NCBI GenBank assembly: GCA_965227295.1
Contig: OZ245742.1
Location: 5,344,001-5,408,000 of the forward strand
DNA length: 64,000 nucleotides
Direction of reading: 5' to 3'
Source of the DNA: Leptonemataceae bacterium
GTDB taxonomy: Bacteria > Spirochaetota > Leptospiria > Leptospirales > Leptonemataceae
A program made the position numbers and the translations under genes. Shown here piece after piece: positions 1 to 64,000 of this stretch. Numbering within the stretch: position 1 is the stretch's first letter; each line of letters opens with the position of its first letter. The notes beneath the pieces were generated by a model. The model saw only the letters and a list, made by a program, of their open reading frames with translations, had not been told where the DNA came from and made no database searches.

Positions 1-71
1 GAAGTCCCGGCGCAAATCCCGGGAGCGCATCATGCTCGCATCGAAGTCCGCCAGGCCGAACATACAATCCG

Positions 72-1178
72 TTACAACCAGCTCCGGTGTCTCAGCCAGA
101 GCAGCATGCCCAGCCCCACCGCCCCCATTCCGCCCAGAAACACCGGGTAGGCGTAAGTCCAGGCGAGTTCAGGCATGTGCCGGAAGTTCATGCCGTAGAT
201 GCCGACGGCGAACGTAAGCGGAATGAAGACCGATGACATGACCGTGAGGAACTTGATGATCTCGTTCAGGCGCAGGTTCTCCCGGGCGAAGTGCAGTTCG
301 TAGAGGCCGGTAAGCTCATCGCGAAAGTGTTCGATGGTCTCCGTAATCTCCACGGAATGATCTTCGATGTTGCGCAGATAAATGACGTTGCGTCCGTCGA
401 GAAAATCACTCAATTCCGGCGGAGGATCGCGAAACACGCCGATCAGCGTGCGCGTCATCTCACGCATGGGCCGCACGACCTTCCGCAACAACGCGATGCG
501 TCGCTTCGCCTGGTGCAAAGCCGCCACGTTCAAAGCCCCGGCCTGCGCCGCCGCGGCCTCGATGTGATCTTCCAGAGCCTCCAGTTCCTTCTCGATGTTT
601 TCCAGGCTGTCGAAGTAGCGATCGGTCAGATAATCCAGCAGCGCGCATACGAGATAGTCGGCGCCCTTCGTACGAATGCGCCCGTCCGCGTTGCGGATGC
701 GATGAAAGATCGGCAGACATCCGGAGATCGGATCTTCGTCTTCATGGAAACTCAACACGAAGTTGCGCCCCAGGATCAAAGCCGCCTGACGTTCACTGCC
801 TGGTTCGCCGGAGACAGGGGCGGCGACGAATACCGCCAGGTAATTGTCGAAGACTTCCACTTTAGGACGCGAGTACGACGTTAAGATGTCTTCGAGCGTC
901 AGCGCGTGTATGCCGAAAACATCACCGAGCTTTTGCAACTGCTCTCCGTGCCTGGCTCCGCACACCTCGACCCAACGCACTCCGGCGCCGCCGTCCGCGA
1001 AGGGGCGCGCAGGATCGAAGCCCGGTTGAAAGAACATCGTAGCATCCTCTTCCACGCAACGCTCCGCGTTGTACACAACCGAACGCAACGAAAACGAACC
1101 GGCATCTTCATGGGCCACCAGCGATCCCGGATGCAATCCGGCACGTTTTCCGCGAGCGTGCAGTAGTTTGCGTTTCAT
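72..1178 (-). CDS. corA: Magnesium/cobalt transporter CorA
   Basis: C-terminal YGMNF signature with two TM helices; IHALTLEDIL and RPKVE motifs. The ATG at 1178 overlaps the mscS stop (ATGA). Confidence 0.93.
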   Translation of the reverse strand: MKRKLLHARGKRAGLHPGSLVAHEDAGSFSLRSVVYNAERCVEEDATMFFQPGFDPARPFADGGAGVRWVEVCGARHGEQLQKLGDVFGIHALTLEDILTSYSRPKVEVFDNYLAVFVAAPVSGEPGSERQAALILGRNFVLSFHEDEDPISGCLPIFHRIRNADGRIRTKGADYLVCALLDYLTDRYFDSLENIEKELEALEDHIEAAAAQAGALNVAALHQAKRRIALLRKVVRPMREMTRTLIGVFRDPPPELSDFLDGRNVIYLRNIEDHSVEITETIEHFRDELTGLYELHFARENLRLNEIIKFLTVMSSVFIPLTFAVGIYGMNFRHMPELAWTYAYPVFLGGMGAVGLGMLLWLRHRSWL

Positions 1179-2089
1179 GCGGGACCCTCCCGGTGCAGAT
1201 CGTAAAAACGCGTGGTCGGGTACGCGAAGTCGATGTCGGAATGTTTCGCGAATTCTTCCAGGACCAGTTCCCAGATCTCTTCTTCCCGCACACGTCGGCG
1301 CCTGGGCTCGCACAAGAAACGCATGGTCAATAGCACGCCGGAATCTTCCACGGTGGTGTATACGATGGGCGTGAGCTTATTGTAAAAGATTAAGTACTTC
1401 TGCGAAGCTTCGCGGATTTTCGTCTGGGCGCTTTCGGACAACTGCACCGCCGTATCGGTAACGACGCGCGTGAGGATCTGCTTCGCTTTTTTCCAGTCAC
1501 TCTCGAACGTTACCAGCACGGGCACCTCACACCAGATGTACGCGAAGCCGCTGAAAAAGTTCGACAGCGGCGCGGTAAACACGAGGCCGTTCGGTACGTG
1601 AATGACCCGGCCGGTGCTCTGATCGGCGCGGACCCAGTTGCCGATTTCCAGCAACGTAAATTGAAAGATGCGTTGGTCGATGACGTCGCCGGCATACTCC
1701 CCGATCTCGATGCGATCCCCGATGGCGAACGGCCGGCGCCAGAGGATGAACAACCAGCCGGCCAGGTTCTTGATCACGTCGCTGAGCGCAATGGCCAGAC
1801 CCGCCGAGAGCAAGCCGAGGTAGGTCACAAGCGACTGAAAGCCGTGGAACCAGATGCGTCCGATCACCACCACCGCAAGGGTGAAAACCAAATAGCCCGA
1901 CAGTCGACTCCATTGATAACGCAAAGTCAGGTTGTCGGTGCGCCGCCCGATTACGCGCAGACTGAGGCGCCGGACGGCCCAGAAAACGATCAACAGCACC
2001 AGCGTCTGAATGGCGCGGCTTTGCGTTTCCGGATCCAGGCCCAGAAAACGATCGATCCAGGTGGAGACAATTTCGTAGAGTTCGTTCAT
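1175..2089 (-). CDS. mscS: Small-conductance mechanosensitive channel (MscS family)
   Basis: Three N-terminal TM segments; GLAIALSDVIKNLAGWLFILWRRPFAIGDRIEIG; C-terminal IDFAYPT. Confidence 0.9.
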   Translation of the reverse strand: MNELYEIVSTWIDRFLGLDPETQSRAIQTLVLLIVFWAVRRLSLRVIGRRTDNLTLRYQWSRLSGYLVFTLAVVVIGRIWFHGFQSLVTYLGLLSAGLAIALSDVIKNLAGWLFILWRRPFAIGDRIEIGEYAGDVIDQRIFQFTLLEIGNWVRADQSTGRVIHVPNGLVFTAPLSNFFSGFAYIWCEVPVLVTFESDWKKAKQILTRVVTDTAVQLSESAQTKIREASQKYLIFYNKLTPIVYTTVEDSGVLLTMRFLCEPRRRRVREEEIWELVLEEFAKHSDIDFAYPTTRFYDLHREGPA

Positions 2090-2108
2090 CTAATGTTAGT
2101 GAAACGAC

Positions 2109-3143
2109 TCAGTGTTCTCGCACCACGCGCTCCATCCACTCCCGCGCCTGGGTTTCGTTGGCCAGCATGCGCACGTAAGGTCGACGCATGGCGGCGCCGA
2201 AAACCACGCGGATATCGTCCGTGTGCGGATGAGGATGCAGTGGATCCACGAAGAATATGACCACGGAGCAGCGGTGATAGAGGATCTCGGTGGCGATCTC
2301 GATATCGCCGCCCTTCGGCCCGGAGTTGTACGGCTGCACCCGCTCCTTTAACATGGTCGTGGCGCCGAGGATTTCCCGGCCCGTGGTACCCGTGGTGAGA
2401 ATACGACCGAAGCGGGCCAGTTCAAACTCAAAGTCGACACAGAACTCCACCATGCGCGGCTTCATGCTGTCATGGGCGATCAACGCCACGGTGAGCGCGC
2501 CGAAATCGTCGTAGTCGACTTTTTGATACTCGGCCGGGAACACAAAGACGTTACCCGCGTGTTCGAGATGTCGGTCGGCCCGCACCTCGCGATTGTCGTT
2601 GAAACGAAAGAGCGGCGGCACCGGCTGCAACCGGCGACGCACATCGCGGTCGGCCTCCCGGGCGAACCACTCTTCCACCGAACCGTAGTTCATGAGCCGC
2701 TTCGCCCGCCACACATCGGACAGGCGCATCAACGCGAGCAAGTCCGGATTCAACCAGTGATTGGTCATGGGATTCAAAAAGGTCCAGAGGATGGAGCAAC
2801 GCTTGCGCACCACGAAGTACGAGAGCAGGATGACGCCGCCGTCCCGGTTGCGCGGCAACACCGTGGAACGCTCGATCAGGAAGTCGCGCACTTCATTGTC
2901 GAGGCGCAGGTGTTCGCCGGCCTCTTCCAGATCGCCGTATTCGCCGTACTCTTTGCCGAGGACGCAACGATCAAAGGTCCCGCGCGTAAACAGAAAATGA
3001 AAGCGACCTAAGAGATCGCGATCCCGGCGATACATCTCGGAAAAGATCGTGACCAGTTCGAGGTTTTTGCGCAGGGAATCGTGGCTCGCCAGCACTCCGA
3101 TGTACGTGCGATCATCTTTGCTATTTGAATGAGTCGAACTCAC
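2109..3143 (-). CDS. mgsA: Methylglyoxal synthase with duplicated MGS domain (degenerate N-terminal, apparently intact C-terminal)
   Basis: The C-domain has ALIAHDSMK, TTGTTG, SGPKGGD and FFVDPLHPHPHTDD. The N-domain aligns by eye (VLASHDS..FTRGT..DGGV..FLNP..PDLLALMRLSDVW). The GTG start at 3143 overlaps the upstream stop. Confidence 0.8.
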   Translation of the reverse strand: MSSTHSNSKDDRTYIGVLASHDSLRKNLELVTIFSEMYRRDRDLLGRFHFLFTRGTFDRCVLGKEYGEYGDLEEAGEHLRLDNEVRDFLIERSTVLPRNRDGGVILLSYFVVRKRCSILWTFLNPMTNHWLNPDLLALMRLSDVWRAKRLMNYGSVEEWFAREADRDVRRRLQPVPPLFRFNDNREVRADRHLEHAGNVFVFPAEYQKVDYDDFGALTVALIAHDSMKPRMVEFCVDFEFELARFGRILTTGTTGREILGATTMLKERVQPYNSGPKGGDIEIATEILYHRCSVVIFFVDPLHPHPHTDDIRVVFGAAMRRPYVRMLANETQAREWMERVVREH

Positions 3144-4129
3144 GGGCCTCCGGCGGCGACAGAAATGAGCCAGGCAACATAGAGCACGTATCCGCCGAGA
3201 AACAACGCGCCCTCCAGGCGGCTCACCCGACTGCCGGTGAAGAAAACCGGCACGCACAGCACGGCGGCCCCCAGGGCCACGGGAAAGTCCAGATGAATCG
3301 CCTGATCGGCCACCGGCACCGGGACAATCATCGCGGCACCGCCCAGAACGAACAAGAGATTAAAGAGATTGCTGCCGATCACATTGCCTACGGCGATGTC
3401 ACGCTCCCCCCGCGCCGCGGCCACCAACGACGCGGCCAGCTCAGGGAGCGACGTTCCCACCGCGACGATGGTGAGGCCGATCATAAGCTCACTGACTCCA
3501 AAGCCGCGGGCGAACCGCACCGCCCCGTCCACGAGCAGGTCCGCCCCAAAGACCAGGACACCGAGACCGGCGACAACAAACAGAATCTGCACGATGATGC
3601 CAACGATACTCGCGGGCTTCGCGTCACCGTCTGCGGGACCGTAGGCCTCCGCGAATTCCGCCTGTATCGCCGCCGACTCACGCCGGCTCTGCCGCACGGC
3701 GAACACCGTATACGCGACGGCGCCGCAAACAAAGATCAATCCTTCCACACGACCGATACTGCCCTGCCACGCGAAGAGGTACGCAAGGCCCGTAACGAAA
3801 ATCAACAGCGGCACCTCGATGCGCAGCAAACGCATTTGTACCGCGAGCGGAGTGACGCACGCCGACACCCCCAGAATCAACAACACGTTGGCAATATTAC
3901 TGCCGAGTACGTTGCCCACCGCGATATCCGCCTGACCGCCGAGGGCCGACTGCAGACTCACGGCCAGCTCCGGCGCACTCGTTCCGAAAGCCACGACGGT
4001 GAGACCGACGACGAGCGGTGATACCCCGGCCCCGACGGCGAGGGCCGACGCTCCCCGCACCAGAAGTTCCGCGCCGACCACAAGCAACACCAGGCCGGCG
4101 ACAATGCTGAACAATATCCAGAAGTCCAT
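3140..4129 (-). CDS. Calcium/sodium antiporter (CaCA, YrbG-like)
   Basis: Two alpha-repeats: GTSAPE/GSNIANV and GTSLPE/GSNLFN; about 10 TM segments. Confidence 0.93.
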   Translation of the reverse strand: MDFWILFSIVAGLVLLVVGAELLVRGASALAVGAGVSPLVVGLTVVAFGTSAPELAVSLQSALGGQADIAVGNVLGSNIANVLLILGVSACVTPLAVQMRLLRIEVPLLIFVTGLAYLFAWQGSIGRVEGLIFVCGAVAYTVFAVRQSRRESAAIQAEFAEAYGPADGDAKPASIVGIIVQILFVVAGLGVLVFGADLLVDGAVRFARGFGVSELMIGLTIVAVGTSLPELAASLVAAARGERDIAVGNVIGSNLFNLLFVLGGAAMIVPVPVADQAIHLDFPVALGAAVLCVPVFFTGSRVSRLEGALFLGGYVLYVAWLISVAAGGP

Positions 4130-4235
4130 TCCGTCGCGCTATGTATGCCCGGCGGCCCGGTCAATCCAAATCGAGAAACGTCGTAAAAATCTAAACAACA
4201 TTGAAAGATCATCGGTTGTGCTCGACGCTGGCCGC

Positions 4236-5249
4236 ATGAGCCATCCGGATCAAGCTAATCCGTACAGCCCCACCGAACACGGTGGTCCGGAAACGCCTCA
4301 CAGTCCGGCGGACGATCTGCTGCAGGCAATTCGCGAGCGCGAGTACAGCGTCGACAACATCATCCGCGTGGCGGCGCGGCTCTATCGGCTGAACTTCGCG
4401 GACTTTGCCGGCGCCGCCGCCGTCCATCTGGCGGCCACGGCGGCCTTCGCCTTCGTTTATTTGCGCACAATCGTTCTCATGATCGAGGGTTTGCTCGATT
4501 CCTTGCAGGACGAGGCCGCCGGTACCGAAGCATTCTTCAATACGTTCCTCATGGACTTCTATTCGATGATTGTCGCCCTGGGCGGCCTGGCCATCCTGTC
4601 GACGCTTACGCAGTTCGTGGTCTATCTCTACACGGTCATCCGGGCCGGCGAGCGCCTGGACGGCATCGAACGTCCTCCGCTGGCCACCGTCGGCACGATG
4701 GCAACGCGTTTTGTTCCGTTCGCCTTCGTGATCTTTCTAACCTGGCTCGCGCTGATTTTACTGTTCGCCATTCCTCTGGCATTGATGGCCCTGGAGCACT
4801 ACCTGCCCGGCGTGTTTTTGCTGCTGGCGTTTTTCGTGTTGCTCCCGTACTTCATGGTCCACTTCGCGATGATCGCCCCGGTGGTCGGCATTGAAAGATC
4901 CTTCGGCCGTTCCCTCGTGCGTTGTTTCCAGCTCCTGCGCGGCCGATTCTGGAAATCCTTCGGCGTGTTCATGGTCATCCTGGCCCTGGCCTACGTCGGC
5001 TCCATGGTCACAACCTATCCCATCTTCCTCTCGCTGCCCGGGGAGATGGTCGATCGCCTGGAAGCAAACCCGGACCTCGATCCAACGACCTTCTTTCAGG
5101 AATTCTTTCACGGACCTACTTTCTATCTCATGCAGATTCCCGGACTGATCCTGGGAGTCGCCGCTTTCTCGTACACCGCGGTCGTAACAGCTGTGATGTA
5201 CGTAAACTACTCCCGCCCGGAGCCGGCCGCAACGGATCGCAAGAGTTAA
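4236..5249 (+). CDS. Hypothetical multi-pass membrane protein
   Basis: About 6-7 hydrophobic segments and host-like codon usage; ATG at 4236. Confidence 0.75.
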   Translation: MSHPDQANPYSPTEHGGPETPHSPADDLLQAIREREYSVDNIIRVAARLYRLNFADFAGAAAVHLAATAAFAFVYLRTIVLMIEGLLDSLQDEAAGTEAFFNTFLMDFYSMIVALGGLAILSTLTQFVVYLYTVIRAGERLDGIERPPLATVGTMATRFVPFAFVIFLTWLALILLFAIPLALMALEHYLPGVFLLLAFFVLLPYFMVHFAMIAPVVGIERSFGRSLVRCFQLLRGRFWKSFGVFMVILALAYVGSMVTTYPIFLSLPGEMVDRLEANPDLDPTTFFQEFFHGPTFYLMQIPGLILGVAAFSYTAVVTAVMYVNYSRPEPAATDRKS

Positions 5250-5330
5250 CTGCCCCGAAGTTTGCGACAGGAACGCAGCGTAAAAAATTGTACTTGTACT
5301 CCCCGGCCCTGGTGTTAGTTTGCCGTTACC

Positions 5331-5993
5331 GTGGAATATCCGGAGATGCCTCCGATCGTCTGGAAGAACGATCGTTACCTGATCGGCCTGACCGGCGGCA
5401 TTGGTTCCGGGAAGTCCGCCGCGGGACGTGCCTTTGCCGACGCGGGCGCCGTCGTCGTGGATGCGGATCTGGTGGCCCGGGACGCGTTGCACTCCGCGGA
5501 GTTGCGACCGAAGTTGATCGATGCGTTCGGCGAAGGCATCCTCGGCGCGGACGGCGAGATCGAACGGCCGAAGCTCGCGAGCCTGGTCTTCGGCGACGAG
5601 GATCGTCGCCGCGCGTTGAACGCGCTGATCCATCCGCACGTGCGGACGGAGTTTCGGCGCCGGGTGGAAGCGCTACGAAGCGGCGATGTGCTCGTCTATG
5701 ACGTGCCGCTCCTGTTCGAAACCGGCGCCGAGCAGGACTTCGATCTTACGATCGTCGTGAGCGCGAACCGGAAGCTGCGCTACGAACGCGTGCGCGAACG
5801 CAACGGTTGGTCCCGGAAAGAATTCGAAGGACGCGAGCAGAGCCAGATGCCCCTTGCGGAAAAAGAAAAACGCGCCGATCTAATCATTAGCAACGAAGGT
5901 TCACCGGAAGACCTTCAAAACATCGTAACGGAAATTTTTGAACACATTCGGGCCGCCGGCCCGCAATCTTCGCAGCAGCAGGTCTCGTCGTGA
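5331..5993 (+). CDS. coaE: Dephospho-CoA kinase
   Basis: IGLTGGIGSGKS P-loop, DAD, LNALIHP and DVPLLFE. The start may be the ATG at 5346. Confidence 0.95.
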   Translation: MEYPEMPPIVWKNDRYLIGLTGGIGSGKSAAGRAFADAGAVVVDADLVARDALHSAELRPKLIDAFGEGILGADGEIERPKLASLVFGDEDRRRALNALIHPHVRTEFRRRVEALRSGDVLVYDVPLLFETGAEQDFDLTIVVSANRKLRYERVRERNGWSRKEFEGREQSQMPLAEKEKRADLIISNEGSPEDLQNIVTEIFEHIRAAGPQSSQQQVSS

Positions 5994-6817
5994 AACAAAG
6001 AGTCTTTTATGTCCTTCATCTGGATCGCGGGCGCATCTGGGTCCTCGCCACCCTGTTCGTGAGCACGTTGCTGTTCGCCTTCGCCACGGGTTTCCGTGTG
6101 GGGGCCGCCCGCAGTCCGGAAAGCACGGCCGTCCCCCAGGCCACCCTGGACCTGGGCGAGGACACAAGCCTGCGCGCGCTGGGAACAGAGGAAGAGCCGG
6201 GTGCGGACGGCACTCTGATGGATGATGAAAGCGATCTGACGGCCCACAACGACGGGGAGATCGACGATCCGGCCCCGGCCGGGTCCGTCGCCGAAGAAGA
6301 AGTCGCATCCCGCAAGGACAGCGAATCGAAGCCGGGCGAACGCCGGGCCGAGGAACAACGCCGCCTGGCCGCCCTGCGCGCCGCCGCCGAGGAGGCGGAA
6401 CGCAAGTCCCGCCAGGAACGTCAGACGGCCTCCAACGAGAAGAAGCCGGCCACGAATCCGCGCTCGGCCCTGCTGGATTCCAGCGGCAGCGTGAAAATGG
6501 CCAACGTCTCCAAAAGCCCGCGGACCTCCGAAACGGAATCCGCCCGGGACCGGGAACCCGGGAATACGCAGCGGGCCGAGGCCTCAAAAGAACGTCAGCG
6601 CAAGACCCACAGTCTGCAACTCGCGGCCTTCCGCTCGAAAAGCGCCGCCGATCGCATGATCGAAACCCTGAAAAAACAGGGCTTTCATCCATATATAGTC
6701 AAAAGCAAGAACATTTACCTGGTGCGGATTGGACGCAGCGACTCGGCGAAGGAACTCTGGGCCGTCGAGTCCAAACTCCGCGACAAAAAATATTCGCCCA
6801 TGCGAGTTTCTCATTAA
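5990..6817 (+). CDS. SPOR domain-containing protein
   Basis: N-terminal TM, charged disordered linker, C-terminal LQLAAFRSKSAADRMIETLKKQGF..YLVRIG. Confidence 0.85.
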   Translation: MKQRVFYVLHLDRGRIWVLATLFVSTLLFAFATGFRVGAARSPESTAVPQATLDLGEDTSLRALGTEEEPGADGTLMDDESDLTAHNDGEIDDPAPAGSVAEEEVASRKDSESKPGERRAEEQRRLAALRAAAEEAERKSRQERQTASNEKKPATNPRSALLDSSGSVKMANVSKSPRTSETESARDREPGNTQRAEASKERQRKTHSLQLAAFRSKSAADRMIETLKKQGFHPYIVKSKNIYLVRIGRSDSAKELWAVESKLRDKKYSPMRVSH

Positions 6818-6905
6818 TTTGCACCGTCGAATATAGAAACGCCGCTGCACGAAATAGGCGGATTTTAACTTGTCAGCAAACGCCTGACCGTGGCGAGGTT
6901 ATTCC

Positions 6906-7556
6906 GTGACTCCGGAGGAGCAGAACGCCAAATCTCGCGTGGTCAGTACGACGATCGATCGTCTGGAGAAGACGTACGCCGATTTCATCGAGCAACCCGG
7001 CTACAGTGGGATTCCCAATTTCTTCCGCGAACACCTCTATTCGCCGCCGAATAAGGAAGCCCGGGACGCCGCCCTCGACCAACTCTACCAGAAGCTGAAG
7101 TCCGTCACCGGCAAGGAGATGACGGAGAACATCCATCAGCTCATCCTCCTGAACAAACTCACCGACGAACTCGACCTGGATACCGCGCGCATCCTTTTAA
7201 ACGGCAAGTGGAAGGGACGTTCCGCCGCGGACCTGGAAAACGCGGAGCTTACGATCGAGGAACTCAACGAGGCCGTGGCCGAGGCCGGGCGCTTCGAAGA
7301 GCGCGAACAGCAGATCATCATGGTCGGCGAATCGCTGCGTTTCTTTTTCACGCTCTCGAAGCTGCCGCTCATCCGTCTGGTGCTGGCACCGATCAAGGTG
7401 GCCGCGTCCATGGTGGGCGCCATGGATCTGGTGAGTACCATGGAAGCCGGCTACGAACTCTCCCGGGGCATCAAAGACATGAAGCCGTTTACCGACGCCT
7501 TCAATGAACGGGAAAAAGAGTTGTTGCATTCCCTCCGCTCCCTGGCAAAAAACTGA
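6906..7556 (+). CDS. Conserved hypothetical protein (FFLEELY-motif-like)
   Basis: RLEKTYADF...FFREHLYSP...RD pattern; alpha-helical composition. Confidence 0.65.
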   Translation: MTPEEQNAKSRVVSTTIDRLEKTYADFIEQPGYSGIPNFFREHLYSPPNKEARDAALDQLYQKLKSVTGKEMTENIHQLILLNKLTDELDLDTARILLNGKWKGRSAADLENAELTIEELNEAVAEAGRFEEREQQIIMVGESLRFFFTLSKLPLIRLVLAPIKVAASMVGAMDLVSTMEAGYELSRGIKDMKPFTDAFNEREKELLHSLRSLAKN

Positions 7557-7565
7557 CATCATCCG

Positions 7566-9839
7566 ATGTCCGAAAACACCGCACGTAAAAAATCATCCGG
7601 CAAACGCACCGCGAAAGACAAACAGGTGCAGCTGTCGAAGAGCAATCACGAGCTTTTCTTCAACCGTGAGCTTTCCTGGCTGGAGTTCAACCGCCGCGTC
7701 CTCGAGGAGTCCGCGCGCCGGGACAACCCGCTCATGGAACGCATGAAGTTCCTTGCGATCTTCGAATCGAACATCGTCGAATTCTTCATGATCCGCGTCG
7801 CCGGGCTCAAGCAGGTCGTCGCCTCGTCCGTGACCGAAATCCAGTTGGACGGTCGCACGCCGCGTCAGGCCCTGGAAGAAATATCCCGCATCACCCACGG
7901 CATGGAGCAAACCGCGGCGCGCTACCAGCGCGAGGTTGCGAACAGTCTGGTCGGCCAGGGCGTGGAGCTGCTGTCCCGCTTCGAGGAACTGCACGCCCAC
8001 GAAAAAAAATACGCCCGGGAGTACTTCGACAAGGACCTCTTTCGTGTACTTACTCCCCTGGCCATCGATCCGGCGCACCCCTTTCCGCACATCGCCAACA
8101 ACCGCCTGAACCTGGCCGTGACGCTCCGCCGCAAACAGGGCAAAGATAAGTTCATTGAAAGTTACGCCGTCATCGAGGTCCCCCACGTACTGCCGCGTTT
8201 CGTGGAGTTGCCGCCGAAGCCCCGCTCCCGGGCAAAGGGGCGGCGCTTCATTCCATTGGAAGAAATCATCAAAATGCATGCGAACGAGCTGTTCCAGGGC
8301 ACCACGGTAAAGTCCTTCCACGGTTTCTCGATCTTGCGCAACAGCGACCTGTCCATCGACGAGGTGGCTTCGGACAACCTCTTAAGTACCATCGAGGATG
8401 AGTTAAAGAACCGCCGCTGGGGCGAGGCGGTCCGCCTCACCTATCGCACGGGCATGCCGGCGAACATCCTGGAGTTTCTTCAGGAAAAGCTGGACCTCGA
8501 GGATTTCGAACTCTACGAGCGGCCCACCATGCTGCACTTCGAAGATCTCATGCAGCTCTACGGCAAGCTGGAAGATCAGGACAACCTCTACGATCGCCCG
8601 TTCATTCCGCACAACGCGGTGGAGATGGATCATCCGCGGCGCATCTTTCGCATTTTGCGCCGGCGCGATCTTTTGCTGCATCATCCCTACGAATCTTTCC
8701 AGACCGTCACCGACTTTCTGGCCTGGGCCGCCCGGGATCCGAAGACCCTGGCCATCAAACAAACCCTGTATCGTACCGGTCGCGATTCACCCATCGTGGA
8801 GTCGCTCATCGAGGCCGCGGAGAACGGCAAACAGGTAACGGCCCTGGTGGAACTCAAGGCCCGCTTCGATGAAGAGCGCAACATTACCTGGGCGCGGGAA
8901 ATGGAAAAACACGGCATCCACGTGGTCTACGGCCTGGTGGGTCTTAAGATTCACGCGAAGATGTTACAGGTCATTCGCCGCGAAGAAGAAGGCGTGCGCG
9001 CCTATTGTCATCTTGGGACGGGCAACTACAATCCCGGCACGGCGCGACTCTACACGGACCTCGCGCTGTTCACCGCGGACCCGCAGATCAACAACGACGT
9101 CACGAATCTTTTTCACAGCCTCACCGGCTACGCCACGCTGCCGCGTTTCAACAAGATCGCGGCGGCGCCGATCACGTTGCGCGAAACCCTGGTGCGTCTC
9201 GTGAACAAAGAGATCAGCAACGCCGACGCCGGAAAACCGGCCCGCATTCGTTTGAAGATGAACTCCCTGGTGGACCCGGACATGATCCTCGCGTTATACA
9301 AGGCGTCCCGGGCCGGAGTGAAAATCGAGCTGAACGTGCGCGGCATCTGTTGCCTGCGTCCCGGCGTGCCCGGCGTGAGCGAGAACATCGTGGTGGACAG
9401 CGTGGTGGGTCGCTTCCTGGAACATACGCGCATCTTCTACTTTGAAAACGCGGGCACTCCGAAGGTCTATCTTTCCTCCGCGGACTGGATGCCCCGCAAC
9501 CTGAACCGTCGCGTCGAAGTCATGTTTCCGGTAGAAGCCGCGGAGCACGTGCAAACGATCACGGACATCATGGACGCGACCTTTCGGGACAATCACAATC
9601 GCCGGCGCCTTCAGCCCGACGGCACGTACGTGCGGGTAAAGCCCGGCTCGAACGAGGCGCGGTTTTCGTCCCAACGTTACTTCCGCGAACAGGCGGCCAA
9701 AGAGTTCGCCGAAAAAGAAAAGGCCCGCCAGGATCAACGCAAGACCGTCTTCCAGCCGCTTACGAATCCCGGCAAAGACGCCCCCGAATCTTCGCTGGTC
9801 AATCCGGTGACGGATCGCGACGACGTCGTCGAGCCTTGA
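7566..9839 (+). CDS. ppk1: Polyphosphate kinase 1
   Basis: FFNRELSWLEFNRRVL, LLHHPYESF, IKQTLYR, ELKARFDE, GLKIHAK, GRFLEH, SSADWMPRN. Confidence 0.97.
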   Translation: MSENTARKKSSGKRTAKDKQVQLSKSNHELFFNRELSWLEFNRRVLEESARRDNPLMERMKFLAIFESNIVEFFMIRVAGLKQVVASSVTEIQLDGRTPRQALEEISRITHGMEQTAARYQREVANSLVGQGVELLSRFEELHAHEKKYAREYFDKDLFRVLTPLAIDPAHPFPHIANNRLNLAVTLRRKQGKDKFIESYAVIEVPHVLPRFVELPPKPRSRAKGRRFIPLEEIIKMHANELFQGTTVKSFHGFSILRNSDLSIDEVASDNLLSTIEDELKNRRWGEAVRLTYRTGMPANILEFLQEKLDLEDFELYERPTMLHFEDLMQLYGKLEDQDNLYDRPFIPHNAVEMDHPRRIFRILRRRDLLLHHPYESFQTVTDFLAWAARDPKTLAIKQTLYRTGRDSPIVESLIEAAENGKQVTALVELKARFDEERNITWAREMEKHGIHVVYGLVGLKIHAKMLQVIRREEEGVRAYCHLGTGNYNPGTARLYTDLALFTADPQINNDVTNLFHSLTGYATLPRFNKIAAAPITLRETLVRLVNKEISNADAGKPARIRLKMNSLVDPDMILALYKASRAGVKIELNVRGICCLRPGVPGVSENIVVDSVVGRFLEHTRIFYFENAGTPKVYLSSADWMPRNLNRRVEVMFPVEAAEHVQTITDIMDATFRDNHNRRRLQPDGTYVRVKPGSNEARFSSQRYFREQAAKEFAEKEKARQDQRKTVFQPLTNPGKDAPESSLVNPVTDRDDVVEP

Positions 9840-11508
9840 GTTTCTTTTCGCAGGATCGCACGGCCTCGTCCACATCGAAGAAAAACCGCTCCGCACCGAT
9901 GCGATCGTACATGCCCGAGGAACGCAGCACGCGAACGACCGGCATCTTCAACGCCGCGAAACACAAGTCCACCCCGCGTTCGTTCAACGTATCCGCAATC
10001 AAACGCAGCGTAGCGTCCGCGGTGCTGTCGATCCAGGTCAACGTGCTGCCGTCGATGATCACGACCTGGAGCGTTTCGTCCGCGGCCATGCGGCGAATCA
10101 GATCCTTAAAGAACGCGACGTTGCCGAAGTAGAGCTGCGCGTCGAAGCGCAGGATCACCATCCCGGGATACGGCCGGGCCTCGGGATAGTTCTTCAGATT
10201 GCGAAAGTGCCGGCTGCGCCCCACCCGGCCGAGCACGGCGGTGTGCGGGCGACTGGTATGATAAATAAAAAACGCGAGCGACGCGCCGACACCGACCAGG
10301 ATGCCCTGCTGCACGCCCAGCAACAGGGTCGCAATAAAAGCGATGAGCAGCAGATAAAAATCCGGCGAGCCCATATTACGCAAGCGGCGCGCCTGCGCCA
10401 CGTCCACCAGACCGGAGACACTGTGAATGATGATAGCCGCAAGAGCGGCGGACGGTAAGTAATAGAGAGCGTCAGTTAAGAAAGCCAGCGTGAGCACGAC
10501 CCAGGCGGCGCAGACCAGCAGTGTAAACGGAGAAGTCGCCCCGGCGCGATCGTGCACGGCCGAGCGCGAAAAGCTGGCGCTCACGGGAAAGCCCTGACTG
10601 ATCCCGGCCGCAAAGTTCGCCGCCGCCGCCGCGTAAAGTTCCCGGCCCGGATCGATCTCGTAACCGTTGCGATCGGCGAAGCTGCGGGCAATGGAGATCA
10701 TCGTCAAATAACCGATCAACGCCACGACGAAGGCCGACGGCAAGAGTTCGAGCAGCCCGGCCGCGTCCAGACGAGTCGAAGGATCAAACAGGAACGGCAA
10801 GGCCAGGGCGGGCAGGCCGCGGGGAATCTCACCGACAATACCGACCCCGCGTTCAAACAACGCAAAGGCGATCGTTGCGAGGATGCCCGCAAGCACGACG
10901 ACGAGCGGCCCGGGAATCTTCCGCGACAGACGCCCGCACACCATCAACACAACAATGCCGCCGATGCCCACAACGGCGGTGAGTGCATGCATGTCCGGAG
11001 CGCGAAGCACGGCGCCAAGAATCTCCGGAAAGTTCGTCGCTCGTTCCGCCTCGTATCCCAACAACGCCGGCAACTGACCGCCGCCGATCAAAAACGCGGC
11101 GCCCGAGGTAAAACCGCTCAACACCGGCTGCGACAAAAAGTTCACGAGATAACTCGCGCGCAACGTCGCCATGAGCAATTGAATGATCGCCACCTCAAGC
11201 GCCAGGGCCATCGCCCAGGCCGCGCGCTGTTCTTCGGCGCCGGCCACCGCCATGCCCGTCAGCGCCGCGCCGATCAACACGGTATCCAGCGCCCCCGGCC
11301 CCACCGCCAGCTGGCGCGACCGACCGATCACGGCATATGCAATCAGCGGGAGCACCGACGCATAGAGTCCGTGGTACGCGGGCAGGCCGGCCACGAGGGC
11401 GTAGGCCATGCCCTGAGGAATCAAAACGACGGCCGTGGTGGTGCCCGCGATCAGATTGCGCAGCAAGATGCGGCGGCGCGACGACGGCTTTGCGGAAGCT
11501 TCAGGCAT
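9799..11508 (-). CDS. SulP family anion permease with STAS domain
   Basis: PQGMAYALVAGLP, GSRQL-like AVGP, SFSRSA; C-terminal STAS (LYFGN..IDSTA). Start placed at the ATG at 11508. Confidence 0.93.
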   Translation of the reverse strand: MPEASAKPSSRRRILLRNLIAGTTTAVVLIPQGMAYALVAGLPAYHGLYASVLPLIAYAVIGRSRQLAVGPGALDTVLIGAALTGMAVAGAEEQRAAWAMALALEVAIIQLLMATLRASYLVNFLSQPVLSGFTSGAAFLIGGGQLPALLGYEAERATNFPEILGAVLRAPDMHALTAVVGIGGIVVLMVCGRLSRKIPGPLVVVLAGILATIAFALFERGVGIVGEIPRGLPALALPFLFDPSTRLDAAGLLELLPSAFVVALIGYLTMISIARSFADRNGYEIDPGRELYAAAAANFAAGISQGFPVSASFSRSAVHDRAGATSPFTLLVCAAWVVLTLAFLTDALYYLPSAALAAIIIHSVSGLVDVAQARRLRNMGSPDFYLLLIAFIATLLLGVQQGILVGVGASLAFFIYHTSRPHTAVLGRVGRSRHFRNLKNYPEARPYPGMVILRFDAQLYFGNVAFFKDLIRRMAADETLQVVIIDGSTLTWIDSTADATLRLIADTLNERGVDLCFAALKMPVVRVLRSSGMYDRIGAERFFFDVDEAVRSCEKKLKARRRRRDPSPD

Positions 11509-12301
11509 GCGGGTATCCGGAACAGATGCGAATCTCCACACCGGAGCGGGCGCGACTCAGGGAATCGCCGGGCTTGAGACCGAACATGTCCCGAAACGTT
11601 CGTGTGAAGTGCGCCTGGTCCGCGAAGCCGGCGGCGTGGGCCGCGTCCGTCAGTGAGTCAAGTTTTGCCGCGGCCTCAATGGCCCGACGCAATCGCAGCC
11701 ATAGAATGTAACGCCGCAAAGGTATACCCATCTGTTCTTTGAAGAGGTGCGTGAACCGCCCTTCGGAAAGGCCGACGTGATCGGCCACGTCCTCCAGAGG
11801 AGCGCGCAAATCTTCCTGCTCGTTGATGTAGCGACAGGCTTCGACGATCCGGCCGTCCATCTCCGTAACTTTCGAAGGCGCGACCTGCAGGTCAAAACAC
11901 TGCTTGAGCAAAGCAAACACGTGGCGGCGGAGCGCCGGGCAGTCGTCCTCGTTCGGATCGCCGGCGATGTCGAAGGCCACGGCGGCGAGGCGGTCGTCCT
12001 CTACTAACTGAAAGTCAGAATTACTTAACAGGCGACGACTGAGTTCTTCGGCCTCGCTGCTTTCACGATCCAGCAAAATTAGATTCTGCAACGCATGATC
12101 GCCGTCCAGGGCGTGCTCGACATCCGCCGCAATGAGGGCGCAGCGCGTACGCAAACGCCGCGTTCCCACGCTCAGCTCGAAGGGTTCCGGCGACACGACG
12201 AACTGAATGGCATGATGGCGGTGCGCTTCGTTGTCGCGAACGGGACCGAGGAACAACGCGCCGCCCGGGAACAAAAACAATCGTCGTCGGACGGCGGCCA
12301 T
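11501..12301 (-). CDS. AraC family transcriptional regulator
   Basis: HHAIQ cupin-like N-terminus; LSEGRFTHLFKEQMG and AGFADQAHFTRTFRDMFG HTH motifs. Confidence 0.92.
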   Translation of the reverse strand: MAAVRRRLFLFPGGALFLGPVRDNEAHRHHAIQFVVSPEPFELSVGTRRLRTRCALIAADVEHALDGDHALQNLILLDRESSEAEELSRRLLSNSDFQLVEDDRLAAVAFDIAGDPNEDDCPALRRHVFALLKQCFDLQVAPSKVTEMDGRIVEACRYINEQEDLRAPLEDVADHVGLSEGRFTHLFKEQMGIPLRRYILWLRLRRAIEAAAKLDSLTDAAHAAGFADQAHFTRTFRDMFGLKPGDSLSRARSGVEIRICSGYPHA

Positions 12302-12351
12302 GGGGCAAAGCTGACCGGCCAGGCCCCGCTCAGTCAACGAGATTCGGTTGC

Positions 12352-13350
12352 TCAACGTACGTGGATCCACCGGCCGACGCGTACCGGACGATAACGTTCG
12401 CCGAACGCCGCGGCAAAGCGCGCGATGACTTCGTCGGAGGTATCATGTCCACCGAGTCCGACGAGACCCGGTGACAGATCCTGCAACAAAACCAGATCGC
12501 TTTCGACCTCGTCCCACCCCAGCGGTTGCCAGGGCCCGCGTCCGGACGCAAAGAGGCGCTGGGCATTCAGACCGAGAATTTCCAGGCGGCCGGACGGCAC
12601 CGGATAGTGCAGATCACCGACGATGCCGTAGATCGGCTCATCGAACGACGCGCGGACGCGGGCGACGAGACGCCCCAGGGTTTGGTGGCCGCAGCCTACG
12701 ATCAACACCAGGCCCCGCCCCGCCAGGTTCACCACCAGGGCCTGTTCATCAATGCGACCAATGAACAGGTGCCGCGGGATCGTCCCCGTACTTGCGAAGC
12801 CCGGCAGTAACATCTGTGGATCAGCAGTTAACCGCGGTTCCAGGCCGGGATAACTCAGCGGCACCGGCGCAAAGACCGGCATGTTCTTGAGCGGGCGCTG
12901 CGCGGTACCGAACGAAAAGGAATTCTCGCGCGCCCACGTTCGGCCGCCCACGTGATCAAAGTGCGCATGCGACAGAAAAATCGCGTCGATGTCTTCGATG
13001 TTCACGCCCAATCGTTGCATGTTGTGTTCGAGGGGCGACGGGCTTTGGTTGGTCGCGTTCTGCCCGAGATCAAAAAGCACGGTGAAACGATCCGTGCGCA
13101 CGAGGTACGCGACGCCCATCTCGGTCCGCAGTTCCGCGGAATCAGTGTGCCAGTTGACGAGCGGCAGAATCGAAAGCGAGGTCGCCGCGCCGAAATCCTT
13201 AACTTTCGACGGCACGAACTCAGCCCATTCCCGATCCGCGGCGCGTACGCCGAGTTCGTGCCGCGTGTACACCAGGGCAACGACCGACAACAACAGCAGC
13301 GCCGCGACGAATCCAAACTTACGCCAGGTTCCCGTAAACATCGTACTCAC
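12352..13350 (-). CDS. MBL-fold metallo-hydrolase with N-terminal membrane anchor
   Basis: SHAHFDHVGG (HxHxDH), LFDLG, GCGH; hydrophobic N-terminus. Confidence 0.85.
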   Translation of the reverse strand: MSTMFTGTWRKFGFVAALLLLSVVALVYTRHELGVRAADREWAEFVPSKVKDFGAATSLSILPLVNWHTDSAELRTEMGVAYLVRTDRFTVLFDLGQNATNQSPSPLEHNMQRLGVNIEDIDAIFLSHAHFDHVGGRTWARENSFSFGTAQRPLKNMPVFAPVPLSYPGLEPRLTADPQMLLPGFASTGTIPRHLFIGRIDEQALVVNLAGRGLVLIVGCGHQTLGRLVARVRASFDEPIYGIVGDLHYPVPSGRLEILGLNAQRLFASGRGPWQPLGWDEVESDLVLLQDLSPGLVGLGGHDTSDEVIARFAAAFGERYRPVRVGRWIHVR

Positions 13351-13688
13351 CTCACGTCCAGGATCGCCTGGAGATCCGCGGGCACGGGCATGGGTTGCAC
13401 CGGACTCACGTTCGCCCCGCCCGTGTTCCCTACCGGTACCCAGATCCGCGAAATCACCAACGACGCCGCCATGCGCACGACCTGGCCGAATATTTCGCGT
13501 ACGTCCCGGCGGCGCAGGCCGACCTTAAACATCCACCAGTGCGATTCCGTGTGCGGCAGAATGTAGCGCTGGCCGAGAATGTGAGCGCGCTCCAGGTGAT
13601 GAAACGACTCATCGAGGTTTCCTTCCCGATAGTACTTCGCGGCAATGCGCATTTCCGCGCGAAAGGCCTGTTTGAGTGGTGCGTGCAT
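13347..13688 (-). CDS. DUF3703 family protein
   Basis: HHLERAHILGQ...H...H and PVGNTGGANVSP..PMPVPADL motifs. Confidence 0.85.
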   Translation of the reverse strand: MHAPLKQAFRAEMRIAAKYYREGNLDESFHHLERAHILGQRYILPHTESHWWMFKVGLRRRDVREIFGQVVRMAASLVISRIWVPVGNTGGANVSPVQPMPVPADLQAILDVR

Positions 13689-13804
13689 GCTGATATCCCT
13701 CCGAATTGATGCCGGAGTGTAGCCCGCATCCCTGGCACACGATTGAACAAACTGGCTATCGTGATTTTTACTTCTGCGTGCCGGGCCGCATCCTAATCTG
13801 CCCC

Positions 13805-14551
13805 ATGCCCACGCCCCCGCTCGTCAGCCTTGCGCGCGCCCTCTCCCGCTCCGTGAACAACCTGTCGTTCTCAGAGCCGGTGAGCCACGTTTACAATCCC
13901 CTCGATTATACGAAGGCCGTGCACGAGTTTTACCTGACCGAGTACGGTTCCGATACAAAGCGTGTGCTCTTTCTCGGCATGAATCCCGGGCCCTTCGGCA
14001 TGGCCCAGACCGGCGTGCCCTTCGGCGAAATCGCCGCGGCCCGGGACTGGATGAAGGTCCCCACGAACCTGGCCGCGAAAATCAAACCACCCGCGAACGA
14101 ACATCCGAAACGGCCCATCCAGGGTTTCGCCTGCGAAAAATCCGAGGTGAGCGGGCGGCGACTCTGGGGGCTCTTCGCCGAACGATTCGGCACGGCGAAG
14201 AAGTTCTTCGCACAACACTTCGTGGCGAACTACTGTCCGCTGGTTTTCATGAACGAGAAGGGTGCTAATGTAACACCGGACAAACTTAAGAAAAACGAGG
14301 CCGCGGCTTTGTTCGCGGCCTGCGACGATCATCTCGCGAAGTTCATCCGGGCGGTGGGCCCGGAGTTCGTGGTGGGCATCGGCAAGTTCGCGGAAAAACG
14401 CGCCCAACTCGTCTGCGATGCGGCGGGCATCACGGACGTGAAGATCGTGACGGTGCTGCACCCGTCACCGGCCAGCCCCGCGGCGAACAAGGGCTGGGCG
14501 GAGAAAGCAACGACGCAATTGATCGAAGCCGGCGTGTGGCCGAAGAAATAA
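13805..14551 (+). CDS. SMUG1-type (family 3) uracil-DNA glycosylase
   Basis: VYNPLDY, GMNPGPFGMAQTGVPFGE, SEVSGRRLW, NYCPL, LHPSPASP. Confidence 0.92.
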   Translation: MPTPPLVSLARALSRSVNNLSFSEPVSHVYNPLDYTKAVHEFYLTEYGSDTKRVLFLGMNPGPFGMAQTGVPFGEIAAARDWMKVPTNLAAKIKPPANEHPKRPIQGFACEKSEVSGRRLWGLFAERFGTAKKFFAQHFVANYCPLVFMNEKGANVTPDKLKKNEAAALFAACDDHLAKFIRAVGPEFVVGIGKFAEKRAQLVCDAAGITDVKIVTVLHPSPASPAANKGWAEKATTQLIEAGVWPKK

Positions 14552-14555
14552 CGGA

Positions 14556-15014
14556 TCACTGCACCTGCAGGCAGTTCACTCGTTCGATGCGCGGCGAACC
14601 CGGCGGTGCCGCCACGGTAATACCGGCGCCCTTCGCCGCGGCAGCCTCACGATCGGAGATGCGCTGCACGCGGATGGTCCCGCTTCCGTGAGACACCACC
14701 GGCGAAATACGCAGGGCACACGGGGACCACAGGATGCCGCAGTCGTACTGCTCCTTGCGGACGCGCATGTTGATTAAGATCGGACTCGCCGCGGGCAGCG
14801 CGATGCTGTTGTTCTTTTCGATGACGCCGCTGCCGCTGACGTAGACGGACTCAAAGTAACCGAGGACCACCTCCTGCTCCGTTTCTAACGCGCAGGCATT
14901 CTGGATTGCGGCCGTCATCAAGAGGCCGATGCTCTCGGATTGTTCTTTCCCCTGGGATGAAGCGCACGTTACGCACAGCGCCCCCGCCAAAACACAACTC
15001 ACCCATCGCATCAT
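14556..15014 (-). CDS. Hypothetical Cys-containing exported protein or lipoprotein
   Basis: Signal-like N-terminus ending in VTC; GGAGG/GGGA upstream; fills the gap between flanking genes. Confidence 0.6.
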   Translation of the reverse strand: MMRWVSCVLAGALCVTCASSQGKEQSESIGLLMTAAIQNACALETEQEVVLGYFESVYVSGSGVIEKNNSIALPAASPILINMRVRKEQYDCGILWSPCALRISPVVSHGSGTIRVQRISDREAAAAKGAGITVAAPPGSPRIERVNCLQVQ

Positions 15015-15072
15015 AGTTTTTATCCCTCCGCGTCCTCGGAGCCCCGGCGGCTAAACTTCTTCTAAAATTACT

Positions 15073-16323
15073 CTAATCATCCAACAAGTGGACGAGAAAG
15101 CCCGAGCGCAGTTTCGGTTCGAACCAGGTGGACTTCGGCGGCATGACCTTGCCGGCGTCCGCCACCGCGAGCAGTTGGGCCGTGGTCACCGGAGGCATGG
15201 CGAAGGCGCAGGCGAATTTACCCGAATCCACCAGGCGCTGCAGCTCCTGATCGCCGCGGATGCCGCCGACAAAACTCACGCGATCCGAGGTGCGCGGATC
15301 GTCGATGCCCAGCATGGGAGCGAGCACGTGATTCTGCAAGATGCTCGGCGCCAGCCGGCCGATTTCGTCGGCGTCTTTGTAGAGTGCTTCACTCGCCGTA
15401 AGACCGATCCAGCGCCCTTCGACGTAGAGGTTCATCTCGTACGGCCCGGGGTCCGCGTGTTTGCTTTCGCTTACGCGAAAGCCGTTCGCGCGCAATGACT
15501 CAATGAAGTCGCCGGTGTTCATGCCGCCCAGATCTTTCACCGCGCGGTTGTACGGGAGGATCTTCATTTGATCGTCGGGGAAGATGACCGTGAGAAAATG
15601 ATTGAACAGTTCGCTGCCGCTGACGTTGCCCGCGCGTTCCCGGCGCAGGCGGCCGACGGAGTTCGCGGACGCGGCCCGGTGATGGCCGTCCGCAATGTAC
15701 GTCGCCGAAAGTTTGCCGAAGAGCTCCAGCAACTTCGATTGTAAATCGCCCGGCGGGACCGGATAGATTTGATGGCGGACACCGTCGTCGAAGGACTCGT
15801 CGTAAAGCGGCGCGTTCGCGTCGGCGTGACCGTCCATGAGCTTCGCGATCTCCGCCTGGTCGGCGGAACGATACAGCAGAAACACCGGCCCGGTGTTCGC
15901 GCCGAGCACGTCGATGTGCGTGGTGCGATCCTTTTCTTTTTCGGGACGGGTGAACTCGTGTTTCTTAATGACGTCGTTGAAGTAATCGTCGATGGCCGAG
16001 GTCGCCACGAGGCCGGTTTGCCGGTGGCCTTTCCAGTGCAGACGATAGATGTACAGCGAGGCCTGGTCTTCGCGCACCAGGGCGCCTTCGCTCAGGAACT
16101 TCTGTAAGTTCTCTTTCGCGCGCTCGTAGATTTTCGGATCGTAGGGGCTGATCTCATCGCCGAACTCCAGGTCCGAACGAATGACGCGTAAAAACGACGA
16201 CGGCTTGCCGTTCGCCATCTCCCTGGCCTCGTCTCGATCGAGGACGTCATAAGGAACGCTGACAATATCTTTTGCGCGAGCAGGATCGGGCCGCACGGCC
16301 CGGAAGGGTCGAATGTCTACCAT
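15073..16323 (-). CDS. DUF1015 domain protein
   Basis: PYDV, IKKHEFTRPEKE, YIADGHHRAA, MPPKSTWFEPKLRSG. Confidence 0.92.
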   Translation of the reverse strand: MVDIRPFRAVRPDPARAKDIVSVPYDVLDRDEAREMANGKPSSFLRVIRSDLEFGDEISPYDPKIYERAKENLQKFLSEGALVREDQASLYIYRLHWKGHRQTGLVATSAIDDYFNDVIKKHEFTRPEKEKDRTTHIDVLGANTGPVFLLYRSADQAEIAKLMDGHADANAPLYDESFDDGVRHQIYPVPPGDLQSKLLELFGKLSATYIADGHHRAASANSVGRLRRERAGNVSGSELFNHFLTVIFPDDQMKILPYNRAVKDLGGMNTGDFIESLRANGFRVSESKHADPGPYEMNLYVEGRWIGLTASEALYKDADEIGRLAPSILQNHVLAPMLGIDDPRTSDRVSFVGGIRGDQELQRLVDSGKFACAFAMPPVTTAQLLAVADAGKVMPPKSTWFEPKLRSGFLVHLLDD

Positions 16324-16372
16324 ACTAAAGCTGAGTTCAAGTTAGTGAAGTTTTGAGGAACGACCAGGCGTT

Positions 16373-16924
16373 TCAGGCGCCGTGGTCTTCTTCCCAGTAT
16401 GCCGAGGGTTGCGTGGTCGCGGTCCCCTGGGTCGTGTATGCCGAATATGCTTCGAGGAACATGCGGTTCTCGTCCTGGAAGTTCGCCATACGATGAAACA
16501 GAAAGCGGATGTTCGGATCTTCGAACTTCTCCGCCATTTTACGATAAAAGTCCGAGGCGTCCTCGTGCTCCTGGGTTGCCAGGCTCACCGCTTCGATTTC
16601 GTCGCCCAGGGCGTCCTTGTCGGTGTTCCGATCGAGTTTGCGCATGAGCACCTGGAGCGAGGTCTGATGAAACTTCGAGACCGCGGACATCATTTTGAGG
16701 TTCGGCAGGGCCTCGCCCTTCTGCACCTCGCCGTACATCTCGCGGATCATGCCGATGTGTTCGTCCACCTCACCGGCGAGCTGGTAGAAGAGATCCTTCA
16801 CGGGACCGTCGGGCATCTTATCCGCGTTGCGGTGATAAAACTCGAACATGCGCGTCTCGTGATCGATGGCCGATGCCACGGCCTCCAGGAACGTCGTCTT
16901 CTTAACCGGCTTGAATTTACCCAT
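16373..16924 (-). CDS. Ferritin/rubrerythrin-like protein
   Basis: Duplicated helix pairs: AIDHE..FY..LAGEVDEH and ATQEHE..FY..MANFQDEN. Confidence 0.7.
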   Translation of the reverse strand: MGKFKPVKKTTFLEAVASAIDHETRMFEFYHRNADKMPDGPVKDLFYQLAGEVDEHIGMIREMYGEVQKGEALPNLKMMSAVSKFHQTSLQVLMRKLDRNTDKDALGDEIEAVSLATQEHEDASDFYRKMAEKFEDPNIRFLFHRMANFQDENRMFLEAYSAYTTQGTATTQPSAYWEEDHGA

Positions 16925-17007
16925 GATTACACCTTAGCCTGTCCGAATTATTCGTAAATCGTTTTTCCGCCGCGTTGGCCGGGAAGAATACAAGGCGGGA
17001 TTTTTTT

Positions 17008-17121
17008 GGGCGTTCCCCCGCGCTACGCGCGGGGTCGGGCTGCTACAGGCTCCGCCTTCGGCTACGGTCTCACGAAGACGCGAGACTCGCGCTAACGCGC
17101 GACCTTCCGCATCCCTAACGC
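17008..17121. repeat. Dispersed structured non-coding element, copy 1
   Basis: GGGCGTT-[CCCCGCGC/GCGCGGGG]-TCGGGCTGC...GCATCCCTAACGC; same scaffold as 27316-27433 and the reverse complement of 31781-31908. Confidence 0.8.
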
Positions 17122-17164
17122 GAAGAGCTTTCATACGCCGCATCACCCCAACCATGTCCCTTCC

Positions 17165-17189
17165 CTCTGTGTTCTCTGTGCCTCTGTGG
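17165..17189. repeat. Short 9-bp-period repeat (CTCTGTG x3)
   Basis: ctctgtg-tt-ctctgtg-c-ctctgtgg just downstream of the ileS stop. Confidence 0.7.
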
Positions 17190-17200
17190 CCAAAGGAGTT

Positions 17201-20542
<3,342 letters not shown>

Positions 20543-20792
20543 ATGTCTCCTGGCCGACACGGAGTCGGGCGAGATGAGGACCAGGACACCGGGGGCGGGT
20601 GCGGCCATCAAGTAGAATGCCCGCGCCCTGCACTTAGAATGCGGTGAAACGACTAATTCTCTCGAAATCTTTAAAAAAAGAATTGCCCGAATCGTGCAAG
20701 CGGTGAGTACTATCGCCGCGCGCACAGGTCGTGCGCCCGCACGTACGCAACGTACCGTTGACCACCACAAGGACTAAGTAAGGAGCGCTTCT

Positions 20793-21275
20793 TTGAGCTA
20801 CGATAGACATGCAGCCAGGGCCTTTGTCGAGTTACGCTTCGGCCCCAAATGGACCTATATTTCCACGGTTCGGACCTTTATTCAGAACTTCCTGGCCATT
20901 ACCCTTGAAGATAAAATCAAAGCCGACAAGGTTTCCATGGCCGTTAGCGAGCTTGTGGAAAACGCGGTGAAGTATTCAAACCAGGAAGACACCTTCCTCC
21001 GGCTGGAAGAACCGCCGGATCGCAACTCCATCGAAGTTGTTGTATCCAACAACGCCGAAGCGGACCAGGCGGAATCCCTGCTGAAGTTCGTCTCCGAAAT
21101 GGAGGAGCTTCCCCCGCTCGAAGCCTACATGAAAATGATGCGCTTGAGCGCAGAACGACAGGACGGCAAGTCTCAGTTGGGCCTCGCCCGCATTCGTTAC
21201 GAAGCAAACGCGGAACTGAACGTCACCTTCGAAAACGGACTGGTGACCATCCGCGCCAAATTCAATCTCTCCTGA
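20793..21275 (+). CDS. GHKL-type anti-sigma/Ser kinase-like protein (slr1658/SiaB-like)
   Basis: N-box VSELVENAVKY and G2-like SQLGLARI; TTG start after an AAGGAG RBS. Confidence 0.7.
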   Translation: MSYDRHAARAFVELRFGPKWTYISTVRTFIQNFLAITLEDKIKADKVSMAVSELVENAVKYSNQEDTFLRLEEPPDRNSIEVVVSNNAEADQAESLLKFVSEMEELPPLEAYMKMMRLSAERQDGKSQLGLARIRYEANAELNVTFENGLVTIRAKFNLS

Positions 21276-21308
21276 GCGGAGAAGGCATAATCCGGAGATA
21301 CCATAACA

Positions 21309-21695
21309 ATGAGCAAACTGAACGTAGAGAATCTGAAGCTGGACAAGGTTTCGATCACCGTGTCCGACAGCCAGGACGCGGCCGAGGTGAAGCTGGTCGG
21401 TGAAATCGACGTCGAAGATCCGAGCCAGGAAATCAAACCGTTCCTGAACAAACTGCACGAGGCCATCATCGGCGCTTCGTTTAAGTCCGTGAACGTGGAC
21501 TTTCTGCAACTCAGCTTCATGAACTCAAGCGGCATCAAGGAACTCGTCAACTGGATCATGAAAGTGAACGTCCTGCCGCCGGATCAAAAATACAAAATCA
21601 ATCTGATCTACTCCAAGAGCATTACCTGGCAGGTATCCAGTCTGCCCGTTCTTCAAAAACTGCACCCGGACGTCGTCGAAGTCAAAGAAGTCTGA
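21309..21695 (+). CDS. STAS-like protein (slr1659-like)
   Basis: VDFLQLSFMNSSGI..W and SKSITWQ..SL..L; GGAG RBS. Confidence 0.7.
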   Translation: MSKLNVENLKLDKVSITVSDSQDAAEVKLVGEIDVEDPSQEIKPFLNKLHEAIIGASFKSVNVDFLQLSFMNSSGIKELVNWIMKVNVLPPDQKYKINLIYSKSITWQVSSLPVLQKLHPDVVEVKEV

Positions 21696-21726
21696 GGCTT
21701 CCGGCGGCGTTCCCACCGCACCTTTC

Positions 21727-23373
21727 ATGACGGACCCGGACGTTATACAGGAGCAGAAACCCGAGGTTTTTTCTGACATTCTGAAGAAAGCCAATGTCGG
21801 CCTTCTTCTGTATGACGGCCGGCGGCGACTTCTCTACGCCAACCAGTTCATGTTCGAACTGACGGGATATGCCCCGTCGGAAATCCTCGAAACCGGCTTC
21901 TTCGAACTTGTTCTCGATAGCGATGAAGAAGTCGAAAGTTATCGCGAAAAGCTGGATCTCACCGACCGCGAACCTCCATACGATTTTGATCTTGCCATTC
22001 AAAAGAAGGGCGGCGAGAAGATCGATCTCAACATCACCACTTCCCTTTTCGAAAACGAGGTCGATCCGTACCTCCTGCTGATCGTTCAGAACATTACGAA
22101 TCGCAAGGCCTTCGAACGCGTCATCGTCTCCAGTTTCGATAAGTTCATTCAGACCACCATTGAACTGGACACGGCGCTCAAGAAGATCCGCGATCAGAGC
22201 CGCGTCCTCGAAAACTACAAGGACAAGATCCAGAACGAACTCATGATCGCCAGCAGCGTCCAGCGCGCGATCATCCCGCAGCAGTTTCCGTCGACGGACA
22301 CCCTCGACATGTACGGCGTTTCGTTGCCGTGCAGCGAACTGGGCGGCGACTATCTCGACATCTTTCGCCTGGAACGCAATCGCCTGGGCATTCTGCTTGC
22401 CGACGTCTCCGGCCACGGCGTCCACGCGGCTTTGATCTCCGCCATGGCCAAGGTCTACTTCGTGAACTACAGCCGGCTCTACGCCGATCCGGCTCACGTC
22501 CTCGCGCGTGTGAACGCGGACCTGGGTAAGATCTTCAAGGGCACCGGCTTTTATTTGAGTGCCGTCTACAGCGTACTCGACCTCGATACCATGTCCATTC
22601 GCACGGCGACGGCCGGCCACGAGAACCCGGTCTGTTACATGGGCCAGAGCGGCGAACTCGTGCGCATCGGCAATCTGGACGGCGGCGCCATCCTGGGCAG
22701 CCTCGGCCCCTCGGAAGTCTACTACAAGTCCGCTACGAACCAGTTGGAGATCGGCTCCACGGTCGTCTATTACACCGACGGCATTCCCGAGGCGCGCAAC
22801 AAACGCCAGGAGTTCTACGGCGAGGAACGCCTGGAAACCTTTCTGAAAGAGAACTACTATCTCTCGGCCCAGGAGTTCGCGGACAAGATCCTCGAAGACA
22901 CGGACCGTTTTTATGAAGGCGCCGAACCCAACGACGATCGCACGTTGATCGTGTTGCACGTGACGAAGATGCCCACGGTCACTGCCGCGAAGGATCGCAT
23001 GGATTACATCCGCGAACACTTCAACACCGGCCAGGGTCTGCTGGACCGCAGCAAGTACGAAGACGCCATCGAAGAATTCGAAAAGATCCTCAGCCTGGAT
23101 CCGGAGTCTTTTCGCGCGCATCATTTCCTGGGACGTTCACTCTCCGGCCTCAAACGTTTCGAGGAGGCCGAGGATCATTTCCGCCAGGTCGTCGAGCTCA
23201 ACCCGGACTACTACCAGGGCTACTATCAGCTCGGCATCGTGCTTTACAACCAGGGCAAGTATCGCCACGCACATCGGGTCTGGACGACGTTACGCGAAAA
23301 GGCCGGCGAGTTCAAGAAAGTCAACGACTACCTGGCCATGGTGAACGCGCGCCTGAACGGTAACGGCGACTGA
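21727..23373 (+). CDS. PAS - PP2C (SpoIIE/RsbU) phosphatase - TPR protein
   Basis: PAS (YANQFMFELTGY); PP2C motifs GGDYLD, ADVSGHG, YTDGI and NDDRT; C-terminal TPR repeats. Confidence 0.9.
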   Translation: MTDPDVIQEQKPEVFSDILKKANVGLLLYDGRRRLLYANQFMFELTGYAPSEILETGFFELVLDSDEEVESYREKLDLTDREPPYDFDLAIQKKGGEKIDLNITTSLFENEVDPYLLLIVQNITNRKAFERVIVSSFDKFIQTTIELDTALKKIRDQSRVLENYKDKIQNELMIASSVQRAIIPQQFPSTDTLDMYGVSLPCSELGGDYLDIFRLERNRLGILLADVSGHGVHAALISAMAKVYFVNYSRLYADPAHVLARVNADLGKIFKGTGFYLSAVYSVLDLDTMSIRTATAGHENPVCYMGQSGELVRIGNLDGGAILGSLGPSEVYYKSATNQLEIGSTVVYYTDGIPEARNKRQEFYGEERLETFLKENYYLSAQEFADKILEDTDRFYEGAEPNDDRTLIVLHVTKMPTVTAAKDRMDYIREHFNTGQGLLDRSKYEDAIEEFEKILSLDPESFRAHHFLGRSLSGLKRFEEAEDHFRQVVELNPDYYQGYYQLGIVLYNQGKYRHAHRVWTTLREKAGEFKKVNDYLAMVNARLNGNGD

Positions 23374-23473
23374 ACGGCAAATTTTGCCTGTACCGCTGAT
23401 CGCACGTGCGAACACGTCGGATCATGCGGATCCTTCGTTATTGTTTGCGCGTCACGGCACGCGTTCGATGAAG

Positions 23474-24214
23474 TTACGAAACATCATACTCAAAACCTAC
23501 TACGCCCACGTCCCGGGCCCGCAACGCCAGCGCTCCCGCGTATCCCGGTGCCGGGTCCAGATCCAATAACGTCCACTCGTCCTCGCGGAACTCCGGCTTC
23601 GCGAACCGCACGAAGCGCGCCTCCCGCTCCGGATGCAGCTCCACCTCGAATTCGTCGAGGGGTTGATTCAGTCCCAGGCCGATCGCTTTGATGAACGCCT
23701 CTTTGCGAGACCAGGCGAGAAAGAAACCGCGCACACGCAACGCGTCCGGTAGCGCCTTCCAGGTATCGAATTCCCCGGGCGCGAACTGCATGCGGGCAAT
23801 GTCGGTCATGGAATTCGGATCGCCGAAGTCACGCTCGCGCTCCACGTCCACGCCCAGTTCCTGCGCCGCCACGGCCAACAGGGCCAGCTCCGCGGAGTGA
23901 CTGAGATTGAAAGACAGGGCCCCATCGTCGAGATAGGGCTTGTCGTACTCGCCCGTACGAAAGCTGAGTTCCCGCGGATCGCGGCCCAGATAACCACCCA
24001 GGATACGTCGCTTCGCGGCGTGCGAAACGATGTAACTGCGGCGGTCGCGCTCGAAGACAAAGGCGTCGGCCTTGCGCCGTTCGGCGTCGTTTAGATCCTC
24101 GCGTATGAGTCCCGCATCGCCGCGAGCCAGATCGATCTTCCACACGTGCACGCCGGCCCCCAACTTCGCACGCAGGCTTGCGAATGATTCTTGCGGCGGA
24201 GCGTTCCAGAGCAT
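23474..24214 (-). CDS. 4'-phosphopantetheinyl transferase (Sfp type)
   Basis: KP, FNLSHS, LGVDVE, WSRKEAFIKAIGLGL. Confidence 0.93.
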   Translation of the reverse strand: MLWNAPPQESFASLRAKLGAGVHVWKIDLARGDAGLIREDLNDAERRKADAFVFERDRRSYIVSHAAKRRILGGYLGRDPRELSFRTGEYDKPYLDDGALSFNLSHSAELALLAVAAQELGVDVERERDFGDPNSMTDIARMQFAPGEFDTWKALPDALRVRGFFLAWSRKEAFIKAIGLGLNQPLDEFEVELHPEREARFVRFAKPEFREDEWTLLDLDPAPGYAGALALRARDVGVVGFEYDVS

Positions 24215-24506
24215 ACTTTCGCGACGGCACTTCTCCGTTTGCCGAAGAATCGAAATGTGCCGATAATTATAGAAGAAATAGGATTGACCGTAGATGGGGA
24301 GGCCCGGAAGCTGGCAATTACCCTCTCTACTGTACTGAACTACTCAGTATCCCCGATCAACGTATATTCCCCTGATTTCAAACAAAAATTATAATCAGGT
24401 ATAGTTTCGTTTAAAGCCCGGCGTTGCCGGCCGCCGCCGCAAGCGTGCGTTGTTTGCATCTTCGCCCCTGGCGCAGATGATCCATTACAGAGGAACGGTT
24501 AAGAGC

Positions 24507-27269
24507 ATGTCACAACAGGTTACGGATAACGAAGTCAAGAATCCCATCGCCGAAAAAGCGATTCAACAGATCAACGAAGAGAAACTCGTCAAGGATCTGA
24601 GTAACCTCCAACTGAGCCGCCTGAAGGCTTTCGATGAACTCGCGGAAGAAATCCACGGCGGCGGTGATGCCGGCAAGGACAGCCGCGCCCTGCTGGAAGA
24701 AAACCTGAAGGAATCTCCGTCCTCTCTCGTTTCGCGCTACGTCCTCGGCAGTCTGGACATCCTCGAACAGGGCGAGGACGCCGAGGGTCGCATGCGGTCC
24801 CTGCTCTCCGAGTTTCAGAAGAGCGGCAAGTGGACCCTGGTCGATCACCTGGCCGACAAAATCCTGGAGGTCGACGACAAGAACCGCCACGCCCTGCGCG
24901 CCAAAGTCGAATCCACCGAACGCCTGAAGGGCAAAAAGGAACTGCGCCCGTACCTCGAACGCCTGGCGCGCATCGACCGCAAGAATCCCGACATCGTTAA
25001 GAAATACGCCCTCTCGATTCTGGAAGAGGAACCCGAGCAGGCCCTCCAGTACTTAAAGCAGGCCGGCGAAACCTACGCCCGCCTCAAGGACTACAAAAAC
25101 CTCGAGGAAATCTGGAACCTCATCGTCGAACACGATCACAACGATCTTCCGTTCTTCGAACGCCTCGAACGGATCATGGTGGGCAACCGCGAACGCACGC
25201 GCGTCGCCGCCTACCTCGTAACGCTGGTGGAACCGTTCAAGGCCGAGGAAAACTGGCCCGCGGTCATCACCATCTTAAAGAAAATCCTCGAATACGAACC
25301 CACGTCTTCCCGCGCCCGCTCGGACCTGGTTCGCGCCTATCGTGCGCAGTACGAGAACCACAGCCTGCTCGCCGAGTTCCTCAAGATGTCGGATCTCACG
25401 AACCACAAGAAGGCCGTGGGTCCGTGCATCGCCTCGTTCGAACGCAACATAGTCTTCGACAAAGACAACTACGTCTACCACCGCACCCGCGGCGTGGGCA
25501 AGATCCAGGAGATCGATAAGGACCAGGTCATCGTGGACTTCCGCGATAATCCCGGCCAGCGCATGTCGATTCAGATGGCCATCTCTTCGCTGCAACCGCT
25601 CATGGAAGATCACATCTGGGTGCGCTACTACGAAAATCCCGACGAAGTGAAAGAGATGTTCGAACAGGACGTCCCGCTCTTCTTCGAAACACTGCTCTCT
25701 TCTTTTAAACATAAGATGGTCATCGCCGAGATCAAAGTGGAGATCGTGCCGCGCTTTCTCGAAGCGAGCGCCTGGTCGCGCTGGTGGTCCAAGGCGCGGA
25801 CCCAGTTAAAGAAAGACCCGAAGTTCGGTTTCAACCCGCGCAAGAAGGACGAACTCGTCCTCCGCGAAACTCCGATGACGCTCTCCGAAGAAATGTCCCT
25901 GCGTTTCCAGAGCACCAACGACTGGAACAAACGCCTGGACATCGCGCTGGATACCCTCAAGGACTCCGATACCGAAGGCGCGGCCGAACTCTGCGTGCAG
26001 TTCTACCGCGAGAACGAAACGAACAAAGACGCGCTCAAGCAACTGCATTCGTATCTATTCCTGGAACTCGCCGGCCAGGCCATGGGCGAAGACATTACCG
26101 GGCGCAAGTTAAAGAAAGCCCACGTCCAGGACGTCTTCAAAAAGGCCGACGCGAAAGAACTGGTGCGCTGGTGCGCCGAAACGCCCATCGTGGAGTTCAA
26201 GCGTGAGATGGTGAATCTCATCATCCACAACCGCGAAGACTACACCGAAATCCTGAAAGAAATCCTCTTCGAGGTGCCCATCAAGATCAACCGTTACGTA
26301 CTGAACGAGCTGAACCGTCTGGGCCAACACGAAACCCTCGCCGCCTTCCTCAAACGCACGTTTCAGAAGTACCGCGACTACCCGGAAATCTTCCTGTGGG
26401 CCGCGAAGTCGATTCTCGGCGGCACGTGGACTCACGAATGGATCACCCAATCGAAAGAAGAAGTGATGCTGCGTGTCTTCCGTCTCCTGAAGCCGCTCGT
26501 GAACATCGAGAAGAAAGGCACGCGCCAGAAGAACAGTGCGCTGGAAACGATCTTCGGCTCCACGAACATTACCGTGGAAGGCCTCATGGAAAACGAGACC
26601 CTCGTCGAAATCGTGAAGAACGCCGACGGCTCGACCCTGCGCCGCATGTACGCCCTCTTCCGCGAGGTCCCGTACGCGGCGGACGCGCACAAAGAAAACT
26701 TCCTGGCGTTCATTCAGGAATTGCACCCGGACTTTTCGATGGAGAGCGCCGAGGACGCCGACGACGACTACGAGGACGAAGAAGAGGAAGACCTCTTTCC
26801 GCCGGCGGACGTCATTCTCGTTTCGCCCATGGCCCTGGAAAAACGCCGCGCGTATCTCGATCACCTGATCAACGTCGAAATGCCTTCGAACTCCCGCGAC
26901 ATCGGCGAGGCCCAGGAGAAAGGGGACTTGCGCGAGAACGCCGAATACAAGGCGGCCATGGAGAAACAATCCCAGCTCCAGGCGGAAATCAAAAACGTCA
27001 GCGAAGAAATCAAGAAGGCCCGGGCCCTGCGCAAAGACGAAATCCGCGACGACGTCGTTTCCATCGGCGTGCGCGTGGAACTGAAAAACCAGTCCGGTGA
27101 GGACCTGGCCTATACGATCCTCGGCCCCTGGGACGCGGACACGGAGAAGATGATCATCTCCTACGCATCGCCCCTGGCCCAGGCGCTCATCGGCAAGAAA
27201 GCCGGTGAAGAAGCGAAACTCGAAGACGGCCAGACGTTCAAAATCGAAAGCTTCGCGCCGTTCTTATAA
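24507..27269 (+). CDS. greA: Transcription elongation factor GreA with large N-terminal extension
   Basis: C-terminal GDLRENAEYKAA and YTILGPWDAD..ISYASPLAQALIGKK; ~750 aa helical N-terminus. Confidence 0.92.
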   Translation: MSQQVTDNEVKNPIAEKAIQQINEEKLVKDLSNLQLSRLKAFDELAEEIHGGGDAGKDSRALLEENLKESPSSLVSRYVLGSLDILEQGEDAEGRMRSLLSEFQKSGKWTLVDHLADKILEVDDKNRHALRAKVESTERLKGKKELRPYLERLARIDRKNPDIVKKYALSILEEEPEQALQYLKQAGETYARLKDYKNLEEIWNLIVEHDHNDLPFFERLERIMVGNRERTRVAAYLVTLVEPFKAEENWPAVITILKKILEYEPTSSRARSDLVRAYRAQYENHSLLAEFLKMSDLTNHKKAVGPCIASFERNIVFDKDNYVYHRTRGVGKIQEIDKDQVIVDFRDNPGQRMSIQMAISSLQPLMEDHIWVRYYENPDEVKEMFEQDVPLFFETLLSSFKHKMVIAEIKVEIVPRFLEASAWSRWWSKARTQLKKDPKFGFNPRKKDELVLRETPMTLSEEMSLRFQSTNDWNKRLDIALDTLKDSDTEGAAELCVQFYRENETNKDALKQLHSYLFLELAGQAMGEDITGRKLKKAHVQDVFKKADAKELVRWCAETPIVEFKREMVNLIIHNREDYTEILKEILFEVPIKINRYVLNELNRLGQHETLAAFLKRTFQKYRDYPEIFLWAAKSILGGTWTHEWITQSKEEVMLRVFRLLKPLVNIEKKGTRQKNSALETIFGSTNITVEGLMENETLVEIVKNADGSTLRRMYALFREVPYAADAHKENFLAFIQELHPDFSMESAEDADDDYEDEEEEDLFPPADVILVSPMALEKRRAYLDHLINVEMPSNSRDIGEAQEKGDLRENAEYKAAMEKQSQLQAEIKNVSEEIKKARALRKDEIRDDVVSIGVRVELKNQSGEDLAYTILGPWDADTEKMIISYASPLAQALIGKKAGEEAKLEDGQTFKIESFAPFL

Positions 27270-27315
27270 TTCGGGCCCCCGAATCAAAAGGGCGAATGCC
27301 GGGTAATTCTTTTTT

Positions 27316-27433
27316 GGGCGCCCCCGCCGCCTTCGGCGGCGGTCGGGCTGCTCCGGGCTCGCTATTCGCTCGTTCCTCCGCGCGTTGCGCTACGGAATTG
27401 CGCCTTCGGCGCAACCCTGCGCATCCCTGGCGC
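27316..27433. repeat. Dispersed structured non-coding element, copy 2
   Basis: GGGCGCC-[CCGCCGCC/GGCGGCGG]-TCGGGCTGCTCCGGGCTC...GCATCCCTGGCGC. Confidence 0.8.
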
Positions 27434-27515
27434 GAAGAACGAAGTCCCGCCAACTCTCATCTTTTGCTGGACAAACCGATAAACTCTTTAGATTATCAGG
27501 TCCGGTTCGCAAACG

Positions 27516-29303
27516 ATGCGTAACATCCTTTCCACAAACATTACGTCTCCCCTCTTCCGCTCGGTGACCTCGGTGTCTCGGTGGTTGATCTTTCTTTCCC
27601 TCACGGCACTCACGATACCGGCCTACGCTCAGTTCGGCGGCCTGCTCGATAACGTCACAAAGTCCGCCGAGGACAGCGTGAAGGCGTCGGCGAAGTCCCT
27701 CGAAGATTCCGCGAAGAAAACCGTCGAAGACACGCAAAAGCAACTCGAGGACAGCGCCAACAAGGCCGTCGACGACGCGAAAAAACAGGTCGAGGCCACG
27801 CAAAAGCAACTCGAAGACCAGGCCAACAAGGCCGTGAACGACGCGAAGAAGCAGGTCGACGACGCGCAAAAGAATCTGGAACGCCAGGTCCAGGAGACGC
27901 AGCAGCGCGCCATCAACGCGGCGACGCAACCGTTGAACGACGCCACCCGCAGCGTCAACGAAAGTATCCAGAAGAACACCCGCGGCCTGGTGCCCGGCGT
28001 GCGTCTGGATACCGGCAACTCCGGCAATCAGTCGCAGCCGGCGGCGAGTACAAACAGCAATCAAACTCAGCCGACCGGCAATGCGGACAATCGCTCCACC
28101 GCCGCAGGCAACAAGCGCGGCAATTCTCGAACGACGGACGATTCCGGTACGGTGCGCGGTGACAATCGTCGTCCGACTTCCACGCGCAGCACCGGCAGTA
28201 ACTCCGGCGGCAACGCGGGCAACAGCACTGCTGCCGAAACGGAAACAGAAACGGCCACCGAAACCGACGAACCGATCGATGCCACGGGTTTCGGTGACGC
28301 CGACGTCGCCGGCTTCGTAGATCCGATCATCCGCCGGTCCATGCAGCGCCACAATACGCCGGGCAGCGTCGTCTGCCTGGTGCAAAACGGACGCGTCTAC
28401 TTTTTGCGCGGCTACGGCTACGCCGACGTGGCGGATCGGGTGCAGGCGGATCCGTGGCGCTTGCGTTTTCCGGTGGGACAGATCTCGTCGGTCTTCACCG
28501 CGGCGGCGATCCTGCAGTCCCGGGACCGCGGACTCCTGGAACTGAACACCCCCGCGCGCTACTATCTGCGCGAGACGCTGCCGCGCTACGACGGTCGGCG
28601 CATCACCATAGAACATCTCCTGGAACGGCGTACCGGCTTCGCCCCGCTCCGGGACAACGGCGGCGTGGAAAACCGCAATCTGCTTAAGTCACTTTCAGAC
28701 TATGTTTACGAGCGGCGCCCGCGTTTGAACTCCCGGGACACCGGCCCGTCGGACTACGAGATCGGCGTTCTGGGCTACATCCTGGAACGCAAATACCAGA
28801 GCAGCTTTGCCGATCACATGCGCCGCTCGTTTCTTTATCCCCTGGGCATGCGCAACAGCACGTTCGACCACCTGGAGGACGACGATCGCACGGCGAAGTC
28901 TTATCGTTTCAGCAACGGGAGCTACACGAAACTACCGGAACTCTACTACTCTCCCGCCCCGGCCCTCGGTCTGCGCACCAGCGCCGGCGACATGGCGCGC
29001 TTCATGGCCATGCTGCTCGACGACGGCCTGCTCGGAACGGTGCGCATCCTCAATCCCGACAGCATCCGACGCATGCTGCCGCCGTCCGAGGCGGGTACCG
29101 AACGGCGCTTCGCCTACGGCCTCGAACCCTTCCAGCGCGGCCGGGCCCGCGGCTACATCCGCCGCGGTTCGCTGAGCGGTTACGCCGCGGTGATGGTCCT
29201 GTTGCCGGAACGCAAGGCGGGCATCTTCATCGCCCAGAACAACTACGCCCCGGACATGTACGAAACAGTGATGCGCTCGGTCATCGACGAATTCTTCCAG
29301 TAA
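27516..29303 (+). CDS. Secreted beta-lactamase-fold protein with degenerate active site and LEA-like N-terminal repeats
   Basis: Signal peptide (AYA-Q), 11/22-aa repeats, low-complexity linker. The C-terminal fold motifs GYGYAD, ITIEHLL and PLGMRNS are present, but QISS replaces SxxK. Confidence 0.8.
   Translation: MRNILSTNITSPLFRSVTSVSRWLIFLSLTALTIPAYAQFGGLLDNVTKSAEDSVKASAKSLEDSAKKTVEDTQKQLEDSANKAVDDAKKQVEATQKQLEDQANKAVNDAKKQVDDAQKNLERQVQETQQRAINAATQPLNDATRSVNESIQKNTRGLVPGVRLDTGNSGNQSQPAASTNSNQTQPTGNADNRSTAAGNKRGNSRTTDDSGTVRGDNRRPTSTRSTGSNSGGNAGNSTAAETETETATETDEPIDATGFGDADVAGFVDPIIRRSMQRHNTPGSVVCLVQNGRVYFLRGYGYADVADRVQADPWRLRFPVGQISSVFTAAAILQSRDRGLLELNTPARYYLRETLPRYDGRRITIEHLLERRTGFAPLRDNGGVENRNLLKSLSDYVYERRPRLNSRDTGPSDYEIGVLGYILERKYQSSFADHMRRSFLYPLGMRNSTFDHLEDDDRTAKSYRFSNGSYTKLPELYYSPAPALGLRTSAGDMARFMAMLLDDGLLGTVRILNPDSIRRMLPPSEAGTERRFAYGLEPFQRGRARGYIRRGSLSGYAAVMVLLPERKAGIFIAQNNYAPDMYETVMRSVIDEFFQ
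27731..27880 (+). repeat. 66-bp coding tandem repeat (~2.3 units)
   Basis: cacgcaaaagcaactcga at 27731 and 27797; partial third unit at 27863. Confidence 0.85.
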
Positions 29304-29430
29304 GAACAGTCTTTCGCCGCGAAAATTCCACTTACCGGAACGCCTGCGACAAACCGGCCAATCATATAAATCAAAACACGAACGATCACACTATTTTGCT
29401 TTCTCGTTCTTCCCCCGGAGTCAGCATGAC

Positions 29431-31413
29431 ATGGTGAAGTACTTCGCTGCTCTTGTGATCACTGCGGCCGCCCTGCTCGGAGCCTCCTGCCGCCAGGACA
29501 CTTCCTGCCTGGCCATCGACATTGAATGCAATCCGTTCCTGGGCCTCGCCTGGTCTTACATTCCCCCGCCGGTCATTGGAGACCCGGCCCCGGTTTACGC
29601 GAACGCAACGAACATCAACGATTACATCAGCAACGACGGCACCGGACCGACGACGGCCACGGGAACTGCGTGCAACACCGGCGGCAACGGCTACAACGCC
29701 TGCCTGCACGGCGCCTTCCTGCGCACCGCCGCCATCGCGAGAGCGGTTTCGTGCACGGGGCTCACCATCGCCGATGATCGCAACGTCCTGGAGTGGGTCT
29801 GCGACGACAGCGCCGGAGTCGTCCGGGCCGTATCCCTCGGATTAAAACCGGGCGTCGGACTCGCGGACCTCATCGACTTCAATACCCTTAGCTTTCATCC
29901 GCTGCAAATTACGCTTTCGCAAAACGGCACCGCCGTTTCGACGAGCGACAGCAGCGTGTTCTGGATGAATCCCATCGTCGTCGACAACGACGGCATCGGC
30001 TTCGGCCAGGCATCAAGCGGCACCATCAACGTCGTCACCCAGTCCACGAACGCGCTCTACGCCCTGGACGTGGAGCGCGCGGCCCTGGTCATGCAACCGG
30101 GATTCACCATGTCCGGCACCGTGGCCGGCAGTGAAACGATCATCCAGGCCGCGGCGGCGAATCATCTCTGGGTGGAAGTCAGCGTCGACCTGACCGGCGA
30201 CACCACGGGCATTCTGTTCAGCGCCACGAATTTTTCGGTGCTGCGCAACAGCTCCGTAAAGAACTGCACCGCCGGCCTGAACGTTACGCAGTTCACCAAC
30301 TCCGCGCGCAGCAACTACATCAGCGGCCTGCGCATTGCCGAGCCCGGTAACTGTAGCTCGGTTCAACTGGACAGCGGCGCGACCTACAACACCTTCGAAC
30401 GCATTGTCGTCGGCAACGGCAACACCCTGCTCGCTCGCCTCCAATCGCCGGCACCGTTCAACAGCTTCATCGATTTCACCGGCTTCGCCGCCGGCGGCAA
30501 CCCCGTGACCAACATCGGCGGCAACGATCTGGTCCTGGTCAATGCGACCCTGGCCGCGTCCGGCAGCCGGGGCTACGTGGCCACCGCACCGACGCACCTG
30601 GTCCTCCAGAACGTGGCGACTACGAACCACGCCTTTCACGGCGTCGAGTCCAGCAGTCCCGGTAACAATACCGTGGTAAACCTGGCCTCGGCGAACAACA
30701 CCCAGCTTGGCATAAACCTGAACACGTCATCCAACAATCAGTTTCGCGGCGTTCTGAAAACAGGCAACAATCTCGGCGGCCCCTGCGGAGTCGCCGGCGG
30801 CACGGCGCCGGGCCTCATCAGTCTCACGTGCACGGACAGCGGCGCGGACGGTTCCAGCAGTTACACCGGACAGAACTCCGACGCCGTCTTTACGAGCACG
30901 CTCGATTTTAGCAGCGGCGTATTCATCGGTCGCGTTACGAGCGACGACGCCGCGAACACCCAGGACGGGAACGGCCTCTTGCTCTGGGACTCGCTCACGG
31001 ACTTCCTGACGTTCGATAACCGCTACCGCGCCTGGGCCCAGGAAACCACGGGCATTACCGACACGAACCTGCGCACGGCGTGTTCCTCGGGATCGAACTG
31101 CCGCATCTACGACTGGTCCTTAAGTTCTTCCGATACACAGTTACGCAACGTAAATGCGATCGTCACGAACAACGGCACGACCACCCATACGTTCAGCGAC
31201 GGCAGCACCGCCACGTTTCTTACGTTCGCCGCCGAAATCCTGGGCGACTCCACCGGCAATGAAAACGGCCTGTGCGAATCGAACGAACGCTGCCTGTATT
31301 CGCCGAACATCGGCTCTTACCAGGGGCATGGCGACGTCAGCGAAGTCGGCACGGTGGCCGCGGACAGCGTCACGAACGTGACGTTGTACCAATACGCTAC
31401 GAACGGAAGATGA
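29431..31413 (+). CDS. Large surface lipoprotein, probable parallel beta-helix
   Basis: Lipobox-like LGASC; Asn/Ser/Thr/Gly-rich repeats (NNTVVNL, SSNNQF); Cys-rich C-terminus (GNENGLCESNERCLYSPNIG). Confidence 0.75.
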   Translation: MVKYFAALVITAAALLGASCRQDTSCLAIDIECNPFLGLAWSYIPPPVIGDPAPVYANATNINDYISNDGTGPTTATGTACNTGGNGYNACLHGAFLRTAAIARAVSCTGLTIADDRNVLEWVCDDSAGVVRAVSLGLKPGVGLADLIDFNTLSFHPLQITLSQNGTAVSTSDSSVFWMNPIVVDNDGIGFGQASSGTINVVTQSTNALYALDVERAALVMQPGFTMSGTVAGSETIIQAAAANHLWVEVSVDLTGDTTGILFSATNFSVLRNSSVKNCTAGLNVTQFTNSARSNYISGLRIAEPGNCSSVQLDSGATYNTFERIVVGNGNTLLARLQSPAPFNSFIDFTGFAAGGNPVTNIGGNDLVLVNATLAASGSRGYVATAPTHLVLQNVATTNHAFHGVESSSPGNNTVVNLASANNTQLGINLNTSSNNQFRGVLKTGNNLGGPCGVAGGTAPGLISLTCTDSGADGSSSYTGQNSDAVFTSTLDFSSGVFIGRVTSDDAANTQDGNGLLLWDSLTDFLTFDNRYRAWAQETTGITDTNLRTACSSGSNCRIYDWSLSSSDTQLRNVNAIVTNNGTTTHTFSDGSTATFLTFAAEILGDSTGNENGLCESNERCLYSPNIGSYQGHGDVSEVGTVAADSVTNVTLYQYATNGR

Positions 31414-31444
31414 GAGTTTTCGGTACCCGTCCAGATTTCGCCTT

Positions 31445-31960
31445 ATGCGCGGCGAAGAAGAAAAGCAACCGAGTATCTGGAGTCACGTTTGCGGCAACCA
31501 GCTTCATGAAAGCGATCCGAATCGTGCCGCATATCGCACAGAAGAGCCGGTCCAGCGCCGTCGATTATCGAACCGCCCGCAGCCCCGCCTATGCAAGAAG
31601 TCAACGGCGGCGCAAAGCCGTTGAAGAAATCTTCGGCTGGCTGAAGTCGATCGGTCTGTGCAGGAAGATGCGTTTTCGCGGCCCGCACCGCGTCGGGTGG
31701 ATTTTCCGCTTCGCTGTTGCCGGATTAGAAACCTGGAGTCGCCAGCCGCGTGATTGCAACTATTAACTTGAGAATATTAAGCGTTAGGGATGCACAGAGT
31801 GCCGCACAGCGGCAGTCCGGAGCGCGAAGCGCGGAGGACCGAAGCGAAGCGGAGCCCGGAGCAGCCCGGCGCCCGGCCGGCTTCGCGGCCCGGCCGGGCG
31901 CAACGCCCAAAAGAATATCACTGGTTCCGCTTTCGAATGACTTTTTCAGCAGTCATCTAG
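31445..31960 (+). mobile_element. Internally deleted IS5-family element remnant
   Basis: The ATG at 31445 gives MRGEEEKQPSIWSHV (typical transposase N-terminus). It is followed, out of frame, by the C-terminus VPHIAQ..YARSQRRRKAVEEIFGWLK..RKMRFRG. An end-like GACTTTTTCAGCAG..CTAG lies at 31939-31960. Confidence 0.75.
31781..31908. repeat. Dispersed structured non-coding element, copy 3 (inverted)
   Basis: The reverse complement reads GGGCGTT-[12-bp stem]-CGGGCTGCTCCGGGCTCC...GCATCCCTAACGC. Confidence 0.8.
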
Positions 31961-32471
31961 CCGGGGCGTGCTGTGATGGACCTGCCCCGGGTTCCACGAC
32001 ATTGCGAATATAGTTCATCGTGGCAGGCCCTGCCAGAACCCGGGCCTGCCCCGAAGAATCCAGAATCAGTGCCAACGGCAGAGTCCCGTCCCAGGCCGGA
32101 TACAGACGGTGCGCGGAGCACAGGGCATGATCATCCGGGCCGCAACTCCTTAAGTTCGGAGCATTTTCGCGGAAGATACGGCGCGCAGAAGCTTCGTCCC
32201 GATGGTCGGCCAGGACGGCGAGCACCGCCACGCCGTGGTCTCGCGCCAAATCACGATGCCGTGACAGGATATGGAGTTCTTCGAGGCACGGCCCGCACCA
32301 GGTAGCCCAGAACACAACCAATAGTTCACGCATGCCACTGTCCGCTTTCGCCAGCGCCAGCAGAGCATCGTGGTCTTGCGGGGTCAGTCGCAACGTTTCC
32401 TCATCGGCCGGCCGGCAGACCGGGAAGATCGTCAACAGCAGGAGCAAACCCCAGGGTCGGAGTACCTTCAT
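31953..32471 (-). CDS. TlpA-like thioredoxin-family disulfide reductase
   Basis: VVFWATWCGPCLEE, cis-Pro motif TLP, signal-like N-terminus; ATGA overlap with the kinase stop. Confidence 0.85.
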   Translation of the reverse strand: MKVLRPWGLLLLLTIFPVCRPADEETLRLTPQDHDALLALAKADSGMRELLVVFWATWCGPCLEELHILSRHRDLARDHGVAVLAVLADHRDEASARRIFRENAPNLRSCGPDDHALCSAHRLYPAWDGTLPLALILDSSGQARVLAGPATMNYIRNVVEPGAGPSQHAPAR

Positions 32472-33631
32472 TGCCGAATTCCCTTTCCTTGAACCGGGAT
32501 TTCTGTTTTCCGTCCGTCTTTCCGGGCCACGGGAAGGCTGATCCGGAAGATCGTGCCGTGACCGGGCCGGGATTTGAAACTGATGTTGCCGCCGTGAATT
32601 TGAGCGATCTTCTTGCAGCTCGCCAGACCGATGCCGGTGCCCTCGTACTCTCCCACGCCGTGCAGGCGCTGAAAAATTTCGAACACGCGCGCTGCGTAGG
32701 CCTCTTCAATGCCAATGCCGTTGTCTTCGACCTCAATGTCGACGAGGCCGTCTCGCCCGGCCGGTACGGCGCGAATCCGGACCACGGGGGGAACGTTTCG
32801 GCGAAACTTAATCGCATTGGCAAATAGATTCTGAAAGAGTATGCGGATCAATGACGCATCGCCGTGAATCTCCGGCAAGGGCCCGACCTCCACATCGGCA
32901 TCGGTAGACTTTAAGGCATGGCGAAGATCACTGAGCGCGGCTTCCACGGCTTCCCGCAGGGAAAAATCCTGCATGGGCTTGCGACCCCGGCCCAGACGCG
33001 AATACGCAAGCAAATCATCGATCAGGGCTCGCATGCGGGCCAGACCACTCCGGATGAATTCAACATACTGGATCGTCTTCTCATCGGTGGCCTGCTTGTG
33101 GCGCTCCACCAGCAGATCGACAAAGCTACCGACGGTGCGCAGCGGTTCCTTGAGGTCGTGCGAGGCGACGTAGGCAAACTGTTCCAGTTCGGCGTTGGAC
33201 TGGCTCAGTTCCGTGTTCGCCTCCGCCAGCTCCACGTTTGCCTGCGAAAGCTGGCGCGGACTGGGGACCCGCAGGAGGTGTGGAATCAAGGGCCACAGGA
33301 GTATCGCGGTGGCGATGGACAGGACTGCCGTGAGTGCCTTCAGCACACCCTCCGCACGATAGACCGGATTCCAGAGCACGAAGATGTTTACAAAATGGTT
33401 GATGCCGCACGCTACAATGAATAGCGCGAACAACCATAGCGGCCACCGCACTTCCAGGTCCGATCGACGCACGGCAAAGTATACGAGTGCGAACGGAATC
33501 GAAAGATACGAAAGACCGATGGCCGTGTCCGAAACGACATGCAGCCAGAGAATCTCCGGCAGCCACATGTAGCAGTGCCCGTGGGGCATGAACTGTTCCT
33601 GCTCCAGTAAACGAAAAAAGAAATCCATCAT
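32468..33631 (-). CDS. Sensor histidine kinase with ethylene-receptor-like TM domain
   Basis: FMPHGHCY..SDTAIGLSYLSIP..FIVACGINH N-terminal domain; H-box ASHDLKEPL, N-box NLFANAIKF, G1 DNGIG, G2 GTGIGL. Confidence 0.88.
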   Translation of the reverse strand: MMDFFFRLLEQEQFMPHGHCYMWLPEILWLHVVSDTAIGLSYLSIPFALVYFAVRRSDLEVRWPLWLFALFIVACGINHFVNIFVLWNPVYRAEGVLKALTAVLSIATAILLWPLIPHLLRVPSPRQLSQANVELAEANTELSQSNAELEQFAYVASHDLKEPLRTVGSFVDLLVERHKQATDEKTIQYVEFIRSGLARMRALIDDLLAYSRLGRGRKPMQDFSLREAVEAALSDLRHALKSTDADVEVGPLPEIHGDASLIRILFQNLFANAIKFRRNVPPVVRIRAVPAGRDGLVDIEVEDNGIGIEEAYAARVFEIFQRLHGVGEYEGTGIGLASCKKIAQIHGGNISFKSRPGHGTIFRISLPVARKDGRKTEIPVQGKGIRQ

Positions 33632-33658
33632 CCAGGTACTCCTGACGCCATAGTAGCC

Positions 33659-34618
33659 TCAATCGTCGTTCGTACGGCCCGCGGGGACCCGCCAACGATC
33701 CATGACCTTCACGGCCTGCTCTACGTGGTGCGAGATCTCTTCCGCTCTCTCACGAAAGAGAGCAGGATGATTCTCCCGGTCATCAATCGACTCATGGATC
33801 AGGCTGGCGGCCTCCCGAATGGCCCGCAACGGCTGCTCCATTTCCTGGACGATTCTATGCTCCACTCGCTTCTTCTCGGTGATATCCCAGGCAACGACCA
33901 TGCGCGCCGAATCCATGGAGAATGCACCCTCGATCGCGCTGACGATCTCTTCCACGTAGAAACTCTCGCCGCCCACCGAACAGTAGCGGCGTTCTGTTAT
34001 AGTACCGAGGGGAGCGCCGGCAAGAGGCTCATCGGGACGCAAATCTTCGAGTCGCCTGCCGATTACCTGCGAAGCCGTGTCTGCCTTAAACAAGAGGACC
34101 CCGGCATCGTTTACGAATTCTATGCGATCTTGTTCGACCAGAAAGATGGCGTTCGGGGAGTTCTGCACGACCGCGCGGTAGCTCCGCTCACTCTTACGCA
34201 CCGAAGCGACCATGCGCTGGCGTTCCAATGCGTATCGCAGAGCCCGCAACATCGTCTGCGCCGTATCGGAACCTTTGATAAGATAATCCTGGGCGCCGAG
34301 CTTCAGCGACTCCATGGCAAGATTATTGTCTTCCATGCCGGTCAAAACGATGACGGGCTGCTCGGAGAAAGTTATGCGCGCCCGGCGAACGGTATCGATG
34401 CCCCTGGACTCGGGCAGACTCAGGTCCAGCAGCACGATATCATAATTTACGACCCGGGCCAGGTGTTCGGCTTCAGTCAGGTTTCGCGCGACCTGAAGCG
34501 ATGGCGGCGCATGCCCGGCGGGAACAAAGCTATCTTGAATCAGCTCCTGTAACTGAAACGCGTCCGCTGGATTATCTTCGATGATCAGGACGGATGTATT
34601 ACTGATGTCGGAGATCAC
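33659..34618 (-). CDS. Response regulator: receiver - PAS - degenerate HisKA-like tail
   Basis: IIEDN, LLDLSLP, VLTG, DYLIKG; PAS (FVNDAG); tail IVQEMEQPL. Confidence 0.85.
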   Translation of the reverse strand: MISDISNTSVLIIEDNPADAFQLQELIQDSFVPAGHAPPSLQVARNLTEAEHLARVVNYDIVLLDLSLPESRGIDTVRRARITFSEQPVIVLTGMEDNNLAMESLKLGAQDYLIKGSDTAQTMLRALRYALERQRMVASVRKSERSYRAVVQNSPNAIFLVEQDRIEFVNDAGVLLFKADTASQVIGRRLEDLRPDEPLAGAPLGTITERRYCSVGGESFYVEEIVSAIEGAFSMDSARMVVAWDITEKKRVEHRIVQEMEQPLRAIREAASLIHESIDDRENHPALFRERAEEISHHVEQAVKVMDRWRVPAGRTNDD

Positions 34619-35067
34619 ACTTCGCCTCTGACATGATCCCCCGAGCGCGGCAAACGCGCGACGAAAATCCAGAACTCTTCGATGGCGGCGACGACGCGGT
34701 GGAAACTTTCAAGACTCACGGGTTTCTGAATAAATGAGTTCGCGTGCCACCGATAGGAAGCGAGAACGTCCTGGTCTGAACTCGAGGTGGTCAGTATGAC
34801 TACGGGGATGCACTTGAGGGCTTCGTCTTGTTTTACGCGCTGTAGGATTTCGAGGCCGTTGATCTTCGGTAAGTTCAGATCCAGAAGAATGAGATCCGGA
34901 CATCGCCTTTCGCCCCGGCGGGCCTCTTCGAGCTTCCGCCAGGCGGCAGCGCCGTCCTCCGCAACATCCAGGTCGTAGTTATTTAATTTTCCGGCCAGAG
35001 CCTCCCGCGTAAGGACAATATCCGCGGGATTGTCTTCGATCAGGAAAATGTTGAATCCAGAATCCAT
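34615..35067 (-). CDS. Single-domain response regulator (Rcp1-like)
   Basis: LIEDNPAD, PDLILLDLNLPK, VVILTTS, ANSFIQKP, IEEFW. Confidence 0.92.
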   Translation of the reverse strand: MDSGFNIFLIEDNPADIVLTREALAGKLNNYDLDVAEDGAAAWRKLEEARRGERRCPDLILLDLNLPKINGLEILQRVKQDEALKCIPVVILTTSSSDQDVLASYRWHANSFIQKPVSLESFHRVVAAIEEFWIFVARLPRSGDHVRGEV

Positions 35068-35344
35068 GCAAATATTGCAGCTACGATAGAGTCCTCACCC
35101 GATCAGATGTATTAAGATCAGAAAAAAGCTGCAAAAGACCACTGTTTTTACGAGGAGTCAAAGCGGGTATATCCTCAGCCCTCGATCTGACCAGAATTGA
35201 TCCATGCGGACCACTCCGCAAATACTAAACTCGCCAGACAAAAGGCCTACTTTCGCAAAATCGCGAAACCGTCATCGATTCTTCATCGTCCACTGAAAGG
35301 TTTGTGTTATCGATACAAGCGGACAACCGAACCAGGAGGGCGAC

Positions 35345-35746
35345 ATGAACAACGGCGACAATCAAACCGATATCCGATCACTCAAAACGGCGGTGCAACT
35401 GCTACAGGAACGGCGGCGCGAACCGCGGGAACGCATCCTCTACGACGACCCCGCGCGCATCTATCTGGAGTTAGGCGTCTTTCAAAAACCAAGGCGGGTC
35501 GGGCGGCCGGACGACTCCGCCGACGACGTCTTCGTCGAAGCGGAAGTCGTGGATCTTTCGTCGCGTGGATGCAGCCTGCTCTTTCGCGATCCGCGGGTCT
35601 TGCTGGACGAGTACTCGCTGTGCCTGGTCGAACTGCCGGAGCACATGAGCGAAGACGAACCGCTGCGACTGGCGATGCTACGCTGGAGCATCGTGCCGGA
35701 TCAGGGCGAGCCGGAAGTCATCAACGCCGGCTTCGAGTTTCTCTGA
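35345..35746 (+). CDS. PilZ-like domain protein
   Basis: RREPR (RxxxR) and DLSSRG (DxSxxG), ending AGFEF; GGAGG RBS. Confidence 0.75.
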   Translation: MNNGDNQTDIRSLKTAVQLLQERRREPRERILYDDPARIYLELGVFQKPRRVGRPDDSADDVFVEAEVVDLSSRGCSLLFRDPRVLLDEYSLCLVELPEHMSEDEPLRLAMLRWSIVPDQGEPEVINAGFEFL

Positions 35747-35787
35747 TTTTCGATATACAACGCGCGCATTCGGGCGAAGCTGCGCCC

Positions 35788-36375
35788 ATGCCTGAGCTGA
35801 GTTCGATCTGCGTATTCTGCGGCTCCAGTCCGGGGCTACGGCCGATCTATCTGGAAGCCGCGGCGGAGCTGGGTTCCACGCTGGTGCGGCGAAAGATCGA
35901 TCTCGTCTACGGCGGCGCGGACGTCGGTGTGATGGGACACATCGCCCATGCGGTGCTGGAACGCGGCGGTCGCGTCACCGGTGTGATTCCGCAGAGCCTC
36001 GTGGAAAAAGAGGTCGCCTACAAAGAACTCGCCGATCTGCAAATCGTCGGTTCCATGCACGAACGCAAGGCACGCATGAACGATCTGAGCGACGGCTTCA
36101 TTGCACTGCCCGGCGGCCTCGGCACGCTGGAAGAACTCGCCGAGATCCTTACCTGGGCCCAACTCGGCTTTCACAGCAAACCCATCGGCGTCTGGAACGT
36201 GGAGGGTTACTTCAACGGCCTCCTGGATTTTGTGCAGCACATGGTCCGCGAAAAATTCATGAAGCCCATGAACCTGGACCTGCTGCTGCACGACACGGAC
36301 ATCGAACGCCTGCTTGATCGCATGGCGGACTACGAACCGCCGGCGGATATTCGCAGGTGGATGGAAGTGCCGTGA
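35788..36375 (+). CDS. LOG family nucleotide phosphoribohydrolase (TIGR00730-like)
   Basis: ICVFCGSS, LVYGG, MHERKA, PGGLGTLEE. Confidence 0.93.
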   Translation: MPELSSICVFCGSSPGLRPIYLEAAAELGSTLVRRKIDLVYGGADVGVMGHIAHAVLERGGRVTGVIPQSLVEKEVAYKELADLQIVGSMHERKARMNDLSDGFIALPGGLGTLEELAEILTWAQLGFHSKPIGVWNVEGYFNGLLDFVQHMVREKFMKPMNLDLLLHDTDIERLLDRMADYEPPADIRRWMEVP

Positions 36376-36408
36376 GCAAGGATTGCTTGCATCACTCATG
36401 GAAGGAGG

Positions 36409-36864
36409 CTAAATCGAATCTGAACTGAAATAGAGGACAATGAAATACGCAAGCAAGTATAGCCAAACGACCAGGAAACCAAACGCGAGAACCTTTAGAG
36501 CCGTAGTTATCGATATTGCCAGCTTGCGACCCTCACCGATATCCCGCGAAGCCTGCACAAATGTACCGCCGCTTTCGCCGAACAAGTCTGCTTCGAATTT
36601 TACGACAAGCTTTCGCCACTGCCTCTGAAGCATTTGGCCGGCATGGATCACCCAGATCCAGATAATTGCGATAAAGGTTCCGACAAGGCCGATGAGAATG
36701 GAATTAGGAACCCCGAATTTCGATTCAGACTGTAGCACTACTGCGAGTAGACCGGATTGCACTAAGAGAAAGAAATTGTTTCGTGTCCAGATCAACGACG
36801 GATGCTGACGCAATTGATTCAACGCTTCCTGGTAAATTAAGAGCTTCCTTTCCTGCGCCTTCAT
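36409..36864 (-). CDS. Small 3-TM hypothetical protein with atypically low GC
   Basis: Y..A...LIWTRNNFFLLVQSGLL pattern; three hydrophobic segments; AAGGA RBS. Confidence 0.7.
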   Translation of the reverse strand: MKAQERKLLIYQEALNQLRQHPSLIWTRNNFFLLVQSGLLAVVLQSESKFGVPNSILIGLVGTFIAIIWIWVIHAGQMLQRQWRKLVVKFEADLFGESGGTFVQASRDIGEGRKLAISITTALKVLAFGFLVVWLYLLAYFIVLYFSSDSI

Positions 36865-37015
36865 CGTTTCCTTAATATTCGGGGCCCGCTATCACATCGA
36901 TGTCAATAAAAATTCAGATTCGGCTACGCCCTCCAACCCAACGCCGGTTTTGCATAACACAACGAATCCGATACCCGCTTGCCAGCAGCCTGCTATCGCA
37001 CAAAAGTAGCCAGAG

Positions 37016-39550
37016 ATGAATGAATTCGGCCTGAACGAACTGGGCGCCCTGGTCCTCCTGCTCTCGGGTGCCGTCGTAATTTTTTCCATACTAATGGCGC
37101 TGCTCGGAATGTCCCTGCCCCTGGAACGCAGCCTCAGCCGCTCACTGATCCTCGAGGTCCTCGACCGCGGTCGGCGCGGGCGGGGTTCCCTGGCCCACGG
37201 CTTCGCGCGTTCCGTGCTGGGCATCTGGCGGCCGGTCAAGCTCGCGATCTTGCGACACAGCGGCATCGGCACCCAGGCCATGGCCCTGGAACTAAGTCGC
37301 CGCGCCTTCTACGTGAACCTCTCGTTGGCCGGCCTGGCCATGACGATCCTGTTCAGCCTCATGTGGATGAACGATCTCACCAACATGTACGTGGCGAACC
37401 ACTCCTCCGCGGACCTGCCGGTCTTCTTTCGCATCACGGCGGCCTGGGCCGGTTCCAGCGGATCGCTGCTGTTCTGGTACTTCCTGCTCACGTTGTTTAC
37501 GGCCGTCGTCATCTACCAGACGCGCAACAAACTCTTCAATCGCCTGCCGGCGCTGTTTCTGATCTTAGGTACACTTCAGTTATTGTTTGTACTGCTGAAT
37601 CTCTTTTTCGAAGACGCGCAACCCTTTCGAGAGTACCAGGCCGAAGTCCTGGCCGGCCGGGGCATCAACCCGCTGCTGTTGCACTGGGCCATGATCATCC
37701 ACCCGCCCATCCTCTACGTCGGTTACGTGAGCTTCGCGATTCCCTTCGCCATCGCCATGGCCGCCGTCATCTCCGGCAATCTGCGCGACGACTGGTTGCC
37801 GCTCATGCGCCGCTGGTCGATCTTCGCGTGGTTCTTCCTGGGGACCGGCATTCTTTTAGGCAGCAAGTGGGCCTACGAAGAACTCGGCTGGGGCGGCTAC
37901 TGGGCCTGGGACCCCGTCGAGAACGCGTCGCTCATGCCCTTCTTACTCGCGACGGCGTTCCTGCATTCGCTCATCGTTCAGGAACGTCGCGGCATGTTGA
38001 AGTTCTGGAACGTCATCTTAATTACCGCCGCCTATCACATGTGCCTCACGGGAACCTGGATCACACGCAGCGGCGTGCTTGAAGGACCGCACTCATTCGC
38101 CGAGTCCACCATCGGCACACCGATGATCGTCTACATCCTGGTGAGTTTCGCCTTTTACATGCGCTACGTTTACTTCCAGCGCCTGCGACTGCGACCGGAT
38201 CATAAGATGGAGCACCTGACTTCGAAAGAAGGCAGCATGCTGCTCAACAACCTGCTCATGGCCCTGGCCATGCTGGTCGTACTCGTCGGCGTGTTTTCGC
38301 CGTTGTTGCCGCTGGACTGTCGTTTCGACGAGGGCTTCGTCTGTCACAAGGTCGAGTGGAAACAGAGCGCGTACAACAAACTCATGGTCCCCATCGGCAT
38401 CCTGACGCTCTTTCTCATGGGCGCCTCGCCGTTGTTGTCCTGGCGGCGACCGGCCTGGGAAGTCTGGAAAAAGACCCTGCGCTGGCCTGTGCTCGCCGGA
38501 ATCATCGGCGGCGTGGTCTTCGCGCTGATCTACGGCTTTCTGTTCACCCGCGCCGCCGGGGCGGACCGCAGTTCCTGGGGACCAGGCATTTTCGCGGACG
38601 TCTTTTCGATCCTCACCGTGGCCGTGGCCGTCTTCGTCATCGTCGGCCTGGGGATGGAATATCGCCTGGGCGTAAAGTCGCGCATGATTCGCTTCGGCGA
38701 GAACCCGGTCTTAGCTCTCATTCGTTTGATCTTACGCAACAAACGTCGCTACGGCGGATACCTGGTGCACCTGTCGGTGGTGTTTCTGTTCGTAGGTTAT
38801 GCCGGCGGTACCTTTAAGAAAACGGACAAGTTCGAGTTTCATTACGTGCTCACCCCCTGGCATCCGGAAGACGACGCCGTGCGTTACTACAGCGGCGACA
38901 AGGCTTATCTCGAAAACTACGAGATCGAAGCCCGGGACCTCTTTCTCCGCCCCGAGTTCAAAGAACACGCCGATCCGGCGAATCCCGTTTACTTCACCAT
39001 CGCACAGGAAGCGCACTTTCATATTCAGCAGGGCGGTGCAAAACACAGCTACATGCGTGAAGACGAACGCCGGCCCGACGAGGTATCCCCGCTGGCCTTC
39101 GCGAACCGGCCGCATTCCACGTTCGCGAACCTGGTGAAGACCACGACCGGCTACGTCCTGGACGGGCGCATGAAGACCGAACGCCACTTCCATCCGCAGA
39201 TCGATCCGGCTTCCGGCCGGGTACTGCGCGACCGCTCCGCCCGGGCCCGGCACACACCCACGTCCGAGCCGGACATCCGCAGCACCTGGTACGAGGACAT
39301 CTACATTCAGCTTGGCTCCATCTACGATCCGGCGGCCGAAAACAACCCGGACCTCAATCACATGTACGAGTTTTATTACTACGGCAGTGACCGCGGTCCG
39401 GAGATGTACGGCAGCATCTTCCCGCGGACGATTACGGCCACGCTGGAAGTATGGATCAACCCGCTGGTGAAATTCATCTGGCTGGGCTCGGTGTTGTTTT
39501 TCCTGAGCGGCCTGTTGATTCTGTTGCCCTTCGGAGAGCGGGATCTGTAA
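37016..39550 (+). CDS. ccmF: Cytochrome c heme lyase CcmF
   Basis: AAWAGSSGSLLFW, IHPPILYVGY, WAYEELGWGGYWAWDPVENAS, YGGYLVH, NPLVKFIWLG. Confidence 0.95.
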   Translation: MNEFGLNELGALVLLLSGAVVIFSILMALLGMSLPLERSLSRSLILEVLDRGRRGRGSLAHGFARSVLGIWRPVKLAILRHSGIGTQAMALELSRRAFYVNLSLAGLAMTILFSLMWMNDLTNMYVANHSSADLPVFFRITAAWAGSSGSLLFWYFLLTLFTAVVIYQTRNKLFNRLPALFLILGTLQLLFVLLNLFFEDAQPFREYQAEVLAGRGINPLLLHWAMIIHPPILYVGYVSFAIPFAIAMAAVISGNLRDDWLPLMRRWSIFAWFFLGTGILLGSKWAYEELGWGGYWAWDPVENASLMPFLLATAFLHSLIVQERRGMLKFWNVILITAAYHMCLTGTWITRSGVLEGPHSFAESTIGTPMIVYILVSFAFYMRYVYFQRLRLRPDHKMEHLTSKEGSMLLNNLLMALAMLVVLVGVFSPLLPLDCRFDEGFVCHKVEWKQSAYNKLMVPIGILTLFLMGASPLLSWRRPAWEVWKKTLRWPVLAGIIGGVVFALIYGFLFTRAAGADRSSWGPGIFADVFSILTVAVAVFVIVGLGMEYRLGVKSRMIRFGENPVLALIRLILRNKRRYGGYLVHLSVVFLFVGYAGGTFKKTDKFEFHYVLTPWHPEDDAVRYYSGDKAYLENYEIEARDLFLRPEFKEHADPANPVYFTIAQEAHFHIQQGGAKHSYMREDERRPDEVSPLAFANRPHSTFANLVKTTTGYVLDGRMKTERHFHPQIDPASGRVLRDRSARARHTPTSEPDIRSTWYEDIYIQLGSIYDPAAENNPDLNHMYEFYYYGSDRGPEMYGSIFPRTITATLEVWINPLVKFIWLGSVLFFLSGLLILLPFGERDL

Positions 39551-39622
39551 AAAATTGTTAGCAAAATTACGATCACCGCGTCAGTGTGGACTACCATGAT
39601 TCGCCGGACGAGTGCCGTTAGT

Positions 39623-39886
39623 ATGATCCAGAAAATCCTTCAATACTACATCCTGCCGCTGTTGCTGATTGCCGCGCTCCTGCTCGGTTGCGGCTACACC
39701 GATTGCACCGAGGAATCCGACGAACGCGCGACGTGCATCACCCTGCTGTCCGTGGCGGCGCTGAGCCGTTATCCCACCAGTTCTTCGACGGATGCGGAGA
39801 TCGCCCTCTCGTTCCAGACGTCCGCGTCCATCATCCTGCTCGCGCCGTTTATTTGCGAAGAACAGGTGGCCGAGGTTTGCCGCTGA
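39623..39886 (+). CDS. Small Cys-rich lipoprotein
   Basis: Signal peptide ending LLLGC, followed by four more Cys. Confidence 0.6.
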   Translation: MIQKILQYYILPLLLIAALLLGCGYTDCTEESDERATCITLLSVAALSRYPTSSSTDAEIALSFQTSASIILLAPFICEEQVAEVCR

Positions 39887-39912
39887 GGCGGTTTCGTCAC
39901 TACGTTATCGTC

Positions 39913-40563
39913 ATGCGATTCGGCCTCGTTCGTTTCGGCCGCGCCCTGCTCCGGCGTGTGCCGCACATCCTGCTCGCCGGCCTGCTGGTGTACATTGCCA
40001 TGCCGATCTGGCTGCCCCTCGTTCCCGTACACAACGCCCGTCACCGGCACGCGCACACGCTGCACGCCCAGAACGTATACACGAATCTACAAAACCCCGC
40101 GCACATTAAAATCTTCAACGAAGTCTCCGACGGCGTGGTCTGCCAGTGCGGCTGCAATTTCGTACTGAGCAGTTGTCCGCACGTCGAATGCCCCTGGGGC
40201 ATTCCGGCGCGACGTTTCATTGAAGCACAGATCCAGGGCGGCATGGGAGCCGAAGAAATCCTCAGCAAAATGGATAAAGGCTTCGGCGCCGGCGTTCGCG
40301 AGCAGGCGATCAGCCAGGCCCTGATCGCCGCCGGACGCGAGGACATCGTCAACGGCATGATCGCCGGCTGGGGCCCCGAAATTCGCGCCCACGCGTCACC
40401 GATCCCGCTGATCGCCGTCATCGTGCTCGGCCTGACCCTGGCCGTCTGGCTCTTCGTCTACTGGCGCCGGCGGAACTACGACGCGAGCCATGGCGGGCAG
40501 ACCACGGATACCCCGCAATCCGACGATGCCTGGCTGGACCGCGTTCGCGACATCGACCGATGA
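39913..40563 (+). CDS. ccmH: CcmH-like cytochrome c biogenesis protein
   Basis: VVCQCGCNFVLSSCPHVECP, FIEAQI..G..EEI and a C-terminal TM; located in the ccm cluster. Confidence 0.7.
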   Translation: MRFGLVRFGRALLRRVPHILLAGLLVYIAMPIWLPLVPVHNARHRHAHTLHAQNVYTNLQNPAHIKIFNEVSDGVVCQCGCNFVLSSCPHVECPWGIPARRFIEAQIQGGMGAEEILSKMDKGFGAGVREQAISQALIAAGREDIVNGMIAGWGPEIRAHASPIPLIAVIVLGLTLAVWLFVYWRRRNYDASHGGQTTDTPQSDDAWLDRVRDIDR

Positions 40564-40985
40564 GTACTATCTTAACCGTCATTTTTTCAATCTTAACGAT
40601 CCTGGCCGTCCTGGCTTTGCTGCTCCCCCTGCGCACGGGAGTGCGGTCGCCGCTGCTGTTCTTCACCGACGGCGCCCGCAAGTCCGACGACCTGCGCATC
40701 CGCCGGCGGGTCATTGTCGAGAACCTGCGCGATTTACAGATCGAACGAGAGCTGGGCAAACTCAGCGAAGAACGCTTCCGCGAACTGGCCGGCCCCCTCG
40801 CCGGAGAACTGGAAACTGTCGAAGCGGAACTCCAGGCAGCGGGGACGCCGGCGCGGCAACGCAACGTCCAGAGCAATCGCCTGGGCTGGTACTGTCCCGA
40901 ATGCGGCGCGCTGAACCGCGATCCGGAGCTGACGTTCACGCAGTGCGTGCAGTGCGGACTGGATCTGAAACAACAAACACCATGA
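40560..40985 (+). CDS. CcmI-N-like membrane protein with zinc ribbon
   Basis: N-terminal TM, LRDLQIERELGKLSEE, CPECG...CVQCG. Confidence 0.65.
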   Translation: MSTILTVIFSILTILAVLALLLPLRTGVRSPLLFFTDGARKSDDLRIRRRVIVENLRDLQIERELGKLSEERFRELAGPLAGELETVEAELQAAGTPARQRNVQSNRLGWYCPECGALNRDPELTFTQCVQCGLDLKQQTP

Positions 40986-42049
40986 AACTCCCTGGCATCA
41001 TCGTACTAATTCTTAGCGTTCTGTTTTTAAGCAACGGCCTTTCCGCGCAGTCGGACGATCTGATCGTGAGCGGCACGCTGCGAAACGGCACCCGCGGCGG
41101 CGCGCCCACCGGCGCCGAAGAACTCGCGCTCATCCAGCTCGCCGGCGGCATGAGCATCTTACAAACTCTCAAGAATCCCGGGCCGAACTTTCGCTTTCAG
41201 CCCGTCCCCCGTCCGAACTCGCCGCTCCTGTTGCGCGCCGTCTACCAGGGCGAGACATACACCGCCATGATCCCGCCGACGCCGCAAATGCAGAACCGTC
41301 CGCAAACTGTGACCGTCTACGATCCCGGCGCGCCCCGGGACCAGGTGGCCCTGCAATCGGCGCTGCGGGTGACGAAGACCGGTGAGGGCCTGCAGGTGGA
41401 GCAGCTCTTCGTCATTTCCAATCGCTCGCAACCGGAGCGCAGTTGGTCGTTGCGCGATTACGCGATCTACATTCCCCCCGCGGCCGAGGGCGTGCAGGCC
41501 AATCTCACGCACGAGAGTACGCGCATGCCCGTGCCGCTGGACGTGGCGGCATACCCGGAAGCCGGGGAGAACTTTCATCGCCTGGAGCGCGCGGTACGCC
41601 CCGGCGAATCCCAGTTGCAGATCAACTACGCCCTCGCCGACGTCCGCTTCTTCGATCGACTGCCCCGGCACATGGACGCACCGGACGCTAACAGTAACTC
41701 AACAGAAATTACGGACCCGCAGGCCTTTCGCATCGTCATGTGGAGGCCGGAAAACGCGGAGCCGTCCGTCGAAGGCGGCACGGTCATTCCGGAAACCATT
41801 CCCGGCCTCGGCCGGGCCTATCGCGTGGTCTATCCGAACGGCGGCCTCACCTACGACTTCAGCGCCGGCGGCGTCTTCTTCGGCAATCCCATGACATCGG
41901 ACATAAACCCCATCTTCGATACGGATATTAAGACCGGGGCCGGACTCGTTGCGGCGGTACTGCTGTTCTTTTTGTTGATCTCGATCTTCGCGCCGAGAAA
42001 AACAAATGCCACCACCGAGACACCGAGGACGCCGAGCACGGAAGTGTGA
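40982..42049 (+). CDS. Exported membrane-anchored hypothetical protein in the ccm operon
   Basis: Signal peptide (LSA-Q), GTLRNGT beta-sandwich-like start, C-terminal TM; ATGA-coupled to the upstream gene. Confidence 0.7.
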   Translation: MKLPGIIVLILSVLFLSNGLSAQSDDLIVSGTLRNGTRGGAPTGAEELALIQLAGGMSILQTLKNPGPNFRFQPVPRPNSPLLLRAVYQGETYTAMIPPTPQMQNRPQTVTVYDPGAPRDQVALQSALRVTKTGEGLQVEQLFVISNRSQPERSWSLRDYAIYIPPAAEGVQANLTHESTRMPVPLDVAAYPEAGENFHRLERAVRPGESQLQINYALADVRFFDRLPRHMDAPDANSNSTEITDPQAFRIVMWRPENAEPSVEGGTVIPETIPGLGRAYRVVYPNGGLTYDFSAGGVFFGNPMTSDINPIFDTDIKTGAGLVAAVLLFFLLISIFAPRKTNATTETPRTPSTEV

Positions 42050-42079
42050 GCATTCCTCCGGACCCCGGAGCCTCGGTGG

Positions 42080-42817
42080 TTGGATTCTATGCCGCCGCTA
42101 CTGGAAATTCGTAAACTTCGCCGGAATTACGGTTACCGCCCCGTGGTGCGGGACGTGGATCTCAGCATTGCGTCGGGAGAACTGGTCTGTCTTCTGGGGC
42201 CGAACGGCGCGGGCAAATCCAGCCTGCTGGCCGCGCTCACCTCGCGCAATCCGCCGGACGGCGGCGAGATAATCCTGGACGGCGAAACAAGCGGCGACAC
42301 CGGCTCCCGGCAGCGTTATCTGGCGCGGCTGGGTTTTCTCGGCCACGCCCCCGGCATCTTTCTGGATCTGAGCGCCCGGGAAAATTTGAACTTCTTCTAC
42401 GGATTGCAGCACGCCGACGTGAATGCGAACGAGCGCCGGGAACGCGTGGAGGCATTGCTCCGCAGGGCGGGGCTGGGTGATCGCATGGACGGCGATCGCG
42501 TGCGCACGTTTTCCCGCGGTATGCAGCAACGCCTGGGGTTGTGCCGCGTGTTTTTGAGCCGGCCGCGATTGATTCTCCTGGATGAACCGTTGACCGGCCT
42601 GGATCGCGAGGGCGCGGCGACGCTCGTCGAATTCCTGCGTGAGAGCCTGGCCGGCGGCAGTGCGGCTCTCATCACCACGCACGACGAAGATTTTTTTCAG
42701 GACATTGCACAGCGGTACGTCTTTTTGAAGTCCGGGCGGTTGATCGCCGATGTTCCGGTCGATAAATATACCGATACCGCCCGCAGGAAGGTCCACGACC
42801 TGCTCTACGGCAACTGA
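42080..42817 (+). CDS. ccmA: Heme exporter ABC ATPase CcmA
   Basis: GPNGAGKS, LGFLGH, FSRGMQQR, LLDEP; ccm context. Confidence 0.8.
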   Translation: MDSMPPLLEIRKLRRNYGYRPVVRDVDLSIASGELVCLLGPNGAGKSSLLAALTSRNPPDGGEIILDGETSGDTGSRQRYLARLGFLGHAPGIFLDLSARENLNFFYGLQHADVNANERRERVEALLRRAGLGDRMDGDRVRTFSRGMQQRLGLCRVFLSRPRLILLDEPLTGLDREGAATLVEFLRESLAGGSAALITTHDEDFFQDIAQRYVFLKSGRLIADVPVDKYTDTARRKVHDLLYGN

Positions 42818-42827
42818 TGTCCCGACT

Positions 42828-43958
42828 ATGTCTGAACTGGAGTTCGATTCCCATTTTGATAGCGGCGGCCACACGCTGCGCCTGCGCTTCGCCGGCCGGC
42901 TGACCGTCGGTACGAGCTCGGGACCGTGGAAGCGCGTGAACGATTTGCTGGACCGGTTGTCACCGCGCAACGTCGTCGTCGACGCCGCGCAACTCGAGTA
43001 CTGCGACGGCGCCGGCATTGCGTTGTTGCAGCATTGTCGCAAACGCATCGAAGAGGGCGGCGGCACGTTCCGCATCGAACACGGCCGCGACAGCCTGCTG
43101 TCCATGCTGGACCTCTACGGCTCCGCGGATTATCAGAAGCTGGATCAGGCCGGCTCGTTGTTTTCGAATCTGCCCGACGCCCTCGGCCGCATGACCTGGG
43201 CCCTCTTCGAGGAACAGTTCCGCAGGCGTATGGTCTTTCTCGGTGAGTTTTCGTTTCATTTTTTGAACATGCTGATGCGCCCGCTTTCCCTGCGCTGGGG
43301 CGACACGCTCCGCGTCGCCGAACGCGTGGGCGTGGACGCCCTGCCCATCATCCTGCTCATCGGCTTTCTACTGGGACTGATCATGGCCTTTCAATCGGCC
43401 GTGCCCATGCGCATCTACGGAGCCGAACTTTTCGTGGCGAACCTGATCGGCCTGTCGTTATTGCGCGAGCTGGGTCCGTTGATTACGAGCGTGATCCTCG
43501 CCGGCCGCACCGGTTCCTCTTTTGCCGCCGAACTCGGCACCATGAAGATCAACGAGGAGCTCGACGCCATGACGACGATGGGCCTTGAACCGGTGCGTTT
43601 TCTCGTTTTGCCGCGCGTTGTGGCCGCGGTGGCCATGGTGCCGCTGCTTACGATTTTTTTTAATCTCGCCGGTTTGATCGGCGGCCTGGTCGTTCTCAAA
43701 TCGTTCGGTTATCCCGTGGTGGTGTATGTCAATCAGGTGGTCTCGGCGGTATCCATCGGTGATGTAAGCGGCGGCTTGTTCAAGGCGTGCGTCTTCGGCG
43801 CGCTGGTAGCCGGCCTGGGTTGTTACATGGGACTGTCGACGAAGTCCGGTGCCGGGGCGGTGGGTGAATCCACGACGCGCGCGGTGGTGAGCGGCATCAT
43901 CTCGATCGCGGTCGCGGACGGCGTGTTCGCGGTGGTCTTCTTTTTGTTGGATTGGTAG
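42828..43958 (+). CDS. mlaE: MlaE family permease with N-terminal STAS domain
   Basis: RELGPLITSVILAGRTGSSFAAELGTMKINEELDA; N-terminal YCDGAG STAS. Confidence 0.92.
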   Translation: MSELEFDSHFDSGGHTLRLRFAGRLTVGTSSGPWKRVNDLLDRLSPRNVVVDAAQLEYCDGAGIALLQHCRKRIEEGGGTFRIEHGRDSLLSMLDLYGSADYQKLDQAGSLFSNLPDALGRMTWALFEEQFRRRMVFLGEFSFHFLNMLMRPLSLRWGDTLRVAERVGVDALPIILLIGFLLGLIMAFQSAVPMRIYGAELFVANLIGLSLLRELGPLITSVILAGRTGSSFAAELGTMKINEELDAMTTMGLEPVRFLVLPRVVAAVAMVPLLTIFFNLAGLIGGLVVLKSFGYPVVVYVNQVVSAVSIGDVSGGLFKACVFGALVAGLGCYMGLSTKSGAGAVGESTTRAVVSGIISIAVADGVFAVVFFLLDW

Positions 43959-44073
43959 CTTCGCGATCCGTTCTTGCGCCGGCGTCTTTTCCGGTTATGT
44001 CACGTCGTCGTTTCCCCCGCCGATAATTTCAGGTGGACGTGCCGGTACAACGGCGCCACGATTCACAGCGCTC

Positions 44074-44919
44074 ATGTTGGAAGAAGCAGAACAGGACTTC
44101 AGCTACATTCCGCCGGGACTCTACGACAACGCGGAGACGATCATCCGCGTGGAGAATCTTACGGCGGGTTACGGCGGCGGCACGGTCCTGGAAAACGTTT
44201 CGTTCGAAGTCAAACGCGGTGAGGTCTTTGTGATCCTGGGCGGCTCGGGCTGCGGCAAGTCGACGATGCTGAAACATATGATCGGCCTGTATGAACCGCT
44301 GAACGGCTCCATCTTCATCGAAGGCGACGACATCGTGGGCGCCACGGGCGAACTCCGGCAGCAGATCCTCCGGCGCATCGGCGTGATGTACCAGATGGGT
44401 GCGCTCTTCGGCTCGCTGTCCGTCATACAAAACGTGCGCCTGCCCCTCGAAGAATTCACGGATTTGCCCGACGACGCCATCGATCTCATTGCCCGCATGA
44501 AACTCAGCCTGGTCGGCCTGGACGCCTTTGCGGATCATCGCCCGGATGAACTCAGCGGCGGCATGAAAAAACGCGCGGCCATCGCCCGGGCCATGGCCAT
44601 GGATCCTTCAATTCTGTTTCTGGACGAACCCTCCGCCGGCCTGGACCCGGTGACCTCGGCGGAGCTGGATCATCTCATCGTAAACCTCTCGCATAACCTG
44701 AGCGTGACCTTCGTCGTCGTCACTCACGAACTGCCGAGCATATTCACCATTGCGGATCGGGTCATCATGCTGGATAAACGTACGAAGGGCATCACCGCCG
44801 AGGGCGACCCGGCCCACCTGCGGGACACGTCGACGAATCCCTGGGTGCGGCAGTTCTTCAACCGCGACCCGGTTCCGTTGTCGCCGCAATCCCGGGGCGA
44901 GACGCAGCGCTCCACTTAG
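44074..44919 (+). CDS. mlaF: MlaF-type ABC ATPase
   Basis: GGSGCGKST, ELSGGMKKRAAIARA, DEPSAGLDP. Confidence 0.92.
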   Translation: MLEEAEQDFSYIPPGLYDNAETIIRVENLTAGYGGGTVLENVSFEVKRGEVFVILGGSGCGKSTMLKHMIGLYEPLNGSIFIEGDDIVGATGELRQQILRRIGVMYQMGALFGSLSVIQNVRLPLEEFTDLPDDAIDLIARMKLSLVGLDAFADHRPDELSGGMKKRAAIARAMAMDPSILFLDEPSAGLDPVTSAELDHLIVNLSHNLSVTFVVVTHELPSIFTIADRVIMLDKRTKGITAEGDPAHLRDTSTNPWVRQFFNRDPVPLSPQSRGETQRST

Positions 44920-44951
44920 CTTTTCAGGACTAACAACTACTGAGGAAAACC

Positions 44952-45875
44952 ATGCAGGCGAAGTCAGGATTTTTCAAACTCGGCCTTTTTGTTCTCGGTG
45001 CCGTCGCACTGGCGATCGTAGGCCTGCTCTTGCTCGGAGCCGGCCAGGTCTTTCGCGAGACCGTGGACATGGAAACCTACCTGGACGAATCCGTGCAGGG
45101 ACTATCGGTGGGCTCGCCGGTGAAAGAGCGCGGCGTGCAAATCGGCATCGTAAGCGAGATCGACTTCGCACGCAACGTCTACGATCTGGGCGCCGATCGG
45201 GAAAACCTCGGGCGCTACGTCGTCGTTAAAATGAGCCTGCCCGCGAAAGGCAAGTTCCAGCCGGACCGTGTGCACGACGAAATCGAGCGCGGGTTGCGCG
45301 TCCGCCTGGTGGCCCAGGGCATTACCGGCCAGCTCTATCTCGAAGTGGATTATCGCGACGTCGAAGACAACCCGCCCCTGCCCATTACCTGGGTCCCGGA
45401 CTCGTTGTACATTCCGTCGACCCAGAGCGCCATCGCGCGCATCGGCTCGGCGGTGGACGGCATCATCGAACAGGTGGAGCGCACGGACATCGAAAATATT
45501 GCGAGCGACCTGGACGATCTCATTCTCACGGTAACGCGCAGCGTAGAAGGCGCCCGGGTCCAGGCGGCCACCCGGGAAGCGGAACTGTTGATCAAAGAAA
45601 TGCGCGAAACGAACCAGGAACTCAAGAAACTTCTGGCCAGTCGGGAACTACAGGGCCTGCCGAAGGAACTCGACGGCGCCGTAAAGGACATGCGCCGGAC
45701 CACCCGCCGCCTGGACAACGTCATCGCCGGAAACCAGGAAGGCATTACCGAGACCGTGGAGAACCTGCGCAGCGTTTCCCAGGAGATGAAGGAACTCACC
45801 TCCAACGCCAGGGAGTATCCGTCGTTCATCTTTTTCGGCGAGCCGCCGGCCCGCTCCAGCGCCGACCAGCGCTAA
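44952..45875 (+). CDS. mlaD: MlaD/MCE family protein
   Basis: N-terminal TM, SVQGLSVGSPVK..GVQIG, QGITG; coiled-coil tail. Confidence 0.9.
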   Translation: MQAKSGFFKLGLFVLGAVALAIVGLLLLGAGQVFRETVDMETYLDESVQGLSVGSPVKERGVQIGIVSEIDFARNVYDLGADRENLGRYVVVKMSLPAKGKFQPDRVHDEIERGLRVRLVAQGITGQLYLEVDYRDVEDNPPLPITWVPDSLYIPSTQSAIARIGSAVDGIIEQVERTDIENIASDLDDLILTVTRSVEGARVQAATREAELLIKEMRETNQELKKLLASRELQGLPKELDGAVKDMRRTTRRLDNVIAGNQEGITETVENLRSVSQEMKELTSNAREYPSFIFFGEPPARSSADQR

Positions 45876-45904
45876 CTTACAAACAGAAACCTTTAACAAA
45901 TCCC

Positions 45905-46603
45905 ATGCAACGCCGCCACATCATATTCGTCACCTTCGCCCTGAGCACCACGTTCCTCGCCGCCTGCTTCGAAATGCAACGCGAGTTTCCGGAGAAACGC
46001 CACTTTGTTCTGGAGATCGAACGCGGCGGCGGAAACGCGGCCGACGCGACCGCTTTTTTCGGCGTACTCAAGGTGCGCCGCTTCCGGGTTTCTCCGCGCT
46101 ACTCCGGACGCAGCCTGGTCTATCGCAAGTCGGACGTGATCTTCGAAACGGATTTCTACAACGAATTTTTAACCTCCCCCGGTGCAAACTTAACGGAAGA
46201 GGCCCGGCGCTGGTTTTCCGGCAGCCGCCTCTTCGCCCGGGTTACGGACTCCACGAGCCGCGCCGAGGCCTGCTATTATCTCGAAGCCCAGGTAAACTCA
46301 CTCTACGGCGATCTGCGCAACTCCGGCGCGCCGCGTTCCACCGTGGAGATCCAGTTCTTCGTCCTGAAAACCGACGACTCCGTACTCTTCGACCGGACCT
46401 ACGCCGAATCCGTCAATGCCGGCGCCGGAGACCCCGAGTCGCTGATCGTCGCCATGAACACGGCGATTCAGAACGTACTGGCGAAGTTGGAGTCCGACCT
46501 GGCCGGCTCCGAACTCGGCGACTGCGCGGACCGGTTCGTCGATGATGCCGCGGTGGAGACGTCCGTCGATACCTCCGGGGATTCCGACGACGGCCTCGAT
46601 TGA
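45905..46603 (+). CDS. ABC-transport auxiliary lipoprotein (PqiC-like)
   Basis: Lipobox FLAAC; LVYR..YNEF..P motif; last gene of the mlaEFD operon. Confidence 0.8.
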   Translation: MQRRHIIFVTFALSTTFLAACFEMQREFPEKRHFVLEIERGGGNAADATAFFGVLKVRRFRVSPRYSGRSLVYRKSDVIFETDFYNEFLTSPGANLTEEARRWFSGSRLFARVTDSTSRAEACYYLEAQVNSLYGDLRNSGAPRSTVEIQFFVLKTDDSVLFDRTYAESVNAGAGDPESLIVAMNTAIQNVLAKLESDLAGSELGDCADRFVDDAAVETSVDTSGDSDDGLD

Positions 46604-47439
46604 GCCGCTCTCACGAGTGCCCGAAAAATCTGCCCCTGCTCCGCCTCGAACGGGAGAAACTCGGGATGCCACTGCACCCCGAGAAAAAACCGACGGGCCC
46701 CGATCTCTTCCAGCGCGTACGGTATCTCCGCGCCGTCCCGGGCCGTAATCGCTAAGTTCTTTCCGCTAACTTTTACTCCCTGGTGATGCAACGAATTTAC
46801 GCGAATGGTGCAACGGCCGTCTTCAAAGAAGACCACCTCCGGCCGATCGTCACCCGGCTTCGTTTTCACGCAGGCTTCGTCGAACAACCCGGCGAGACGG
46901 CTTCCGGCATCCACAAAGACCGATTTCACCGGAAAGACCGAACGCACCGCCGGCGTTTCCGTATAATAACCGGAAATTTCCTGAAACAGACTGCCCCCGC
47001 GATGCACGTTCATCAACTGCATGCCGCGGCAAATGCCGAGCACGGGCAGGCCCAGCTGATCGGCTTCCACCAACAGACGGCTCTCCAGGGCGTCGCGCTC
47101 TCGAGATTCCAGGCGGTCGATCTTCGTACTGAAGACGCGTCGCATCATGTAAATCACCGGAAACAATATCGCCCGTAGAATGCGCCGCCAGATCGGGCGC
47201 CGGGAATTCGCCTCCGCCTCGAGGAGCGACGGAGTTTCGCCGTACAATTCGGGGTCTATGTCGGCGCCGCCGCCGATGATCAGACCGTCCAGTTCCACGG
47301 CGATGGCCGGTCGTTTTACGGTAATGCGTCGCGCACGGCCGCCGGCGCGCCGAACCGCCAGCCGCGTAAAGAACCAGGCCGGCCAACCGCCGGCCGAAGG
47401 ACCGGTAACTCCGATGATCGGGCGACTCAGCGGAACCAC
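46468..47439 (-). CDS. Class I glutamine amidotransferase, peptidase C26 (PuuD-like)
   Basis: GLIIGGGADIDP, LGICRGMQ, VNSLHHQG, GVQWHPE. The start codon is uncertain. Confidence 0.9.
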   Translation of the reverse strand: MVPLSRPIIGVTGPSAGGWPAWFFTRLAVRRAGGRARRITVKRPAIAVELDGLIIGGGADIDPELYGETPSLLEAEANSRRPIWRRILRAILFPVIYMMRRVFSTKIDRLESRERDALESRLLVEADQLGLPVLGICRGMQLMNVHRGGSLFQEISGYYTETPAVRSVFPVKSVFVDAGSRLAGLFDEACVKTKPGDDRPEVVFFEDGRCTIRVNSLHHQGVKVSGKNLAITARDGAEIPYALEEIGARRFFLGVQWHPEFLPFEAEQGQIFRALVRAAQSRPSSESPEVSTDVSTAASSTNRSAQSPSSEPARSDSNFASTF

Positions 47440-48467
47440 TCCTCCAGCTTCGCGCGCCAGCCCGCGCCACGGGTGCGCAGGTACTCCGCTGAAAGTTCGC
47501 GCAGGCGTTCTTCGTCGTCGGCCAGGCGTTCGATCTGCACCCAGCGGTTCCATTCAAAAGCCACGGACCACTGCGGATCGTCGATGCGGCAGTCCGGCAT
47601 GCGATAGTGATACGTGGGCCGGCCTTTCACAAGACGCTGCTCGTCCTCCGGCAGGGCGGCGCGAATGTTTGCGCTGCCGTCTTCGCCGGCCGCGTGTATG
47701 AACAGCGGCAGCATGTCCAGGGGGCGATTGCGCGTGGGATTGTCCGCAAGATAGTCCTGAATCAGCGCGTCCAGGTTCGGTTGATAGTCGTTCGCTAAAA
47801 TCTTACGAATGTAAGCTTGCGGAAAGTCTTCAATGTAAGGAGAAAGATACTCCCGTGTAAAATCCGTGGGGGCCTCGTGCTGAAAGGCGTCTTTCAGCAA
47901 CAGAAAGGCGCGCAGGTGATTCAAGAATTCCGTTGCGTTCAGTTTCGCCGCCTCGGGATTGATGTGCAGGCCGAACGCATAAACCACGGACGCGCCGGAA
48001 CCCAGGGCTCGTTCTTTGTGCAGACGCTCGCGCAATTCGTCGAGGGAGCCCAGGTCGTTCATCGGCAGCGGCGGTGTGACGATCTCAAAGGGAATGGCGA
48101 ACTCCGCCACACGCATGAGGACGTCTTCGACGAACTGTTCCAGGGACTCGGCAAGGGTCATACCCTCGCGATCCAGATCCGACAGCGCGTCGATCAAACC
48201 GGAATCTCTTAGAAATTTACGATAGCGCTCCTCTTTGAGCAGCGAGGAGTCCACCTCGACTTCGAAGTCCCCCGAACGGGCCTTCTCCACAGCGTAGAGA
48301 AAGCGATTCTTGCGTTCCACGGTCCCCCCGTAGATGTCCTGGACGATGGCGCAGGCGCGCTCCAGAGGTACGCCGGTGTACTCGAATTCAAAGCCCGCGC
48401 GGCGGATGCGGCCGGTTTCGTTGGTGAGGGTGGGTGGAGATTGAAAAGCTGGCGCAGTTGTGGGCAT
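47427..48467 (-). CDS. Amidoligase family (COOH-NH2 ligase type 2) protein
   Basis: RRAGFEFEYTG, PFEIVTPP, AFGLHINPE, NPTRNRPLD, RPTYHYRMP. Confidence 0.88.
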   Translation of the reverse strand: MPTTAPAFQSPPTLTNETGRIRRAGFEFEYTGVPLERACAIVQDIYGGTVERKNRFLYAVEKARSGDFEVEVDSSLLKEERYRKFLRDSGLIDALSDLDREGMTLAESLEQFVEDVLMRVAEFAIPFEIVTPPLPMNDLGSLDELRERLHKERALGSGASVVYAFGLHINPEAAKLNATEFLNHLRAFLLLKDAFQHEAPTDFTREYLSPYIEDFPQAYIRKILANDYQPNLDALIQDYLADNPTRNRPLDMLPLFIHAAGEDGSANIRAALPEDEQRLVKGRPTYHYRMPDCRIDDPQWSVAFEWNRWVQIERLADDEERLRELSAEYLRTRGAGWRAKLEEWFR

Positions 48468-48571
48468 GCACCTCTAAGGATAATAAAAAAAGGGCGCAGC
48501 GGCAAACAGGGGGCCCGGCGGGCGAGCGGCGGCCAAACATTACATCAGGAGAACCTTATCCGCCCGCAAGC

Positions 48572-48916
48572 TCACGGCACCAGAATGCTCGCGGCCATAT
48601 CCAGATCTTCCGCGAGGATGACCGACTGCACCCCGCCGAGACTCAGCACCTTGCGCACCGAGGCGTTGGCCCGGGCCACCACGAGCTGGCCGCCCTTCTT
48701 ACGGCAGGACGTGCCGGCAAAAATAATGACGCTGATGATCGAAGAGTCCGCGAGCATGACGTGCTCCATGTCGAGGACGATGTTCGGCGGGCGCGATGCG
48801 AGGACGTCGAGGATGGTCTGGCGCAGGTCCGCCGCAATCACCATGCGCAGTTCGCCGGGGGGAAGCGTTAGTACCGTGTACTGCGGCTTATTGTCGATAT
48901 CGACATCCTCCATCAT
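48572..48916 (-). CDS. STAS domain protein (anti-anti-sigma-like)
   Basis: IVLDMEHVMLADSS, GGQLVV, VRKVLSLGG. Confidence 0.8.
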   Translation of the reverse strand: MMEDVDIDNKPQYTVLTLPPGELRMVIAADLRQTILDVLASRPPNIVLDMEHVMLADSSIISVIIFAGTSCRKKGGQLVVARANASVRKVLSLGGVQSVILAEDLDMAASILVP

Positions 48917-49000
48917 ATCGCGGAACCATTGTACGTGGTGCAATTTGTAGCAAGTAAAACCGGCGAACTGCGTAAAAAAAACAGCGCAGACTTGGTACAA

Positions 49001-50377
49001 TCAATACAACCGGTAAGGTTCCACCAGCTCTTCAAAGGCGGCCGCTTCCCCGGCCCAGGTCTCGCGAAACCGATCATACGGAAGGTCCGCCTGGAAGGCG
49101 CGCCGGAAATCGTCCCCGCCCCAGAGGACATCCATGAAGAGCTGTCCGCTTTTTCCGTGACGTCGATAGCTCAGCCGGTCCCCGTACAAACGGTGCATGA
49201 TCCTGAGGTACTCGTAGCCGGTGCGCAACGCATCGAAGCGCGTGGAGACCGGCGTGATCTGCACGCCGCGGCACGGTTGATTGCGATAGACCGACGCCGT
49301 CGGCCGAAAGCTTACCTCGGTAATTTCTACTCCCGGTAAGTTGAGCGCGCGCAGTTCTCGCACCACCGTGCGGGAATCGAGCCAGGGCGCACCGCTGTAG
49401 ACGAAGGGCCGGGTGGTGCCGCGCCCGAGGCTGTAATTCACGCCTTCAAAAAACACCAGCCCGGGATAGACCAGCGCGGATTCCAGCGATGGAATGTTCG
49501 GCGACGGATTGATCCAGGACTTACGCAGCGTCGCGTCCGCCGCCGCACGTTCGTAACCGCTCACCCGGACGATGCTCAGCCGCACGCCGGGATACTTCAG
49601 ATCGACCATGAAGCGCGCGTACTCTCCCGGCGTCATGGAGTACAGGAACGGCACCGGTGCTTCGCTGACGAAACTATCGAAGCCGTCTTCCAGGTACGAA
49701 CCCTGGGCCCGCCAGAAGCCGTAGGGATTCGGCCGGTCCAGAATCATCAGCTCCACGCCGAACTCGTCCGCGGCTTCGAGTAAGTACGTGAGCGTCGAGA
49801 CGTAGGTATAACAGCGGACGGGAAGATTCTCGATGTCCACCACGATGACGTCGATGCCCTGGAGATGGCGGGCCTCGGGTTTGCGCCGTTTCGAGTAGAG
49901 ACTCAATATCCGCAGCCCGTGCTCCGGATCAACGCGGATGCCGTCCGGCCCGGCCTCGTCGAGATAACCGTACAGGCCGTGTTCCGGCTCCAGGACCAGG
50001 GCCGGACGCACGCCGGCGTCGAGCATGAGATCGAGCCCGGGCTGGAGATGGCGGTCCCGGCCCGTGGCGTTGGTCAACAGGGCAAAGTTACGATTCCGGA
50101 GCAGTGTAAAGTCGTCGATGGCCAGGGCGTCGAGGCCGGTGAACAGCGGTTCCTCCGAGCGGTTCGGCAACAGTCCCTCGGCCTCCTCCCCGACGTCCGG
50201 GCGGCAGCAGGACGGGAGTTCGTAGATCCGGACCCGGCCGTCCTGGACGACCCGGGCCTCCAGACGGCTTTCCACGGGCTGCATGTAACCGCCGATGCGC
50301 AGCTCAATTTCGCCGGTGGTGCAGCAGGCGGAAATCGCGAGTGCCGCCGCGAGGCTAAGTATGGACTGGAGATTCAA
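49001..50377 (-). CDS. namZ: Exo-beta-N-acetylmuramidase NamZ (DUF1343), lipoprotein
   Basis: PEHG, SLY, RCYTYVST, LDRPNP, PSPNIP, SLGRGTTRPF; signal ending ISAC. Confidence 0.85.
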   Translation of the reverse strand: MNLQSILSLAAALAISACCTTGEIELRIGGYMQPVESRLEARVVQDGRVRIYELPSCCRPDVGEEAEGLLPNRSEEPLFTGLDALAIDDFTLLRNRNFALLTNATGRDRHLQPGLDLMLDAGVRPALVLEPEHGLYGYLDEAGPDGIRVDPEHGLRILSLYSKRRKPEARHLQGIDVIVVDIENLPVRCYTYVSTLTYLLEAADEFGVELMILDRPNPYGFWRAQGSYLEDGFDSFVSEAPVPFLYSMTPGEYARFMVDLKYPGVRLSIVRVSGYERAAADATLRKSWINPSPNIPSLESALVYPGLVFFEGVNYSLGRGTTRPFVYSGAPWLDSRTVVRELRALNLPGVEITEVSFRPTASVYRNQPCRGVQITPVSTRFDALRTGYEYLRIMHRLYGDRLSYRRHGKSGQLFMDVLWGGDDFRRAFQADLPYDRFRETWAGEAAAFEELVEPYRLY

Positions 50378-50465
50378 AATACGACTAAAAGATGGGCAGT
50401 TCCCGGCAACGGGGCGGCCGTTTTTTTATTTTCGGCGCCGGTGCGGCTGGAAACAATGAATTCGC

Positions 50466-51506
50466 ATGCCCCCGCCCGATCCAGCCCGTTTTCCCCTCAT
50501 TGCCGGGCTGGGGCTGAACACCGCCGACCGCCTCCTGCTGGAGTACTGGCTCTCCGGCCCGCCGGAAGTCCGCTTTCACGACGGCGACGTCCAGCCGGGC
50601 CTGCTCCAGCGCGGCCACCATGCCTTCCTCGCGGCCTCCGAGGCCGTTGTCCAGGATCTCATGCAGCTCTATCGGCCGCTGCTGCTGATCGCCCGCCCGC
50701 CCGGGGGAGACCCTCAGTACTTCGAGCGGCTCTTTGGGCTCGGCGTGGCCGCGGTCTGGACCCCGCCCCCGCCCGGGGATACAGTCTACTTCCCGGCCGT
50801 GAACGCGGCGGCGACACCGGAGCGCCGGCCCACGGCCTTCCTCATCGAAGACGATCCGGTCTTTCGTTCGGTGTTCCGGCAGATGCTCTACTTCGCGGGT
50901 TACGATGTGCGCGCGGACCAGCAATCCCTGGAGTACTTCGTGGAAAGCAGCGCGACTGCGAGCGGCGATGCGAAAAACGGTACCACGGCGGACGATATGC
51001 CCGCGCTGATTCTGGCGAACCTCGACACCGACCGCCTGGACATCCCGGAGTTTTTTTACCGACTACAGCGCGGCCTCAGCCGCAGCCCGACACGCAAACC
51101 GCGCATCCTGCTCATGAAAGATTTCGATCGGCCGGGCCTCGACGTGCGCACCATCGCGGCCGCCCTGCGCCCGCACGCCCGCCGCATCTTTCACCCGCGC
51201 GAAGCCGTTTTGGTGTTGATTGAAGCGCTGTTTCTATGCGGGCCCCCCGAAGCATCTGCGGCCACCGACGATCCGGCAAAGGGATTCAAGTCCGCGGCAA
51301 CGCTGTTCAGCCGACCGTTTCGCCCGCTTGACGAATTGCTGCACGGGCCGAACGTCTACCTGCGCGAGGAAGCACCGCCGGCCCCGGGCGACACCGACCG
51401 GGCTTACCGACGCGGCCTGCCGTTTTTCTGGTTGTATGATTTACTGCGCGCGGGAGCCGGCCGGGGCGCCGTACTCGCGGAACGCGACGGACCGGGCGCT
51501 CACTGA
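50466..51506 (+). CDS. Hypothetical protein with pseudo-receiver domain
   Basis: FLIEDDPVFRSVFRQML..AGYDV..PALILANL; Asn at the expected phospho-Asp position. Confidence 0.6.
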   Translation: MPPPDPARFPLIAGLGLNTADRLLLEYWLSGPPEVRFHDGDVQPGLLQRGHHAFLAASEAVVQDLMQLYRPLLLIARPPGGDPQYFERLFGLGVAAVWTPPPPGDTVYFPAVNAAATPERRPTAFLIEDDPVFRSVFRQMLYFAGYDVRADQQSLEYFVESSATASGDAKNGTTADDMPALILANLDTDRLDIPEFFYRLQRGLSRSPTRKPRILLMKDFDRPGLDVRTIAAALRPHARRIFHPREAVLVLIEALFLCGPPEASAATDDPAKGFKSAATLFSRPFRPLDELLHGPNVYLREEAPPAPGDTDRAYRRGLPFFWLYDLLRAGAGRGAVLAERDGPGAH

Positions 51507-51566
51507 CATCACTCCGCTAACTTACTATTGCAAACAGTCAGCCATCATAACACAAGGAGCACAAAC

Positions 51567-52367
51567 ATGAGCGACACCGAATCTTCCGAACTGATTAAAA
51601 CCGAGCGCCGCGGCAGCATTCTGCTGATCGGCTTCAATCGACCGAAAGAGCGCAATGCGTTCAACACAAACATGCTGCGACAGTTGAGCGACGCCTACAC
51701 GTTGCTGAACAACGATCCTGAGTTACGTTGCGGTGTCGTGTATGCCGAGGGTATGCAATTCACCCTGGGCCTGGACCTGCCGGACGTTACGGCGTCCCTG
51801 GAAAAACACGGCCAACTGCCGCTGCCCGACGGCAACATCGATCCCTGGGGCATTGTCGGTCCGCTACGCACCACGCCGGTGGTCGTGGCCGCTCACGGCC
51901 TCGTCATTACGCTGGGCATTGAGCTCATGCTCGCGGCGGACATTCGCATCTGCGCGGGGCGGACGAACTTCGGGCAAATCGAAGTGCAGCGCGGCATCAT
52001 GCCTTTCGGCGGCGCGACGACGCGTTTTCCGGCGACGGCAGGCTGGGGCAACGCCATGCGTTACATCTTAACCGGCGACGCCTTCGATGCAGCGGAGGCC
52101 TATCGCATCGGCCTGGTGCAGGAGGTCGTGGAAAAGAAGGCGGACCTGCTCGAGCGCGCCATGGAACTGGCGGAGGCCGTCGCCGCCCAGGCGCCGCTGG
52201 CCGTGCAGGCCTCGATTGAGATGGCACGCAAGGCGCAGCTCGAAGGTGAGGCCGCCGCGGCCCGGGCCCTGCTGCCGAAGACCCTGGAACTCATGGCTAC
52301 CGCGGACGCCGAAGAAGGCCGCCGCTCCTTCGTGGAGAAACGCCAGGCGGAGTTCAAGGGCCGTTGA
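51567..52367 (+). CDS. Crotonase/enoyl-CoA hydratase family protein
   Basis: NRPKERNAF, FTLGLDL, GIELMLAADI, EVQRGIMPFGG; AAGGAG RBS. Confidence 0.92.
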   Translation: MSDTESSELIKTERRGSILLIGFNRPKERNAFNTNMLRQLSDAYTLLNNDPELRCGVVYAEGMQFTLGLDLPDVTASLEKHGQLPLPDGNIDPWGIVGPLRTTPVVVAAHGLVITLGIELMLAADIRICAGRTNFGQIEVQRGIMPFGGATTRFPATAGWGNAMRYILTGDAFDAAEAYRIGLVQEVVEKKADLLERAMELAEAVAAQAPLAVQASIEMARKAQLEGEAAAARALLPKTLELMATADAEEGRRSFVEKRQAEFKGR

Positions 52368-52396
52368 ATCACACTAACTGTTAGCAAAATACTCTT

Positions 52397-53335
52397 ATGA
52401 ACGAAACCGAAATCATAGCACTCTTTCATCCGGGCGCCGACGTCCACAGCCTGAGCGACAGCGGACCGCTGCCCCCGCCCCACAGCAACATCCTGGTCAG
52501 CACCGACGCCATGATCGAAGGCACGCACTTTCGCCGGGACTGGTCTTCCCCCGAAGACGTGGCCGTGAAACTCTTTCACGTCAATCTTTCGGACATCGCC
52601 GCCGGCGGAGCCGATCCGGAGTGGTGCACGCTGAATGCCGGCGTCCCCGCCGAAGCCGGCGACGAATTCCTGCGGCGTTTCGCCCGGGCCTTCCGGGCGG
52701 AACTGGAACGTTACAGCTGCAAACTCGTGGGCGGCGATACCTTTCGCTCCCCGGTCTACATGTTCAGCGTTACCATGGGCGGCGGGTCCCAGCGTTTTCT
52801 CGGCCGCGACGGCGGCCGGGTCGGCGACCGGCTCTACGTTACGGGCAATCTCGGCCTGTCCGGCGCCGGCTACAAACATCTACTGAATGAACGTTTGCTG
52901 GAAGCCGGTACCGGGCGCGAGGCCGCCCTGGAGAAACATCGCCGTCCCCGGGCGCGCTACGACTGGGCGAAGATCTTGCGCAGCACGTCGGCGGTACACG
53001 CCCTCATGGACGTGAGTGACGGCCTGCTGGCCGACGCGCGGCGCCTGGCCGCGGCGAGCGGGGTGACGATTGAAATCGAGGTGGACCGCATTCCCGTTCC
53101 GCGGAACCTGGTAGAGATCGAACGCTACCCGGACGCGCTGTTGAGCGGCGAAGAGCTGGAGCTGTTGTTCCTCGGCGAGGACGATCTGCGCTTCGAGTTT
53201 CCGTGCACGGACATCGGCTGTGCCGTGGCACCGGCGGAGTCCGGCGACAACGACGGCCGGCGCGGCAGGGTTCGCCTGCGCGACGGAGACGGCCGCGCGC
53301 TGGAGCTCCCCGGCGGCGAGTTCGAGCACTTTTGA
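52397..53335 (+). CDS. thiL: Thiamine-monophosphate kinase
   Basis: STDAMIEGTHF, VNLSDIAAGG, VGGDT, MDVSDGL, SGEELELL. Confidence 0.92.
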   Translation: MNETEIIALFHPGADVHSLSDSGPLPPPHSNILVSTDAMIEGTHFRRDWSSPEDVAVKLFHVNLSDIAAGGADPEWCTLNAGVPAEAGDEFLRRFARAFRAELERYSCKLVGGDTFRSPVYMFSVTMGGGSQRFLGRDGGRVGDRLYVTGNLGLSGAGYKHLLNERLLEAGTGREAALEKHRRPRARYDWAKILRSTSAVHALMDVSDGLLADARRLAAASGVTIEIEVDRIPVPRNLVEIERYPDALLSGEELELLFLGEDDLRFEFPCTDIGCAVAPAESGDNDGRRGRVRLRDGDGRALELPGGEFEHF

Positions 53336-53365
53336 TTTGAAACCTCACCGTTTTTGGAACCTGGA

Positions 53366-55258
53366 ATGCCCCAAAAAACCGCAACCCGAATCATCATGCT
53401 AACTTTTGTTTGTATGATGTTAACCGAATCCGCCGGAGCCGCGCCGCAGAACGCCCCGGCCCTCAACGCAGAGCAGCTCCGCGTATTCTTCGAAGCGGAA
53501 GTTCCCCGGCTCATGCAGGAGCGCAATCTCGCCGGACTTACGATCGCCGCGGGACTCGGCGGGGAGGTGTCCTACACGGGCGGCTTCGGCTATGCGAACA
53601 TCGCCGACGAGATTCCGGTGGACCCGGAACGAACGCTGTTTCGCGCGGGCTCGGTTTCGAAGCTGTTCGTCTGGCGCAGCGTCATGCGGTTGGTGGAAGC
53701 CGGCGAACTCGACCTCGATGAGGACGTAAACGTCTATCTTGCCCGGGGCGGCGAGTTCCGCATTCCGGATACGTTCCCCGAGCCGATCACCCTGCGTCAC
53801 CTCATGCATCACACGGCGGGATTTGAAGATCGCCTGATCGGCCTGTTTACGAAAGACCCGGAACGTACCGTAGACCTGAAGACCGCCGCCACCGAAAACG
53901 TGCCGCTGCGCGTGCGACCGCCGGGCGGGCCGCCGGCATACTCAAATTACGGTTCGACCCTGGCCGCGTACATCGTGCAGGTCGTGAGCGAGGAACCGTT
54001 CGCCGCCTATGTCGATCGCACGATCTTTACGCCGCTGCGCATGGAACGCTCCACGTTCGCGCAGCCCGGCAACGATCCCCGCGGCGCATTTGCCGAACTC
54101 AAACAGAATCTGGCCGAAGGTTACGTACCCCTGGGGGACGGCGACTTTCAGGCCGAGGAGTTTGAGATCGTTCAGGACGCGCCGGCGGGTGCCCTGTCCA
54201 CCACGGCGACGGATCTGCTAATATTTCTTCAAAACAGCTTAAGCAGCGGTGAAACGGAAGGCTGGCTGAACCTCGGCCGAAACGGCGAACGGATCCTCGG
54301 CCACGCGGGCAATACGATCTACTTCAACAGCCAGGCACTGATCCTGCCCGAGCGGGGTCTCGCCGTCTTCTTCTCGAACAACACGGCCGGCGGCGGCCTC
54401 GCAAACATGGAGCTGACCGATCGTTTCTTGAATCACTTCTTTCCCGCCCCGGACGGCCGCGCCGTTTTCCGGAGCAAAGGTCTGAACATCAGCCAGGCCG
54501 GGCTGGAACAGTACTACGGCCACTACTCGGCAAACCGTCGACCCGAGGACGAGATCACAAAGATCGTCTCGCTCTTCACCTCGACGTATGTGCGCGCGCC
54601 TTCGGAGGCGACCGCGGGTGAAACCCCCGACGGTGCTCCCCGCGGTGATGATGCGGACGCCGCCCTGCCCGGCATCGAAATCTTCGACATCTTTCACGGT
54701 GAGTACGTCTTCGCCGTACCGGTGGGCGACGGCGTCTTTCAGGAGGCGCGGGGCCAGCGACGCTACCGCTTTCTCCCGAACTCCGGCGGCATCATCTTCG
54801 AAGAACTGCCGGTGTTCACGCTGGTTCCGCCGCCGTGGTACGAATTCCCGCCGCTGCACTACTCGATTCTTTTTTCGATGGTGAGCGTGATTCTCACCGC
54901 ACTGATCTTTCGGCCCACGGGTCTGCTGACGCTCCTGCCCCGCGGGAGATTTCAGCATACTCCGGACAACGACGCCCGCATCGCCGCGCGCCTGGCCCTG
55001 GGGACGATCCTCGGTTACGTCGCGTTCCTGCTGGTCGGAGCCTTAACTGCCGGTGATTTTATCTTTGTGCAGCCGGCCGCATGGCCGTTCGCGATTCCGT
55101 TCATCGCCCTGATTCTAAATCTCGGGGCCCTGGCGTACCTGTTTCCGGTGTGGTCGCGCTCGTTCTGGACGGCGGCGTCCCGCGTGCACTATACGATCCT
55201 GGTTCTCGTGCCGCTGCCGTTCTTCTGGTTTCTGTACTTCTGGAATTTGACTTTGTAA
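53366..55258 (+). CDS. Serine hydrolase (beta-lactamase family) with C-terminal TM anchor
   Basis: Intact GSVSKLF (SxxK), YSNYG (YxN) and GHAG; four C-terminal TM segments. Confidence 0.9.
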   Translation: MPQKTATRIIMLTFVCMMLTESAGAAPQNAPALNAEQLRVFFEAEVPRLMQERNLAGLTIAAGLGGEVSYTGGFGYANIADEIPVDPERTLFRAGSVSKLFVWRSVMRLVEAGELDLDEDVNVYLARGGEFRIPDTFPEPITLRHLMHHTAGFEDRLIGLFTKDPERTVDLKTAATENVPLRVRPPGGPPAYSNYGSTLAAYIVQVVSEEPFAAYVDRTIFTPLRMERSTFAQPGNDPRGAFAELKQNLAEGYVPLGDGDFQAEEFEIVQDAPAGALSTTATDLLIFLQNSLSSGETEGWLNLGRNGERILGHAGNTIYFNSQALILPERGLAVFFSNNTAGGGLANMELTDRFLNHFFPAPDGRAVFRSKGLNISQAGLEQYYGHYSANRRPEDEITKIVSLFTSTYVRAPSEATAGETPDGAPRGDDADAALPGIEIFDIFHGEYVFAVPVGDGVFQEARGQRRYRFLPNSGGIIFEELPVFTLVPPPWYEFPPLHYSILFSMVSVILTALIFRPTGLLTLLPRGRFQHTPDNDARIAARLALGTILGYVAFLLVGALTAGDFIFVQPAAWPFAIPFIALILNLGALAYLFPVWSRSFWTAASRVHYTILVLVPLPFFWFLYFWNLTL

Positions 55259-55923
55259 TGATGGCCATCCTGCGCGCGAAGATTCTGCGCTCCGTGCTGG
55301 CGCCGCTGTGTTTCGCCGTGCTGTGCAATCAGTGCGTGAGCCGCACGGAAGATCCGCTCACGGAGCTGTTCCCGGCGGTGATCATGGCGCAGGTCCAGCA
55401 GGTCTTGATCATCGGGGACTCGCTCACGGATTTCTCGGACGGTTTTTATCTACAACAATCCCTGGGGCCCGGCTATATCGTGCAGCATACCGGGATCATC
55501 AATACGGACTTTAACTACTGGACGGGGCGCCTGGACGAGGCCCTGTCCCGTGCCACGTTTGCGCCGCCGGCCCATGTGATCGTACCGCTGGGTACCAACG
55601 ACGCCTTTGTCCTGGGACCGGAGGCCTTCGTGGACCGCGTACAGGTATTTCACCGCGAACTGCGGTTGCGTTCGTCGGCGCGGGTGTACTACTTTCTGAT
55701 GCCGGTGACGTTAATCCCATCTCTGGAACCGTCGCTGCGTGAAAACAACGCGGCCCTGTCCGCCCATGTACCGGGTGACAACACGGTCCTGGTCGATCTT
55801 ATGAGTGAGTTTGATGGGGCACCGGCGGTCCCGGCCCTCTACGATGCGGCCGACCCGCTGCATCCTACGGAAACCGGCTATCGCCTGATCGGGGCCCGCA
55901 TGCGCAACGCCCTGCTGCGATAA
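55258..55923 (+). CDS. SGNH/GDSL hydrolase
   Basis: IIGDSLT, LGTND, DPLHP..GY. Confidence 0.9.
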   Translation: MMAILRAKILRSVLAPLCFAVLCNQCVSRTEDPLTELFPAVIMAQVQQVLIIGDSLTDFSDGFYLQQSLGPGYIVQHTGIINTDFNYWTGRLDEALSRATFAPPAHVIVPLGTNDAFVLGPEAFVDRVQVFHRELRLRSSARVYYFLMPVTLIPSLEPSLRENNAALSAHVPGDNTVLVDLMSEFDGAPAVPALYDAADPLHPTETGYRLIGARMRNALLR

Positions 55924-55955
55924 AAGCCGGGCGCAGTGGTACAGGTTCGGCTTTT
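55922..55955 (+). terminator. Possible intrinsic terminator
   Basis: AAAAGCCG...CGGCTTTT inverted repeat at the SGNH stop, although the loop is large. Confidence 0.4.
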
Positions 55956-55965
55956 GGGAATTTCA

Positions 55966-55994
55966 TTGCAATTTCCGGGTTTCGTCGCCACCAT
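55966..55994 (+). promoter_or_regulatory. Candidate sigma70 promoter for fur
   Basis: TTGCAA-17 nt-CACCAT, 6 nt upstream of the GTG start. Confidence 0.4.
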
Positions 55995-56000
55995 GGAGCC

Positions 56001-56516
56001 GTGAGTTCCTCGCAACAACCCGCGGTCGACATCCACAAGCAGTTGGCGAATTTTTCTAACTACTTAAAGAAAAAAGGGCTGAAAATCACCAGTCAACGCC
56101 TCCTGGTTGCCGAGAAAATCTTCGGCATGGATTCCCACTTCACCGTGGATTCCCTGGCGGAGTCGCTCAAGGACCGGCGCAACGAAATCTCGCGCGCCAC
56201 CATCTACCGCATCGTTTCCGTCATGGTCGAAGCGGATCTGCTCACGGAACACAATTTCGGGCAAAACGCTCGCTACTACGAACACATCCCCGGACAGCAG
56301 CACCACGACCACATCCTGTGCCTGGACTGCGGACGCATCGACGAATTCGTGAACCCGGAAATCGAACAACTTCAGGTTAAGATGGCCGGCGAATTCGGGC
56401 ACACCCTGGCCGATCACTCGCTGAACCTGTACGGTCGCTGTAAGGCGTGGGCCGCGAACGGAGAATGCGAGCGGCGCAACACCACGGAGATCGTCGACGA
56501 ACTTGCGGATTCATGA
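56001..56516 (+). CDS. fur: Fur family transcriptional regulator
   Basis: GLKITSQR, ISRATIYR, HHDHILCLDCGRIDEF, YGRC. Confidence 0.92.
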   Translation: MSSSQQPAVDIHKQLANFSNYLKKKGLKITSQRLLVAEKIFGMDSHFTVDSLAESLKDRRNEISRATIYRIVSVMVEADLLTEHNFGQNARYYEHIPGQQHHDHILCLDCGRIDEFVNPEIEQLQVKMAGEFGHTLADHSLNLYGRCKAWAANGECERRNTTEIVDELADS

Positions 56517-58189
56517 GTGACACCGGTTCCACGGGCGCGCCCGCGACTCTCGGTGCCGCCTTTCTCGATCAACTCCAACAGGCCCCGCGGCATACGGCCA
56601 TCCACGATCCCGGCGGATCTATGAATCGAATCATGCTTGGTGCCGTGGCACTGGGCGTCCGCGATCTTCTGGAACGGGAAGTGTTCGCGCCGCGAGTCGG
56701 TGTGATGTTGCCGCCGGGCCGGGGCGGAGCGGTGGTGAACCTGGCGCTCGCCCTCGCCGGCCGCACGTCGGTGAACCTGAATCACACGGCCGGCGAGGCG
56801 CAATTGCGGCGGATGACGGAGATCGCCGGGCTCACGACGATCATCACGGCGCAAAAGTACCTGGATAAAATCAACATCGCTCCGGAAGACCTTCCCGGTC
56901 GCGTGCTGCTGGCGGACGTGGATCTCTTGCCGCACCTATCGAAGCTACAAACGCTCGGGCGTATGGCGCGGCTGCGTATGACCGGCGCACGCGGTCTGCA
57001 ACGCCTGGATCATGCCGCGGCAGATGCTGTGGCCACGGTTTTGTTTTCGTCGGGCACCACCGGCGATCCGAAGGGCATTCAGCTTACTCACGCTCAGATC
57101 CTGGCGAACATCCGCTCGGTGCACGCCGCCCTGGACCTGCACGACGGGCATGTCCTGCTTTCGGCCCTGCCGCTCTTTCACAGCTTCGGCCTGGTGCCGG
57201 GAATGTGGCTGCCGCTAACAACCGGGGTGACCCTGGCGGGCTTTCCAAACCCGCGCGATCCGGCCGGCTTCGGTAAACTTGCCGAACAAACATCTTCCAC
57301 GTGCATGTTAAGCACGCCCACGTTTTGCCGTCAGTATCTCAAAAAGATTCCGGCGCATCGTTTCGCGACGCTGCAGTTCGCCGTGGTGGGCGCCGAAAAA
57401 TGTCCGGCGGAACTCAAATCATCTTTCTACGAACACTTCCGCGCCCATCTTCTGGAAGGCTATGGATGCACCGAGCTTGCCCCGGTCGTGTCAACGAATC
57501 TCCTGGATTCGCATGTGCGCGGTCGCCATGCAAGCGGCGCCCGCGACGGCTCCGTGGGCCGCGCGTTGCCGAACATCGAGGTGCTGATCGTGGATCCGGA
57601 AACTCTGGAGGATGTTCCGCGCGGCGAAGAAGGGCTGATCATTGTGCGGAGCCCGGCCCGGATGCTCGGTTATCTCGGGCGGGAGGATCTGACGGCGAAA
57701 GCCTTTGTACGGGGCGGCTACAATACCGGCGACATCGGCCGTATGGATGAAGACAGCTTTCTGTTCATTACCGGCCGGCTCGCGCGTTTCGCCAAGATCG
57801 GCGGCGAAATGATCCCGCTGGATACGATCGAAGATCATATGCAATCCTGGCTGGAACGCAAGTTTGCCGCGCGCAGCACGGCTGCCGGCGACGGCGGGTT
57901 GGCTGCCGGCGATAACTCGACGGCCGACGAATCACCGGCGTGGGAAGTGGCAATTACTGCCGTACCGGATTCATCGAAAGGGGAACGCCTGATCGTGTTG
58001 CACACCGGCCTGCCGTGTTCCGAGGCGGAGGCTTTACAGGCCCTCGCCGACTTTCCACCACTCTTCCGGCCGCGGGCGCGAGACTTCTTTCGCGTGGACG
58101 AGATTCCGGTACTGGGCACGGGCAAGCGGAATCTCAAGGCCGTGAAAGAACTCGCCGTTCAAATTGCAGCGGAACCGGCGAGGAACTAG
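56513..58189 (+). CDS. AMP-binding enzyme resembling the Aas acyl-ACP synthetase domain
   Basis: FSSGTTGDPKG, LPLFHSFG, EGYGCTE, YNTGDIG, GRLARFAKIGGEM, LGTGK. Confidence 0.88.
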   Translation: MSDTGSTGAPATLGAAFLDQLQQAPRHTAIHDPGGSMNRIMLGAVALGVRDLLEREVFAPRVGVMLPPGRGGAVVNLALALAGRTSVNLNHTAGEAQLRRMTEIAGLTTIITAQKYLDKINIAPEDLPGRVLLADVDLLPHLSKLQTLGRMARLRMTGARGLQRLDHAAADAVATVLFSSGTTGDPKGIQLTHAQILANIRSVHAALDLHDGHVLLSALPLFHSFGLVPGMWLPLTTGVTLAGFPNPRDPAGFGKLAEQTSSTCMLSTPTFCRQYLKKIPAHRFATLQFAVVGAEKCPAELKSSFYEHFRAHLLEGYGCTELAPVVSTNLLDSHVRGRHASGARDGSVGRALPNIEVLIVDPETLEDVPRGEEGLIIVRSPARMLGYLGREDLTAKAFVRGGYNTGDIGRMDEDSFLFITGRLARFAKIGGEMIPLDTIEDHMQSWLERKFAARSTAAGDGGLAAGDNSTADESPAWEVAITAVPDSSKGERLIVLHTGLPCSEAEALQALADFPPLFRPRARDFFRVDEIPVLGTGKRNLKAVKELAVQIAAEPARN

Positions 58190-58809
58190 TCGAACCCGTT
58201 GAATTTCTCCGGATATAGTATGTACTTGAGGCGAATGTTGCCGGGCAGTTGTTTTTCCGGCCGCGCTCGGAGACCAAGGTGCTTTTCGTACCGGTTCTGG
58301 TCTATGTACACGCGACTGCGGTATTCCAAATAGCCCGGGTTTGTGAAATCATAGTAGTGGAGTCCTTTTGTAGGAACTCCTACAAAAGCAGACTCATCCC
58401 CTGGATCCAGGTCTTTCTCTACCAGCCACACGAACAGGTGCGCACGCGACACCCCAACATAGCTCGCCCAAAGACCAAGCTCCATCCAGAACTCATTGTC
58501 CACCCGGACACAATAGCGGCGAAGTTCCTGACCGGGCTTCTGATAGCGAGTCTTCAGAGATCCCGACTGCATGATCTCACCTTCCAGGCACGCCCGGCGA
58601 AAATCACGCAAAAGCACGAAGAGATACACACCCTGACGACGGCGAAACGATAACAGCCGCTCTCGAAACTGCGCATCAATGCGACGCGGAATCAACAGCG
58701 TAACCGGGGTCGCGGCCGGATGAGTTCCCATCCCGCGCACAAAATCGCGTTCCGGCTCATATCGCGTCGGAGGGAAAACGACGGAGCGTTTGTGAATCAG
58801 ATGGTCCAT
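58186..58809 (-). CDS. DUF1564-like protein (Leptospira-type)
   Basis: VTLLIP, KTRYQ, W.ELG..A...GVSR..LFVWL..D and GVPT, recognised from memory of the family; GGAG RBS. Confidence 0.75.
   Translation of the reverse strand: MDHLIHKRSVVFPPTRYEPERDFVRGMGTHPAATPVTLLIPRRIDAQFRERLLSFRRRQGVYLFVLLRDFRRACLEGEIMQSGSLKTRYQKPGQELRRYCVRVDNEFWMELGLWASYVGVSRAHLFVWLVEKDLDPGDESAFVGVPTKGLHYYDFTNPGYLEYRSRVYIDQNRYEKHLGLRARPEKQLPGNIRLKYILYPEKFNGFD
58365..58388. repeat. 24-bp palindrome inside the DUF1564 gene
   Basis: CTTTTGTAGGA-AC-TCCTACAAAAG; the two 11-bp arms are perfect inverted repeats. Confidence 0.9.
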
Positions 58810-58970
58810 GTGATTTCTCCCTGGCCGCAAAGAGGCCGCAACACGTAACAGTCCAAAAACGCGAATCGTTCCGCGCTTTTTTGCACGACCCCCGGAATTT
58901 CGAAAAAAAATCGCGCGGGGCGCCGGGCGATAAGAAGATGCCCGCAACCACTAAGGCGTAAGAGTATACG

Positions 58971-61100
58971 ATGGCGAAGAAGACGGCCGCGCAGGCAAAA
59001 TCAAAGAAGAAAGCGGCATCCGCAAAAAACAAAAAAAAAGCCGGAACCGCAAATCCCCCTCGTCGAAAAACGGCCGCCGGTACGAAGCCCGGCGACCGCA
59101 CGGCCGTAGAGAAGCGCATGCGCAAGCTGGCCGACGAGATTCGCAAACATCAGTATCTCTACTACGTCAAAAACAAACCCGAAATCCCCGACCGCGACTT
59201 CGATCACATCCTGGTAGAACTGCAACAACTGGAAGCCGATCATCCCGACCTGGCCGACCCGGACTCTCCCAGTCGCATCGTCGGCTCGGACCTGGACAGT
59301 GAATTCCCGAAATTCACGCACACCATACCCGTACTGTCCCTCAGTAATACCTACTCCACCGAAGAGGCCCTGGAGTGGGCCGAAAAAATCGCCGACGCCC
59401 ACACGAGCGATATCGGCGTCCAGTGGAAGGTCGACGGCGCAAGCCTCGTCGTGTACTACGAGGACGGACGTCTGGTGCGCGCCGTTACCCGCGGCACCGG
59501 GCAGGTGGGCGACGAGGTCACGAACAACGCCCTGACCATTCGTAACATTCCGCACCAGTTGCGCGAAAAGGTCACCGTGGCCGTCCGCGGTGAGGTCTAC
59601 ATGACCTTTGCGGACTTCGAAGAGTTCAACGAGGCCCTGGGCTGGATCTACGCCAACCCGCGGAATCTCGCAGCGGGTACGCTCAAACATAAAAAGTCCA
59701 GTGAAGTTGCAAAGCGCCCGCTCCGCTGGATGCCCTTCGACGGCCATCTGCCCGCGACGGTCATGAAAAACAGAAAGATCCGCCGGGACCGCGACATCTT
59801 GAAGTATCTGGAAAAACTCGGCCTCCCCGTATCCGCCGACAACAAGTTCGTAAAGCCCTCACAACTTCGTAAAACCATCACGGAATTCGCCGCGCAGAAA
59901 GACGGCGTGCCGATGCCCGTCGACGGCCTCGTTCTGAAAGTGGATGATCTGGAAGTTCGCGAACGACTCGGCTTTACTGCAAACAACCCGCGCTGGGCCA
60001 CATCCCTGAAATTCGAACCGGAGATCGGCGAGACAGCTGTTCGGGAAATCCAGGTGCAGACCGGTCGCACCGGCCGCGTCACACCGCGGGCAAAGCTCGA
60101 TCCGTTGAAACTCGCCGGTACCACCGTAACCTACGCGACCCTGCATAACGCGGACTACGTCGAGAAACTCGGCGTGCGCATCGGCTCGCGCGTGAAAGTC
60201 AGCAAGCGCGGCGAGATCATCCCCGCGGTGGAAGAAGTCGTCGATCCCGGCGACGGTCCCGCTTACAAGTTTCCGACGAAATGCCCCACATGCTCCACGA
60301 AACTCAACCGCGATGAAGACGCCGTCGACTGGATGTGCCCGAACCCTGAATGCGACGCAAAGATGCTAAATCGCCTCATCTTCTTCGCCGGACGCAAGCA
60401 GATGGACATCGCCGGACTCGGCGAAAAGGTCGTAACGATTCTATACGAAAAGGGATTCATCCGCCGCATCCCTGACATCTATCAGTTGCACAAGCAGCGC
60501 GAACAGTTAGAAGAACTGGAAGGCTTCGGCAAAAAGTCCGTGCAGGTTCTCCTCGACGGCATCGAAGCATCGAAGCAACGCGAGTTTCGGTACGTACTGC
60601 CGGCCCTGGGGCTGCGCGAAGTGGGCACTCACGTAACGGGCATTCTGCTCACCGAGGGCTACGACTCCGTCGAGAAGATCATCAAACTCGCGAAGTCGAA
60701 AGACGGCGAGGAGATACTGAAGAACATGGACGGCATCGGCCCGCGCATCGTAGAAGCCGTCACCGAACAGTTCCGGGACAAGCAGGTCCAGCAGCTCATT
60801 AAGGATCTCAAGAAAGCCGGGTTGACCCTGGCCGCGCCCGAACGCGCGGCCGGCACCGATCTCCCACAAATATTCGAAGGCCAGTCCTGGTGCGTCACCG
60901 GCAGCTTCACGAACTTCCGCCCGCGCGATCTCGCCATGGAAGAAGTACGCAATCGCGGCGGCCGCATCGTCACCGGCGTGAGCTCGAAAACCAGTCACCT
61001 GCTCGCGGGCGAAGGCGCGGGCAGCAAACTCGAAAAAGCCGAGAAGCTCGGCGTCACCGTGGTCAGCGAGGACGAATTTCTTAAGATGCTTTCAGAGTAA
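58971..61100 (+). CDS. ligA: NAD-dependent DNA ligase
   Basis: KVDG adenylation motif, TRGTG, ANPRN, GRTG, C4 zinc finger, HhH repeats, BRCT. Confidence 0.97.
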   Translation: MAKKTAAQAKSKKKAASAKNKKKAGTANPPRRKTAAGTKPGDRTAVEKRMRKLADEIRKHQYLYYVKNKPEIPDRDFDHILVELQQLEADHPDLADPDSPSRIVGSDLDSEFPKFTHTIPVLSLSNTYSTEEALEWAEKIADAHTSDIGVQWKVDGASLVVYYEDGRLVRAVTRGTGQVGDEVTNNALTIRNIPHQLREKVTVAVRGEVYMTFADFEEFNEALGWIYANPRNLAAGTLKHKKSSEVAKRPLRWMPFDGHLPATVMKNRKIRRDRDILKYLEKLGLPVSADNKFVKPSQLRKTITEFAAQKDGVPMPVDGLVLKVDDLEVRERLGFTANNPRWATSLKFEPEIGETAVREIQVQTGRTGRVTPRAKLDPLKLAGTTVTYATLHNADYVEKLGVRIGSRVKVSKRGEIIPAVEEVVDPGDGPAYKFPTKCPTCSTKLNRDEDAVDWMCPNPECDAKMLNRLIFFAGRKQMDIAGLGEKVVTILYEKGFIRRIPDIYQLHKQREQLEELEGFGKKSVQVLLDGIEASKQREFRYVLPALGLREVGTHVTGILLTEGYDSVEKIIKLAKSKDGEEILKNMDGIGPRIVEAVTEQFRDKQVQQLIKDLKKAGLTLAAPERAAGTDLPQIFEGQSWCVTGSFTNFRPRDLAMEEVRNRGGRIVTGVSSKTSHLLAGEGAGSKLEKAEKLGVTVVSEDEFLKMLSE

Positions 61101-61562
61101 GTCTGCGAGCACGACCGCCCGGTCATCCGCAATCGAAATCGGTGCCGGTGCGTCAGAGGACATGGACGGCCCCGCACTCCGGAAGGCTTCCAGTTCCGCG
61201 CCGATGCCGAGGCGTTCGCAGATGTCTCGCTTTTGCCGGCGTTCGCGGCAGAACTCGACGTGATCACGCCGCACGCCGGTCACTTCGTAGAACCGGTGAT
61301 GCTCCAGCCATTCCAGCGAACGTTGCTGGATCGTCTTGCCGCACTTCGATACCAGGAAAATATTTCCGGGACCGTAACATTCACTCAGAGCGGTCACCGC
61401 CTCGAAGGCTCCAGGAATCGCCGTGGCCTCGAGGTAACGTTTATCGTGGAAGATCAGATCCGGTTCGTCGGTGTCCGATCCCATCAGCACGTTGCCGATG
61501 TCGATTCCGATGCGCAGTGTTTTATCATGTTTGTGTTGTTCGTTTTTGTGTTGTTCGTTCAT
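61092..61562 (-). CDS. HAD-superfamily-like protein, possibly internally deleted
   Basis: IGIDIGNVL (motif I-like), LVSKC (motif II), K..ICERLGI; no DD motif directly follows. Confidence 0.6.
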   Translation of the reverse strand: MNEQHKNEQHKHDKTLRIGIDIGNVLMGSDTDEPDLIFHDKRYLEATAIPGAFEAVTALSECYGPGNIFLVSKCGKTIQQRSLEWLEHHRFYEVTGVRRDHVEFCRERRQKRDICERLGIGAELEAFRSAGPSMSSDAPAPISIADDRAVVLADLL

Positions 61563-61679
61563 TCAAGTTATCCCGGCTTCCCCGGGTACAACGGCACACG
61601 TACATACGCAGACCGTCTGCGTAATGCACGGCGTCCGTAAGCTTGCGAAACTGAGAGAGGGATGCGCGGACTTGCGCGA

Positions 61680-61724
61680 TCAGATCGTCAGGCGGGGGAA
61701 GCTCTGTATATATTGCTTCATCAT
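61680..61724 (-). other. Candidate leader peptide MMKQYIQSFPRLTI
   Basis: 14-codon ORF 118 nt upstream of the HAD-like gene; TAAGAT -10-like hexamer 7 nt before the ATG; hairpins follow. Confidence 0.4.
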
Positions 61725-61883
61725 CTTGCGTATCTTAGACGAAGATTTCGCAGTCTTTCCCGTGAAAAAAGATTGCCCGCAATGGCGGCCGGCCACATCC
61801 CGCACGGGGAAAGCGCTGAGCCCGGGCCGCGTCCGCTAGAAATTAGCAGACAGCGAAACTCCGTCCGCTGAACTGTCCGCAGG

Positions 61884-63377
61884 ATGTTGAATAAGCTCGT
61901 TGATCGTATCGCCGCCGCGTCCACCGGGACGATTCTTCTCATCTTCGCGGCCGCGCTGCTCCTCCGTATCCTGACCGCCATCTTCAACGTCGGCTACTTC
62001 GCCGTAGACGACTACAACCTGCTCGGGAACGCCATCCCGGTGCAGACCGCCACGGCCGTAACCGAGTCCGTCACCAATCTGGTGAACATCAGCTACATCC
62101 GCTCACCGCTGCCCCAGGCCCTCGTCTACTACACGGCGCTCTTCGCCCACGACCACTTCGGCGCCGTCGATCCGGTGGACCAGGCGCGCGCGGTCTTCTG
62201 CGTAATGGGCGTGTTGTCCCTGGCATCGCTCTACTTCGGCTGGCGATTTTTCCTGCTGCTCGGCCGCGGACGCGAAGCCGCCATCGCCCTGCTGCTCATC
62301 GGCTTTCACGCGGCTATGCCCTTCCTGAGCACTCGCTCCATGATCGAAAACATGGCGGCGCCGTTCATCATCGCATCGCTCTACTACTTCACGCGCTACT
62401 ACGTAAATCGGGAACGCTCCGAACACCTGTCTCTGGCCGTCTCCGTCCTCCTGCTGGCCCTGGGTTCCCTGCTGCGCTTCCAGACGGGAGTCCTCCTCTT
62501 CGCGTACGCCCCGTTCGTTTACCTCCGTAAGAACAAAGCGGACTACGCCTGGTTCATCGGTGCCGGGCTGGTGTCGTTCGTGGTCAGCGGCCTGCCGGAC
62601 CTCGCCATGCGCGGCATGTTCCACGGCTCGCTGCGCAACTACATCGACTACAATCTCCAGTACTCCTCGGAGTTCGGCACGTCCCCGCCCTGGGCCTACA
62701 TCCCGACGCTCATCATCTTTCTGATTCCGCCGGCTTTCATATCGCGCTACAAAGGCTTCGCCTGGAAAGAACAGTTCCGGCCGTTGTATCCGTTGCTGTT
62801 GAGCCTCGCGGTCTTCTTCGTGGTGCACTCGGCCATTCCGCACAAAGAAGACCGCTTCATGTTTCCGATTCTGCCGGCGCTCTTCGTCGCCGTCGCCCCG
62901 CTCGCGAACTTTCTGTTGCAACAACCGGGGCGCCTGGGCTTTCGCATCTACTTCGTCGTGGTGAACGTCGCGGTCATGATCGGTCTCACGTTCTTTACGT
63001 TTCAAAACAACATGATCGGCCTCGTCCGCTACATGGAGGCGCACCGGGACATTCAGCGCATCGTCATCTTTGAAGGTAGCATGACGTACTACCCCTACTC
63101 GTACTCCACACGCGGCCCGCTCCAGGGCATGCCGCGCATCGTGGCGGCCTGGCAGCCGCCCGTCGAACTCGCGGAGGATTGCACCGAGGTCCTGCTCATA
63201 CGCCAGAATTACTTAGAGAGCGCGCAGTTGCACTTAGCGAACCTCAAAGAGGTCGCCGAATTTCACGCGTCCCCCTTCGAACGCCTCGTGGTCTGGATCA
63301 ATCCCGGCGGCAACCAGCGCCGCGGCGCGATGTACGTCTATCTTCCGAAGCATTGCCCCGTCTCCGATGCACCGTGA
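61884..63377 (+). CDS. GT-C glycosyltransferase (Alg9/PIG-B mannosyltransferase-like)
   Basis: About 11 TM segments, first-loop DD, IRSP, PHKEDRFMFPILP. Confidence 0.75.
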   Translation: MLNKLVDRIAAASTGTILLIFAAALLLRILTAIFNVGYFAVDDYNLLGNAIPVQTATAVTESVTNLVNISYIRSPLPQALVYYTALFAHDHFGAVDPVDQARAVFCVMGVLSLASLYFGWRFFLLLGRGREAAIALLLIGFHAAMPFLSTRSMIENMAAPFIIASLYYFTRYYVNRERSEHLSLAVSVLLLALGSLLRFQTGVLLFAYAPFVYLRKNKADYAWFIGAGLVSFVVSGLPDLAMRGMFHGSLRNYIDYNLQYSSEFGTSPPWAYIPTLIIFLIPPAFISRYKGFAWKEQFRPLYPLLLSLAVFFVVHSAIPHKEDRFMFPILPALFVAVAPLANFLLQQPGRLGFRIYFVVVNVAVMIGLTFFTFQNNMIGLVRYMEAHRDIQRIVIFEGSMTYYPYSYSTRGPLQGMPRIVAAWQPPVELAEDCTEVLLIRQNYLESAQLHLANLKEVAEFHASPFERLVVWINPGGNQRRGAMYVYLPKHCPVSDAP

Positions 63378-64000
63378 AACCGCCCGATCAAATCAAGAAG
63401 GTCCTGGTCGTGCGCATGAGTTCCATCGGCGACATCGTGCTGACCACGCCGATCATTCGTTCACTGAAGCAGGCCCGCCCGGACATCGAGCTGCACTATC
63501 TCACCCGCGCCGCCTACGGTGACATCCTGGCGCACAACCCGCACGTGGATCGGCTGCATCTGGCGCAGCATTCCCCGCGGGAACTAAGCGCGGCGCTGCG
63601 CTCCGAACGTTTCGATTACGTCCTCGATCTGCACAACAACGCGCGCTCGCTGCGAATTTTACTGAACCTGCGCCGGCCTTTCCGTCGCTTTCCCAAGCAT
63701 AACTTCGCGAAGCTGCGCATGACGATGTTCAAGCAATCGGTTCACATTCCCCACGTCGTGGAACGCTACGCCGCCGCGCTGAAACCGCTGAACATACCGC
63801 TCGACGACGGCGGCCTGGATTTCTTTCTGCCCGACGACGCCCGGGAACGCGCCCGGACATTGCTGAGCGAACGCTTCGGCACCGACCGCGGCGCCGGCGC
63901 CGGGAACAACGGCAGTGGCATCCTGGCGGTTGTTCTCGGCGCCAAACATCGCACGAAGATCTGGGTGCCCGAGCACTTTCGCGCGCTGCTGAAACTCCGT
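63374..64000 (+). CDS. Glycosyltransferase family 9 (heptosyltransferase-like), truncated by the window end
   Basis: The GTG at 63374 gives MKPPDQIKKVLVVRMSSIGDIVLTTP..LAHNPHVD..FDYVLDLHNNARS. It is absent from the ORF track because there is no stop in the window. Confidence 0.9.
   Translation, partial: MKPPDQIKKVLVVRMSSIGDIVLTTPIIRSLKQARPDIELHYLTRAAYGDILAHNPHVDRLHLAQHSPRELSAALRSERFDYVLDLHNNARSLRILLNLRRPFRRFPKHNFAKLRMTMFKQSVHIPHVVERYAAALKPLNIPLDDGGLDFFLPDDARERARTLLSERFGTDRGAGAGNNGSGILAVVLGAKHRTKIWVPEHFRALLKLR

Follow-up and report, generated by a model that had tools for sequence, protein, structure and literature searches.

A dispersed intergenic element with a covarying branched fold in a Leptonemataceae genome, and its relatives near ardC and radC-like genes in other phyla

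What are the three short intergenic elements that recur in a 64,000-nt stretch of the genome of a Leptonemataceae bacterium (contig OZ245742.1, positions 5,344,001–5,408,000; hereafter the window)? An earlier note on this DNA placed them at 17008–17121, 27316–27433 and 31781–31908, where we find them too, and proposed that selection acts on their structure and not on their sequence. An nhmmer search iterated from these three copies finds only these three in the window:

17001–17127, plus strand, copy 1 (core 17008–17121), with a T-run on its 5' side and GAAGAG on its 3' side
27309–27439, plus strand, copy 2 (core 27316–27433), flanked by a T-run and GAAGA
31781–31912, minus strand, copy 3, on the opposite strand to copies 1 and 2 and with a long hairpin A
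31509–31960, no strand assigned, remnant of an IS5-family insertion sequence enclosing copy 3 (NF033581, E 1.6e-10)

Copy 1 has a minus-strand gene on either side and is about 75 nt past the stop codon of ileS (17201–20770, minus), so that the transcript of these genes would carry the complement of the listed strand, which is the better-folding version of the element. Copy 2 is located 47 nt 3' of the stop codon of a plus-strand gene encoding a 939-aa GreA fusion (24450–27269) and precedes an ORF on the same strand (27516–29303). Copy 3 is a passenger within the IS5-family remnant, which retains an inverted-repeat-like end (31939–31960) and an ORF for a C-terminal transposase fragment (31272–31766, plus), and which is 83–86% identical to intact copies of about 1.4 kb elsewhere in the same genome. 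In these intact copies the 3' end of the transposase gene lies on one side of the element and one inverted repeat on the other, and in all seven element copies in the genome are carried within this IS5-family element.

Alignment and folding recover the pairings first read by eye, namely the closing stem (GCGTT/AACGC or GCGCC/GGCGC), hairpin A, stems B and C, and the stem GGGCTGC/GCATCCC with the same C.T mismatch in the copies. The expectation of many copies genome-wide is also borne out, and was if anything understated: the iterated search gives 233 matches in the 5.94-Mb genome, 204 of them near full length, and the family thus comprises at least 230 intergenic units. Each unit of about 115–130 bp has a multi-branched fold that is closed by a stem of 5 bp and bears a side hairpin; its helix of 13 positions contains three conserved mismatches and ends in a junction with two or three small hairpins. 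Covariation was measured on a MAFFT alignment of 110 copies, not fitted to structure, using a hand-written structure of 32 pairs that replaced a noisy Nussinov-type guess (the first covariance model, R1, holds 20 pairs only). In this alignment 91.4% of cells are paired, against 77.0% in shuffled and 39–45% in slid controls, and double changes occur at 27 of the 32 pairs (480 cells versus 166 in shuffles); none of 500 shuffles reached any of the observed covariation measures. The inner closing pairs covary freely (TT/AA, CC/GG, CG/CG, TG/CA, TC/GA, CA/TG). Copies differ by whole complementary versions of a stem, so that sequence varies under a constant fold, and the proposed selection on structure is supported.

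The fold is not equally stable on the two strands. Single-stranded DNA z-scores for copies 1, 2 and 3 are −2.6, −2.1 and −2.2 on the listed strand and −3.9, −3.4 and −3.2 on the complement, and the complement is the stabler strand in 170 of 172 copies with DNA parameters, in 165 of 172 with RNA parameters, and in 56/67 genome-collection and 57/64 metagenome copies from other phyla. The remark that many loops read TTC, i.e. GAA on the other strand, holds on the larger sample: among 599 hairpin loops in 172 copies, 292 of the 348 complement-strand triloops are GNA (17/95 in shuffled sequence) and 319 of the 348 are closed by C-G. On the complement the mismatches are G.A, mini-hairpins of C-GNA-G or GNRA type form the loops, GCGAAGC is the sequence of the 2-bp P4 hairpin, and one P3 pair that is C.A on the listed strand is G.T (26 of 67 other-phyla copies). 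Because the complement folds best and carries these G.A mismatches and mini-hairpins, we think that the active form of the element is probably this strand as folded single-stranded DNA.

The complement also folds strongly as RNA (−62 to −71 kcal/mol), and the element may instead work in transcripts, its complement-sense fold at gene 3' ends protecting mRNA from 3' exonucleases or acting in a terminator-like or processing role, as has been proposed for REPs. The location of the copies is consistent with this. By our own, crude, gene calls, most lie about 50 nt 3' of stop codons and divergent promoter regions are under-represented (34 of 202 copies versus 486 of 1737 intergenic regions). The version favoured in mRNA is the complement, by 48 to 23 between co-directional genes and 62 to 50 at 3' ends overall among the 124 unpaired copies, and by 122 to 94 over all 202. 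Genes flanking the copies are ordinary and often highly expressed, e.g. flagellin. Moreover, two insertions of a class-C-like group II intron share one position on the complement strand, immediately past hairpin A, and class C group II introns are known to insert after terminators; we count these insertions in favour of the single-stranded DNA reading as well. However, both orientations are common, and a U-run follows the fold on neither strand; there is instead a T-run before it on one strand and, on the other, an A-run after it, no terminator hairpin before a T-run is seen in the flanks, and we rejected an intrinsic terminator. G.U pairs are nearly absent (about 28 of 3399 cells in the 110-copy alignment), the dominance of triloops and of a 2-bp hairpin is unusual for RNA, and in other phyla the element precedes genes to which its well-folding strand is antisense. 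We consider a role as RNA unlikely.

The arrangement of copies along the chromosome invites a further explanation. Copies are spread fairly evenly round it, and adjacent ones form 42 inverted and only 3 direct pairs, with AT-rich spacers of about 50–60 nt in head-to-head pairs and spacers of 0–19 nt in tail-to-tail pairs. Such mosaic, evenly spread inverted units with conserved spacers would suit a double-stranded or cruciform protein-binding site that organizes the nucleoid or supercoiling, a role reported for BIMEs. A duplex site would not, however, select compensatory changes, stable loops on one strand or conserved mismatches, we know of no protein that binds the element, and we regard this explanation as highly improbable.

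The element has been copied recently in this genome. Copies that are 100% identical occur at unrelated loci, with identity stopping at the T-run and at GAAGA(G). A pattern count gives 143 here versus 12 and 6 in two congeners (controls 5, 3 and 9), which carry about one or two copies only. The comparison of orthologous sites suggested in the earlier note finds that of copy 2 empty in genome G001, and at one locus in another genus two genomes (G030 and G025) have the element and a third (G027) does not. Within the phylum its spread is patchy (28 of 151 genomes, 11 of 88 genera). Copies of the element have in turn been targeted by IS110-family elements.

A purely selfish, non-autonomous transposon, moved through a single-stranded intermediate by an HUH-type or other enzyme acting in trans, would account for the lineage-specific burst, for identical copies with sharp ends, unrelated flanks and no target duplication, for the REPIN-like excess of inverted doublets, for the patchy spread and for the seven copies inside the IS5-family element; a position upstream of ardC or radC would then merely reflect a preference for DNA that is often single-stranded. 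The enzyme is the difficulty. Y1_Tnp (PF01797) has no match in this genome, and the two of 41 relatives that do match are both without the element; TnpB was likewise not found in this genome. Orientation shows no replichore bias (62/51 and 45/44). With Y1, TnpB and strand bias all absent, we rejected a link to REP/RAYT or IS200/IS605 systems, and the suggestion of a REP-like HUH substrate with a linked Y1 transposase is not supported. A search for Y2 transposases gave no match, but the control genomes were also silent. No integron integrase scored above the cut-off. The longest word shared by the two flanks equals that of the shuffled control, a comparison that one fixed target word would escape, and unoccupied TTTTGAAGAG sites show no excess. 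The element ends in a 5-bp covarying stem, unlike a DDE-type MITE with its terminal inverted repeats and target-site duplication. A cognate enzyme was also sought between inverted copies, and each of the 26 ORFs tested there is either a housekeeping gene or belongs to no family.

SINE-like retro-copying came into consideration through the variable A-run that follows the better-folding strand and the ten group II intron reverse transcriptases in this genome, against none in the two congeners. It was rejected, as six relatives with 13–23 element hits have no reverse transcriptase and reverse-transcriptase-rich genomes hold few copies. A tRNA-like CCA 3' end on the complement is weak, the two C positions being conserved (67/72 and 56/72) and the A present in 38/72 only. 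A phage link was likewise set aside, with matches in two viral contigs only, as was a plasmid link, with one weak match on a Saprospira plasmid at an ordinary intergenic site between convergent genes. No copying mechanism was found. The notion of a non-autonomous mobile unit fits the data on copy number and identity, but no enzyme that would mobilize it was found; that the element is nothing but such a transposon we judge to be distinctly unlikely.

The element also matches none of the described structured families that we compared. The Rfam comparison that the earlier note had called for gives no matching family in Rfam 15: there are no matches at gathering thresholds in the window, and nothing relevant at E≤10 for copy 1 or at E≤1 for 14 loci from other phyla. 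No published description of the family was found in the literature on GCGAAGC repeats, planctomycete REPs, Leptospira MITEs and repeats, GNA triloops and single-stranded DNA promoters. Many MITEs have been reported in Leptospirales, without, in the available part of that article, a sequence to compare with the element (PMC11602168).

The same element is found at low copy number in Planctomycetota, Bacteroidota and further phyla, an occurrence that is known partly from metagenome-assembled genomes whose labels may be wrong. There the element is found 40–630 nt upstream of ardC or radC-like genes, on their coding strand. In the genome collection a same-strand ORF lies downstream of 15 of 24 elements, and the next such ORF is ArdC-like at three loci (L163, L164, L158) and RadC-like at two (L166, L157). 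On metagenome contigs the next same-strand ORF encodes an ArdC-N protein in six and RadC in five of 54 cases, in addition to DUF932; ArdC or RadC is thus downstream in 11/54, versus 0/41 on the mirror side, and among the 54 downstream ORFs 27 are without a family and others are housekeeping, IS or toxin–antitoxin genes. Several copies in the same orientation precede consecutive genes in one genome (G176) and on one contig (that behind L219 and L220). The copies linked to ArdC and RadC may have descended from a few related islands. Since the element lies on the coding strand of ardC and radC and its complement folds best, the well-folding strand is the template strand of these genes.

This arrangement resembles that of the leading-region genes of conjugative elements, which are transcribed from the transferred strand via folded single-stranded DNA promoters, as described in the available parts of two articles (PMC11541004; PMC12672017). 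The features by which such Frpo/ssi signals are recognized, as far as the available text of the second article gives them, are −35 and −10 boxes in a long stem and windows of about 300 nt below −75 kcal/mol (PMC12672017). The present element, of 95–130 nt and about −25 to −44 kcal/mol, is smaller and less stable than these promoters, and no −35/−10 hexamers are visible to the eye in its conserved helix and stem.

Our current working hypothesis, to which we give somewhat less than an even chance, is that the element is a compact Frpo/ssi-like single-strand signal that has been amplified in the present genome. ArdC and RadC-like proteins are typical products of early, leading-region genes of conjugative elements, and the neighbourhoods of ardC and radC, judged from their gene content, would be such regions. 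The template, well-folding strand would then be the transferred strand, and the structure formed on incoming single-stranded DNA would start RNA synthesis, whether to transcribe the early genes or to prime the second strand. Of the functions suggested beforehand, a single-strand priming signal comes closest to this; what has been added is the position upstream of ardC and radC, with the well-folding strand as template, in other phyla. Placement upstream of early genes with the folding strand as template was found only in those phyla. In the present genome ArdC was not found, the single RadC gene is not adjacent to any copy and a same-strand gene lies downstream of only 80 of 202 copies, so the proposed function cannot explain the local copies. 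We suppose instead that in this spirochaete-like genome the element may have left its conjugative context and become a BIME/REPIN-like repeat, often in inverted pairs.

A broader form of the single-strand signal hypothesis, possible but doubtful, is that the element represents an undescribed cross-phylum class of compact (about 100 nt), branched single-stranded DNA signals that launch RNA synthesis. What would define the class is the fold together with G.A mismatches and C-GNA-G mini-hairpins, and not −35/−10 boxes. Its members would act in Planctomycetota, Bacteroidota, Spirochaetota and others, on the strand that conjugative elements transfer, and in one lineage or more the signal would have turned into a genomic repeat that propagates itself with no known transposase.

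To our knowledge, a handful of enterobacterial plasmids have so far provided the known single-strand promoters and priming signals. If the hypothesis is true, an element recognizable by its fold that marks early genes across phyla would provide a handle on leading regions and anti-defence genes. About 230 copies in one genome without Y1, TnpB or a linked reverse transcriptase pose the question of how structured repeats spread, and for compensatory change in DNA-type hairpins the family offers clean natural data.

Among known systems, the REP/BIME/REPIN sequences of Proteobacteria share with the element high copy number, an intergenic location at gene 3' ends, absence of target duplications, inverted doublets and mosaics with conserved spacers, and use as targets by IS110-family elements and group II introns. 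A REP, however, is a 20–40-bp palindrome with a conserved tetranucleotide tag, whereas the element is a multi-branched fold of about 115–130 nt whose family crosses phyla, and no RAYT (Y1) gene was found in this genome or in the searched relatives that bear the element. From the IS200/IS605-derived PATE it differs in the absence of TnpA (Y1), TnpB and replichore-strand bias. Integron attC sites share several features with it. They too are defined by structure, with mismatches that are conserved and stems that vary, class C group II introns target them, and they are active as a folded single strand, as we read the element to be. We rejected an attC identity: R''/R' core sites are missing from the element, cassette arrays are absent, and the search for an integron integrase yielded nothing above the cut-off. 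The radC and STAXI RNA motifs of Rfam are conserved structures that precede radC, ssb, antirestriction and integrase genes, a gene neighbourhood of the same kind as that of the element in other phyla, although sequence and fold differ. Compared with the Frpo/ssi structures of the F, ColIb-P9 and pESBL leading regions, the element is far smaller, branched, without visible promoter boxes and found in other phyla, and the present genome holds it as a dispersed repeat of about 230 copies unlinked to ardC or radC. Yet both are cis structures that fold on one strand only, both can occur in several copies per region in one orientation, and the element in other phyla, in the same manner as Frpo/ssi, lies upstream of early anti-restriction and establishment genes with its folding strand as their template.

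The three intergenic copies lie where the earlier note had placed them, and the pairings it proposed, among them the doubly compensated closing stem and the C.T mismatch common to all three copies in GGGCTGC/GCATCCC, were recovered by alignment and consensus folding. Folded alone as single-stranded DNA, each copy adopts a common architecture.

Copies in the window and helices of the common fold
17008-17121: copy 1
27316-27433: copy 2
31781-31908, inverted: copy 3
P1: closing stem, 5 bp
P2: side hairpin (hairpin A of the earlier note)
P3: helix of 13 positions with three mismatches
P4: tiny hairpin on the junction
P5 and P6: two larger hairpins on the junction (B and C of the earlier note)

Covariation was assessed on a MAFFT alignment of 110 copies, for which a 32-pair structure was written by hand. 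Paired cells made up 91.4 % of 3399, versus 77.0 % (sd 0.4) in shuffles and 39–45 % with slid partners. That the same pairings hold despite changed sequence, as first proposed from three copies, is borne out by changes on both sides in 27 of the 32 pairs (480 cells versus 166 when shuffled). The observed values were reached by 0 of 500 shuffles for any measure of pairing or covariation; because the copies are mutually related and the structure was derived from them, these counts are not to be taken as probabilities, but the slid controls still fall far short. Pair 71-161 of P3 occurs as U-A (42), G-C (41), A-U (11) and C-G (8), pair 135-152 of P6 as G-C (47), C-G (39) and U-A (15), and the inner two pairs of P1 as TT/AA, CC/GG, CG/CG, TG/CA, TC/GA and CA/TG. 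G.U pairs fill only about 28 of the 3399 cells.

The complement of the strand on which the element was first described is lower in free energy in 165 of 172 trimmed copies with RNA parameters and in 170 of 172 with DNA parameters, by a mean of 4.4 and 3.3 kcal/mol, respectively. With DNA parameters, the canonical shape is formed by 87 of the 172 complements, and all of it but P4 by a further 36. On this strand the conserved P3 mismatches C.T, T.C and C.T become A.G, G.A and A.G, and triloops account for 348 of 599 hairpin loops. GNA sequences form 292 of these triloops (GAA 136, GCA 107, GTA 41, GGA 8), versus 17 of 95 in shuffled sequences, and C-G closes 319 of the 348. P4, with its 2-bp stem, reads GCGAAGC on the complement, a DNA mini-hairpin well known for its extra stability. 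Together with the triloops and the scarcity of wobble pairs, this 2-bp hairpin suggests a DNA rather than an RNA form.

The genome to which the window belongs (hereafter the host genome) is a single contig of 5.94 Mb and 59.8 % G+C. Iterated nhmmer searches from the three copies gave 193, 231 and 233 hits, in keeping with the expectation of many copies genome-wide; 204 of the 233 are near full length, the hits divide about evenly between the strands, and only the three known copies lie in the window. Orientation shows no replichore bias (62/51 and 45/44). Adjacent copies comprise 25 head-to-head, 17 tail-to-tail and only 3 direct pairs, with spacers that are often a conserved AT-rich 50–60 nt or so in the first class and 0–19 nt in the second. 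Sequence conservation extends to the head-to-head spacers (e.g. ...GCTAACTTATAATGAAGCAATATTTG...), in which TATAAT-like words occur (host genome 3764153-3764208, 5814629-5814682, 5328972-5329026 and 5891042-5891101).

By crude gene calls made for this analysis, copies sit about 50 nt past stop codons and are under-represented between divergent genes (34 of 202 copies versus 486 of 1737 intergenic regions). The genes that they bracket are ordinary (flagellin, thiolase, ABC transporter and others; 26 ORFs tested). The window also encodes a 939 aa GreA fusion protein (24450-27269, + strand; NF011309, 820 bits, above cut-off) and an LvrA-like histidine kinase (32468-33631), a combination indicative of a spirochaete. 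The main alternative to a DNA signal, a function as RNA at gene 3' ends, has modest support: among the 124 unpaired copies, those between co-directional genes place the complement in the mRNA in 48 cases versus 23. An RNA role leaves the DNA-type loops and the near-lack of wobble pairs unexplained. The flanks are conserved, with a T-run 5' and GAAGAG 3', and neither strand has a U-run after the fold.

Copying is partly recent. A partner of at least 97 % identity exists for 17 of 197 copies, and several pairs are 100 % identical only as far as the T-run on one side and GAAGA(G) on the other, with unrelated flanks beyond; T-run length varies between otherwise identical copies. There are 143 occurrences of the pattern CGSGCT-N8-CTCCGC in the host genome (control 5) but only 12 in one congener (control 3) and 6 in another (control 9). 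An empty orthologous site, as the earlier note had envisaged, was found for copy 2 in the genome G001, where synteny is partial, and at one locus in another genus of the order the element is present in genomes G030 and G025 and absent from G027. The flanks share no target duplication beyond the shuffled control, a test that a fixed target word would escape.

Several copies lie within, contain or adjoin other mobile DNA.

Mobile DNA and further repeats associated with the element
window 31272-31960: degraded IS5-family copy, enclosing copy 3; inverted-repeat-like end at 31939-31960
window 31272-31766: transposase fragment ORF (NF033581, E 1.6e-10)
host genome 38226-39631 and near 5237534, 5697398, 4560586, 5147741 and 3451142: IS5-family copies
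L145:767-2630 and L146:767-2630 (element loci, host genome near 2020600 and 2367840): group II intron copies
host genome 5892166-5892316, 3451160-3451281, 4327227-4327348 and 4638185-4638306, also hairpin A of IS-borne copies: nested mini-element
host genome 47843, 52754, 53065, 360862, 508055, 508384, 508771, 830711, 890112 and 1034591: examples of the CACGCCCCGAATCGTGGTGTAAGTGGCGGCCAGTGTACATTAAGCC...GGCTGGTTCCAGC repeat

Intact IS5-family copies are about 1.4 kb long, encode a transposase of 379 aa and are bounded by 22-bp terminal inverted repeats (TAGCAGGCTGCTGAAAAAGTC). In them the element lies where the transposase gene ends (3'), ahead of one of the inverted repeats; seven element copies are such passengers. 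The intron (about 1.86 kb, 472-aa reverse transcriptase, matching Rfam group-II-D1D4-3) is inserted at the identical point in two different element copies, on the complement between G and C of the terminal ...CG^CCCA, directly after hairpin A. The only IS110-family (DEDD) transposase gene of the host genome begins 264 nt downstream of one copy (locus L148, host genome 95117-95983). The mini-element (about 45–50 bp; GGGGAAC ... stem-CGACAAGCG-stem, variable stem) is nested in some copies in either orientation; the CACGCCCCGAATCGTGGTGTAAGTGGCGGCCAGTGTACATTAAGCC...GGCTGGTTCCAGC repeat, of about 70 nt or more, occurs at many loci, and upstream of 28 of 197 element copies lies a shorter motif, CCCCGAAT...GTAAGAT.

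No known family was matched in the comparison with Rfam that had been suggested: Rfam 15 gave no match in the window at the gathering score, and none of relevance to copy 1 at E≤10 or to 14 loci from other phyla at E≤1. Neither a Y1 transposase nor TnpB was found in the host genome. Among 41 relatives, our 20-pair covariance model of the element (R1) matches 29, and Y1 occurs only in two (G004 and G040), both without R1 matches, which speaks against the suggestion of a REP-like HUH substrate with a linked Y1. No integron integrase scored above cut-off; the Y2 search gave no match, nor did its controls. Ten reverse transcriptase genes are present in the host genome and none in its two congeners; as an explanation of the family these enzymes were rejected, six relatives with 13–23 R1 hits having no reverse transcriptase and genomes rich in it being poor in the element. 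For amplification in the host genome, this analysis found no candidate route.

Within the phylum, R1 matches at least 28 of 151 genomes and at least 11 of 88 genera, including at least 15 of 16 genomes of a sister family; these are lower bounds, as a fixed number of candidates was scored per genome and R1 has few pairs. An exact 26-base pattern gave at least 80 loci in a collection of species genomes. By record title, and MAG labels can be wrong, the matches listed come mostly from Planctomycetota, with Spirochaetota, Bacteroidota (including a Hymenobacter isolate), Deltaproteobacteria/Polyangia, a Methylococcaceae record and a Eubacteriales MAG. Among these matches, an upstream 5-base word complementary to the 3' closing strand is present at 72 of 80 loci, preceded by two unpaired G residues conserved in 67 and 56 of the 72. 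P3 covaries here too (among the matches listed, one pair is G-C 36, T-A 17, C-G 3 and A-T 1), and another P3 pair is, in 26 of 67, C.A on the original strand and G.T on the complement. Here too the complement folds more stably, in 56 of 67 genome-collection copies and 57 of 64 metagenome-contig copies among the matches listed. Copy number in other phyla is low (1–5 R1 matches in five genomes); only two viral contigs match, and plasmids gave one weak hit. Many Planctomycetota-labelled loci have a conserved box, GTCCGCTCGCTGGCAGTCC(C)TCAT, 15–20 nt downstream of the element (loci L058, L063, L072, L075, L094, L102, L106, L111, L118, L124 and L130).

In other phyla, the next downstream ORF on the original strand repeatedly encodes an anti-restriction ArdC-like or a RadC-like JAB protein.

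Genome-collection loci by next ORF
L163, L164, L158 (Hymenobacter): ArdC-like
L166, L157: RadC-like

A same-strand ORF of any kind lies downstream of 15 of 24 genome-collection elements among the matches listed, and neighbours there include ParB, Rep_3, Tn3, Abi and other defence genes. In the metagenome sample, 59 of 80 listed elements have at least 700 nt downstream, and 54 of these 59 have a same-strand ORF starting less than 650 nt away. Among the matches listed, these 54 ORFs include ArdC-N (6), RadC (5) and DUF932 (1), although the ArdC/RadC cases may stem from a few related islands; the rest include small deaminases (3), DDE transposases (3), toxin–antitoxin parts (2), housekeeping genes (4) and 27 without a family. 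On the mirror side, the first divergent ORF is ArdC or RadC in 0 of 41 among the matches listed. One genome, G176, has three same-orientation copies within 6 kb, each ahead of a separate gene. The element is followed by small cytidine/dCMP-deaminase-like genes in three cases (L191, L195 and L223) and by DDE_Tnp_1 transposases in four (L201, L211, L222 and L180; metagenome and genome loci, other phyla).

Genes for ArdC, RadC, ParB-like and DUF932 proteins characteristically lie in the part of a conjugative element that enters the recipient first. According to two published accounts, leading-region genes are oriented for transcription off the transferred strand and are expressed from folded single-stranded DNA promoters (Frpo/ssi), which may in addition prime synthesis of the second strand (PMC11541004, PMC12672017). 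The well-folding strand of the element in other phyla is exactly the template strand of the ardC/radC genes, an antisense relation that an RNA role likewise leaves unexplained. We take the family as a candidate compact Frpo/ssi-like single-strand signal, its leading-region placement being taken from gene content; the element may work like an Frpo/ssi promoter or serve as a priming site. It is not filed as a member of that class because two defining features fail: described Frpo/ssi promoters have -35 and -10 boxes, whereas none was seen on reading the sequence of the element, and the element is far smaller and less stable. The host genome no longer shows the link to ardC/radC-type genes: it encodes no ArdC, the single RadC gene has no adjoining copy, and only 80 of 202 copies have a same-strand gene downstream. 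In this genome the copies accordingly behave like a repeat of the BIME/REPIN type, with which they share the near-always-inverted adjacency pattern.
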